A stretch of 64,000 nt of DNA, from assembly GCA_964199315.1 (NCBI GenBank), contig OZ116701.1, positions 21,018,001 to 21,082,000 on the forward strand, written 5' to 3'. The notes beneath the pieces were generated by a model. The model did no database searches. It worked only from the letters and a program-made list of their open reading frames with translations, and was not told where the DNA came from. The stretch comes from Orbicella franksi. Lineage: Eukaryota. The translations under genes and the position numbers were made by a program. Each line of letters opens with the position of its first letter. Positions within the stretch are counted from its first letter, which is position 1. Positions 1-64,000 of the stretch are shown in pieces.

Positions 1-2289
1 TAGTTCTGTTGGAACCAATCAAGTGATCCCCAGATGAATTGGTGTTAGTTATCATCCTTCGCCTTATTAGAGATCCTCGTCTTCAGGCTATAGAAGTGAC
101 ATTAGCTTCTCGCTGCTTATGGTGTGATGACTGTTCTCGAGCTTCTGTTTATCTCATGCTGTTCATGTTTAGAAAAGGAAGGAGAGAATCGTGTCACTTT
201 GTAACATCAGTTAAACCGCGAAGGAAACGAGTCAAACCAATGTTAATTATGAGTCACGGTCATGACACGATGTTAGTTTCTTTTATATTCGCTGCAACAC
301 AAAAAGACAAATGTCGTTGATATATTATTGCATTTTTAAAGGTAAGCCAGATTTATTCTCCCTACACTGCTCTTTCATTTTAAATTATTTATAGGGTTTG
401 TTGTTTTATCTGTTCATTGTTTTGTTACGCATTTCACGGTCGTTTTAAAAATCAAGACCGAGAACTATATCCTGGTGCTGCCGGGCTCGGTTGTTGACTG
501 AATTCCTTCTATCATGCTGGGGAATTAAGGGTCATACTCATTTGTTTCGGAACAAAAGCATCACTTTGTGAATATCAGTATGTTTCAGGAGGAAAAGACT
601 TCACGCGTTTTCTTGCTTTAAACGGTTGTCGAGATTTAGTATTTAGCACATCAGAGATTTTTTCATATCTCCTTTAGGCCATATATATATGACGAGAAAT
701 TGGCTTTGATCTACAAAAATACCTGGTAAACGTCTTATATAATAACATTCTTACCTTTTTGTTGGTGTTAACTTTAAGCATATCTCTGTGGCTGGCCGCC
801 CGCATCATAAATAGAATACTGCTACCAACTGTCAACCTTCAGCAGAGCTTTTTGTGTCGTAGAATATCAATTGTTTCCACCTTACAGCGAACAAACAACG
901 AAGGCAAACAAATTGGCAGATTAAGGAAATCAAGGAGTAGTCAAAACTTAGTTTTCTTTCGCGAGATGTCACGGCAACTAATTTGAAATGACTACTGTTT
1001 ATAATAAAATTTTGAAGACAACTACTCTTGCTAATATCCTTTTTTCAAACCATGAATCGAATGTTTCCAATTTCTGAATAACGAGTTTAAAATCAAAATT
1101 TTACCATGGGTGTGAAAAACGTATTCTCAAATGAAATCCGTTCGCGAGTTTTGACCACGTTTAACCAAAACGAAAATTAATTAGTCAAGAAAAAATCTCA
1201 GTTATTTTTATCCCACACATTTATAATTCCGAACACAGTAAACAAGCGTTGTCATTTTGGCTGTGCTTTGTGCTTCGATATCGTTTCAATTAACATTTTT
1301 AAATGCTGGTGTTTATTCAGCCGTCCCTGTCGTATTCGAACAGAGCAAACTGTCGGCCACCTTCACCAATTTAAAAATTATCATCGATTACTGGAGTTGT
1401 TAATTTGATGGCAAGTTTAGTGAATACACAAATCACTTCAGTACATTCGTTAAACCAAAGAATAAAATCTGCATGAAAAGTTATTCGCATATCAAGTTTC
1501 TGTGATTTTTCATGTCCGATGTTGCTGATTATTTTTTGCAATGTTTGGGTGCTCTGTTGACTCAAAAAATCTAGTTAACAGATGCTATTCAAAACATTTC
1601 ATTTATTTGTCTTATCTTGGTTATTAGACATCCTTTGGTAGACAATCATTTTAAGACAACATGAAAGCGTGGAGACGGTTCTCTTTGTATCTTTAATAAA
1701 AGTACTGCAACTCATTTGAATGTTCAAAGCTCCAGTGCGTATTGGCCGAAAACTCGTTCCCGGGGTCTTTTCCTGACCTCTACAACTGAGAACGAGTGAA
1801 CCATCTACAAAGGTCTTACTTTCCTAAGCTAGATGGAGTGTTAAATGAAAAAAACAAAAAACAAAAAAAAACAACAAAAACCAGCATTTGGAAGAAAACT
1901 ACGAGGGACACAGAACAGATAGGTCCGGTGGTACGAAGAACGTAAAAACAAAAAGCATCGCTTTGTCACGTGTCACTTGAGAGGAGAATAAAATTGCCCA
2001 CAAAAATAGCGAGAAAGTCGATCAAGCCTCGAGCTAGATACTTTGTAATATAGACTGGGGTGTTGATTTGAGCATGCTTCGTAATCAACCGCACTGAAAC
2101 TGAACTAAACTGCACTAAACTACGAGTTACGTATTACGTGTTCGGTCCGACATCCATCAGAGTGCAATTTTCTAATCCCATCAATTGTCTTCATTTTACC
2201 GTGCCCCTTGAAATATCATTTCGGTGTGGTGTCATTGAACTTCTAGTCCAGTCTAGACATTGTAATACATTGTAGGTGTCTAAGCCTCT

Positions 2290-3267
2290 TTAAAGTGGAA
2301 TTTCATCTTGTACAGGCTCGTCCTTCTTCTGTACTGTGTTAACAAGGGTGCATGAGTTGTTTGTTGATTGAATACCTGGAATTTCCATAGCATGCAGATC
2401 ATTCTGAGATTCTTCATTAATGGCGTGAAACCTGAAACAGCACCACTGTACTTTAGCTCTCAGATCAGGCACTGATAACATTACTGTCATGGGAATTAGG
2501 GCAGAACTGCTGTACAGAAGACATCTTAATCCGATTGATGTAGAAAGCTTGTTAAGATCGCAGGAGGTACAGAAGAAGTTCAGAACACTGACAACGTGGT
2601 ATGGCAAGCTTGTAATAAAATATGACGAAAATACGAGAGCCATTGTTTTGCTAATTGCAACGTTATTTTCTTGTGATGGAGTTAACTCGTGTTGAAGCAA
2701 TCTCAGCGGCACCATTAAGAATACAGCACAGGTGACAAGAGCGGGGAATCCAAAAAAGGTAGAGGAAGAGACAACTGCGAGTACTGGCGCCCTAGTGAAA
2801 TAGTATATGACTATCATAATTGATGATAGTGAAGAAGCAGCCAACCAGGGCGAGACGCTTGCTATGTAGGTGATCCGATCTGCTGCCGTGCGATGAATGA
2901 TTGGCCAGCCAATGGCACACGTCCTTTCTGTTGCTATAACAACCAGATGAAGGTTAGCTAGTAATCCATGAAAGACATCAAAACTATGAACACATATTTC
3001 ATTTAGTTCGTCAAGATTCATTGAGGTGTTGTTTTTGTGTTGCACAATTAGAATAAACAACCACAGCGGGATAAAAACAATAGCTATAATGATGTTTGCG
3101 AGAGCTTGACTGGCTAGTAAATGACCAAGCCTTGCAAAACACAATCGATCATCGGGATTGGATGGCTTCCAGGTCAGAACAGTGATGTTGGCTGGTAATG
3201 CAATAATGCTTGTAACACAGAGAAGAACAAAATATATCCAGGTTAAAACAGGATCTAGACTTGCCAT
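2290..3267 (-). CDS. Divergent class A (rhodopsin-like) GPCR, 325 aa, intron-free CDS
   Basis: Seven hydrophobic segments; TM1 PAN (N1.50), TM2 ...IPLW, TM3 DVFHG...IATERTCAIGWP (D3.32, E-R), TM5 FFGFP, TM6 SLPYH, ECL3 CTSC, TM7 YSSSALIP. ATG in accATGG context. Several activation motifs are degenerate (see findings). Confidence 0.9.
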   Translation of the reverse strand: MASLDPVLTWIYFVLLCVTSIIALPANITVLTWKPSNPDDRLCFARLGHLLASQALANIIIAIVFIPLWLFILIVQHKNNTSMNLDELNEICVHSFDVFHGLLANLHLVVIATERTCAIGWPIIHRTAADRITYIASVSPWLAASSLSSIMIVIYYFTRAPVLAVVSSSTFFGFPALVTCAVFLMVPLRLLQHELTPSQENNVAISKTMALVFSSYFITSLPYHVVSVLNFFCTSCDLNKLSTSIGLRCLLYSSSALIPMTVMLSVPDLRAKVQWCCFRFHAINEESQNDLHAMEIPGIQSTNNSCTLVNTVQKKDEPVQDEIPL

Positions 3268-3299
3268 GGTAGGTTTCTTTCACCACTGTCTTCTACTAC

Positions 3300-3321
3300 C
3301 TGAAAGAAATTAAATGGGAAA
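3300..3321 (-). promoter_or_regulatory. 3' splice acceptor of a probable 5'UTR intron of the 2290-3267 GPCR
   Basis: Minus strand reads ttcccatttaatttctttcag|gtagtag, 32 nt before the ATG; a consensus donor ttg|gtaagtat lies at 4989. Confidence 0.6.
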
Positions 3322-3722
3322 CAAAAAGTAAAACGTATTCTTAATTTCTGTGCAATGTTTCGTTAGCTGCAAATGAAACGAAGCGGTTTAACAGGTGGGT
3401 CAACTTCAGATTCAGTTTTGTCCGTTATAAATAAGAACACTTATTGGTGTGACCATATGGATGTATTGCTGCCTGTTAAAACACCAGTCAAAACTTTATG
3501 GATGAGCTCCAGTCACTGCAGGTTCAAGATGAAAAAGGCACCAAACGTCCATAATCCCGGGGCTCCAACGTGTCACGTACCCGCATGTAATACAATCGCA
3601 AAGCCGAGCAAACAACCTCACGAAATGTTCAGAATCCTCAGAATCTCAGTTTTAGCTAGTTTCTCGTAGGGTTGCATAATTTTGATTCCTATTTTTTGCT
3701 TTTCTATTGCTTTTCTATTTTA

Positions 3723-4007
3723 CCAGCAACAATCAGTGAACAAGTAAGAGCTAGGAGATGGAAATGGCCGGGCCATGTCTTGGGAATGTCTTCAGACCAA
3801 AATCCCAAGATAGCACTAACATGGGCACCAGAAGGCAAACGCAGAAGAGGACAGTTAAGTGAGACGGGGCAAAGAACGGTTAACAAGGAGAGAGAACATC
3901 TCTGATTCAAGACATGGAGGGAGGCAGAGGTGGCGGCAAAAAACCGAGTTGTTTGGAGGAGACTGATTGATGGTCCCCTTCTCTGCGAGGGGAGAAGGGG
4001 AAGATGA
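3723..4007 (+). mobile_element. 3' fragment of a non-LTR retrotransposon (RTE-like LINE ORF C-terminus), decayed
   Basis: One frame reads ISEQVRARRWKWPGHVLGMSSDQNPKIALTWAPEGKRRRGQ...L*FKTWREAEVAAKNRVVWRR, matching the RRW.W.GHVLR...W.P.GKR.RGRP...W...A..R..WR pattern of RTE-clade ORF ends; one internal stop. Confidence 0.75.
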
Positions 4008-4145
4008 CGCTTTTAGCACAAATCCAGATCCAACCAATCAAACTCTATTAATCGTACGGCTATCTATATCCTGCGATATCAACTAACATGATTTTGACAA
4101 CTCTGGTTAAAATCTTATTCACGTCGTATTACTGTACAGCTAAAC

Positions 4146-4690
4146 TTAAGGACGGTGTCTACTAGATATAAAGGTCTTTTTGCCAGGTCAGGACCCTGTC
4201 AGAAAATTCGATCTTAGCAAGGTCTATTGCACGCATTTTTCCGAGATAATTAGCCTTGAATCTCTGACAAAAATGCTGACGTCAGCATTTTTCTGAAAAA
4301 GAAGGAAAACATATTTCTTCACACATTTCCTTTGAATTCGTCTTTACATACAGAAAAGCAAACACATCGATATAGATCTTTAAATTACATGATGAATGGT
4401 AACATAAGAACCACTTTTGGTATGTCTGATAACAAAATCGCTGGAATGGCGCTTTTATCGTCCCTGACAGCTCTCCTCTGGCTTACCCAAAAATACAATC
4501 TAAATAACTTTTCCTCACAACCAGAAACTAATCAAGTGTTGAATAGGTTTGCCATTCCATTTCATAACATGAAATGTAGGGGGTAACCACACGTTTTTAA
4601 AAGTTAAATGAGTTGTTTTCATGTTTTTTGAAAAACGATCTAATGATTAAAAATTAGGAGTATTACAGAACTTCTCTACGCGTTTTGAAG
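4146..4690. mobile_element. Partial non-autonomous DNA transposon with a TTAA-GGACG terminus
   Basis: Begins ttaaggacggtgtctacta, sharing the ttaaggacg end of the 7178-7819 MITE; no matching second terminus found; right boundary approximate. Confidence 0.4.
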
Positions 4691-6435
4691 ATGTCAGTTC
4701 TTCGGTTGCTTACCTTCTGAGGAGGCAAAAAAACTTCAACGCTGATATTGTTTTAGGAGAGATTCGCCCATCGCACGCTGAAGGCCAGTGTCCCACCATA
4801 TCTCATCCTGCTTCTGACTGAGTAATATAGGCTCCAACAAATACAACACAAAAGAACTTTAACACAATGGCGATTGCATCTGGGAGAGAAAATCGTTTGA
4901 TTTCGGCGAAAACAGAAGAACAAGGAAAACTATTACATATAATGCTTATGTTGTAAAGGAAATTTTAAAATGATAACAGTGATACTTACCAAATAGATAG
5001 TCTGTGGCTGCACTCACTCTTTTCTCATTGTTTGTTTATATTCTGATACTTTTCCTCTTCTTTGAGTTCTTCAGAGTGGCTTTGTTTAACATCCGTTATT
5101 TGTTTTGCGATCTGATCTGAATGATTTTTCAGGCAAATCTTCTACAGAAACAGATCAGATCTTTGATAATAGAACTTTAAATAAATAATTTCCTTTTCTC
5201 TTAAATACCGATCTTGAAGTAATTCTATTGATACGCATGTTTCACAGCCGGCATAGCGCAAACCGTACTTCACAGTGGCCTAGACTCGTCCAATTAAAAT
5301 AAAATACCTCAAACCACAGGCTATTTAATAACAATACAAACGGCTTCTTGCTAATTGTCTAGATAATGAAGGAGATAGCTTTTACGATGAATGAACGAGC
5401 TAATAAATTAGTCTACCCAAAACTATAGCATAGGTTGCCAATAATTGTATAAATGTAGTCAACACACGTTCGATCACTGTGCAATAGCATGATATGAACT
5501 TGTTATTTACAAATCGAGTGGTCGCTGTAATTTCACACCGTGGAGGGAAAAAGTATTTTCAAGCTACACCTGACAATAATTGAACATGCTTTGAAAATGA
5601 AACATAACTTCATTATATTTATTGTCGCTTTAAATTTAGTTGCTTCAAGTGTGGAAGTTTCTTTAAGTTATGTAGAAGTTGGCTAAACTGAGTCGTATTT
5701 TTCAATTTGTGGTTGGAACACAAGGCAGGTGCCAAACTCACTGTCATTAAAATTATTCAAACATTAGCGCGTCCCGCGTGCAGAGACCGCTGTTGCTGTT
5801 TTCTTCGTAAATAATAATTGACAGAATAAAAAAACATTGCCGATAATAAAGTTATTACAATCGGAGAAAATGGTCTGAAACGTTTATTGTCAGTGTCTGG
5901 AACCAGAAACTGCTGAAATTGCACCTTCTGCTACTCGTTGTTGTAAGATTCTGTTATTATTGGAAGCACGCTTCACCATGTCACCACGTTGGGAGATATT
6001 GGTAGAAAATCAAAGTGGCTATGAGCCACTCAACTTGGAAAATGGATCGTCTGTAAGCAGTGACAATTTTGATGCCACTCACTTAAGGTTTTAATCCGTA
6101 GGTTAAGTTAAAGTTAAAGCCTACAAGCATTGTTAAGAAATAGTGCAAAACGCAACGGTAAGAGAATACACGGGGAGATGTGACACTGTTGAAAACATTC
6201 ATGAAGCTATCGGTCCGAGAGACCGAGTTATCCTCGAGAGACGGAGTTATTATCGAAGAGGCCGAGACAATTATAAAGAAAGTACCGCTTGTCCGATCGC
6301 AAAAGCAAGTAATAATTCTCATTTTCATTGCTGTCAGTTTTTTCGTTCTTTATTTTCCCAGCCAGTATCAGAGATTTTTTTTCTCTCTTTGTTACCTTTT
6401 CTCATCTTAGAAGCTAAAAAAAAATTCGTTCAGCG

Positions 6436-6566
6436 TAGACTCACTACATCACAAGGAGAGCACCACGTCTCGTCCGCTCAACATAGTTAAGCCCTGTTCG
6501 GTGGGGTTCGTACTTGGAGGAGTGACCAAATACGAATACCCCGTGTTGTAATAACTTTTTTTTTCT
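6436..6566 (+). rRNA. 5S rRNA-derived sequence (pseudogene or SINE3-type head) with oligo-T terminator; not a canonical 5S gene
   Basis: Collinear 5S blocks: ctcgtccg, agttaagc (box A), gtacttggaggagtgacc (box C region), gaatacc.cgtgttgta; T-run at 6556. Helix I cannot form. Confidence 0.75.
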
Positions 6567-7177
6567 TCTTTTCTTTTTTCGTTCCCTTTCCAAGGCGATA
6601 TTAAAGACTGTAGAACTCCCAGCCTTGTGGAATGTCGTTTCTTTTATTTATCAACGATTTGTTCCTCATTTCGCCATGTCCATGTCCAAATTTTCCGACG
6701 AGCATCCGTGACCTTTTCATATGGGGCTCCCCCCCGGGGTTTCAATTGTCTAACAGGAAGTGAAGGAGTGAAGGAGTGGTGGAGTGAAATCGCTTCACCA
6801 CTACAACTTGGAAAATAATATTTTCCAAGTTAAAAAGGAAAGAAAAATTACAATTATGCTCTGATACGAATGGTATTCTCCAAAAATATGAAAGAATGTT
6901 AAGCTGTTACTACAAAAACAGCAACAAAGTGCGGAACTTGGAGAATTATATTTATATTTAGAGTAATGTATATCATATGTATTTATGCAAACATAAACCA
7001 TATAGTGATAACAGGAAACTCCCAGCTTTTAATAATTTTGGTACTTAGATTGTTACTCTACAGATATGTCGTTACGACACATTTACAAGATTTTAAATAA
7101 TTCTATGTTAGTGCACTATTGAACAAAAATAAATTACGTGTATCTATGACAACCTTATTTGTGGTTCCACAACCAGA

Positions 7178-7819
7178 TTTAGGATGTTCGCGCTAATTGT
7201 TTCTGCGCATCCTTACTGCGAAAGCAAATTCACACGCATCGATGCGCGCGCTAAGTAATAAAATGAACAATGATAGGGCAGATGGCCATTGCTATAGCTT
7301 TGCTTGGATTTAACGATCTTGGACGTTCAGTGACCCCTATTTTTCTTTTGATGGATCATTTTCTTTACCGATTTTCTACGTTTAGCGAAAATATGAACAA
7401 ACTCTATCGATTAGAGGTTTGAATTTTTTGCAAAATGCACCATCAAATTCCGTTATTTTTAGCTCCTCGTTCATCTGTGCGGCGGTTACAAATGCCTCTC
7501 GAGGGGTTAAGTTTTGTGAAAACGTTGGCAACATTTAGAATTATTTACGCAACAGACCCACTTCTACAAAATGTGACAAAGATCGTTTACCTCCGTCGAC
7601 TCACCTTCGATATTTTTAACTATAAACCCCTGTAGACCATGGTAAATTACGAGCGCCAATTTTTCAAAATCAGGGTAGTTTTACAAACGCTTTATCTCTG
7701 CAACGAAATCGGTGACCCCAATTTTTTTGCATTTCTGACATAAGTAACTCATTATCTGACGGCAGTAAAAATCTGAAAAATTTCTATTGACTGGGAATTT
7801 TCGCGGGAACGTCCTTAAG
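7178..7819. mobile_element. MITE with degenerate TTAA-flanked terminal inverted repeats (Kolobok/piggyBac-like target)
   Basis: Left tttaggatgttcgcg versus reverse complement of right end cttaaggacgttcccgcga; no ORF. Confidence 0.55.
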
Positions 7820-8778
7820 AAACATCTTAAGCAGATTTTCAAACCTGCCCTTCATCCATTATATGATATGATTGAAATGATAGGTTTTAAAGAGTTGGCA
7901 AAATTTGTCTTACTTTGTAATAATAATGACATAGTCTCAGGTGTAGAATTGATCACCGTTGAACTCCTCTATCCTAGCAAAGGAGAGCTGTTTCCTCCTT
8001 ATTATGCAAGTCCTATTAAAGGCTTCTTGACGTTCAGGGGAGAAATCTAACTCGAGGTTGCTTATGTATGATTAATATTGAAAGACGCATCAGAGCTGTT
8101 AGACTACCCAACCTTCGATTAAACTTAACTAACAGCATAAAACATAAAAAAAAATTTTCAGTTTTTTTACGCCTATACGCTTTATTATTTGTATTGATAG
8201 CAAGTCCGTCATGTTAATCCAAATGACGCGACAGCCTAAATAACAGCCAGTCTATGATAAGCCACTCCATGATCACAGGGTGGTGTGCAGAGCAAAAAAC
8301 ACTGCATAGTTCTTTCGCTAATCGATTTATTGTTATAACGTTTTATTGTTGGTAGATTTATTGTTATATTATGTTTATGGCACAAGGGATATCTGAGAAT
8401 ATCCTCTACTTTTCACGTGTTTTTTTTTCAGTGTTCGTCAACCGATTATTGTTAAGAATAGAACTGAATGTTTTAAACAAGGCTATTGGGTTTAGTTGAA
8501 CCACGACAAAATTACTTTGGCCTATTAATAGGGATTTCTCAAAACAGGGTGGGGCGGCGATACTAGACCTTCCATTAGGTTAGAAAGATGTGCATAGATT
8601 CAGTGGACAGCGTGTGTTTCTCGAAGTACCAATGAGGTTTTCCGCGACGTTCGCAATCGGAAAGCTAATCCCCGCGATAATATAATAATCCACGCATATT
8701 TTCGCGTACAATGGAAAACTGTATTTTTATCTTTTTTGACCCTTTCGTGTAATGAGTGCATTTTCCGTTCAGCTGCTA

Positions 8779-9879
8779 TCAAATCCCTCCCACAATCGCA
8801 GTCTTTTCCGAATCATTTCCATTTGTAGTAACAGCACGTGGTTCATTTCCACTATAACTGCTCGTCCGCTGATCATTAATGTCTGACAGTTCAACATCTC
8901 GGCGTCGAGAACTTGTTCTCCTAAGTGTTTGTCGCTCTATCGAATGCCGATAGAAAGATGTTGTAAATCTTCTTTCCTTGAGAAGAATGGTGATTGGTCG
9001 TCGAAATTCAGGCATGCGTGCAGAGTACACAGCAGGATTTAATGCGGATCCACTGTAATGCAGCGCTTTGAATAATAAAACAACTTGCAACGGCACTGCT
9101 GCTGCGCAACTTGTGCAGGAGAAGAGCACTAAATTAAGACTGAAAAATGGCAACCATGTGACGAGGAAAAGAAGGATAAGAGCAAAGACTGTGAGCGCTG
9201 TACGGCTCTCTCTTTTGACAACTCGAGCTCTGTTGCGCGGTATCTTTGTCTTATGTTTTATGATGATACAAATCGACGTGTAAGCGAAGAAAATCACAGA
9301 GAAAGGTATAAAGAAGCCAAGCGTGGAATAAATGAGGAACGTGCCTTTCCATTCGGGGCCTTTCGGTATGAAGAAGTTAAGAGAGGCAATACCAGCGGCC
9401 ATTAACCACACTGTTGCCAAGATTACGAAGTTGATGCGGGCGGATGTAGTGCGATGACGCAATGGGAAGGCAATGGCGTACACTCGCTCAACGCTGATTG
9501 TCATCAACTGGAGAATAGAGAGCATTCCAGAGAGAATATCCATCGGGCTGAATATTTTTCGCACAAAGCTTGCTGGCTTGAAGTTCTGATTGAACAGTAG
9601 AATAAGCAAAGTCACATACAATGGAATCGTTACGGTGCCCACCAAAATATCACCGAGTGCCAGGCCAATCACAAAATAATTGGTCCTTGTCCTTAAGTTT
9701 CGCTTCTTTGAAAACACCAATATAATGAGGACGTTCCCACATATGGCGAAAGTGGCGAGAATCAAGTACACCACACACCATAATATCAGGTATTGTAATT
9801 CGATGAAAGGAGGCGGGGAACCCGAATAGACAGCTGTGGGACCACTTGAGTTGGTGCTGTTTGAATTGTTAGACGCCAT
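8779..9879 (-). CDS. Class A GPCR, aminergic/adenosine-receptor-like, 366 aa, intron-free CDS
   Basis: GN (TM1), LALGD (D2.50), D3.32, ISVERVY, FFIP, TWLPFF, ECL3 CTSC, KALHYSGSALNPAVY; N-glycosylation sequons in N-terminus (NNSNSTNSS). The ORF track start at 9918 is a TTG inside the predicted intron; first ATG is 9879 (gaaATGG). Confidence 0.95.
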   Translation of the reverse strand: MASNNSNSTNSSGPTAVYSGSPPPFIELQYLILWCVVYLILATFAICGNVLIILVFSKKRNLRTRTNYFVIGLALGDILVGTVTIPLYVTLLILLFNQNFKPASFVRKIFSPMDILSGMLSILQLMTISVERVYAIAFPLRHRTTSARINFVILATVWLMAAGIASLNFFIPKGPEWKGTFLIYSTLGFFIPFSVIFFAYTSICIIIKHKTKIPRNRARVVKRESRTALTVFALILLFLVTWLPFFSLNLVLFSCTSCAAAVPLQVVLLFKALHYSGSALNPAVYSARMPEFRRPITILLKERRFTTSFYRHSIERQTLRRTSSRRRDVELSDINDQRTSSYSGNEPRAVTTNGNDSEKTAIVGGI

Positions 9880-9896
9880 TTCCTGTGGTGTGAGAC

Positions 9897-9927
9897 CTGT
9901 AGTGTGAGAATTAATCAAATAGTTAGG
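9897..9927 (-). promoter_or_regulatory. Branch point and 3' splice acceptor of a probable 5'UTR intron of the 8779-9879 GPCR
   Basis: Minus strand cctaactatttgattaattctcacactacag|gtctc, 17 nt before ATG; candidate donor gag|gtaaga at 10016 (120-nt intron). Confidence 0.55.
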
Positions 9928-10392
9928 AAAGGGCTGTTCCTTATGCAGGCTTTTTGACCCGTACTGTCATCATGGGACGAAGTGCTGTTACTAGACCGTT
10001 TTTAGATCATTCTTACCTCTATGGCCCCGGCTTATCGTGAAAGCATTATAATAGCTGAGTGGCAGTATACAAATGACCATGAACTAGCGATATAGGATGA
10101 CTTTTCACCCATACAGCAAGGGAAACCTTCAACATTCCTTAACAAAACTGCAGTGCACGTGGAGAGTAAAACTATTTAAGCACTCGTATTTCGTGATAGA
10201 ATAAGCAAACTCCAGTTGCTATAGACAGCTGCAGTTGTCTTTTACCTGTTTTTACTTCAGTGAACTTACTCGGTTTTCAGCGCAGTTTCCTTTCAGATTT
10301 GTACAATGGATGCTATGTTCAGCTCCGCAATAATTTGGCTTCCTTTAGTTAATATGAACCGTTTTCTAGAGATTAGCTTTCTTTAACAGGTT

Positions 10393-10506
10393 GGTTCTCA
10401 CTAGCGCATGAACATAAACTGAAATGCGCAGACGCAGTAAGGTGAAGGTGTTACTTAGCAGCGCTCTACTGCGTCTGCGCATGTTACTTATGCGTTTGTG
10501 AAAACC
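10393..10506. mobile_element. Small fold-back element (~115 bp)
   Basis: Perfect 16-bp inverted repeat atgcgcagacgcagta (10424-10439) / tactgcgtctgcgcat (10467-10482) inside imperfect outer arms ggttctcactagcgcat / atgcgtttgtgaaaacc. Confidence 0.65.
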
Positions 10507-13500
10507 ACCCTTTGCGTGCTTTATTCCACTTTCAACTGCTCTGAATGCCTAATTATACAACCGCTTCCCCAATTTTACCAAAATGACGTGTTTATAGCTG
10601 TCTTTCGATTTTGTACAATTTAACACGGAAGGGAGTTATTGAATGATTTAAGAAAGCAGTTCATGGATATTCGCTTATTTGATATTGACGACAAGCCGCG
10701 GCCTTGTTGATTATTTGCTAATTGGTATACAAGGAGCGATATCAGTTCCTAGTCTGTGATGATATGTCTACAAGTTATATTCAATTAACACTTGCTACAG
10801 TGCAATCCACATAAGCAGACAATCCAAAATTGGTTTTGAATGGACTCAATCCTTTCTAGAACCGCAAAGACGAATACCAGTAAAAATAGGAAAAAAAACC
10901 TCGAGTCTTTTGATCCCGTGTAGCAACATTTATGGTAAATTCACCAGTATCAAATAAAGAAGTTGAGCTCGGAGATATACTTCTGGGAGATATCTTTGTT
11001 TCAAGCTGGCATTTTTAATCCTCTTTTAGTGAAAACAGTGTTCAAACTGTTATTTTATTTGACAATGATTTAAGAAGGCCGAATCGTCACATATCGCGAA
11101 ATTTGTCAGTGTAAAAATATATAATAAGTTTGTTTTAACAGTCACATATGTATGGAGCTACTAATATCACGAATTATTCAGAAAAATATTTAGTTATACC
11201 CTGCGTCGATAAAAACTCCCGAATAGCGTGAAACAAAAATATATAGCTACAATCGTTTGAATGTTACAACATGGTATGGTGACTAGTGTCGTTGCTGAGC
11301 ACAACTGGCACATTAAATGACATAAAACGTGATTCTTGTCAAGTACAGTGTGAAAATGTCTCCGTGTTTGCCTAATCTGCGACGAAGCCGAAGATGATTT
11401 ACTAAAAAAATCTTTTATCTATGTTAGTGACTGTCTTTCTACGCGGCTTTCGTTAAGATTATATCCCAAATCTTCTATTTTGTATAACTCTAGAATTTTC
11501 ATCTCACATTTTTATAATGACGATTAGATTTTTATTTCCCTGTTTCATTTCCCTTGGGCTTATCTATTTGATTTGTATACACATCATAGGCAAATAACTT
11601 CACCATCAAAGCCAGTGGGTTTTAAAAACAAACGTAATGTGTTGTGGGTTTTTTTATGTGTGTTCAGCGCGGGTCAGACAGTCTTGCCGTGCTTTCCATA
11701 TAATACTCCTCTGTTTTCCGAATTCAAGATTTCGCGTGCCCAGACCCAGGTCGGTTGTAAATGTAGCAAAAAACTACAAAGATAGTAGAATTTTGTAACC
11801 AATCACAGCTGGTAGTATTTATTGCTTTCAATGCAATTAAAATTGCTGTTAGTGAGTGTTTGAAATGATTCAGAATACGTGATTGTCCCTCATTTGAGTG
11901 ATCTGATTATGGAGAAAAGAAATTATATTCTTTGTAGACTGATGATTTTGTCGAAATCGGAGCTCGTGACATTAAATACACCTGTGGTTTATCTAAACTT
12001 TATCCTTCTGTAACACAAAAAACGAATTTAATCATACTCACAGTTGTTTCATAAGTTAGATGCTACACCCCCATCGTTGAATTCTGATTTAAGCTGGAAT
12101 CTCAAGAAAGGGAAGTTCGTGCAGATGACGAAAACCGCATGTCTTCCTAAAACAAATCACCGCGGGTGTCCTGTAGTTTATGAATAAATTTCAATAAAAC
12201 AAAATACGAGTATCCTGTCTGTACGCAGTTCTAATTATTCCGCCTTCTGGTTTGGTTTGGATCGGACAAGGCCAGGTTCACCACCAATTCAATCAACAAC
12301 TTTGTATCATTCAATGGACGAATCGAATGTGTAGAAGTCTCTTAATGGCGTGAAAGTATTGTTTCTGTTTACAAACCGCACGTTGTAGAAATACTTAAAT
12401 ATAAAAAAGTGACATAGACTCAGTTATTTTTAAATTTGGCTATGGATAATGTTCAGATAAACACACAATTGTTTGATGATATTAAGGATTGTAGATAAGG
12501 TAAAATTCATGTCTGTTTTTTTAAGCATCTTATTGACATATAACGTGAGTATTTTATCGGATATGAACATTACGAAGCTTAGCTGAAGGGATTTCTGAAA
12601 TTTTTCTCAGCGATGATTACCTTTTCAAAGTGCTGTGCTATTCAGAGCGCCTGATCACTGTCCAAACGCAAAATCGAAATGGGTCTGTAAATAAACTAGG
12701 AAACAACTGACAATATAACCGATTAATCAACAATACAAGCGAGCCTTACTATCGTAGTAGCCTTTTCCTTTCATTAAAACCCATTGAGAATTATTCAGAA
12801 AAAAAGAAAAACCAAGATATGCAAAAATCTTACCGCGCGATAGACTCTACTCGTGTTGGTCTTTTTGTTCGCGAATACTTTTTGCACAAATATTTGAAAT
12901 AATGTTTCGGGAAGTTGTCTCCTTAAGGACTGGTATCCAACCTCGAAAAAATGACAACATCGAACTGAAGTGAAATAAAGAATTACTGGTTGTTCTGGCA
13001 AATAGAAAACAATGAATTTATTTAAAATTTCGTATATTTTACCATCACAACTGTGGGTGGTCTTTATCTCTTTACAAGGGCATGCGCAAATCAGTAAGGG
13101 AAGAGAAAACGTAAATTTTAACAACAAAAGTCAATAAATGTGTGTTTTTTTGTATTTCGAGAGCTGATTCTGTATCTTACGCTTCTGATGCTGTAAAATC
13201 GTTAATATTCAGGATCCTAGAGTTGCAAGCTTAGATGCATGGTGGTCTATTCCCCCATAACAATTATCGCGCCATTATAAACATCTGGTTACTAGGTAAC
13301 CTCAAAGCAGTGTTTAGAAATAAATCGACAATGTACGCGACTTAACGTGATGTTAGCCGAAAACGCTTGCACGAGGTAATAATTTAAACGGCAAGCCTTA
13401 TCACAAATTTGCTGGTAGAATCGACGTTTCCCAAAGGAACAAAATGTGTTTCTAATAACTAGCCGGAAAAGGACATCTCTTGAAACTAATTGAACAATAG

Positions 13501-16500
13501 CTGCTAACATGTAATATAGCTTGCAATAAAAATGGCAAAGGCCGTGATTTATGTCTGTATATTAAGAATTTGACAACGTTTTACTGGGATTGTAACCTTT
13601 TGCCGGCAGCCGGCAGCAGCAATAAGTAATCCTAGAGCTGATCTTCTCCGTTTTCCACACTCTACAATAAGATAGGCCACAGGGAATCGAATGTTTTTTG
13701 TATCAGTAGAGAACTTGGAAACTTGCTGAATTGGAGGGACTTGTGAGATCAGTTGCCTTTAACGGTAAGTGAATGGAATCTTTGGCCTCCTTATACCATC
13801 TAAAATGTCCTACATTATGCGAGGCCCATGTTTATTTAACTAAACATATGTCAGGTGGTTATCGAGGCATTAATTATTCATAAATCATCAGTTTAAAATA
13901 AAATCTTACCAAAACTGAGAAATCAAACCGATAATATCCTGTTGAAGAGAGTTTAAAACCAACCCTATTTTAATTACAACGGACACAGTGACGTTTTTTC
14001 GTGTTTCGGTAAGAAATATTTTGTAGCTAGCATTTTTAAACACATTATCAGCTGGTATGCAATTTCAATAAAATGTTACTAACTTAAGCCGGCGGGCGGA
14101 GCGCGACATACAGGGCTGAAATTATCGCGTTAACCAAATAGTATTTATATCTTCCTATGGCGCATTGGAAGAGCAACCTGATTACAAACACTTTTTAGTC
14201 GCTTTTTCGTCACTGTTCATTATGTGACAGCTAAAATAACGCGCAAATAAAGCCTCTCCAAACTACAAGCCAAGCAAGTTCAGATTGAAACCGTAGCTTG
14301 TCTGGTTGTTTTGATATGAGTCTGCTGAGAAAACATTATGCGTACCTCGAGGAAATATTAAAAAGAAGATCTACGTATTATTGTGGCATTATTCAACTCT
14401 TACCGTGAGAATTGAGCCTGCTAGCTGAGATAGGTTCAGTGAAGCTAATGAGTCTAACCGCACCTTATGAAACACAGCTCTACTCGTCAGCACGCTTTTG
14501 TAGTTTTTATTTAAGCAAACAAACCTTTGAAATTTCTGATGCCCAGCGGGTATTTCGGAGAGCGCAGATGACTACAGTATCACTAATATTGCTAATTACC
14601 ATAATAAAAATCCAGAACACTTTTAAAATCTTAAGTATTAAACTGCTTAATACGCAAAGCACCCCATCTTCTCCGTTTTTGGTCGACTGAGTGATTAGAA
14701 ATCAAGCATTTATTCTCTGTCACTGAGAACCCAATAGTACTCCCGCTTGCCAAAGTGCTCTCCAAGTTGTGGGATTTTTGGAAATGATAGCATCTGCTAT
14801 TTTAGTTTTTCAAAAGATCAAGAGACTCAAAATTGATGAATTTTATTTTCCTCCCAGTGGGGTACTTCTCACTGTGAACAAAGCTTTAACTCCTGAAGTT
14901 TTAATGAACGAAAACCAGCCTCAAAGATGATATATACAATCGATGAAACCAACAAAATTTCATCTTAAGATATCGATTGTAAACTCGTCAACGAAAATTT
15001 GTTTTGTAGTGTTAGTTTCCGCCGGCCTTTGGTAAGTTACGTAAATCAGTCTTAGCCGTTGCTGAATATAAATGGCACTTAAATTTTCCGACATTTAGGA
15101 ACCTCAGGAAAAGATAAAAATTCAAACAGCTGCTGCTTAATTTTAAATAAATCTCGCAGTCTTGATCTATGTGGATTTTTCTTTGATAGCCCGATATCAT
15201 CCTTTCATTGAAAGGAAATTTAAAGCGGCAAACTCTTTTCTACTTTTTCTTGTGTAAATAGTTGGTCACCCGCAGTCCGAAGCAATTAACGTCGCCATTC
15301 TTTTTCAAATTTTCATTAAAACGTATATATTTGTGAAAGAAAAGTGGCGACCGCATTGAATTCGCGACAGCTATGAAAAGCCAAGGATTTTTCAAAGGTT
15401 TTAGATATAAATCTTGACCAAGCAAAATGCATTAGGCAATGTCAGCGAATCAATTTAACAATTTTAATTTTATCGCTCAATAGTCTTAGTTTAGCAGGTA
15501 AACACAACTATATGATAAAGCGATTAACAAAGAAAGCACAGATATTTTCTCACAGCCGTGGCTTCTTTATGGTGTTACAAATTTTGAGAAAATGATTACT
15601 TTGTGTTATAATCATGCAGCAGGCCTCTAAAGGAAGAGGGGCGTCGCTTTTGGTTCAAGGCGTAAATCGCACGCCGTTTTGCAATGAAAATCCGTAAACC
15701 TCACTGAACAAATTTTGTATGTAAAAGCATTTGACCAAACAGAACTGATAGAAGTTTTTTCAAACTTTGATCAGAAATTCAGTACTTTGAAAGTACACCA
15801 ATTTGGGTCAATGTATCAAAAATGTATCCTAACTCAGAGGATAAGGCTACTAGAATACAAGAAGATGACACTAATCCATTAAATATTGAGCTGGCTAATT
15901 TCATTTGATTTCCCTTAGCTCGGAGCAAGTTATAATTTTCATGGTACCACAGCACTATTTATGTGCCATCCGAGTAAGTGATCCGTAGGATGCACTTTCA
16001 GCGATGGCCACTGTCATCAAAGTTAGGAAATCATCGTCATATAAATACAGACGTTGTTTTAACAAACATAATTAATTTAAGAATGGGATATTAAATCTTT
16101 CACGCATGAAAACCTTTATATTTATAGAGGCAGTTTGACAAAACAAACGTGACAAGATGAACAATAGAAATCGGTTGAGACACTTGTCGCACCTTTTCTT
16201 TTGCAAGTTGTACCAGTTGATTTGTCATCTATGAAAAAAAAAATTGTCATCCTCTTTTGTCAACATAAGCTACCCTCACTACCATCGCATGTCTCCCAAC
16301 TGTATCGCTGTTCAGATTTATTCATACCTTGGTTACTTTCAAGCGTCACGCAATAGTTTTTGCTTCATTACGCAACACCTCATAAACCCTTTGCTACCTG
16401 TGTACACCTGCTACTGGAGCTGAGCTGAAGATGCGCGGCTGCAAATTATACAGCACGTAAGTCCCGGATGTTGTGTTGCCAGAGCAATCAGCCTCCCCCC

Positions 16501-16909
16501 ACTCCCCCTTGTCAGATATAAATAGACTATTTTCGTATTTTCTAATAAGATAATGCACTTTAAAGGTCTAGAAAAACTGCTGAACGCAATCGCGCTCGGC
16601 TTCTTAGTGCATCCACCAGCAGTATTTTTAGACCTAGAGTGTGCATTATATTCTGGAGAACATGGAACTCCATCTTCTCTTTGGTAAATCATTGTTTGTC
16701 ACACCCAGTCTGTTTTCATTCTTACGTCTATCTCAAATCACAGTTAGATTTCTAGTATAAACTATGAGCAGGAACGAAGTTTGAAGAAATCATGTTCTTC
16801 TTTCTGATGGAGTAGCTTCTCTTCCTAACAAAGACGGAATATTTCAGAGTAGATTATATACAGACACAGTCACCGCTGATTTACCATGTAAATACCTCTT
16901 GCTAACTGA

Positions 16910-17540
16910 GTTCAGGCCGAGATCAGACTAACGGACCGAGTTTTTTCCATCCAATTATGGCCTAAGCGCGAAGCGCGCGGGCCATAAATCGAAAGGGAAA
17001 AAAACGAGGATTCGTAACTTACAGTACGGACCGAGAAAACGAGGTTAGTAATATATTTATTATATCTCTACTGTGTGTCTGAAGGATTCGGGAACGATTT
17101 CTATTCACGCGGAACGGCTTCAAATTTCTGACGCACCTCGAAAGCAAAACGAGTCAATTTGAAATGGTAAAGTCGTTAGCACGACCAGGAGCCATAATCG
17201 GGGACGGAGACCGTAAGCGCGCGCCATTTCAAGTATTGGGGTTGTCCCCATGATATGGGACAATAATTCTATTTTTAGAACAGATTGCGCCATCGCCTGA
17301 GGCACACGCACGTACATGCTGCGAGGATTTTTGCGGATGTCGCGCGGGGGAAATGGCGTCCGAAATTCCCGAAATTTTTCATGTTTTTGGCCCACAACTC
17401 AATGCGTTTACGTCTGTTGGAATTTTTCTTAAGTATTTTCGTCGTAAGCTGCTCCAGTTTGAGCCGAGTGAAGTAAGACAGTGTCGAATTTAGGTATGTT
17501 CCGCTTCGAGCTTATATATATCGCTGACCAAGTTGTGTTC
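16910..17540. mobile_element. Non-autonomous interspersed repeat with central GCGC-GAA-GCGC hairpin
   Basis: tatggcc..gcgc-gaa-gcgc..ggccata palindrome at 16956-16987; 17180-17310 is homologous, inverted, to 18860-18955. Boundaries approximate. Confidence 0.55.
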
Positions 17541-18549
17541 CGACGGATGCTTCTTTTACATGAGCTGTACATTACTCCACTTTAAATTTCACATATGTTG
17601 AAGATTAACAGCTTTTCCATTACACAGCAACAAACCAGCTGGATATATTTAGATATAGCAGAGCTTTAGGACTTCATAGTTCCTAGCTCCTCTTGCCACA
17701 CGCTTGCGAGCAATTTGCCAGTCTATCGCGACTGAAAAGTAAAACAAAATAATTGCTAGTTTGGTCAGTTTGAGTTTCGCCTGAATTGTAAGCAACGCTT
17801 GCTGTTTCATCAAGGCCCAATAACTTTATGTCCGTAGATACTGCTCAGTTTTATTCGTGTAAAATTCCACTAAATTCTCTGTTGTCGATGAATGAGAGCG
17901 CCCGCCGATGCTTGTTTTGTACAGTCAGTAAACATGACAAATTGTACTTGCGCCGCACTTTCGTGTGAAAACGTACATCGAACTCAAACAATAACTCTAT
18001 AGTTTTTAAATATGTTTAAGATTGATAAATGTTTGATAACATATTAAAAGCTAAGCTGAAAATATGTGAATAAAGCAGAAATAATCAGCAAAGTTACATT
18101 GACGCTTTCTTTAATCAACTTCGAAAAACGATCTCGATTTTGTTGATCGAGTTATCAAAACTCCTTGTTTATATTCATTTCCGCAGTGTAAAACTTCACT
18201 ATGCTTATGTTGAAGAAACACACATGATGTTAGTAGCATTTTTTGCGTTCGTGAATTTTGTTGCAGCATCTCAGCACAAAAGATAACGAAAGAAATCTTT
18301 TTCAAGATTTGTTGACAATTGAAAACACCGACGCGGACTTGAAAGTGCACGAGCTGCACTATGCAAATGAGCTAATTGTACGGGTCAGACTTTCCTTTCA
18401 AAAACTTTTGCAAACTCACCAAACAAGCAGAAACAATAAGAAACCATCAAAACAGGTTTTGGTTATGATTAACCATTGTCTGAGAAACTCAAAAATTAAC
18501 TCGATACCAGAGTAGAGAGTTTTCTTGCTATACTCTTAAGTCAGAACAA

Positions 18550-19140
18550 ACGCAAAAACATACGCGTAAGCTTACAACTAGCGCGACCAGATCTTATTAT
18601 TCATTTCCAGCGCGAGATTGAAGTCTTGTTTTCGACCCTGGAAAACCCACCTTTTCCGTTAGCGCAGAGCATAAAACTACATATAAGCGCCCTGGTTCGT
18701 ATTCCCTGCCTTATTCCCTGCCATCGCTGTGAAAAATACCCAAGAGAATCTCTCAAGGTCTCTCAACTCTCACCATTTGATCACGCAACGTGACAACATC
18801 CACGCGAGAGCCCCGGACATGTGCGTGGATCCGCGCGGATATATGACGTCAGGATGGCGCAATTTGTTCTAAAAATAGAAAAATTGTCCCATATCATAGG
18901 TGCGCGCGGATCCCAAGACTTACGGTCTCCGTCCCCGATTATGGCTCCTGGCACGACACAATTTAAAGCAAAAGAAAGTTTTAAACATTTACTTGCTATA
19001 AAAGTTAAGAACACTTGGAGATGAATCACGAAACAGTTTGGCAACAAAAACAGCTTTAAATTTTAGCGGGCCGTCCAGTAGAGTACGGCCTGCTAAATTG
19101 ACCAATCACAGAACGTGTACTAACTGAGAGATATAATAAA
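18550..19140. mobile_element. Interspersed repeat related to the 16.9-17.5 kb element, opposite orientation
   Basis: Shares ttacggtctccgtccccgattatggctcctgg and ttgtcccatatcat blocks in inverted orientation; ends agagatataataaa. Left boundary approximate. Confidence 0.5.
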
Positions 19141-19182
19141 TGAACTTACATGGACTTGACTGAAATGTAAGACCGTGAAAAA

Positions 19183-19311
19183 CTGTTCTTAAGAACGAGA
19201 AAGCTGTCTCGTAAAAACTGGTTGAATAAGTTAATAATAAACTGTTCCTGTTCTTAAGAACGAGAAAGCTGTCTCGTAAAAATTGGTTGAATAAGTTAAT
19301 AATAAACTGTT
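19183..19311. repeat. Tandem duplication, 2 x ~65 bp
   Basis: ctgttcttaagaacgagaaagctgtctcgtaaaaa(c/t)tggttgaataagttaataataaactgtt at 19183 and 19248; one mismatch. Confidence 0.95.
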
Positions 19312-19373
19312 AGGGAGTACAAAAAATATTTTGAAATTAGACTGCGTGGAATGTACTAACGATTTAAACCTAT

Positions 19374-19633
19374 GTGAAGTATATATGAAATAATTCATAT
19401 TTGAACTGCGGTTGTAGATGAAAGTGAAGAATGATCATCGCAGTAAATTAAGTTGGAACATTTACTGCGATGATCATTCTTCACTTTCATCTACAACCGC
19501 AGTTCAAATATGAATTATTTCATATATACTTCACATCATTTCACTCCTCACGGGAAGATATGAACTAAATTAATTGATCTCGCTCCCAATGTGTGGCTTC
19601 ATAGCTCAGACGGTAGAGCATCGCACCGGTATC

Positions 19634-19667
<34 letters not shown>

Positions 19668-19742
19668 TGATTTTTTCAGGCTTCCTCTTTCCAATTGCTT
19701 AAATTGGAAAATTTACTGCGAGGATCATTCTTCACTTTCTTT
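19374..19742 (+). mobile_element. tRNA-containing non-autonomous retroelement-like insertion with inverted 5' extension and flanking direct repeat
   Basis: Perfect 77-bp inverted repeat (19372-19448 / 19460-19536); 251-bp unit with 36-bp terminal redundancy (19453-19488 vs 19704-19739); 13-bp flanking direct repeat gatttaaacctat (19361-19373, 19743-19755). Confidence 0.8.
19595..19667 (+). tRNA. tRNA-Thr(GGT)-like cloverleaf inside a repeat; probably not a decoding tRNA
   Basis: Acceptor GGCTTCA/TGAAGCC, D stem GCTC/GAGC, T arm ACGGG-TTCGAAT-CCCGT, A and B boxes, T-run at 19671; anticodon stem has an A-C mismatch and position 33 is C rather than U. Confidence 0.7.
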
Positions 19743-22700
19743 GATTTAAACCTATATAAATAATTTAATAAAAATGAATTTCACCCTATAGATTATTCTA
19801 AACGCTTATGAAATCCAGCAACAGAGAGTGTTAATAACCACAATGCCAAAATTCTAATCATGTTCATCTTCATATTCCCAAGAATAAAAAGACACTTTTG
19901 GAGTTCCAAGGGAGATTGAGTTTTATTATAGAGATAGAATGAAGGGTGTCACCGCCTTTTCTCTTTTCAAAGGAGCAAGCCAAATAGTCATTTGTCATCA
20001 AACCGCTATTTTATCATTGTGATTTAATCTTGTAAATGCAATATGGTTACAAATTTATCTTGAATACGCCGTACTAATTGCCAAAGTGATTCAAATGGGC
20101 CAGAAATTAGTTTAATCTACGTAACAATAACCCAGTTATCGTGGCGGATTTAAAAAGATATAATTTATCATCACCATCATCACAAAGAATTCTTACTTTA
20201 TAGGCCGGCTCTAACCACTCATTTCTCTGTATCTGTCACAATAGAAATTATTCAGTATTTCAGTAGCTTTTATTCCTTTCATGTTTACTCAGTCAACTCA
20301 CGCTCAGAAGATTTTTATCTCATGCACTCGCCATTCTTGTTATTTTTCTTTCTCATTTTTTTTATTTTTCTGTTTCAGCTTTTGAATAATGTTTCTTCAT
20401 TCATATTTGAAATTATTTCATTAAGGCAAGCTTCAAAAGAGAACATTTTGCGCCAATGAGATGAAGTGGTAAATTATGCAGCAAAATTGTTGATATCAAT
20501 CAAAATTTCTCGTTTTTTCAATAACTGCATAGACCTGTCGGACTACTGAAAAGTTTACTGTCATTGAAATGATTGTCTCTAAAGCACGATTCACAGACGA
20601 CTCGAAAGATTTTGTTTTGCGCTTTGACTCACAACACGGTTGTTACAAATTCTATAGAAGAACCTCTCCAAACTCTCGATCGATATCTTTGGTCACTTGC
20701 TCTTGAGCCAAACGATAATGATTTGTATTTACAAGCAGGGATTTATTGATCACTCCTGACAACGAAGTTGAATTTTGACGCCGTATAGAAGCAGCAGTAT
20801 TATTCAAAACATCATAATGGAATTCAGTCGCATATCCACAGAAACAGTGGCCAGTATTTTTACTGCAAGTTGTGGGATATTTAACTAGATCACCTCAACG
20901 CAGCACATCAAGTGTTTTTAGATTCTGTCTGCAGTTTACAAATCGGGGATCGTCAAATATCGACTGCAGAATTCAACAGCGAACAGATCAGACCGTTAAA
21001 CACAAGAAAGAACCTGAATCAGCGTTTGTTACCTGTTGTTGATTAATGAGCTGGATATATTGCTGACAGAGTAGTTTTCAACCCATAACTTCTGTGACGT
21101 TTTTCCTATGTTTTCCTAGTAAATTCAAGATAACTGTGGTTGCTACCGCCGATGATTATCTGATGCCCAGTCCGCAAAACACCGCGGTAAGTGATGGCTA
21201 GTGTAAATAAGTTTCCACCCAATATTAACATTGTTTTAATAAATATAGTTAATTTGAGAATGGAATATTAAAAAGTCCCAGTCTTTTGGGAAAACTAATC
21301 TTTGCATTATAACTATGCACGCGCAATAAGCTGTGTCAACAAACTTAATGACAATTTTGTGACAGTTTTATACGATAAGATGTCATATTTTTTGTCGACA
21401 TTTGCATTTTTAACAGATAACTTTCTGGGCCGGGACTACTCAGATGAAGTGTGCACTTTTCTTTGATCCAATGCTACACAAATATCTAATTATTTTAGTA
21501 AAATGTAGTAACATACAACATACCATACCATTCATAGAACTCCTGTATAATCAAATACGCGTCACACTGTGTACATTTATTACAACTGTGTTGAATATTG
21601 ATGAGCTTACATTCAAAGTCGGCTTTTCTGTAATTTCAAGATAAAAGCAAATGAAGCTGGCTCTTTTTCCGTGAGAAAATGTCCTTTATGATTTGTCAGG
21701 CATCTAACTTCATGCGAGATTCGGATAATAAAGCCTGAAAGCGGGATAAAATTTCACGATGAGATCGGAAAAGAAAAACTGTAGTCTTAAGAAACAAGTT
21801 TTTCCCAGCAAAATGAAAAACAATGCCTTACCATACTCTTTTCAGAAAAAAAACTAAATCTTTGAAACAGAGTTCAAATAAGCTGTTACAGCTAACTGAC
21901 ATAAAGCTTGCGCTCAGACGTTTCTCAAACTAAGATACATTTCAAAGCCCTGTTGCCACAGAGAAAAAGAGATTTTGCGCGCAGAAAATGAAATAACAAA
22001 GAAGCAAACTCATTTGGTCTCTGGCGTGGGGTAGAGAAAATGTGAGTCATTTTCTCACACACTTTTCCGCACGTCTCCGCACGTCTCCGCGACCTCTAAA
22101 CAAAGTACCTCCACTAATTTTAATAATAGCCCAATTTTCAATGCTAGATTTGTTTTATATTCTGGTTGTTGCTCAACCCAATCAAAGAGAAATACCTGTC
22201 AAGTTATGGTGGCAGCTATACTTTTGATTTTAAATATGTGGTGAGCTGATCAACATTTTAAAACTACTGCTCCAAATCAAGTGCGGGAAATCCAAGGATC
22301 TAAGACCTCATCGTTTCTAGCTGTCGGGAAAAAAATATACCGATTTTAGCAAGTTTTCTATGAAGACGTTTGAAACCTTTCTGACTTTTACTGTCCCATC
22401 AAAGAATAACAACAGCATTTCGAGAGTTCTTCTGCGGACAAGCTGGAGGGATGTACCATGTTGGGAAAATGAAGACCGCAGAAAGCCAGGTCTTGTTTTG
22501 ACCTGTGTCTACCTAATGTCAAACGAAACCTGAGTCATTCTCATGCGTGCTATTTGTAACGTCATCTGTGGTCTGAAATAGCTAGCCCATTCCTGGACTC
22601 GAGCTCCATTGCTAGGTAACGAGACTTCGAGTATTCAAAAATTGGATATGGCTTTTATTATTTTTTTATAACTTTAATCTTCGCTACTTCTATTACAGAA

Positions 22701-23359
22701 ACCTGTTATACTAGAAAAATAATACAAAATGGAATTACGTATGACTGATTGACAAAGACGTGATCAACACAGGGACTACCTAAACTGACCGACATTACAA
22801 GGCGTTTCAGAAGGCGTTTGAAAAGGAGACTGAAGTGCTTTGATTGTGGTTAACAGCTAATCCTGAATAAGTTCGATTTGAAAAATCTCAACTGGCATTG
22901 AATTGTGTGACATTGTTACATTAACTAACGATGAGAGGACTAGTAATGGAACGCAAACCAAATGAGCCATCATTCAATGTCAATAGACCACAGATTTTAA
23001 CTAAATGAGTTCCTGAAGAGTTAACTGACGAGTTCCTGAAGTTGAACATTTAAATGGAAAAGCTATTTATTCCCTTTTAAGCTTTGATAAAGCGACTTTC
23101 TTTAAACATGCATCTGAGTAAATGTAGTTGGCGCCCTCGTTGCGACGACGGTAGACGTGCCCTTGATGTAAACTGAAGTAATCTGCACAAATGGTAAGTG
23201 ACGTCACTCCATTGTCATGGGTGATTCGGTTCAGACATTTGACAACTCACTTGATGCAAGACAGACCAGTGAGCTAAAGGGAACGAGAGACTTGCTGTAC
23301 AGTAAGTCGTGTTTATCAGGTAGCTGAGCTGGTTACTCTCAATTACTTTGTTCTGTTCA

Positions 23360-23825
23360 AGCGATGGCCCACGAGTGAACGCAGCAAACGCGTAAGAAGA
23401 GATATTCCATATCCACAAGCAACCATGTATTATTTTGTTAAAACACAAACATAAGGATAACGACATTTTTGACGATTTTCTGAAGTTTTCTGACCACTTT
23501 CCGAAGATTTCCGAAGATTCTCTATAAGTTGTCCGAAGGCCACAAGAACGTTTCCGAACATTTTCCGAAAATTTCGGAAGATTACCAAACATTTCAGAAG
23601 ATAACCGAAATTTCCGAAGATTTTCGAGGAAGATCCGAACATGTTTCGATCATACACTAACAAATGTAAGTACAGTTTATGGGTCAAACATGATATCAAT
23701 GCAGTCATCCATATCTTCACTAGTGAGGATATGGAAAATACGCCAGTACAGTGCCGGATGTAAATTCGCATGAATTTTACAAGTGGTGTATTTTCCCGTT
23801 AAACCCTCGTCTCTATAATAAATAA
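23360..23825. mobile_element. Interspersed repeat with many internal TTCCGAAG-type sub-repeats
   Basis: About ten degenerate (t)tccgaa(g) motifs at 23499-23640; degenerate gtgaacgcagcaaacgc hairpin near 23370; ends ctctataataaa. Confidence 0.55.
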
Positions 23826-24238
23826 AATTATTTCATTTATACCAGAGTTTCAATAGAAGACAAATTTGTCGTACAAAAGTCTTCTCTGCCCTCCCAATGT
23901 AGAAAACAAGGGAGGAGAGGGGTCTGGGAAGAGAATATGCCCAGTGTATAAAGTGTTAGCGTGTTACACAAGCTGTGTCACCTTAATGTCAATAATCAGT
24001 ATCTATGCTATCAGTAAAATAATCAGATTTGTTGAGATATTTTATCAGCAAAGCTGTGAAAAGAAAAGACGAGGTTACCGACCATTTAAGAGAGTGAATT
24101 GCAGGCGAAGTAACTCAATATATCAGGAACTGAACTTTCTCAAGGTAATGGTGCCTGACTTTGCTGACTCCTAAATGACACGTTTTAAACCACACCTAGG
24201 TTCTAAGCAAAGAGTGAATTCTGAAAAGATACAGTAAT

Positions 24239-25298
24239 GTGTCCGAAGGCTTAGGGTGTATAGATTTTCTACATCATATGGAAGGTGATGAAAGGGTCCG
24301 GCCAGTAGCTCATCCTCCTCGAAAAGTTCCTGTAGACCTCAGACACCGTTTAAAAGAACTGGTCAAGTTAGTTGGAGACGGGATTATCATGCCAGTGATA
24401 GAGTCTACCAAGTGGGTATCCAGCCTAGTTAAAGCCAGACAAGTTAAGAATCTGTGTTGACCCGCAATTCCTAAACAAAGCACTCCTGAAAGTTCACCGA
24501 GTATCCTCTCCTAACCATCGGATAAGTGGCAACTAGACTAAGTAACGCAAAGAGATGTCTGTTTTGGATGCCAAAATGATTCTAGCAAGTACAACTACCA
24601 TAAAGTCATCCTATCTCAAATTTTCAACACATTCTTTGGTCGTTTTGGCTGGTTCCGATTACCGTTTGACGTGTACAAACCGACGTGTCAGGCATACATT
24701 TCACGTTACGGGCGTCAATGTAACCGTCCCAGGAGACTGATTTAAATAAATGTGAACTGTTAGTTGGGTTCAATAGTCGTTGTATTAGAGCTTTGAAGCT
24801 GAAGTAGAAAATGTCCTCAAATGTAAAACCAACAAAGTAAAAATATTCAGAGTACAATGGAGCGGCGTGTTGGCGTCAATTCGATTGGGCCCTTGTATGG
24901 AAAGTTAAAAGGAAGAAAGTCAAATCGAGAACACTACCATAACAGAGGGACGTGAGAGTTACCATCCGACAAAGAAAAGTTGGGGAAGACAGCCACAATA
25001 ATCAAACAAGTTGGACCTAGAAGTTTATGAGGTAAACCTGCGAGGAAGAGTGTTGGGAAAAACAGTGGTCACCTGGTGAAGACTTAAGAATCATCATCAC
25101 CAGAGTATGAACTAGACATCTTTTAACCCGACGAGATGTAGTCAACAATCTTAGAGGAGGACGTTTTAGTTCCCAAACTGTTAAAGAAGCTCAAGCTTCT
25201 CTGCCACACCCTCTGAATGTACACCAACATCACCTGTGATGTGTACCAGGTCTGGTGGAAATGTTCGCCCGCCAAAACGGTTAAAGGACTGCTTTTAG
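24239..25298 (+). mobile_element. Decayed, internally deleted Ty3/Gypsy LTR-retrotransposon pol relic
   Basis: GLGC...VRPVAHPPRKVPVDL...GIIMPVIESTKWVSSLV, YPLLTI, SVLDAK and FGRFGWFRLPF (RT N-terminus, with frameshifts), then an integrase C-terminal-like segment and TRSGGNVRPPKRLKDCF* matching the TRSGR.V.PP.RL.DY pol end. Confidence 0.8.
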
Positions 25299-25641
25299 GT
25301 TTGAGAACATGTAAAGATTTTAACTGTGTTTTTAATAGTGTTATTAGCTGATGTTAAGAGACACTCGTTTTGTTGTTTATTTTGAAGAGAAAGACTGACT
25401 ATGTGACGATATGCACGAATTATTATCCAATTGCAGTGAATATTGTCCAAATAACGCTCGAAACGAGCAATTTCTTGTATAGTTTGGTGAGCGCGTGTCA
25501 CGCAAAACTGTCACATTCTGCCTCTTTCGCTGATAAACTCAGTGATTACAAAAGTTGGATAATAAATCTCTGATTTTTAAACTCGTGGATACGCGAAGCG
25601 TAGAAACGTGTTTCTTGCGGGGACCCCGATATGCAAATGTG

Positions 25642-25668
25642 TCACTCACTCACTCACTCACTCACTCA
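25642..25668. repeat. (TCAC)n microsatellite, ~6.75 units
   Basis: tcactcactcactcactcactcactca. Confidence 0.95.
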
Positions 25669-25717
25669 GGTGTAGACACCGTTCGTAATTAGTCGGCCCG
25701 AACGAGAACGCCCGAGG

Positions 25718-25772
25718 CCGACGCCATGTTGGAATAGTTACCGAGCCCGACGCCATGTTGGAATAGTAACCG
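25718..25772. repeat. 29-bp tandem repeat, ~2 copies
   Basis: ccgacgccatgttggaatagt at 25718 and 25747. Confidence 0.9.
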
Positions 25773-26821
25773 TGCAGTCAGCGCGAGCCTCGCTATCGTG
25801 TTTGCGCGGTTACTACCCAAAGGATGTATCGTACCAGCCCGAATGGATGATTTTGTAGCTTTTACGCGACCATTAATGTTACGTGTTTCGCTAGATTGAA
25901 GTGGGGTTGACTTCGAATGTTCGAATTAGTACTATGGCCAACTTGAGCGCTGAATTTCATGAGCATTTGACTCGTCCAGGCGTTCGAAATGACCAGGAGA
26001 TGAGCATTTGTTTGCTGGAAAGTGACCCACAAATGTGGTAAGCTTCGATGAGAATGTGTCTTATTCGAGAACCTTAATGAACTTATATGAGCGAAACGAA
26101 CACTTCTCAATGAACGAAACCAGGGCAAACATCGGCACCATTATATAATATTGTAATTTCATTTTTATAATTAGTAACATCTAAACCTGAGGCCAGCCAA
26201 AATATTGTTTTGGATATACCTTGTGTCAGCCTTGCAGTAGTCTTTGACTTATTACTTTTCAAGTTTGGCTGATTAGATCTCCTGTGAGATCCAACGTTCA
26301 ATCAATTGAGTAGTCCACGTTCAACCGACATCGAGTTAAGTTTAGATTACAGTTGTGTTCTCTACACTTGTCTTGTTTATTTTAGTATATTGATCTGAAC
26401 TCTGAGTGGGATGTGAAATGCACATAAACTTGGAAAAAAATTCCCAAATACTTGATTTTGATAAGCTTAAATGATTTTTACCCTGTCTTTTGTTTACACT
26501 TTTGCTTCCTGATTGAAAAGATAACAAAGGGAAAGAAACCCCTCTATGAGCTTCTAGGACCCCATATTTGTGGGTGGAAAGACTTTTTGGATCAACACTG
26601 AAAATGCTTGCAAATGAGGCTACTTATTTTGATGTACTTTACATGCAATATATATATAGAGACAAGCGGTTCTACATTGGCAAAGAAGTGCTGTCTCATA
26701 AGAAACCTTACCTATAGCCTTGAGTGAAATGCAATGAAAAAGGTCTGTAAGCTCGTACGACTTGAATACTTGTAAATTTCCCCAGCAGGCAGACAAACAT
26801 CAACATCGAGATCTGGGTGTA

Positions 26822-26860
26822 TGTGTGTGTGTGTTTGGGGGGGGGGGGGGGGGAGTACTC
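26822..26860. repeat. (TG)n plus G17 homopolymer followed by AGTACTC (relic MITE terminus)
   Basis: G-run 26837-26853 followed by the same agtactc as the 48253 MITE end. Confidence 0.7.
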
Positions 26861-27940
26861 TGTGATTTCTTTGGCATGAGTGTCCTCTGTGACCCAAGAA
26901 CCCTTAGCCTTTACCACTCTCTGTTCAGCTGCAATTTTGCCACCCTAGCTATTCTGTGATATGTGTGCACCAAAAGCCAACGAAAAAAGCCTACGCTTTG
27001 TGAGATAATTGCGACCTTGCGTGGTACGAACCCAGCTTTTTTTAACAGCCTTTAAAAATACACCAGTAATTGCAAGTTCGCCAACATGTTTCATCTCTAG
27101 ATTACTTAATCCACGAGTTTGACGATAGGTCTCCTTTGATTTGATGTGTAGTATCGCTGTATATTTGTACTCTTTGTTTGCATTTCACAAATATCACAGA
27201 TTTAATATTTGGTAAATTATTTCGAGCGGTTGGCGAAGAATGACAATGAGCTTCATAGTTTTGAACCTTATGCCTTATATCCAAAAAATTAAGCAAATAC
27301 ACAGACACTAATTAAGAATATAATGTGGTTGATTGATTTTCCAGTCTAACAGCTGCCTGACGATAAGGCAATTTCTGCTCACTAATCTTGAAGTGATTCC
27401 CGGACAAAAACTATCACGAAACTTAATACCTCTTAGCTTGCAGATTTTTAAACTCACAGATATTTACAACTCTACAATTCAGATGTAATGTATGCCAATT
27501 TACGTATGTTTATTGACAAACGAATAATCAGTTAGATATTTGGGCCGTCAAAAGACGATAAAATTTGAAATAATACATAATGTATTGTAATGTAAAGATA
27601 GAACATGGTTGTGAAAGCTATCACAAACAACGAGGCTCTTGTTTCCTTGAACTAGGACGATCTGGGAGAATCAGCAAAAAGACCGAAGTCAAGAGTATAA
27701 ACGTTTAACAAAACAGCTACTATTTCTTTCCGAGTCTTTCGGTAACGACGTGTAGTCTAGGGAAACCTCTACTATGCTATTCGCCATCGAATTCAATTCG
27801 CGTATCAGTTCTCAGTCAACAATTAAGAGTTAGTGTTTGTAGAAACTAAACAAAGTTTTAATGTAAATACGTCTCAAAATAGTTATGTTTAAAAATTTAA
27901 CCTGCGTTAAATCTGGACGAGCTTCTTATCATTTCTTTAA

Positions 27941-28162
27941 AGGAGCTCAGTCACGGTTTGCGCATAGCCTCAATTTTTCAAATTCGTCGTTTGTAACCCG
28001 TGTGAATCTTCTCCATCCTTAACCATCCTTGTTCCTTTATGGTTTATCATTATGTCTTTGGTGTTTTTCTATCTTATTAAACTGTTATTTTCAGGTTTCC
28101 TACCATTTAAAGGTAATTTTGTATGTGGCCAAAATAACTCAAAATACCGTGACTGAGCTCCT
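27941..28162. mobile_element. Complete 222-bp MITE with perfect 16-bp TIRs and TTAA target-site duplication
   Basis: ttaa-aggagctcagtcacgg ... ccgtgactgagctcct-ttaa; TTAA at 27937-27940 and 28163-28166. Confidence 0.9.
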
Positions 28163-31100
28163 TTAAGAAAATCAAATTATGCAACTTCGTGCAACATTCT
28201 GATTGGAAAACTACAGTTATGACGTCATGGCTTTCTGTTTTTCCTTGCTTTTATCAAAAGAAATTGACAGCTGCGATATCTGAGTTCAATAATTGTTTCA
28301 TCATTCGATCACCAAATTTGTTTTCTTATTTAAATCACTCTCTGACAGCTCAGGGGAGCAATCTGCTATTTTTCACTAGAGATCATGGTTACAATTATGC
28401 ATGAGCAAAACACAATTAGACGGTACTACACATAAGCAGACAATTATTTGAAGGCAATGAAAAGGAAGAAAAAGTAAAAGTGCATCGAATGATAATCAGG
28501 GATACTGGAAACACAAAGTTACGGGTCTAAAATGTCGTCTGTTGGTTAGGATGCTTCAAACATTGTAAGTATGTTGACTTAAGATCTACTCTTTCTGTTC
28601 AACATATTGCAGTATAGCTAAAACACATCATTACAACTGAAGACATTTCGTGCTACCTGTCATGATAGACAATGTTCTTGTAAGTGACAAAAGCGATTTT
28701 TACAAGTAAAAGTTGCAGGAGTACACCACCAACTTGTCCCTTTGTTACTTGGCACTGCGATCTAAAGCGCGCTCTATAATGACAACAAATGCATATATAG
28801 CTTCATTTCGAGCGACGTTAGATATGTTTCGGGCAATGATCAGATTTATTTTTCATATAGTGGCATCTCTAAAAACGATGAGGTTTCATTGCGGTGTTCT
28901 TATCGAATTCAAAGTAAACAAATCGGTAAAAATACGTGTTATCATTCATCTGTGCATGTTCGTCATGGCAATACAATTTTCAGAAGTAGCCAACTTGAGA
29001 CATAACTCAGTGCATCCATAGATCTAAAACAACTTTATCATGTTGACTGCATTTTGGACATTTGCTTGAATGGAGGAATAACTTGTTCTTCTGTCATCAG
29101 TTTAGAATCATACAGCACAAAATGAAATCATGTGCAAATTGTGTCATGCGTTCTTCGTATCTCTGTGAAAAAATATACACCTATAGATATTCATGTAGAA
29201 GATGTTTTTCCCCCAAAATACGACGTTAGGTGACTTGGCTACCCGACAAAGTACGTGTAGAAGCATGGAGGAAGCACTGGAACAACTGAGTACCTCAAAT
29301 ACACTGCTCACTCGACTCAACATAGTGTCATTACTCCATACTAGGTCGAATATCACTTTATAATGTATCTCGGAGCCAGAATATCGTTAATCATTAGAAA
29401 TTAAATAGCCCCTTTGTTCTCGCAGGGTAAACTCGGTTACTTTAGGCATCGTAATTAGCACAAGGTGGATCCTAAATAGAGCCAAAAATACACTATTTTG
29501 TCCGAAACCTTTCTAACCCCAAAGCAACATGTTCCTGAGTGTTTATATTATGCCATCGAACCCTATTTCACCCTCGACATTATTAACGTTTCTAAGCGAA
29601 GAAGGAAAGCAATTCATGAAAGCTGACACTTAAACTTCGATTTTAACTCGAAATTATGATGACCTGAGGTAACTTTCAAAAATTGCTAGGTTAGTCACAG
29701 TTCTAGCCATTCGATGGACCAAGCGTTTCACTAAGATATTTTTCTAATTATTTTGACATACCACAACTGGAGTGTTCTTTTATTAAGTTAAATTAACTTA
29801 ATTTGGTTTAACAATCATTCTTAACAATTGGAATAGATGGTTTCCTTCTTAATTAAACGTTTCTGATCCTCCGCCGTCATACTCCAGAGTAGAATAGGAT
29901 ACAAAAACCCACGCAAGATATCATGTGCTCAACAAAGGAGGCGATACAGTATCACAGAAACTACACTCACTCACTTACTCCGAATTAATGCGGCCAGTAA
30001 ACCCGTCAGGTACCATAACATCTTCATTGTTACTCTCCATTACACACTTTTTTTTTTGGAAATTAACTTCGCCTGACTCTGGGCATTATATCGTGACTGT
30101 CAAAGCTGAGCTTTTATTCCATGCTGATAAGCAAGATATTTATCTGAACTGCTTGCCCCTACTTATGTGTATGAAAATTACTTCCCCACTCTGGATGGTA
30201 TTGACGACAAGTATAATGGCAGTATAAAAACGTAGCGAAATCGAGATGAACTGCCTTTGTAACTTTCAGTGTTAATCAGGTACTACTTTAAGCCCTGTGA
30301 ATGCCGCGTATATCTTATTCAGCTTGTTTATAGTCTTTGCAGTTGTCCATGGAAGTTTTATCGAACGATTTATAGCGACATAAAATTGTTTACAAACCCC
30401 TTTGTTCACGGAAAGTCAATTACATCTGCTGCACAGTCAATGGTTCATCGTCGCAATATTGATTTTACAATTGTGTTCCTCTTCTCTCGGAAAAACAGCA
30501 AAAGTACATTTCTTAAACACAATTTCTGACATTCTTGATTTAAACTAATGAAAGTGTAGATTAAATGTCACAAAATAAACACAGTTTGATTCCTATGGAT
30601 TAGTAAGAAGGCCCTGACTGATATGAAGACAGGTTTTAGAAACATTGATTTAATCATCAACGGCTTGATGCGAACACACAGCATTAGCTTGAATGACTAA
30701 CTACGCAGTGTTCAAAGCTGTGTTCATCTACACTATAATTATAACCCAACTTACGCTAGAGGCAAGTCTGTTCTAAGGTCTACCAGTTCCTTCGCCAACA
30801 AAGAAAACTAAGAAACAAAACCTTTGCCGTGCTCTTGCCGTATTGCTAATTATAAATTCTTGGACACACAGTCAAAAATTAAACCCTTTTACTTTACACA
30901 CTACTCCGACCAACAACTTTTTCTTTTATGAAGGTCTGGGCAAAACAAGTTTGGTCGCCTCTTATGTACATGGTGAGATATTGCTACCCAGAAGAAATGG
31001 TTTTCTAGCCTCTAGAAGATAACATTTTGTCTTCCGTGGAATTTACGTCGATTGACAAATTGCCGAGCTAAACGGTCACAAAGTGCTGCGTTTTATCGCC

Positions 31101-33420
31101 TCAACAATTTACTTTTTCTGATAGTGATTGTTTCCTTGGCTGTAGCCAGGAGTCTGCAAATTTCATTATTATTTGGATGCTAAGTCTAAGAGTGCGATAA
31201 AATCGGCAAAAAAGAAAACATAAATCTAAATTGTAGACATTCAGGGACAGGAGCAAATCTTATTTTAATAAACTTATGAGATTCAAGGCTTACCGTGTCT
31301 TTCCGGGGATTCTAAACGTTATTCAGTTGTAAGTCCATAAAATGGTTGTTCCTCCCCTTTCACCAGTCGCGATATTTCAAATACCGTCCAAATGCTGTTC
31401 TTAATGGATGGCCGAAGACGGCTCGTGTGGCGTACACTGTCGTCAAGACTTGATTACCGGATCCTGCAGGCGTCTATAGACGAGAGAATAATAAATAAAC
31501 CAATAAACCAATAAATAAAGCGACAACAACTTTATTCAATGAAATTACATCGTATCTTTGGTGAACTTTCTTGCACCAAACACCTGTTTCAGCCATGGAG
31601 GCCCAACATATTTGCCTCTTCATCGCTCAGCCTTCAAAAGAGTACACCCAATGCATATCAGCTTTGCGAAAATCAACAAACTAAATGCATTTCTTGCTTA
31701 TCTTAAAACGATTGGAAGTCATATTTTTTACGGGGACAGATTTTAGTTATTCATGGTAACTATGAGAATAAAGCCATTTCTACGTTTTCTTTTGTCTCCT
31801 GAATTATCGAATTTCTCTCTTTAGTGTTAACTGTTTGCATCGAAATCAAACTTATTACACTTGTTATTAAGGCTTTATGGAATTTAGAGAGCACAGATAG
31901 AGACCGTTTTCTTTAATTTCTTTAATACTAATAACTATTCCTTTCCGATTCCAAAGTGTTTACACTTTTACGGAAAATCGCTTTAAATCCTTTTGAAATA
32001 TTGTTATTTTGATCCAGCAAGTTGAAAATTAAACACAATCTGTTTAAGAATAAAGGAAAATACTAAATAGACAAAATCATATAAGTAAGGCCTTTGTCTT
32101 GCCATTGGCTTAATTCATGGCTTGTAAGTGCAGTTTCTGTCTTGATATCCAAGGTAAATATATAATATTCTTTTTGGTCTAATTTGACAACATCAAATTA
32201 TAATATTTTCCTTGCGCAAGCACAACCTGTTTTATTATCTTATAATAGGTAGTTGGTTAAATGTGTTTTATTTTGCCCATATTTGGTGTTTTTTAAGAAG
32301 CTCTCCATTAGAGTAAAATAGATCAAAGCTCTTCGTTTACATCACAACCTTCAGGGTAAATGATAAATAAACTATTTTTGCCTTTCGTTAAGGCGTTAAG
32401 TGTTATTCCACCCCCACCCCTTCGGAAGTAAAATATCTGAATATTTGTTTTGCTAAGGATTAAATAGACATTTTATGCCACTCAAATGTGGTTTAAAACA
32501 AGTGATAAAGCACCTTAGGTTTAATTTGCTAATACTGAGTCCACTATGTCGCTAAAAACAAACTTGAAATGGTCCCTTGAGGCTTCTCAATGTGTTACGT
32601 CAATGTGTTACTGGTTTGCATCAGCTGCGGAATTTATACCAAAATCTTTCAGCTTTAATTACATTGAAGTCAGAAAATTCGGGTTGACTTACACCCAAAA
32701 CCAAGATCTCTCGGTTTTCGCTGACCTATTTGAGGCTATAAAACACGCGAGCTTAGGTTACACCTGATTAGTATCTTTCCATGGAGTCGCTGCCTTTTTA
32801 ACAGTGTTGTGCTGTAAGGAGGACGAAATAAGGGCTAGATGCTTGAAAACTTGATAAGTGGGACAGTTTCCAAAACTGTTAATGGACTCTCAACGAAATC
32901 TTCGGTTTATTTATCTATCATGTAACTCATAGAAGGTAGCTGGTATGGCATCGGTGCTTTGGAATGTGAAATACAAGGGGTCGGTTTTATAACAGGGTCA
33001 GGAATGGATTTTTGGTCATTGACCTGTTTGGATTTCTCTGTGTGAGACGTAGGATTTCTACGCTGGTCTGAAGTCTCCCGATCTTGCATAAGGACATTTA
33101 TATTTTACTGATTATCACTTCCATCCATTTTTATCTTCAGGCAGGATGGTGACTGACGTATCAACCTTTTAAGATTTCAACCTCGTTTTTTTTTGTGTTA
33201 CATCCGATGTGACGTACGTCTTTGAAGTTGGTTAGGATTGAAGTCTTTTCGGCACGCTTCCCAAATGCTTACCACCCATCTCTGTTGGCCACGAGAGAGT
33301 TAATATCAAACGAACATCACGACCGTTAAGATCCAGAAAAAATCAACACAAAAGAGCTGTTTCAACGGGTAACAAGAACTCGCTAGGTCGCAGTATTGTA
33401 TGCCACACGACCACGAAATG

Positions 33421-33452
33421 CTCAAGAGGGTTTCAGTATAACCGAAACGGCG
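33421..33452 (+). ncRNA. Degenerate minimal hammerhead-like relic (likely inactive)
   Basis: ctcaaga-g-ggtt-tcagtat-aacc-gaaac-ggc: core spacing and stem II present, but G5 is C and the cleavage triplet is GGC. Confidence 0.35.
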
Positions 33453-36400
33453 CAATTTTAAATTTCGACAAAATTTTTAAATCGACTACATCCAGTATTA
33501 CGGATACATCTGATTTGTCTCATTTTTCTATCGCCTGTTTAAGGCTTGAAAAAAATACAGTCTTGATTGATACTATTGGGCCCTGAACAAGTGCAGCAGG
33601 TCAAGAGATAATTCACTCTTATCGCAGACAAGACAACAAGTACACGGAAAGTATAAAAGTTCACTGACTCGATAGACAGTGGCGTTGAAATGCGTTGATG
33701 ACAAAAATTGAAATTCCGACTGTCGAAGCGACGAATCCCCTTTACGAAAAACCCACTGACCTTTCATATGGCTACCATGTACAAATTCAAACGAGTGTTT
33801 CAAGGCAAAAGTGGGTTCCATTATAAGTTTTCGCAACTTTGTACGCGATCGCGGGAATTTCAAATACTACTGAAAATTAGACATAATTATGCAAACGTTT
33901 TGGTCTTCTGAGCCACGGCATTGGCTAGCGTTGTTCCGGAGCTTGGACTCAACGGAAGCAAATGAAATTCCTGCTAATAATAGGAACCATTCACTTAAAT
34001 TAAGTCCTCTAAACGCACTGAGCTCTGTTATCGACATTTTTGTGCAAAAGCAACATGAGCTTACCTTAAAAGAGGCCAATATCGGAGATTCGATAAAGTA
34101 GATAAAGTGTAAATTGTAGGATTGGTAACCGCCAACACTAAAACGGTAATTAGTTTCGCTGCAGTATGCAGTGTGCTTTTGTCCAATTTTAATCTACAGT
34201 GTATTCTTGACGCCGGGAAAGGTCTTAAAGTATTCACTGCTTTCTTTGCAACTGCAAGTGCAACAAAAATCTTCAAGATAAAGACACTGGAAATCCAGAT
34301 CTCTATCGATAGGACGCCCTTTCGTGGTAAACAAATCACGCTGACCGGTGTTACTACTTAGAATACCCCTATTCAAAAACTAAGCTGCATTATCGTTGAC
34401 TTCTCTATGACAAACTAAATGTTTAATTAAACGTTTTGCATTTCAGCGATAAATCAAAGATTCCAGCTTTAAGTGAAACCTTATCATCGTCGCTTGATGT
34501 TCACATAAGGGAGTACAGACGCTAAACTCAGAACTGCTGACAGCTGAAATAAACGGACAAAAAATGCAGTCTATGAGTAACCGCGCCAACGACGGTTTTA
34601 CTGGGAATAAAAATTGAAATACAATGTCTCTTACCACACCGACTTAGTTTAAGATACGAATATCCAAAGCAAAACTAGTCGTTAGCAGTCCCTTGCGTTT
34701 TCTTAAAAATGTAAATATTGGTTAATTACTCTCTATAAAACGATTCAGTTTGTCTCATCAGATTGACCACATACAGTGTGATATTTGTTAGAAAGGCAAT
34801 TCTAATGTTAGCCTAAGGACTTTGAAAGGAGCTCATTTCTACCATGTGGTTATTTGCTATTTTCTACTTTTTTCGTCATCTGTCTACATCTTTTTGCATT
34901 TGTGATGTATGTTAGGAAAAAGAGAGATCCCACAGTTAGAAGCTATGGCCATACGTACCTCTCAAAAGGAATGGGCAGGTAACAAAATAATTAATAGCAA
35001 ATATTAAAATGCACATAGCTTATCTAAGTGTTTATTTTTCTGAAAGGCATCAGTAGCGTTTAAAGGTTTTCCGCGTTAATTTGCGAACAATAGAATGAAA
35101 ACATCGGAAGAACATGTCGTTGAAAAGAGCAAGGCAAACAAAATTTAAAACACATCTGCATACAGACTATCCTTTTTTATTTGAATTTGACGTATGGAAA
35201 TTTTAAAACGTCTCCTGAGAGGTTTTATCGATAATGATCGGACCTCATGGGAAGCACTAGACAGATTAAGAGAGAGCCAGGGAGAAAAAGTGAAATCAAC
35301 AAACATTTCTCAGGGAGCTATGTTGGTGTGATTGGGACAGAGAGAGGGACGAAAATGAACACAAGCCATGCGAGAGGTACACTATTCACTTCACTAGCCA
35401 TGACTATAATGGTAAAAAGCATAGATGCTTAGATACCTACACTTCCTTTTGACAAACTGCAAGTAAACTACAAGAAATCACGAACTTGACTGGAACAGTT
35501 GTGCTGAGAAAGGTCCTGTTCCATTTTTACGAAATACTGCTTTATTACCTCGATAGAATAGCAAAGGAAGTTGAGTCAGTTTCCAGTCTCACTAAATCTG
35601 ACTACGGCATCATTAATATGTCCTATAAGCTTTGAAATGGAGGGCAAAATTTATGTAAAACAATTTCATTTATTGGTTAGTTGATAAGATAACATCCATA
35701 CTACGGAAAGTGAGTTCACTGTCTGAGCAGCTTTCTGTACAGACTTTTCCCTATAGTTTAGCTTTAATTATGAATATATATGATAATTATGATATATAAA
35801 GGGAAATTAGCTTGCAGTTAAGATGCTTTAAATTCATATTGAACGCTGAAGAGAATATGGGAAAAGGCACAAATTTTCAATATTATTGACAGTGCCTAAT
35901 TTAGACATAAAGGGGTTCATGCAAATTGGTGAACAGGATCACACTTCATTTATCGTCGAAAAGGATCCTTATAACGTGAGGAAAACGTTCATTTTAAAAA
36001 TACCTCCCCTGCAAATAACATGTAAGTGATTGAGAGAAAAACTGATGCTCTGTAGAAATCAAGTACACTTTTGAAACCAAACATGTAAATTTTTTGCACA
36101 AACTAAACACCAAATACCAGTTTTGAACTGAAACTGCGATGTAATATAACATTTAATGAGAAATAAGTAGATTCTAACAGCTGAGTCGCATGACAATTTT
36201 TGAACTAAAGCCGTAAGTTACCTGTGAATTGCTAGCTTAAACCTTGGAAAGAGAAATGAAGTAAAGGCGCAGCCGAATTTTAAACGATGCTTCTGACCAC
36301 TTTTTCTTCGTTTCGTTTTTGCCAATATACTATTTTTTAAACTGTCTCGTGAGAAACTAAACCGGTAAATGGCTATGATGCGGCCGAGTGTGTCCATGAT

Positions 36401-38161
36401 AACCGGATCGAGTTCGTAATAACGTGGCTTAAAGATGGTGCGTGCTAAATACATAAGTCTTTTGCCCAAATTAGGATGATGTAAAAAATAGGATTTCAAC
36501 AAACGCTATTGGGATCGAAAAAGAAAACTGGCGGTAACTATACTATTTTCACAGAAAAGTTTTCAGAGATGAGCTTTAATTCTCAAACTGAAAAATGCTG
36601 AATTCAGCGATCAGATGCCTCAGACTTCGCGTTTACATACAGAAAAGCAACAATAATTTTGATAATTTACAAGAGTTTTTCTCCGGAAGACACGCATAAC
36701 AAGAATGTACGCCAGCAGGCTTACCGTGTTTATGCCCAGTTAACTCACCACCCAGTGACTGCCAAAGATTTTACCAGGCTGGAGAAATTTTCAAATTCTC
36801 AGATGTAGCTTCTCTTTCTGATGTTATTGCATCGAGTTTATTGAAGACAATTTGCTGTAAGAGAGCTACTGATGGATTCTGCTAAATCGGCAAAAAACTC
36901 TGCTCACTCGTTCAGATGACAAGTTGACGGAGCTGTTTTGTTTTTGCACATAGGTGCACAGAAAAAACTGTCCGAATTTAAAATACAGCACCATCTGACA
37001 GTTTTGAATATAACATAAACAGGACGTGTCCGTCCGAAGATTGTTCACGTTGTTTGATTTATTACAACGAGGAATCGTTGTCATAATATTTCACCTCTAT
37101 TTCATAGTTATAGTCATACAGTTAAATCAAAACAAGTGGACAGCTTACATATCAAGGCTAAGGTTTTCAACAATGTTAACAATCCTCGGATTCGTCTTGT
37201 TTATTTTAAATCGGGATTTTAAGTAACTAGCTAACGCCTTGCTGACAACAAAAAGCTCAGAAAGCGCTTAAAAACTTGTAGTTTAAGGCAAGCGTGAAAC
37301 GAGTCGCTGTATCAGCTCTTGTGAGCTTATATAGCGACCATTCCGTGATCCGTTCCTCTTTGCACCTACCGTTTGCGACTGCTGCTGAATAAGAGATATC
37401 CATACGTTATTGGTGTTATGCCAGACGAGCGACAACTCCTGTTCATGCTGTGAAGAAATTTCTTTGCGGATTTTTATGGGTTTGTACCAATCAGAACGCA
37501 CGAGGAATCTCACTTATTTTACGGTAAGGTCATCATATATTAAATTCTGTTAAAGCAGGCGTCTACAGCCCCGGCCGGGCAAACAAAAAGATTCATTCTT
37601 AGATGGCAAAAAATTATAATCACTATGGTAAATCACTGCTCACGGCTATTCTTCAAATCACTTTCAAACGGGAAAAATTTATATAGCCTGCAAAAAATGC
37701 AGGGAAAATTGTTCTTAAATTAAAAAAAGAAACTAGTTTGAAATATTCATATCCCACCTGATTTTGACCACAGAACTGATGAGCTGTAATAAGAAGGGAG
37801 CTGCAATCACAGTGCTTAAACAAACAATACCTTGATAAATGCAACTTTGAATATTTTGAATATTCCTTTTATACGTATTTCAAACTAGGAAACAATCTCT
37901 TTATCTATTTGAAAATAGGTAAAGAGGTTGTCAACTCAAAAATAGTAGAGGCAAAAACAATTGCGTGACTTGTATAGAGCAACCCGCTCCTAGCCACGTA
38001 ATTGTTTAGTCTCCAATTAGATTAAAATGCGAATGTTACTGTTTAGAAGGTGGTAATTGTTACTACTTGTTGAACTCAAAACGTTCTGGTATTTTTTCAT
38101 TGCAGTCTTTTACAGAGAACATGGTGAACCAGTTTAAGGTGAATGAGAAAAAGATGATAAC

Positions 38162-38181
38162 ACATTTTGTTGTTTATTTAG
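38162..38181 (+). promoter_or_regulatory. 3' splice acceptor upstream of the GPCR pseudogene
   Basis: acattttgttgtttatttag|aaacgg, 30 nt before ATG 38212; candidate donor acg|gtaagg at 37524. Confidence 0.5.
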
Positions 38182-38211
38182 AAACGGAATTCCGAAGCAC
38201 AGGTTTCAACG

Positions 38212-38859
38212 ATGAATAAGTCATCTGGCGTGTCCATGTCGGTCCATCAGCAGTCTTTCAACAAGATGCACCTGGCTGGACTGGTGTCTTGATGTATCGT
38301 TAACGGCCTTGTAGCCATTTTAGCCATCTTCGGCAACTCTCTAGTCATAGCAGCCTTTATCTGTTTTAAGAAGCTTAGAACGCGCACCACCTACTTTGTC
38401 GTTGGACTTGCAGCTGCTGACGTCCTGGTGGGCCTTTTGTCGATAGCATTCTGGACGGCGACTTTGGTCTCAATTTGGCTTGAGAGTGTGTCCTGGATGA
38501 GTAATTCATTGTTGTACAGAGCATTTATCGCCCTGGATGTCGTCTCTGGCATCGCTTCCATTCTCCATTTGCTGCTGATAAGCTTGGAGAGGTTGTACGC
38601 TATTGGCTGGCCCGTCAGGCACCGAGTGTCTTCGAGGCGTTCTTACTTGTTATCAGCATCCATGGCATGATGTATCACGCTCGGTGCAGCAGCTATGTTT
38701 GTTCCAGACAAGAATCTCACCCATTTTTCACGATTTCTGGTGTTACAGCTTTGCTTTTTCATTCCCTTGACATAGATCTGCATCACAAATATCATAATTG
38801 AGCTTATCGTGAAGCGTCGCGTCGCGACATTCCCCACTAAGGACAGTAAGCCTTTTTAA
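38212..38859 (+). pseudogene. Class A GPCR pseudogene (TM1-TM5, three in-frame premature stops, no TM6-7 found)
   Basis: Single frame from ATG 38212: ...LVS*CIVNGLVAILAIFGNSLV...RTRTTYFVVGLAAADVLVG...LDVVSGIASILHLLLISLERLYAIGWPVRHR...SMA*CITLG...FFIPLT*IC...; stops TGA 38290, TGA 38668, TAG 38773, TAA 38857. Clear paralog of the 8.8 kb and 62.2 kb genes. Confidence 0.9.
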
Positions 38860-40500
38860 AGTGAAAAATAGATCTCCACAGCAAGGCCGGTATTCATTAG
38901 CGAAAAACGTCCACAAAAAAGCTAGAGATTTTAATCACATTGTGGAAGTGTAAGGCTTGTCAAACTCGTGGACTTTGTAGCTGGAGTTGGATATCGAGGG
39001 GCTTGGTTGTTCACTTGGTTAACTTTAGCGCAGGTTCCCTTTTTCACCCAAGACCAATAAGTTAATAAGAGTAGACCTGATTTGTATTTGTAGCAACAAA
39101 ATTCAAAAAAGTGTAAGTGAGAACAAAAAGAAATGAGATCATAGTGATCAGAGCCCGGCTGTTGGCTCGATTATTTATAAACAGTTGATAAACAGTGATT
39201 GGCTCTTGATCATGGACATAATTGTTTGTTCCAAACGATTGGAAGAAAGAAACATGAAATGTAGATCAGCCGGTCAATCTGCAAACTTCAAAAGCAATTA
39301 TGAAATAAAGGAAAATGGTAGCCTAACTTGAAAATAACTTTTTCAAATTGGCAAACTTAAACAATTGCCACCATGATATTTTGGCTAAGAAGACACATCC
39401 GTAATGTATTTCGCTGCGACGGGTGACTAGTTTGCTTTTACTCAATCCGCTATTTGCTTTCAATGGAAACTGAATTATTCTATTTCCTCCTCAGTTGTTT
39501 GATGCCAGCTCTGGTCTGAGAATCTGATCAATTCACAAAGGACTCCGGTGGGGTAAATTTTATTTTTTCAAGAATTGTTGTCATTAAGAATTCAAGGCGC
39601 CAAGCTGACATGCAACACGACGTTTGTTACTCTGACCCTCTCTCAGCCAATCAACAGGTAGCAACTACTGTTACTCTCAAGCGTTAACCGGCGGTCACAA
39701 GTTTTCACTTTAGCAGACACTGGATTTAGCGAATTTAGTGGTATCGATTTTATTAAAGTATCCTTAAACAGTTTTAGTCGAGATTGCCAAAATCAGTTTA
39801 AAGATTTAATAAACCTCGTTTGTAGTCGGCAAACCGAATGAAAACTTAACTACTGTAAAAGTGCAGGCAGAAGTCCAATCCAGTAGAATCATCATATGTG
39901 CGGATAGTTTTTAAATTTATTGTAGGACTTTCACAGTAGAAGTCTGTACGGTGCTGGGGCCCACCAATCCCTTATTCTTCTTATTCCAAAATGAACGAGG
40001 AAGATTAACATTCCCTTCAAATTGATAAAAGTATCTCAAATTAAAATATTAAGGAGTCCATTACTTTATTATTATTTCTTTTTGGTATTGCACATGGACG
40101 TAATTAATCTCATAAACCTTACCACGAATTCAGTTACTGGGTACTGCTAACAAGTAATGCGCCATCCATTCCTGATTACGACGAAAACCGTCTTGCACCT
40201 GTAAGGTATGTTGAAAATTGGTTATAGGTTAGTTACGAAGAAATTCTAGGTGAATATAATCAATGCAAAATATACTTGATTTGCTTTCTGACTCCACTCC
40301 AGTGGTCAAAGAACTCTATTGGTTCCCTGTGAAATCACACAATGACGTACTCTTTTACTTTAGCTAATCGCTAAGGAGCCCGCTCAGAACTACATTTTGT
40401 TTCACCTAATGGCGACGAATCAATTGTCTGCTGCGCTCTTACGCAAACGACTTTTTCGTAGTTTATTTTCTATTTTTGAGTTGGGAGGTATAATCAAAAC

Positions 40501-40617
40501 CTTAATGACTGGCCCCGCGGGAAACAGTGAGTTTTGTTTCTCCTCGACCTCAATTAAAGAACATTGAGGGTCTCGGGGAAGTAAAACTCACAGTTTCTCT
40601 TAGGGCCAATCATTAAG
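40501..40617. repeat. Imperfect palindrome (fold-back core of an interspersed repeat)
   Basis: cttaatgactggccc..gaaacagtgagttttgtttc / gaagtaaaactcacagtttc..gggccaatcattaag. Confidence 0.75.
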
Positions 40618-40999
40618 TGCTTATTGTTTACGCAACTTTGTCATTGAATTAGCTTACGTGCCGTCTACATACCATTCGTAAAAAAATCTAACGAGCGAAC
40701 GAGCGAGTAACTCAGGTACTAGACAAAGATGTATTAAAGAACAGATTTATTTCGAACTACTTTACGTTAGTTGCATTTAGTTCACCAGTTACGTTCTCCA
40801 GAAGTGTTTTTCCGGTGTGAAATTTCGTGCAAAGTTTGAAGTTCTAATCAACAATGATTTAGATAAACATATACAGGCAAAAACTAACGATAGATAAATC
40901 CGACGTTTCGGGGACATCTTGGCGCCATTGTCAAGGGAAACTAATTAAATATGCGATTTCAAGAGTAACTAAGAGTTCAGAGTTTCTAATTTGCATAAG

Positions 41000-41740
41000 T
41001 TAGACAAAGACTTTAGCGCGAACTGAGTCTGATTGTACATTTAAACACGGTCGTAATTGTTTAATGAGTAACATCTCATTAATGAGACAATCAAACTTGT
41101 TGTGGCATTTTTTCAACACGCTAAAACAATTGCGAAGGTCATCCGGAATCCTGCCTGCGTGTCTACTATCATAGTGATTGCGTACTGACGAGGTCTTGCT
41201 TCTATGTCCATCAACGCGTACGAACAGATGGCCACAGGTGTAACCGACATAACCAGCATCGCACTGGTCACACTTGAAGTTATACACAACAAATTGTTGA
41301 TCAATGAGCTGAGGCTTAGGTTCGCTTGTCGGGAACTCCTGGGCAATCTTGCGGCTCGTAAACACCGGTTGAACACTGGTCTGCAGCTTCACACTGAGAT
41401 CTTTCAACTGTGTCTTCACGATATTAGCAGACTCCTGGTCTTTAAAGGGTATGACAACCCGAGTAGTGTTTTCTGTCGTAGATCTGGACCGTAATGAGGG
41501 CTGGTCAGCGACCTTTAAATTTAGGAAGGTTTTGACAGTGGAGTCAACAAGGTGCTTGGGATATTTCAGTTTAGAGAAAACAGACTTCAGTCGTTCGCAC
41601 TCCTCAGTGAAGTAGGACCATGACGAAGACAGGCGATGTGCGCGATCGAGCATAGTTGTCAATAGTCCGCGCTTGTACCTATTATCGACATGACTGTGGT
41701 AATGGAGAAGCAGACCACTGTTTGTTGGCTTCACAAACAC
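41000..41740 (-). pseudogene. Penelope-like RT thumb / GIY-YIG endonuclease ORF remnant
   Basis: 246-codon open stretch starting at GTG directly after an in-frame TAA (41741-41743); the catalytic RT core is absent because of 5' truncation. Confidence 0.85.
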
Positions 41741-41930
41741 TTAAGTTTCAATACGAGGCGCTCTGTTTAGGAGTTGAGTACCGAGAAAGGGAAGCATTCC
41801 ATCATTTTCGACCTCCATAGTAAAGTTGATGGCGGGGTGAGCGTGGTTGAGGGTGTTAAGAAAGTCCCTAGCTGTGGACAAATGAACTCTGAACTCTTAG
41901 TTACTCTTGAAATCGCATATTTAATTAGTT

Positions 41931-41970
41931 TCCCTTGACAATGGCGCCAAGATGTCGCCGAAACGTCGGA
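41931..41970 (+). ncRNA. Minimal type I hammerhead-like motif (U3-A8 variant) in Penelope terminal repeat; second copy on the minus strand at about 40899-40938
   Basis: ttgacaa-t-ggcg-ccaagatgt-cgcc-gaa-ac-gtc: core UUGACAA, stem II GGCG/CGCC, GAAA, palindromic ACGU helix III, GUC triplet. The minus-strand copy has a stem II mismatch. Confidence 0.6.
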
Positions 41971-43605
41971 TTTATCTATCGTTAGTTTTTGCCTGTATAA
42001 GTTTGAAGTTGTACTACAAAAACAATTTCTGTCAGTCGTTGCGAAATCAGTCGAAATCAGACTCTTCTACCGTAAATTGAGTAGCAGATAGCGAGGAAAT
42101 TCGTAAAGTGTACTCCACCGAAATTCTGTCAAATGCAGCAATGATCAGTGAGGTAAACTCGACTGAAATTGACTCATTTTTTACTTAAAATTGTACAGAG
42201 AGAGACACACAGGTTTACGCGCCATTACAGCGCCGAGCTACAAAGAGCCAAACAAACTCTCACAACTTCAAAAAAACTCAATTAAATCTACTGACAGTGA
42301 ATTTCCTTGCCATTTAGAGGTGAATCGTCTATGAGGTGTAAAAAGGGCGAAAGATTGACGATTACCGCTAATTCGTTCACGAAAATAGATCAACTCGACG
42401 GATTCCGTCCGCTGTGGCGGTCCGGATGACAAAATTACGCCTGCTACAAGAACCAATTAGATTCCAGGAATTGTTGAATTTCGCCCGCTCACGAGCTGAG
42501 AAAAAGATAAAACTCATTATTGTATTCTTGAAACGACTAGCGGTTAAAATATTCAAATAATCAATTCATTAACGAAATCTTGAGGGGTACACGTCGCTTG
42601 GTTTGACTCACAAATGTTGACATTGTTGTGAGATTTGATGTATTCGTAAAGAACTTTCTAAGTTTCTTTTGAGATAAGATAAGATAACTTTATTATAACT
42701 TAGTTTATAATTCACACATTGTCTTTTGTTATCCACTGACCCATATTTATCTTACAACGCGTGTGAATAGTAAACTAATTGAAAGTGGGTGGAGGACCTG
42801 ATGGAGCAGGGCAAATGAATTGAATTGATCGATTAGTAAGGGATTTATACATATAAATCCCTTTTGTAAGGGAATTACGCAGATTATGTATTGTGGTCTA
42901 TGAAATGTTGTAGTTTGTAATTAATACAAGCTCTTTCTGACGAAATCAAATACGTTAACTACTTCAGTATGTCACGATAGGGTTTGATTGACTGTAACTT
43001 TCAGATTAATTATGTAATATTAGACACCCGCTGTGCTAACCATTCAAATTGTAAGGCCACGCATTAGAGCTTACCAGTTTCCCCAGTGAATTAATTCTTC
43101 TAATTACAGCATTGTCAACTTGGAATCGACAACATGGTTCGCATTATCGAAAACATGGCATTACGGTATTCCTATACATTAACCCTTTTCTTGACAACTT
43201 GTCTGGAATTTGGTTCCGCCGAACAACTTCGTATGCAGTGTGTTGGAGCTGTCGGTACTTTGCTCTTCATAAAATCTTTTAGCTGTTTCTGTCGAGTTTC
43301 ACTTCATACGTTTTGGCCTACTTGACAGACTGACAAAACCAACGACGCGTGCAACCGCTTCTTGTCAACATCAGACAAGGCAAAGAAAACAGCGTGCAAT
43401 CCAAACAACCTTGTGTTATTCAAATGACTTAGTCTTCGAGTCAAATCCGGACGATCTCTTCATTTGTCAGAGAGCCACACAATGGTAACAATGTCAGGTG
43501 ACGAGACAAAAAGTATTTTGCTTCCTGCTGGAGCCCAAAAACATGGTACTATAAATTTGCAAGCTTTTCCGCGTCCTCTTGGGCTTTGTATAATGTTCTT
43601 ATTAA

Positions 43606-43942
43606 AGAGCTTAAGCAAACCACGACGACGGTTTTAATGAGGAAAACAATAGCTGTGCTCGTGCGTTATAAATCTTGGTACATTTCTTTGTCGTCCTCTG
43701 CAAAACAACAACGTGAAATGACTTAGTTTTGCGTATTTTGGAGAACTCGAACGACGGCGGCTAATTTGTCGTATTTTTAGTTGAAATTGAACGTTGGCGT
43801 TACATATTTAGCTTGAGTAAATTTTGAGACCGATAGTCGCACTGAAACGACTTACACAATTGAGAAATTCGAAGGTAAAATATAGATTTAGTTTTCTCTA
43901 GGCGTTATCCTCGGGGTCGCCGTCGTCATTACTTAAGCTCCC
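43606..43942. mobile_element. MITE (~340 bp) with imperfect TIRs, PIF/Harbinger-like
   Basis: agagcttaagcaaaccacgacgacgg / ccgtcgtcattacttaagctccc; family assignment is inferred from the ends only. Confidence 0.65.
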
Positions 43943-45328
43943 AATTAAACCACGAAATATGTCAGATAAATACTTCGAACGTCGGTTTTAATCCATATAC
44001 ATGATCAGGATTAATACCTCCTTTGAGATATTAATAGACTTTGTACATCCTTAGCCTCGTGCTCATGTTTCCAGACAAAGGATTTTTCACATGAATGTGA
44101 GGCTTAGGATGTATAAGTATTATTATTCATATGTCGGCGCCATTTATGCATAGGGTCTATGTCTCACATAAAGCGTGAGCCAAACCCTTTTTACCAAAGC
44201 GCGGTAATGGTGGTAAATAACACAACGATGCTCACTGCGGAGCTAATATCCACGGCACATTTCATCAACTCAAAGAAGTACTCACGATAGCCAGGTATGA
44301 AAAAGAAAGAGTCTGGTCAGCCTCGTTTCCAGGATCTCCATTCCTCCCGCCTCGCTTTGGGGAGAAACGACCCTGGGACCTAAGTTGGAAAGCACTATGA
44401 CGTCACGAAAATTTAAATCCTTAGATTATTGACCTAACAAGGTTCTTCGTTTCATATGTTGAACGCATCATACTCAATCATACTCATCAATCTCTGTGTA
44501 AATGATCATGTTGACAAAGTGCCTTGCGTCAGAGATCAAAGGCTTTGAAATCTGTGACGGCCCTGCTCAACTTATTTCTCAAATGTCACAAAATATAATA
44601 CCTTGGGGCTATTTTAAGGTTTCAAATATGATAAATATTTAAAAGTGATATCCAAAAGCTTTGAAGCTAATTTTAATAATAAAATTGAAAACCTTTCCAT
44701 ACTTCTTACATACCTAAGGTATTGAAGTGTTGCCGGGTGAAGGTTCCAACCACAGAAAATTTTTAAAAAAAACAAATTCTTTTCCAAGTACGTATTTAAA
44801 AAAGAAATACAACTGGGCAATTTGCTTTTTTTCCAGTTACATAAAGTGCGCAATTTTTTTTCGTGGAAACAGATTGACATTTTTCTTTGATAACAGTGGT
44901 TCGACTCATTTGAAAAATAAGAAGCAACTTTTGATAACTGTCCGTTTTCTCGACGGTAAATTAATTCCAAATTATTCCAAAGCTCGGTTCCCCGACACTT
45001 TCGCCATCTTTCTGTTGCCCTAAATAAGACAACAGACTTGCGAAGTGACCAACAGCAAGATCAAGCTGTGATACTCATGAGGGCCAAACTTCAAAATTTG
45101 GAAAAATTATCCCCAATTTTTCACAGTTTCATTTTCAATATCATACTGCAAGGCGCACTGGAAGCGACGCGGTATGGTAAAGAAATGTTACGTGCAAACA
45201 TACCTCAAATATTCTTTGTAAAACAGAAACCAGCTGAAAGTTTGAGACAGTAGACCCACAACACCTTTTTGCAGGGTATTTAGAATCCTTTCTGTAATGT
45301 TTCTTATACTTACCTCCAACGGATATAT

Positions 45329-46040
45329 ATGTTATTTGCCGGCTTGGAGGTCCGTATGGTGAAAAACTGTGACCGAGGTCTTGAAAATGCTGCCCGAGGC
45401 CTGCGGCCTCGGGCAGCATTTTCAAGCCCGAGGTCACAGTTTTTCACTATACGGACCGACCTAAGCCGGCAAATAACATGTTTATTTTTTTCTCCTGCAG
45501 TAAATTAGTTTTACAGATTACAAATGGGTTTGTTTACGTAACTCTTGTCACTGAATCGGCTTCCGCGCCGTCTACTAACGATTTGTAAAAAACCTCGGTA
45601 ACGAGCGAGTAACTCAGATCGTAGACAAAGAAAGATGTATTAAAGAACAGATTTTTTTCGAACTACTTTATGTTAGTTGCATTTATTTCACCAGTTAAAT
45701 TCTCAAAAATTGTTTTTGCGGGGTGAAATTTCGTACGAAGTTTGAAGTTTTCAGTACAAAAACAATTTCTGTCAGTCGTTACTTTTAAAATCACTTGAAA
45801 TCAGACTTTTCTACCGTAAATTGAATAGCAGAAAGCGAGGAAATTCGTTAAATGTATTCCACAGAAATTCTCCTAAATACAGCAACCGGATCAGAGAGGT
45901 AAACTCGACTGAAATTGACTCAAATTTTATGGCGAGAGAAACACAGGATTACGCGCCATTACAGCGCCAAGCTAAAAACAACCAAACAAACTCTCACAAC
46001 TTCAAAACACTCAGTTGAATTTACTTACAGTGACTTTCCT
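45329..46040 (+). mobile_element. Interspersed repeat with a 151-bp palindrome, inserted into a duplicated block
   Basis: Imperfect inverted repeat 45329-45479 centred on cgaggcc-tgc-ggcctcg; 45570-46040 homologous to 40655-40843 plus 42000-42310. Confidence 0.75.
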
Positions 46041-47144
46041 TTCCAAGGACCACATTGAATTAACAGCTTGTTGCCCTTATTAATGGCGCTTCCTTGGCTA
46101 ATTGCGTGGCCAAGCCTGAGATGATGGCTAGGTCAACATATTTTGTCTTGAAGTTGATGATATTCCTCTGAGATGCCGTTCTAATCTCATCAGCGCGAGA
46201 TATAAGAACTTCCGCGGAAGGTTTTGTTTTTCAAATAGTTGTTTAGTCTCGACTGGCATTAATATGCTTTTGGACTCAATTAAACATAATGTCTCCTTTC
46301 AAAAATGAAATTAATTTATCGATCGCCCATAAGAAGCGCGTTCGAGGGAGCAAACTGGTAGAGAAATGCTCAGGATGTGAGCTTATGCCCGGTTATTGGC
46401 AGAGGGCTTCGTCTGCAGTTCGATGCAGTGGGTACAAAAAAACTGTACAAAACAAAACAAAGTAAACACATATTCCAAAACTGGAACACTCTTTCACCAA
46501 CGGGCAGAATACATCAAAGTCTTGAGATAATTTGTCTCAAATAACGAAGCCGACACGAAATATAGCAAAACGTCTGCAATACTGCAAGTTTTATATGCAG
46601 ATTGATGGATACTTTTAGCATAACTTTTACTGTAATTTTTGATTGGCAAAAATGAATTATCTTTGTCAGTGTCGTATCAAAACGGACGTAGCTTTATAGC
46701 TACGTCAACCATGAGTGGATTTCACAGTCTTGCTTCAATAATTGAGGTGTTTCGGGACAAAAAGCGCGATCCATCAATACTTGATATTTAGACAAACAAC
46801 ACGTTATTTAAAATAACGTGTTACAGAAGCTGAAATGAATCACGAAAGAATACATGAAAAGTAGGAGCCTTTAATTGGTGAAAATGAGAGTGATTAAATA
46901 TAAGAGACAAAGCAAAGATGACAAAAATACAGATAGGATGGCACTTCAATGGCTCCGCTAAACACCATAGTTAAAAACTTAATAGAGGGGAATGGTTATG
47001 AAACCCAACAAAGTTCTTTGTTGTATGTTTTTGTTCGGTTTTTTGGTCTTGACCATAGTTAATTGTGCACGGTCCTGGACCTTCCAACATAAATCTTGAA
47101 ATCTTTGTTTGCTCCTTTGATGTTTGCCGCCTTCAAAAATTAAC

Positions 47145-47765
47145 TACCTTATTACATGAAATTTTCGCGACACGTTAATTTCGCGATTTTGAGGTTCGCA
47201 TATTTCGCGACACCTTAATTTCGCGATTTTGCGAAAATTTTGCATTTTGACTCACTTTAATTTCGCGTTTTTGAGTGAGACACACTATATTTCTTCGTCA
47301 ATGTTATTTAAGATGTCCCTGAATTTGATCAAACAAATTAATCAACAACGTCCAAGTAAACAGAAACGCAACCTGATTGTTTAAACAGTAAAAAGAAAGA
47401 TGTTCTCACAGTGTCTACAAGGCAATTGAAAGGTTTAAGCAACTAGTGGAACAGCACTACAAGGAGCCAGTAAATGGACAGTTCGAGGATTGTACAAAAG
47501 AAATGCTACCTGGAGTGGAGACGGAAAGCAGTAGTGATGAAGAGGACCAGAACATTACCACAGAATAGTTCAAAATGATTGTTATAAACGTGTGTAATGG
47601 CAATGAAGTCGCTTTTTTAATTATTGACGTAATGTGAGTCACTTAATTTTCGCATCATGTTAATTTCGCGACATTTAATTTTCGCGTCACTTAAATTTCC
47701 CAATTTTTTTTAAATCGCGAAATTCGCGAGATTAACGTGTCGTGAAAATTTCATGTAATAAGGTA
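47145..47765. mobile_element. MITE with ~42-bp TIRs, TA ends and subterminal TTTCGCGA repeats
   Basis: taccttattacatgaaattttcgcgacacgttaatttcgcga / tcgcgagattaacgtgtcgtgaaaatttcatgtaataaggta. Confidence 0.85.
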
Positions 47766-48252
47766 TGTAAAGACCAAGGTAATTAGTAAATTTTTATTAC
47801 TCTTAGTCTTACCTCCAGGGCACATCTGATACAGCGTGCAATTAACAACAACACATTAAAAAAAAAAAACTAGCACTGAAGAAATTAACCCTGATTGAAC
47901 TCGCTGACCCGTAAAGCATGTCTCATTACTCATTCTAAAATCTCCGGATACCAGTCGTTTGTTAAAGTAATTACATTTCCACAACTGCGCATCAAGGTAA
48001 TGGCTATATCAGTTGCAAAGGAAGAGATCCTCCATTTTGAATTAGGTTAATGGGAACCATTTGTCGTTCACAGGAGTCTACATTCACTTTCCCCTTACAG
48101 CTTACAGCTGTGCAGAATCTCTAACCTCTTTGCAGATTTTACTTATCTTAACACAAGTCATAATATGTCAGCTCCTCTATTACTGCGATAAGCACACGAT
48201 AAAAGTTCACCATTTTCTCCCAGATTGCCTGTCTCTCTCACTTTACTAAGCG

Positions 48253-48661
48253 CCCGGGGGGGGGGGGGAGTACTCCTTTATATAGGCTAAATAGGTATGT
48301 GCGACCCCAAAGGGTAGGGTTTTTCAGCCGTTTTGGTCATAAATAGGGTATCAACTTTGGCCATTTTGGTCACAAATAGGGTATGGCTTTTGCACTCATG
48401 TCTTGAATTGGGTACGTTTCTTAGAGGAAGCTACTTCTTTTATTATTATCGATAAGACCATCAACAAAAGCCCTTCATAACTTATGTTTAGGACAACTGT
48501 GCCAGACGCAACGGTGATAAATAGGGTATCCAATTTTTTGGTCAAGTCATAAAGGGTAGCAAAAATCGCAGATTTTGGTCAGAATTAGGGTAAGGGGTTT
48601 GGAAAGTGAGCCGCACACCCCCATCCAACTTTTCTGGGAGTACCTCCCCCCCCCCCCCGGG
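48253..48661. mobile_element. MITE with CCCGGG-G-tract-AGTAC TIRs
   Basis: cccggg(g)nagtactcc ... ggagtacct(c)ncggg; internal ttttggtca and atagggta repeats; no clear TSD. Confidence 0.85.
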
Positions 48662-51365
48662 GTCAAGCGCTTGTTACTTGTATGTGCGCAGTCAGTGTCG
48701 ATTTTCTGTTAAATGGTATTTGACATGGAGTCACCAGCCTAGTCATAAAAGACTCATTCTTCTGTCTGTTGGGGTGTCGAGGTGGCTCCATCACTTGAAT
48801 CATGTACACACCCTGATTAAAACACCTCTTTGCCAATAATTATCGCATTTCTTTGGCGTCTGGTCTATGGATGTTTTAAATTAGATTTAGCAACCCGATA
48901 GTTAGGTCGGATAATTATTCTTTCCATACGATTAGTTCAATGAAGGAGCTTTATATTGAACCAAATGCGCATGGAAAGCTAATGGAAAATTAGAATGGTG
49001 TTCCCAAAGCATTTGGAAATATGAAAACCGGTAAAATCAAAAGGTTACACAGAATTTAAAGAATCGCAGAGGGGGCTCGGATTAAGTAAGTCTGGAGAAA
49101 TTTCAGTGTCATTTTGGCATTCTGTCACCCAATAGATGTAAATAACAAAGTTGAGCCAGAGTTGTGAAGCGAACAGTATTGAGAATTATTTGTAACACTC
49201 TTCAGGGAAAACCATCGAAATATGGAACAAATTACTGACTGATCACAATACCATACTCACGGTAAGGCTTAGTGGAGTTTGATGTGTCAGCTATTCAACC
49301 CAAGGCCAAAGCGACCGCAATGATCTACAAAGTCAAAGAGATATTACGTACAAACATACCTGAAATATTACTTGTTTGTAAATCAAGAATGGGGTGGAAG
49401 ACTATAGCTCCACAACACTTCAGGGTTTTCAGAATCCTGCCTGGACTCTTTTCAACAGGTTAGCTCGGTTGCCTCCAGTGCCACATGCATACAGAATTTT
49501 GAAGCAATGAGCGCATTAAATAAACATCTTGTTGCACTTATTAATGACGTTTCCTTGGCTAATTGCATGGCCGAGCCCGAGATGAAGGTTAGGTCAACAT
49601 ATTTTGTCTTGAGTTTGGTGACTTTCCGGCTGATATGACTGATATGTCGTTTCTTTTCACAACAATACGAGATACAACTGTGCAAAGGCTGTCGAACGTT
49701 TCGTATTTCAAGCTATTATTTATTTTTCATATTTATTAATTTTCTTAGGTGGTGTCAAACTTATTTCCTTTTGAAAATAAAGCTCAATAATTTATCCGAG
49801 TAATTAAAAAAACATTACTTGTCTTGTACGAAAAATTCATGGAAGTTTTGAGTAATTTTGTCTCAAATAGCACAGCCTTTCAAAGTCAAAGCGCTTGCTA
49901 AAACACCTGTAATGCCGAAAATTATTATAAACACGGTGGATAGTTTCAACATGTCTCTTTCGGTGGTTAAAAAATGTATAGTATCGATGGGTGAATGTCA
50001 TAATACATGTCAGTGTCGTATAAAAATAGAAATTTCCAAGTCAAAACTGTGTATCTATGAATTAATAATGTGAATAGAGCGCTTCCTGTCAAGAAACAGC
50101 TGTGATGGAGATGATTCATTTGTACGAGTGGAGCACTTAGTTTTAAGAAAAACGACACATTATCTGTATCGCTAACCGTTTTAGGATCACTTAAATATTA
50201 CGGTCGAGCTGAAGAGCATCGCAAAGCAATACCTTGAAAGTAGTGAGTCGGTAATTGTGAGCTTGACTGAAAATAAGAGCTTTTAAAGAAGACAAAAAAA
50301 GTGATACAAAGATAAGCATGAAGACTACTGAAACACGAGTCATTGTAGGCTTATTAATCTTACCTCCAGGGCATTAATAATAGGACATTAAATGTTGGCA
50401 AATGACACCGGATTGAGCAAGGTATACCTTCAGTTGTCGGAGGTCCCAGTTGAGTGGTCTAATTCTAGTTCTCTCAACGTTTTTCCCCGCTTAGTCTCTG
50501 TTTTGGTCTTTTATTAGCTTCTTCTGGTCTAACTTTATTTATCTTAAACAGTTTTTAAAAGTATCCTGAGGGAAAATTGTCGTTTTGTCTTTGTGTTTCT
50601 ATCATCACTTCGTTTCGTAACTTTACGGCAGCATTTCTAGCAAAAATTTAGCTTATGTCCTAAACAGTCTGCATGTCTAAGCAAGAATTATGGAGCGTTT
50701 GTTTTGAAATCGATCGTTTCTTGACAAGCTTTCCTTCAGAAAGTCTTTTCCATTGAAATAGACAAATCACTATCAGGGACGGCGGAGCCGGGGGGGCTTT
50801 CAAACAAAATATACATTAAAAAATAAATTTACAAATATCTCCAGACCCCCTACAAGTTAGCGCCTCTGGCACTCTTTTTCGTTATCTATTTACCATTTAA
50901 TTAGACACGGATCATCACACTGTGAGCATCCTTCTAGCTACAAGGGAAAGTCCTGCGGGACACAGACAAAACAGACCAAAGCTGGCTGTCTAGAAAAGTA
51001 TCCACTCACTTTCTAAGAAGAACGCATAATTAAAAAGACAAGACGGAGAAAAGGACGAAAGAGTCCGTGCCTTTTTCGTGTAGCTTAGAGTTAGTGTTAC
51101 GCGCAAAGATTAACTAAAGTAGTAAGAGCCATGAAGACCAACAGACGCTGCTGAAGCATTACAGGGAGGACGTGATACCATGGTAGATATGACGCATCGA
51201 TGTTGCTGGGAAGAATTCAACGCCTTGTCACCGCCAGCCCAGTGGCTACACACACAGAAACGTTAAATACAATAAATGAAAATAAGGAGATTGGCATTAA
51301 ATAAATAATACGACTGTCTTATCCTACGACTAACTGCACTAAAAGTACTGGTATTTGTTTGAAGT

Positions 51366-51690
51366 CATTGAAGTCAAAGGAAGGCGATCTCTCTCCTATG
51401 GCAAACTACAAGAGTGTGTGACTGATTTCTCATCCGGGCACAACAATAAGCAAGAAGGTCCTTCTGAACAGATTCGACCTATTTTTGATCCTTTACTGAG
51501 AATTAACTGAACAAGCTGGTTTTAGATCTGCCCACAGATCTGCTCAGCAAATACACGTCTGGAGGTGGACCCTAGAAGGCTTCCACAATTATCAACCCCT
51601 CACCCCCCCCCCTGACAGTTGCCCCTGTCGACAAGAAAGCTTTGGACTCCATCAATAGGTTGGTTATGTTTGCCGTGTCGCAAAATTAAT
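51366..51690 (+). mobile_element. Decayed non-LTR retrotransposon reverse-transcriptase fragment (RTE-like)
   Basis: With frameshifts: KEGDLSPMANYKSV*LIS...KVLLNR/IRPIFDPLLR/EQAGFRSAHRSAQQI...VD.KKALDSI, the KKGD..NYR, Q.GFR..RS and D..KAFDS motifs. Confidence 0.7.
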
Positions 51691-52890
51691 GATTACCAAA
51701 GGTTTTAGTCAGTGCTAAAAGTGAAAACTCTACAGTAACTCTAACAATGTTGTAATGGTAGATGAAATTATCTATGAACTTTTCAAACATACTAAAATCT
51801 GGAGTGCTGCAGGGCGATGAGGTGGCGCCATTTTTTCCAAGAAATCCTCTTTCGGGAATGATGCTGTGGTTGTGAGCCAGTTCCACGCCTGTCGGGGAGG
51901 TATCCTGCTAAGATGCTCAATGATTTGATTTCACATAGCATCGCTCTAGTAGACACTTCATCACTCCATTGATCTTAGTATGTATTTTCCCCTTAAGCAT
52001 CCCATAATAGCTATTTAAAACAATCAGTAGAATTTAAAATGGCCGTCGTATCAATAAACTGCTGATTGCCAAAGTGAGGAAATGCTGACTCATATTTGTG
52101 GGTCAAGTGTTTCGTCGGCTACAAGGCGAGCCTGGGAAAGAGTATTCACAATACGTTCGAACGCACGCAAACAAAAAGCCAGAACTACCACACAGCCTGT
52201 ATCGACGGTATGTACAGCACCTTCTGGAAGATAATCGAATATGTAACTTAAATGACCCTTCAGTACAGCAAAATTGTTATCAACGGGGTCCTGCTGACTA
52301 AAAAAAATGAAATAAATAAAATCTAAGGGATGCTGCGGCCAAGCCAAATTGTCGCGTGCCCAAGCGGATTGCTGCGGTTGGAGGAAGGTTATGGTCGCCT
52401 GCCTTCCGACGACGATGAATTTTCACGTTTGCTATTTTGGGCGGGTCCAAAATTGTATTTCAAGTCGCGGAAATGAAGCCCAGCAAAAGTTTTGAATAGT
52501 TAAGCTAGATTGAAGGTGTTCTGTTGTTGGATAATCTAAGTAGAAAACAACGGAGCAAAGAAATTTTCAGAAAAATCCTGAAGGGTCAAAAACTACACCA
52601 ATAACTTTTTAAAGAGAAACCGGTAGGCGTCTTAACATACGGGTCAAAAGGTAGCGTAACTACGGCAATGTGTGTTTTGGATGAGGTATTTAGTTTCTCC
52701 ATTGCGTTTGCAGTCTTTGTAGCTATTTCAGCTTGTTTGATGTGAATATTTTGAAAGCGTATGCTTTATTCCATTTGGCTAACAGTAGTGAGTCGTCTCT
52801 ACTTCGGCTTTCAAATAACAACGATGGAGTCACGTTCATCATTTTGTTATGTGTATTTAGTATTCAGTGATTCGACAAGGCTCTCACTGG

Positions 52891-53290
52891 CCCGGGGGGT
52901 ACTCTCCATAATGGCCTATATGGCTCTGGTCGAGAGGGGTAACTTTTTCAGGCTTCAAGTATATAAAACGGTAGGGATTGCACAAGTGAAATGAAATGAA
53001 AGGGTACGGAAATCTGTCATTTAGATATTTTTCTAAAAGGGACTTTTATTAAAACATTTCGAACAGACGCACCTGATGGCTGCATCATTTAATTTATTAA
53101 ACACTACATAAAAATGATGAGAAGATTTCCCTTTTTTGCGATTTATTGATGATACGGGTCGGCTATAAAAGTATGTGAAAGGGACACCTTTTTCAGCTAA
53201 AGATATTCAAAAGGGGTACCTTTTCTGTCAAAATGGTATACAAGCCGCTAAGGGGTTGGTTGAGTAGAACCCCCCCCCCCTTTCCCCAGG
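52891..53290. mobile_element. MITE related to the 48253 family (CCCGGGGGGTACTC terminus)
   Basis: cccggggggtactc ... gagtagaac(c)n-tttccccagg. Confidence 0.65.
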
Positions 53291-55659
53291 CTCATTTTCC
53301 ACTCAGCTTAGTTGATGGCCTTCTTGGCATATCTGTACGTTAATATAAGGAAAGTAACGAAGAGCAAATATAGTATACACTAAATCGTGAAAGAGTTATT
53401 TGATTTGCACCCATGAAACAGTGGTAGTATGTGTCATGGCCATCAATGGCCTGCTCTTAATTCTACTTCTTTTCATTTGTAGCTAAATTGCGTTTTAGAA
53501 GAAAGCTCGATCACATTGTATCTGAGTCCGCTATTGCAGTCTTTACTAGCAATATAGCGTTTGTTATTTATATGTGTACTGTATGTGGATAAATTTACGT
53601 TGAGATGAATTATTTTGAATTTTATCATTACACGCCTAATTATCATCATTTATTATTATTTTTTTCAGTTCCTTTGAAGCACACCGTTTCATTAAGTTTC
53701 AGCCAGGGAAAGTAATTTGCATTCAAGAAGATAATTAACGACTCTCATTTATGTACACAAATTTCCTTTTCTAACGAAAAACGTCTTTGCACATAACTAA
53801 AACAAGACAAGCCTTAGAAATACAACAACAATACGATAACTTTACAGAGCGCCGACTCATGCCATATAAAAGAATTCTCTAAAATGATGCTGTTCAACCC
53901 AAATCCAAATTGCAACTCAGTGCTGGCTTTTGAAATCAAATATCTTTTGCTCTCAAATTGATTTCGTCACCAGCCGTGTTGGCACCGGATTTCTATTGTG
54001 ATCATATGCAGTGGAAGGGAGATATGTTTACAATTGATAGCATTAAAACGTTTTGCAGCCTACCACGTTGTTTGTTACATAAAAGAAATCTCAATCTCAC
54101 AGAGCGACAGATGAAACAGAATTTCAATTCAATCTTCCTTTCCTTTGAAGAGTTTCGCCGCACACGGTCGGTGTTGAATTTCAGAACGAACCGCAGGACG
54201 CCGCGCGCATTCCCGCTCGTCTCGTCATTTCCAGAATCAGAAAGTTTCCAATCTTTGCGTCGATAAGGTATGTAATCCCAAGTAACAAAAAGTCGCAATG
54301 TTATAAGGATAAATAGAATTAGCCACACTAGCCAAATCTGTTGATTGCTTTGTTGTTAGTCTGAAAATATCACCGAACCGTTTGATTTGGGAGTATTCCC
54401 GCGCTCTTATCAGGCGCTAATTATAAAACGTAGTTGAACTGAATATTGGAGGTTAGGGTAAAGAGTTCATTCGTGAATTCGGTGGGATTGACGTTAATCC
54501 TTTTCTCGGTAAATCAAGTTTTGTGCTGCGCTTATTGTTTAATTTCATGCCAGAGCAATGATCCAGCCCAGATAAATTTTAGGTTACTAAGTCAGAATTA
54601 GTTTTGTTTTCCGTCCATCAGTTGGCCAAAATTTCCATGTAAACGCCTCGCTATAGTAGAGCGTAATTAAAGTCGTAAGTAAGTCCAGATAGTTTTGGGG
54701 AAAAAAAAGAAACAATTAATAAGACAACTGTTTGGCCACTAAAGTCAACTTTGCGGCGCAGTTACAAATTTGTTGATCAATAACTCTTTCAACTCCAATC
54801 GTTTGTTCCTTCCTCATCCTTTTAAAGTTCTGTTGCACGCGACCATTTTCTGAATTTTAAAGCATGATTTAAGACAAGACAAGAGTGTTCCTGCTACACA
54901 AAATAAATTCAAAAGCTCCGAGGACAATAGGAATCCAAAACCGAGACCGGCGCTCTGTGTTATTCGAAGTGATGGCAGTTCACTGTCCCTTGTCCAGTTA
55001 TTTTTTGAGCCCACCACCAACACCACCCCAGTAGGCATTCTCTTGGGTATTAACCCAAATCACCAGGCAGTTTTACCCTTCAAGCAAATCGTAAGAGTCA
55101 CGTTAAGTAAGCAAACTGGGTTGACCTGGGCTGTGCCATCAATATCATAATGCATCCAGAAATTGCATCTCGATCTCACTATTGCATTTAATTAACACTT
55201 TTATTCAGTGTACACTTTTCGAGGAAATCTCACTTTCAACATTCTGATGAAAGTGATTTTGCGTTAATGTTTAAGCTTGTTTACTGATGTTGAACTAAAG
55301 TTGCTTAATGAAAGACCATCCACGGAAAGTTCATTTGCAGGAGCCGGCGATCACAAGAGACTGCAGCTAAACTTTGAGTTTAAGATTTTGTCTGTCGAAT
55401 TTGAATCGATTATTAAATTTGACGTTCGTTCCGTTGGACTAAATTCAGAATTTACATCTAACTTTAAATCTAAACTGTGAAATTGTCCCAGTTTATTAAA
55501 AAAAAAGACGCCTTTACACGTACTTCAATAAGGCTTCAACAATTCTAGAAAAGCTGTGAATAGGCAGCCGCTCGGCTCGCGAGCTAAAGTTAAAAACAAA
55601 TTCTTACGCGTATTACCTGTCAGCTAGGGCAATGTTTTTATAGAACATGCGAGGCAGCA

Positions 55660-56185
55660 GTTCCTAAGTTTGAGTGTTTTCTTAGTTTCCAGTTGCAGTA
55701 ACGGCCAAGTTCATCCCCGTTTTTTCAAATGAATAGTCAAGTGAAAATGTAGTTGTTGTGCAGCTGGAGTTTAAGAGCCTTCAAGTTTTTTTCAGAATTG
55801 ACGTCGTGACTTCCATAATTGGAGTGTCCTCTTCGTTTCCATTTGCACTAGCGGAAAAATTCGCTCTCACTTTTGCAATTTAATACGAAACTATCAATAG
55901 TGAAAATGTCGTTTTTATGCAGCTGGTGTTTAAGAGCCTTCAAGTTCTTTCAGAACTGACGTCGCGACTTCCATAATTCGAGTGTTTTCTTAGTTTCCAT
56001 TTACACTAGAGGAAAAATTCGATCTCGGTTTTGCAACTTAATGATCCATTAAAATGCATAATATGAAACGTGGAACGTGGGTGTTTAGCAGCTAGATGAT
56101 AAAACCTATCAAATTCTTTTAAAATAGGTGCTACGTCTTCCCAAATTCGAGTATTTTCTTCGTTTCCATTTGCAGTAGCGGCTAA
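55660..56185. repeat. Degenerate tandem array, ~150-170-bp period, four partial units
   Basis: Block gagt.tt.tctt.gtttcca.tt.ca.ta at 55672, 55822, 55980, 56149; units starting 55741 and 55900 align over ~140 bp (period 159). Confidence 0.8.
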
Positions 56186-59100
56186 TTGATGGTCCAGTAA
56201 AATGCATTATTAAATTCATAAGTTAAAAGGTGGTTGTTCGACAGCTCGATTTTAAGACCTTTCAATTTGTTTCCAGACAGTTTCAAGGTTGCTGAGCAGC
56301 AGAGTCGAACATTACGAATAACAGGGGTCTTCAGGAAGGAAATAATCCAGCTGGAATTGAAGGTATATTTCATTTCGAGCTTCGTCTTTGTGGGTGGAAA
56401 TCTTAAAGCAAATGTCTTAAGCTTTCCTTATAAGCTTTGTACTTCACGGTAAACAAGCATGAGTCCGGTGAAAACATCGAATGTTTTGGGTAATGGAATA
56501 CCGCTGCAAAATAGATGCACATCTAAAATTTGCAAGTAACTTCACTCGTTACAACACTGTTCACGGATAGCCAATGCTACTTTTGTATCACATGTAAAGT
56601 ACATTGGAGACTTACGAAAAATATTTTCGGTTCGACGTTCACTGTTTCCATTAGCAAACACAGCCCTGGGAACTTAAATAAAAGGATTCGAAGCTATGAA
56701 GGTATGGCACTTTTTGTCTGTTCTCTAAATTTTCACAGCAAGCAATTAAACGACATGAGTGATTTACTGCTTAAACCGTTATAAAAATTTTCTAGGAAAA
56801 TCAAGAGTATTTTTTTTTGCTTTGTGACCAAAATAAGAATTACGGAAATGAAAAGTGTCGCCGTGCAAGAAAGAGACGAGACGGCGAGAAGGCGGTTTTC
56901 TTTGTTGCAAATTTTTTGTACCTTAATCAGAATTATTTATCTTCTTATAGTGAAAATAACCGCCGGCAAGACTTAGAGTACTTTATTTTGATAGCAAACC
57001 TGTTTTTTTATTCTTAAGCTTTGCTCACTTTTACGTTCCATTAAAATCATTCACTAAGAGTAATCATTTTGTTCCACTGCGTCGGCCAAGGGTTGAGTTC
57101 TTGACAAAAATATATTGCTTTGAATTCATATTTAACACCCACTAAATGGCAGTATAGACTATATCCACCTATAACGAAGAAGTTTTGAAAAAGATATTAG
57201 CGGGGGGCTTATTATCTGGCGGTTATCTTTTCCTCTCCGAAGGAAATTTGTGTAAATAGAACTGATATGAAACACAAGTTAAGCTCCGCTGTCGTAGCTT
57301 CAACAAACGAATTCTGCTAATATACGGTCTTATTCAGTTTGAGGCAAGCTCCATGCCTAGCGTGAGTGTCGTAATCTCAAAAAACTTATATCGTTTTGAA
57401 AAAATAAAGTCTTAATTTAGTAGCCTTGGAGGGGGAGGAGTGGATGGGGCGCGAAAAATGATTACGTTTTTTGAATAAGACTCGGTCATTGGTTATGAAG
57501 CTTCATCTCAACAGTTATATATCCATGCGGGAACATTTCAGCGAAAATGAGTTTCTTGGGATGTAAGTTTAGGGAATTGCTTTATATAAGTTACAGGGAA
57601 TTCAGAAAAGGCAACAGCAGAGATAAATACTTAACAACTGATAACATCGAAAAATGCATATATCAAAGGCTATGTAACCACCTGGGAGAAAGGAGTGTCT
57701 CGTCTAAAGAAATAACACACTTCGTCTGATAAGACCATCACTACTAATGGCTAAGTAATCGAACCATTTCAAGCTCCTTAATGGCTTTGCTTATCGTTGA
57801 ATAATGTACAATAATTAATGGCGTCATCTTTTCATGGGATGTAATATCAAGCGCTTCCTCTGCACACTCTCCCGCTGTCAGGTGTTGGTATGACTACCGG
57901 ATGACTGACTAGGAAATATTTCAATGTAAGTTTTCTTTAACAGTTCCGAGTAGTTGTATCTTATCTGACATTTTAGTGTGTATAGTATCACAGAATCTTT
58001 TTTTTAACAGTCTCGCAATCTTTAGCTGGGTTTTGCATTCTGCGAGCTAAGAACGATTAAGGACAGCAGAAAATTACAACTAAGCTGTTATTCTGGTGTC
58101 CTATAACATATATACCCTGCTCAAGAACACGTAAATCATTGGCTCATTTTAGTATATACTGAGGGCAACATTTGACTACTAGAAAATATTTACGTTGAAA
58201 TACTTACAGTTCGTCAACAACAGAAACAATTGACCATCAGGTCGTTCGTCTTTAGCACGGACGTGGCGGGTTTGGGTTGCCAAAACGCGCAATGGTAGCC
58301 ATTTTTGAAATTTTAATTCCGTTAGCTTTCATTCTGCTCGCGTCGTTGGACCTTAAAGCTCTTAAAGCTGCATGTAAGTAGCGGTGTTTTTATTATTACT
58401 GATCCAGCTCTACGAAGAAGAGTGCAAATCACGCACGAAAAAATACCACATACGGACTTGCATATTATGCAAGACTTATAAAAAGATAACGTGATACAAT
58501 ACACTACAGTATGCGATAAGATGGCCTGTGTTTCCTCGAGCAATAACAATATAGCCCTAACTCGATTGATCAGTCTCCCCTCGAGTATCCGCCCCCATGT
58601 GGTGGAAACATTTAAAATAATGGTCTCCAAGTTGGAATAATCACCCTCCCTCACCCCTCCAAAGTGCTGGGGCCAAAAACACTTTCAAAAACCCTTTCTA
58701 GGGTCGGATAATCTCAGTATCATTTTCACTGCTATCTGCATTCAGAAATGGGCATACGAGATAAAATGTTCAATAAATACATGCTGAATGAGAACATCAG
58801 AGCCACCAATGCTGTCTTAACTGTTTTCAATAAACCAACCGCATACTTATCATCTAATTTTGCTCTTTATCTTTTGCCCTTCTTACACAAGTTGTACCTA
58901 ATTAAAGGAGTACATCGTACCTTATACGCGCAGTATTTGAGAAGAAATCACCCCCATTCCAATCACGCAATAGCCCTCACTCTCGAATAGTCGTCCCCTT
59001 CTGGGGCGAACAAAATCGTTCCCAGCTATGAGAAGCTATGTGCATTGAAGTAAATGCGATAACTTTTAGTGCTCGTTTTGCCTGTGTGAAGCTGGCTAAC

Positions 59101-59422
59101 AAAGATCGCCACCTAGTATTGCTCGTAATAAAACCTCGTCTTATGTCTTATATATGGTTAAATCTGTAATGAATTAGGGGCCTAGCATGGCCTTGAAAGA
59201 AGCTTAATACAAATGGCAAGAAACTATTAACCGAATACAAAACACTGACAAAGAAATTAAGCAAAACACTATTCGTTCACTTTTAAACAAAGTGTGAAAA
59301 TTTTCCGCCGACGGTGTTTCGACTATTTCGTTATTTTGGTGGAATTTCCTTTCTGATAATGCAACAACTTAGGTTCTCTATCTGCATACAGTCCGACTCT
59401 CTTCGTGCTAAAGTATTCATGT

Positions 59423-59581
59423 AACAGACCAATTTCGATATATTAAAATTCAGCCTTAAACAATAGACCCCAGTGCGAGGCTCTGGGGAATAACTACAAA
59501 GTTTTTGGGGTTATTCCCCAGAACCTCGTGCTGAGGTCTATTTTGTTAGGGTGAATTTTAACACAGCGAAATTGGTCTATT
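59423..59581. mobile_element. Fold-back MITE (~160 bp palindrome)
   Basis: agaccaatttcg..taaaattca..aatagacc..gaggctctggggaataac / gttattccccagaacctc..ggtctatt..tgaattttaa..cgaaattggtct. Confidence 0.8.
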
Positions 59582-59654
59582 AGCTTCGCAGTCTTTTATG
59601 CAAATTCGCTTCAACTTAGCCTCTTCACAAACCGCTTGTTATCTTTAATTATGT

Positions 59655-59693
59655 AACCTTGATAATGGCGCAAGATGCACCGAAACGTCGGTT
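59655..59693 (+). ncRNA. Solo minimal type I hammerhead-like motif (U3-A8 variant)
   Basis: aacc-ttgataa-t-ggcgc-aagat-gcacc-gaa-ac-gtc-ggtt: helix I AACC/GGUU, core UUGAUAA, stem II 4 of 5 pairs, GUC triplet. Confidence 0.6.
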
Positions 59694-60803
59694 TCTATCA
59701 CTTATATTTCTTGTCTCATGTATTTCCAAATCGTTTCTTATAACATTTCTATATAATTTGTTTTTAAAGTGTGTTGGACACATCACCTGCTTAAAAGCAT
59801 TAACAGCTAAACATTATCAAACAACTAAAGTTTTAGAATCTTACCTGAAGAACAATAGGTCCTGTCTATCAGGGAAGACAGCAAGAGGAAAACACAAAAA
59901 TAGGTAGATATGATCGTTTCCTGAGGAAACACGAGGAAAGTCAGCAAATTGCTACGTTGGACGGAACTGTGATAAGTTTGTGTTTTCCAATTTCAAACAG
60001 ATCAGTGTCAATTTTAACGTGTTTGTGAATAAGCTCTCGCTTACGTAGGTTTTACTGAGCCAATAATTATCATTTAACTGACAATGTTTCGATTATCATT
60101 GGTAATTTATATCTGTCTGTAGTGTTGTGGCTGGTTAGTTAAATAAGGCAACATATGTCTTTATAAACAGGTGAAAACTCACTAATTAGGTATCATGGGC
60201 TGTATCGTTATATGACCAAATTTGGTAAAATGTGTTATTTCTCAAGTATGAATTTTCTGAGATGATGTTCATCAATTTCTGTTCTTCAGTTAATCTTATC
60301 GACCGTGAAGACAAATGTACCGTCACAGGGTATTCATAGCGTTATTTTAAGACTGAGAGAAGTACTTCAATTAAGTGGTTGCGAGCAGGCCTATTAATCA
60401 TTAATGTTTAATCTGCCCTGCAGTTGAAATTGACGCGCGCGCATTCGTAATTTTCTTTATTCAACATACAAGCCCTTGTTATCACGAGAGATGTTTACCT
60501 TGGTTTTCTTTTAACTTAAGTGAGGTGAAATTTTTAATCGTGAAATCACAGTAGGAAACCTCGGTAAATGGCGGCAAAACCAAAAGTAAGCCAACCTAGG
60601 TTTGTCGACAGTTGAACGCCTCATCAGGCATGGTTTAGCTCAGTAACCGACGGTAACCGAGTAAAAGCAGACGTTGTCGCGAGATCTTGGCAGCAAGTGT
60701 CCACGCGTGCAGCGCGTAAAGAAGAGAAAAATAGACAAAGATTCCTCCTAATGTAAGTAGGTTTCAAGTCAGCGGCCAAAAAAGCTGAATAAACTCATGT
60801 TTA

Positions 60804-60952
60804 GGGGGTGTGCGGCCCGCTTCCCAAAACCTTTACCCTATATTTGACCAAAATAGCCAAAATCAGCTAAAATGGACCAAAACGGCTGAAAACCATACCC
60901 TTTGGGGCCGCACGTACCTATATAACTCATATAAGCGAGTACCCCCCCCGGG
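60804..60952 (-). mobile_element. Internally deleted copy of the 48253 MITE family
   Basis: Reverse complement cccggggggggtactcgcttatatgag..ataggtacgtgcggccccaaagggtatggttttcagccgttttggtc matches the left end of the 48253 element, joined to its right subterminal part. Confidence 0.8.
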
Positions 60953-62115
60953 CCGTTTCCTTTCTGTTAGAAGCTCAGTAGCTTAGTAGCAGTGTACAGG
61001 CAGGCGCAACTAGAAGAAGACCTACCACAAATAGAGAGAAAAAAATCATAATTGAGGTCTATGGAGAAGAAAAGCAAATGTTAGAATTTAAAGCGGCCCC
61101 GAATAAGAAGAAGTACCGGTAGACATTTACGTAGCCCGGGCTCCGTGGCAGATGCCGTCTCAGGTTTTTTTGCGGGAAGGGGCTCAGCGAGATATAAACA
61201 TTTTCTTTCCACTATTCATCCACAAAGCTTTACATTTAAGGAGAGTGTATCTCGCCATTTCAAGCCATTTCGACGGGACAAAAATACAGAAATGTAACTC
61301 GTCATTCAGCAAAGGAATTAAAAAGAAACTTTTTGCCTCCTGTTTAACAAAGAAAAAAATTGGGGTTAATGGAAGGACTTCACATGCTTCATCGTTGATG
61401 TACAGCTGGTTTTACTCCTCTGGTGAATTCTCCAGTGCCGACCTTAAAACTGTGCGAATCGGTAGCAACCTTTAAGAAGACCTTGCTACATCAGCTATTA
61501 AAAAAAATTTTAGCTTCTAAGCATCTCGATAAATTATTTTAATGTTTAAATGGCTTAGTATTTTATACATATTTACGATGCTATCTTAGTTTCTATTTAA
61601 TTGAACATATTTTTAACATTTTAACGTGACGTGCATTTAAAACAGTTTAATTATTGTAAATTTTAAATTGATTGTTCCTGAAATGCCCCAATGGGGAGGC
61701 TCAATAAAACGTATATGTATGTATGTAGTTATCGGTGAACGCGCAAGACAGCTCTGTGTTGACATGAAGAATATAAAAACAAATACAGTCCAATAAATTA
61801 CATCTGAGCACTGGTAGCGGGTGACTACAGCACATCCCGTATTTTTTAAATATCCTTATTAGTCAGATTTACTTGCCAGTCATGTTAGTAGTGTCTATGT
61901 GATCGCAACGATCGATACTATCGGCGAGATGGAAGTAATGTCGCCAAACAATGTCGCCGAGAAAGACTTTAATGTACTTTAATGAACAGTAAATTTGCGT
62001 CTGTTTGCATATTGGCACTGTTCTGAAGCCTACTGAGCAAAATATTAACGTAAAATGACCACAGTTACTGCAGAGAGTAAACTCTGATCCACCAGATATG
62101 CATCTATGTGTTTAA

Positions 62116-62147
62116 TCTAAGTGTATATTACTTTTTTTCCTTCACAG
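62116..62147 (+). promoter_or_regulatory. Branch point, polypyrimidine tract and 3' splice acceptor of a probable 5'UTR intron of the 62167 GPCR
   Basis: tctaag..ctttttttccttcacag|aattt, 19 nt before accATG; candidate donor aat|gtaagtag at 60753 after a CpG-rich stretch. Confidence 0.65.
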
Positions 62148-62166
62148 AATTTAAGCTCGAGGAACC

Positions 62167-63282
62167 ATGTATCCTACCACGACGAATCTAACTGAAAGCA
62201 TATCACCAGATCCCTGGCTGACCGAGCTGTCTGTTGGTGAGCTTGTGGCCTGGTGCCTACCTTGTGGCTTTGCTGCTATTGCTGCCATATTTGGCAATAC
62301 ATTGGTGCTTGCTTCGTTCTTCATGTCTTCCAATCTCCGTCACCACGTGACTTTCTTTGTGGCTGGTTTAGCTATAGCTGATGTATTGGTGGGGCTGCTT
62401 TCTATTCCAATGTGGATGTACATGTTATATTTGGCTTGGAAAGGTAACAGTACTTCCGGAAATACCAAGATAACCATAATTTATGACGTCCTGGATGTTT
62501 TTGCCGCGTTAAACTCCATTTTTCATTTGACTGCAATAAGTATCGAGCGGTTCTTTGCAACAGTTTACCCGTGGAGACATCGAAGAGCCACGCAAAGGAT
62601 GTACCATGTCTTCTTACTGGGAATTTGGATTACTTCCGCTCTTGTTTCCAGCTCTTTCTTTCTGCCAGTCAGCAAACCAACCATAGATTTTCGTTTCTAT
62701 CTAATTAACATTCTGTTTGTGATACCGCTGTTGATAATGTCTGTGACTTACACTGGTATCTGGTTCAAAGCCAAAACTCGCCTCAGGAAAGCCCCGGATA
62801 CAGCTTTAAAGACGTCCCTCACCTTGTTCATTGTCATTGGTTTATTTTTTGTTGCCTGGTTACCATTTTTCGTGGTTCGCGCGGTACTTCATTTCTGTAG
62901 ACACTATTGTGTCTCGTGGAGAATCTTTTACTTTACCAAGTTGCTTCATTTTAGTAACTCTGCAGTTAATCCACTGGTATACGGCTTACGCATTCCAGAA
63001 TACAGAGACACTTTCTTCAAACTTCTCGGACTCAAGTATATGATTCCTGCACGTGATTCTATCGAGTTGGATAGCCTCGCTGTAAAAAATTCTCCGCGAA
63101 GCTTTGGAGATAACGCTAACGGTTTTGTGGATACTCATGGCAACAACCACAAAGTAACACGGCTAGCTGAAGACAACTGCGCCAGACGAGCCAGCCTTCC
63201 CGCCATAACCGTAACAACGCCATCTGAAGTCGTAACTAGAAGTAAATCCCAAGATTTAATTCCTAGTCGAGCAATACTTTAG
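62167..63282 (+). CDS. Class A GPCR, aminergic/adenosine-receptor-like, 371 aa, intron-free CDS
   Basis: GN, LAIAD (D2.50), D3.32, ISIERFF, W4.50, FVIP, AWLPFF, ECL3 CRHYC, KLLHFSNSAVNPLVY; very short ICL3; Ser/Thr-rich tail (RRASLP). Confidence 0.95.
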   Translation: MYPTTTNLTESISPDPWLTELSVGELVAWCLPCGFAAIAAIFGNTLVLASFFMSSNLRHHVTFFVAGLAIADVLVGLLSIPMWMYMLYLAWKGNSTSGNTKITIIYDVLDVFAALNSIFHLTAISIERFFATVYPWRHRRATQRMYHVFLLGIWITSALVSSSFFLPVSKPTIDFRFYLINILFVIPLLIMSVTYTGIWFKAKTRLRKAPDTALKTSLTLFIVIGLFFVAWLPFFVVRAVLHFCRHYCVSWRIFYFTKLLHFSNSAVNPLVYGLRIPEYRDTFFKLLGLKYMIPARDSIELDSLAVKNSPRSFGDNANGFVDTHGNNHKVTRLAEDNCARRASLPAITVTTPSEVVTRSKSQDLIPSRAIL

Positions 63283-63295
63283 TCAGATTATTAAT

Positions 63296-63333
63296 TTAAC
63301 GCATTCTTAACGCATTCTTAATGCATTCTTAAC
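63296..63333. repeat. 11-bp tandem repeat x3.5 in the presumed 3'UTR
   Basis: ttaacgcattc ttaacgcattc ttaatgcattc ttaac. Confidence 0.9.
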
Positions 63334-64000
63334 TAGCTGGATCGATCACGAAGCAGTTTAAAACTACTTTCACTTCCACATTGAATACATCACTTGAGAG
63401 TAATACTTACAGTGTACGGATAAAAAGGTGATCATTCAAACGTCATACAATTAACATATTATCGTGTATAAGCCACATGCATGGCCTTGATTAGATCGTA
63501 CGATATGGTTTGGAGCGAAAGCAGAAATCAGGAGCGGGGGGCTGGCAGCTACCTTTGATCTCGCCGCTTTTCTGGTTTCTATGTTCGCCCCAGTAAAGAA
63601 ATCTGTCAATCATTTGAGAACCGTAGCCGGCATGCACAGATCGCGAACATAACACGGAACCGCAACATGTTTCGCCGCCACTTCTGTGCAGGATTTGCCT
63701 TCGATTCGATATTTTTTTATTCGCTCTTAGTACTTTGTAGCAACAGTTCTGAGACAATCAGGACTAAGGGAATGACGGCCAACTTTGTGTCAGATTAGCG
63801 ACAAGTTTCAGGCTGATATTTTCCTGCTGAGCTTAAGTGAATTTCACATTCTTGGTTGCTGTATCAGGAAGATAACTATTGTATTCTGTTTTTATTTTGC
63901 CGTGGAAATTCTAAAGTTCATTAACTTAACTCCCATTTTCACACCGACGAAAGAGAAGACTTCCTTTGCAATTATTCTTCTCTAATTTCTGTGCAAAATA

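Follow-up and report, generated by a model that had tools for sequence, protein, structure and literature searches.

A tRNA-like module in a high-copy coral retroelement family that carries a Penelope-type insertion signature

We analyzed a window of 64,000 nucleotides from contig OZ116701.1 of Orbicella franksi. A preliminary description of this DNA had pointed to a tRNA-bearing repeat flanked by a 13-bp direct repeat and built from a 251-bp unit together with an inverted copy of the unit's start. The features of this copy are listed below; positions are those of the window.

19361-19373, no strand: left copy of the target-site duplication, 13 bp, GATTTAAACCTAT
19374-19448, minus strand: inverted arm, the reverse complement of unit 1-77, 100% complementary to 19460-19536
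19449-19459, plus strand: head-to-head junction, 11 nt matching unit 241-251 with two mismatches; 5' end of the forward arm
19460-19710, plus strand: complete 251-bp unit; unit position 1 is 19460
19479-19489, plus strand: start-site motif 1, CTTCACTTTCA; family copies end just after it, at unit ~30
19508-19525, plus strand: 7-bp hairpin ATATGAA-TTAT-TTCATAT between the two start sites (sequence and fold)
19529-19538, plus strand: start-site motif 2, CTTCACATCA; family copies end just after it, at unit ~79
19595-19667, plus strand: tRNA-like gene (ARAGORN, Rfam); cloverleaf intact, with A and B boxes
19660-19685, plus strand: alternative hairpin of the acceptor 3' strand with downstream GGCTTC, the T-run in its loop (fold)
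19671-19676, plus strand: T6 run, Pol III terminator-like, 4 nt past the tRNA; invariant in 79 aligned units
19691-19707, plus strand: ccaatt/aattgg hairpin (sequence and fold)
19711-19742, plus strand: start of the next unit (unit 1-29), then three extra T; ends at the ~30 start site
19743-19755, no strand: right copy of the target-site duplication, 13 bp, GATTTAAACCTAT

The architecture described earlier was confirmed: the flanking 13-bp repeat, the T-run and small hairpin behind the tRNA, and the perfect inverted copy, whose two 77-nt stretches (19372-19448 and 19460-19536) lie 11 nt apart. Two details had to be revised. The 11 nt had been regarded as a spacer, which is right as to length, but they belong to the end of the unit, and the two arms share a 2-nt overlap at this junction. 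The full unit stands, but the following one supplies 29 templated bases (19711-19739), not 36, and three further T come after them. Stretches 19448-19488 and 19699-19739 repeat each other directly at a period of 251 bp. The outer end of the inverted arm is the ~79 start site, i.e. the end bearing the 'tail'. The unit differs from the family consensus at 7 positions, its RNA folds into a strong structure (z -4.99), and a 36-codon frame across both start sites has no match outside the family. No empty allele of this copy was found in the assembly or in coral-metagenome contigs. The pattern did not arise by chance, as dozens of independent copies repeat this architecture. We consider it likely that 19374-19742 was inserted recently and belongs to a high-copy family of non-coding retroelements with 251-bp units and Penelope-type insertion.

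The family occupies at least 1,382 candidate places in this genome, and the copies listed are 93-98% identical. Exact 25-mer core units numbered 705 and head-to-head pattern matches 510, with none of either in the controls. At least 120 contigs from coral metagenomes, a mix of the same and other species, also carry the family. Two pairs of loci (L011/L012 and L014/L015) are segmental duplicates. One contig (L067) contains an insertion with a 13-bp duplication whose two flanks adjoin in this genome, where the homologous site is empty and the 13-bp target stands only once. The flanks of L067 are 85-86% identical to this genome and element copies in that contig 97-99% identical to the consensus. 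This difference is no firm sign of horizontal transfer, since the flank match may be paralogous and the metagenome contigs are of mixed species. In practical terms, tRNA gene predictions in coral genomes are inflated by the family, with 705 exact cores in this assembly.

In each insertion, two tandem arms of 1.1 to 8 units, both truncated at the 5' end, meet head to head. The complete copies examined were overwhelmingly two-armed; about 25 were single-armed, mostly without a clear duplication. We classified the outer ends of 50 two-armed insertions pooled from this genome and from independent metagenome contigs (5 more had one unclassifiable end). A ~30 end was paired with a ~79 end in all 50, and no insertion was 30/30 or 79/79. 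Both ends lie directly after a common CTTCACxT(T)CA motif, and the resulting one-sided 'tail' measures 49 nt. Target duplications had a median and mode of 13 bp and ranged from 8 to 17 bp (n=39). Both primer strands show a T-rich nick motif, TT(G/T)^NT. The Penelope fragment at 40.8-42.0 kb of the window, to which the tRNA-bearing copy had been likened, has the same one-sided tail, in support of that comparison; no hammerhead was detected in this fragment at E<=1.

The inner junctions behave differently from the outer ends. Their positions vary among copies, with microhomology of at least 2 nt in 25 of 69, and 10 of the 69 are symmetric where 2.7 were expected (p=1e-4). The 5' ends of the arms are scattered over the unit. 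No pile-up was seen at unit 136 or 209, the boundaries of the tRNA; ends at 132-139 stayed within uniform expectation, and several seeming tRNA-boundary ends turned out to be deletions or tiny hairpins. The proposed marking of RNA ends by RNase P/Z at the tRNA is thus invisible in the DNA. The collected copies include the tandem arrays, variable inner 5' ends and inverted arms that the preliminary description had proposed to look for, and they do not start uniformly at the tRNA. Internal structure varies from copy to copy.

Separately, we observed a broad excess of arm 5' ends between unit 186 and 251, which may stem from short cDNAs and the sampling of copies. That ends at 192-194 mark a stop of the reverse transcriptase at a modified A58 is only a guess.

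tRNA-like sequences usually belong to SINEs, and a Pol III transcript moved by a LINE would agree with the intact A and B boxes and the T-run. In L1 biology, twin priming generates inverted 5' parts, and it could supply the inversions here as well. However, the tRNA is internal and never forms the 5' end of the element. An A-rich or microsatellite tail is absent; the copies end in ...CTTCACTTTCA and ...CTTCACATCA instead, two fixed internal sites that are always used one of each. The prevalence of two-armed copies, the presence of up to eight T6 runs per arm and the lack of 5' ends clustered at a transcription start likewise argue against an ordinary tRNA-derived SINE, which we regard as very unlikely. 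The paired ~30/~79 ends, the 13-bp median duplications and the T-rich sites bear out the earlier view of a non-autonomous, Penelope-type element. Fixed termini that look alike when inverted (TGATGTGAAG... and ...CTTCACTTTCA) might also suggest a DNA transposon or MITE in which terminal inverted repeats, short and imperfect, enclose an internal tandem array. Yet one common start-site motif explains the terminal likeness, one end reaches 49 nt deeper into the same sequence than the other, duplication length is not fixed, and unit number, junction position and filler differ in almost every copy, so that such an origin is extremely improbable. Just as improbable is a satellite that spread through recombination, through segmental duplication or through the reintegration of circular DNA: tandem arrays and segmentally duplicated loci do exist, but the family occupies hundreds of dispersed sites with their own target duplications and the same two end points, and the empty homologous site retains a single 13-bp target copy.

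Penelope-type insertion raises the question of the RNA that is copied. Both arms of insertions carry common subfamily variants; among the variants scored, 65 were fixed within an insertion, 46 were subset variants and 202 were singletons. We infer a tRNA-sense template of more than one unit. The preliminary description had suggested a tandem or circular RNA; its length beyond one unit and its tRNA sense agree with our data, but a circle is unnecessary for the model. A unit-length circle, freed by RNase P/Z at the tRNA and reverse transcribed by a rolling-circle mode, would fit the homogeneous units in both arms of most short insertions and the strongly structured unit RNA, and coral hammerhead retrozymes of similar size form circles (PMC7229834). 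Several observations speak against it. In L009, four private variants and an indel are confined, in mirror image, to the innermost partial units of the two arms. L045 combines a two-unit periodicity with variants that are arm-specific, and L033 contains variants that are unit-specific. Such patterns are impossible from a monomer circle, which is excluded for some copies by the mirror-image variants of L009 and the periodicity of L045. The symmetric junctions fit cDNAs that reach a shared linear 5' end or stop, and if RNase P and RNase Z both cut, the tRNA would be lost from the circle, whereas copies retain it. As a general template, the unit-length circle is therefore unlikely. Pol III, for which the tRNA fold had been proposed as a promoter, would not easily make the long templates because the arms cross up to eight T6 runs; judged from the sequence, it would stop at the T6 right after the tRNA, before the start sites.

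We propose that the insertions would arise by Penelope-type target-primed reverse transcription. A T-rich target would be nicked on both strands, ~13 bp apart, and each 3' end, often ...TG, would prime cDNA synthesis on the multi-unit tRNA-sense RNA, with the two internal start sites used by one strand each. The two same-sense cDNAs would halt at variable points and be joined via short, often palindromic, microhomology, after which each would template the synthesis of the other strand. The enzyme would be provided by one of the many Penelope-like elements of the genome, in which we counted 3,471 candidate Penelope-like reverse transcriptases (RVT_1 with or without GIY-YIG) and 1,018 GIY-YIG candidates.

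The tRNA-like module, called as tRNA-Thr(GGT) by ARAGORN, covers unit 136-208. This confirms the cloverleaf noticed earlier in the middle of the unit, with its start corrected from about 140 nt to 136. It scores 60.4 bits against a 29-bit Rfam threshold and is the sole Rfam match in the 64 kb. The acceptor, D and T stems are all paired and the A and B boxes are kept. The anticodon loop is atypical, with C33 in place of U and a GGT anticodon, and A31.C39 is the sole non-standard pair, in agreement with the earlier statement that only decoding features are degenerate. GGT is, to our knowledge, an unusual Thr anticodon in eukaryotes. We also considered a functional tRNA-Thr gene, which would canonically have U33 and pairing throughout the anticodon stem; C33 and the A31.C39 mismatch speak against it. 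No clear parent emerged when the module was aligned with three other tRNA genes from the retrieved loci.

Within the unit, conservation is highest in the tRNA-like module. Non-CpG variant sites shared by at least four insertions were absent from the tRNA and numbered 8 in the start, 2 in the middle and 6 in the 3'-flank region (about 14 events if a 3-bp deletion is counted once). Pooled non-CpG divergence was lowest in the tRNA among the four unit regions; by data group, the tRNA was lowest in 3 of 7, this genome included, and near-lowest in the rest, a difference of which different base composition could explain part. A search of three and a half tandem units against Rfam (E<=1) yielded no ribozyme; the tRNA was the only hit (57.6-62.3 bits).

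As to the role of the module, we lean, with somewhat less than even confidence, towards a host-processed or structural RNA module, acted on by RNase P/Z or serving as a protein handle. An internal Pol III promoter whose T6 is read through has a modest probability, and a recent relic is about equally plausible. It is doubtful that the module works as a substitute for the hammerhead, with RNase P/Z shaping the template or the fold offering a structured handle to a telomerase-related reverse transcriptase. If the handle reading were true, the family would represent a living example, in an animal genome, of a tRNA-like 'tag' that directs a reverse transcriptase.

The family combines a known Penelope insertion signature with a tRNA-like module at the position of the self-cutting ribozyme of its known relatives. 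Among retrotransposon classes, Penelope-like elements are the one about which least is understood, down to the function of their hammerhead. A family that is large and young, probably uses the same insertion machinery and has a tRNA-like module in the hammerhead's place offers a natural comparison for that position of the RNA. The insertion reaction has left its record in dozens of sequenced copies and in hundreds of further ones across the genome, and the strict rule of one start site per strand together with the short-palindrome junctions places testable constraints on the Penelope mechanism.

Several known systems resemble the family in part. Like tRNA-derived SINEs (SINE2), it is a short, non-autonomous, high-copy retroelement with an A/B-box tRNA-like sequence, but the coral tRNA is not a 5' head, keeps its full cloverleaf and is directly followed by T6, a LINE-type tail is missing, and insertions have two arms and exceed one unit in length. 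TRIMp3 elements (Cassandra, Helenus, Ajax) are also non-SINE, non-autonomous retroelements with a small-RNA gene in a repeated terminal part, their tRNA or 5S gene being presumably a Pol III promoter (PMC10886601); their LTRs, primer-binding site, polypurine tract and 4-5-bp duplications are all absent from the coral family. Non-autonomous Chlamys elements of Chlamydomonas (MRC1) share the non-coding, Penelope-type nature, with pseudo-LTRs and multicopy head-to-tail insertions (PMC8557442), but have 3' sequence in common with an autonomous partner and lack a tRNA-like gene. Animal non-LTR retrozymes, e.g. of Acropora millepora, are abundant in corals, consist of AT-rich, non-coding tandem units of 170-400 bp with duplications >4 bp, and have been proposed to be mobilized by Penelope-like elements (PMC7229834; bioRxiv 10.64898/2026.07.22.740005). 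The coral family agrees with them in its small tandem AT-rich non-coding units and duplications longer than 4 bp; it differs in having a tRNA-like module in the place of a type I hammerhead or other Rfam ribozyme, and in that a circular template is excluded for some copies.

The closest resemblance is to Penelope-like elements (Penelope/Poseidon, Neptune, Naiad; PAc). Penelope insertions are partial tandems accompanied by an inverted copy that is truncated at its 5' end, and only one end of the insertion bears a tail (PMC8557442). PAc of Anolis nicks and extends both strands, with two adjacent internal RNA initiation sites giving rise to the tail (PMC11167929). All of these traits recur in the coral family, as do variable duplications at AT/T-rich targets. 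Unlike these elements, however, it has no ORF and no hammerhead, and carries a tRNA-like gene. Its sequence is dissimilar to three Penelope-like families from this genome (L058-L064), with only 12-nt chance matches and no start-site motif there, and no autonomous partner was recognized among them. Its 49-nt tail is longer than the published 30-40 bp, and its strict use of one start site of each kind is stronger than in the in-vitro PAc report, in which the two strands showed no difference in their choice of start site (PMC11167929). The tRNA-like module lies ~70-120 nt 5' of the start sites, and relative to these sites the PAc hammerhead (PMC11167929) and the coral tRNA module occupy roughly the same place.

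The preliminary description of the tRNA-carrying insertion proved correct base for base, and its parts in the window are as follows.

19374-19742: the insertion, with the 13-bp direct repeat GATTTAAACCTAT present on both sides.
19372-19448: inverted arm of 77 nt, a perfect reverse complement of 19460-19536.
Between the arms: 11 nt, the final 11 nt of the repeat unit.
19460-19710: one full 251-bp unit (unit position 1 is 19460), followed by 29 bases templated by the next unit and then TTT.
19595-19667: tRNA-like gene called by ARAGORN and Rfam (60.4 bits, the sole Rfam family match across the window).

The tRNA-like gene is fully paired in the acceptor, D and T stems and carries an A.C mismatch in the anticodon arm, C at position 33 and the anticodon GGT. 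Located 50 bp upstream of the insertion and unrelated to it is a 64-bp unit present twice in tandem (window 19183-19311, 98% identical).

This copy belongs to a large and young family. Searching the 497-Mb Orbicella franksi genome with the unit returned at least 1,382 candidate places; full-unit copies among the matches listed share 93-98% identity with the window unit. A 25-mer that runs from the tRNA 3' end through the T-run and the GGCTTC behind it has 705 exact occurrences in the genome (reversed control 0), and a pattern specific for the head-to-head junction gave 510 matches (control 0). At least 705 ARAGORN-grade ‘tRNA-Thr(GGT)’ loci are derived from the repeat, and automatic tRNA counts for this coral can therefore be expected to be too high. 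The same 25-mer is found in at least 120 coral-metagenome contigs, which are of mixed origin; over 1.6 kb, contig L160 is 99.9% and contig L123 97.5% identical to Orbicella franksi loci. Some contigs, these two among them, belong to the same species or one very close to it, and others to more distant hosts.

Every copy was aligned against the tandem consensus. Nearly all complete insertions consist of two head-to-head arms, each of them a tandem series of 0.1 to 8 units that is truncated at its 5' end. The outer arm ends are fixed, one at unit position ~30 and its partner at ~79, the putative start sites of reverse transcription. Among 55 complete two-armed insertions, 50 combined 30 with 79, none paired 30 with 30 or 79 with 79, and the remaining 5 had one degraded end; under independent end choice the probability of 50/50 such pairings is near 1e-15. 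One motif precedes both ends, as CTTCACTTTCA before one and CTTCACATCA before the other, and a 7-bp hairpin separates the two. In 39 target duplications the length ranged from 8 to 17 bp, with a median and mode of 13 bp. The two nick sites have a T-rich context in common when viewed on the priming strand, TT(G/T)^NT, and the last primer base is enriched for G, which can pair with the CA closing each start motif.

A two-armed copy of 188 bp, bordered by a 13-bp duplication, is present in a metagenome contig (L067), and its flanks match the Orbicella franksi genome at 85-86%, where they are directly adjacent with a single target between them; this copy is an insertion and not a rearrangement. 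For the window copy, no empty allele was found in the Orbicella franksi assembly or the metagenome contigs. The L067 copy itself (2775-2962) is 97-98% identical to the Orbicella franksi consensus, in contrast to the 85-86% of its flanks against G000:C6:28355482-28356922, and other repeats common to L067 and the genome reach at most 93%. Strong conservation or transfer between corals could account for this, but so could a flank match that is simply paralogous.

The inner arm ends vary among copies, in line with 5' truncation. Microhomology of at least 2 nt was present at 25/69 junctions, against roughly 6-8% expected by chance, and filler at 34/69. Inner-end statistics are affected by copy sampling. 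Symmetric junctions, at which the arms stop within 3 nt of each other in unit position, numbered 10/69 compared to 2.7 under partner shuffling (p=1e-4), several of them on short palindromes, for example TTCGAA within the T loop and AAATTT where two units meet. The two same-sense cDNAs presumably anneal via their 3' ends at such short self-complementary stretches, each then being completed using the other as template.

The preliminary description had proposed a tandem or circular RNA template. Subfamily markers are common to both arms of an insertion, and within-insertion variants occur in all units (65), in a single unit (202) or in a subset (46), the last concentrated in a few arrays. At locus L009 four private variants and an indel are confined to the innermost partial unit of each arm, in mirror image. 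At L045 (G000:C12:13120000-13127000, 3310-5285) the units of a seven-plus-unit arm alternate at four positions with two-unit periodicity, and this arm differs from the opposite one at about ten positions; either a heterogeneous template or array growth after insertion would account for the pattern. A monomer circle would not yield these variants. The mirror-image and periodic arrangements at the two loci seem to require a template that is linear, heterogeneous and several units long, such as would be transcribed from a genomic array. A circle may still have served as template for the short homogeneous copies, which are many.

The tandem units contained no hammerhead or other ribozyme detectable in Rfam at E<=1. 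The distance from the tRNA downstream to the start sites is about 70 nt for one and 120 nt for the other, roughly matching the position of the hammerhead in PAc, a Penelope-like element of Anolis (distances from PMC11167929). None of the tRNA's 59 non-CpG positions is a variant site common to at least four independent insertions (about 3.6 expected, P about 0.015). With all insertions pooled, the tRNA diverges least of four regions at non-CpG positions (0.015; others 0.022-0.037); it ranks lowest in 3/7 data groups, including the Orbicella franksi genome, and near-lowest in the others. By these measures the tRNA is the most conserved part of the unit; base composition could contribute to the low divergence. 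Both the A box and the B box are intact, but a T6 run follows 4 nt past the tRNA (up to eight such runs in long arms), and Pol III would have to transcribe through it before a start site is reached. No sign that RNase P/Z marks the ends was seen in the DNA: some arms have their 5' end at 132-139 or at 205-218, in numbers within chance and alignment ambiguity. The module may be a candidate Pol III promoter, RNase P/Z site or protein handle. In all units (window 19660-19685) GGCTTC occurs twice, as the tRNA 5' acceptor strand and 13 nt past the tRNA; the acceptor 3' strand can pair with either, and the alternative hairpin has the T-run in its loop.

Penelope-like elements are plentiful in the genome. 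The family of the copy at window 40832-42013 has 3,471 candidate matches, and its longest frame (829 aa, L058) contains RVT_1 only, with no GIY-YIG detected; a related family combines RVT_1 and GIY-YIG. Candidates for GIY-YIG number 1,018 genome-wide. The unit had nothing in common with the three Penelope-like families compared. Unit positions 11-118 (window 19470-19577) hold a 36-codon frame from ATG to TGA across both start sites, with no relative among the loci compared; by analogy it could be what is left of the coding start of the partner, the PAc start sites being located within the 5' end of the PAc ORF.

Penelope-like insertions are described as partial tandems with an adjacent inverted 5'-truncated copy and a ‘tail’ of 30-40 bp, often at one end only (Craig et al., PMC8557442). 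In experiments with a purified Penelope-like protein, both DNA strands were nicked and extended, and reverse transcription began at two internal sites close together on the RNA, the tail being the intervening sequence (Frangieh et al., PMC11167929). The family described here shares this signature. The truncated Penelope-like copy at 40832-42013 (about 40,847-41,998) has the same anatomy of inverted arms, duplication and one-sided extension: its 120-bp arms are 98% complementary, the 12-bp duplication is AAGTTTGAAGTT, and about 20 extra nt are present on the left but not on the right. Its 246-aa frame gave no Pfam match. The best reading of the tRNA-carrying family is thus that of a non-autonomous passenger of Penelope-like machinery. 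Our literature search found hammerhead retrozymes (PMC7229834), non-autonomous Chlamys elements (PMC8557442) and LTR elements whose promoters derive from tRNA or 5S genes (PMC10886601), and no Penelope-type element with a tRNA-like gene. The family also goes beyond the published Penelope-like descriptions (PMC8557442, PMC11167929) in using strictly one start site per strand and in its tail of 49 nt.
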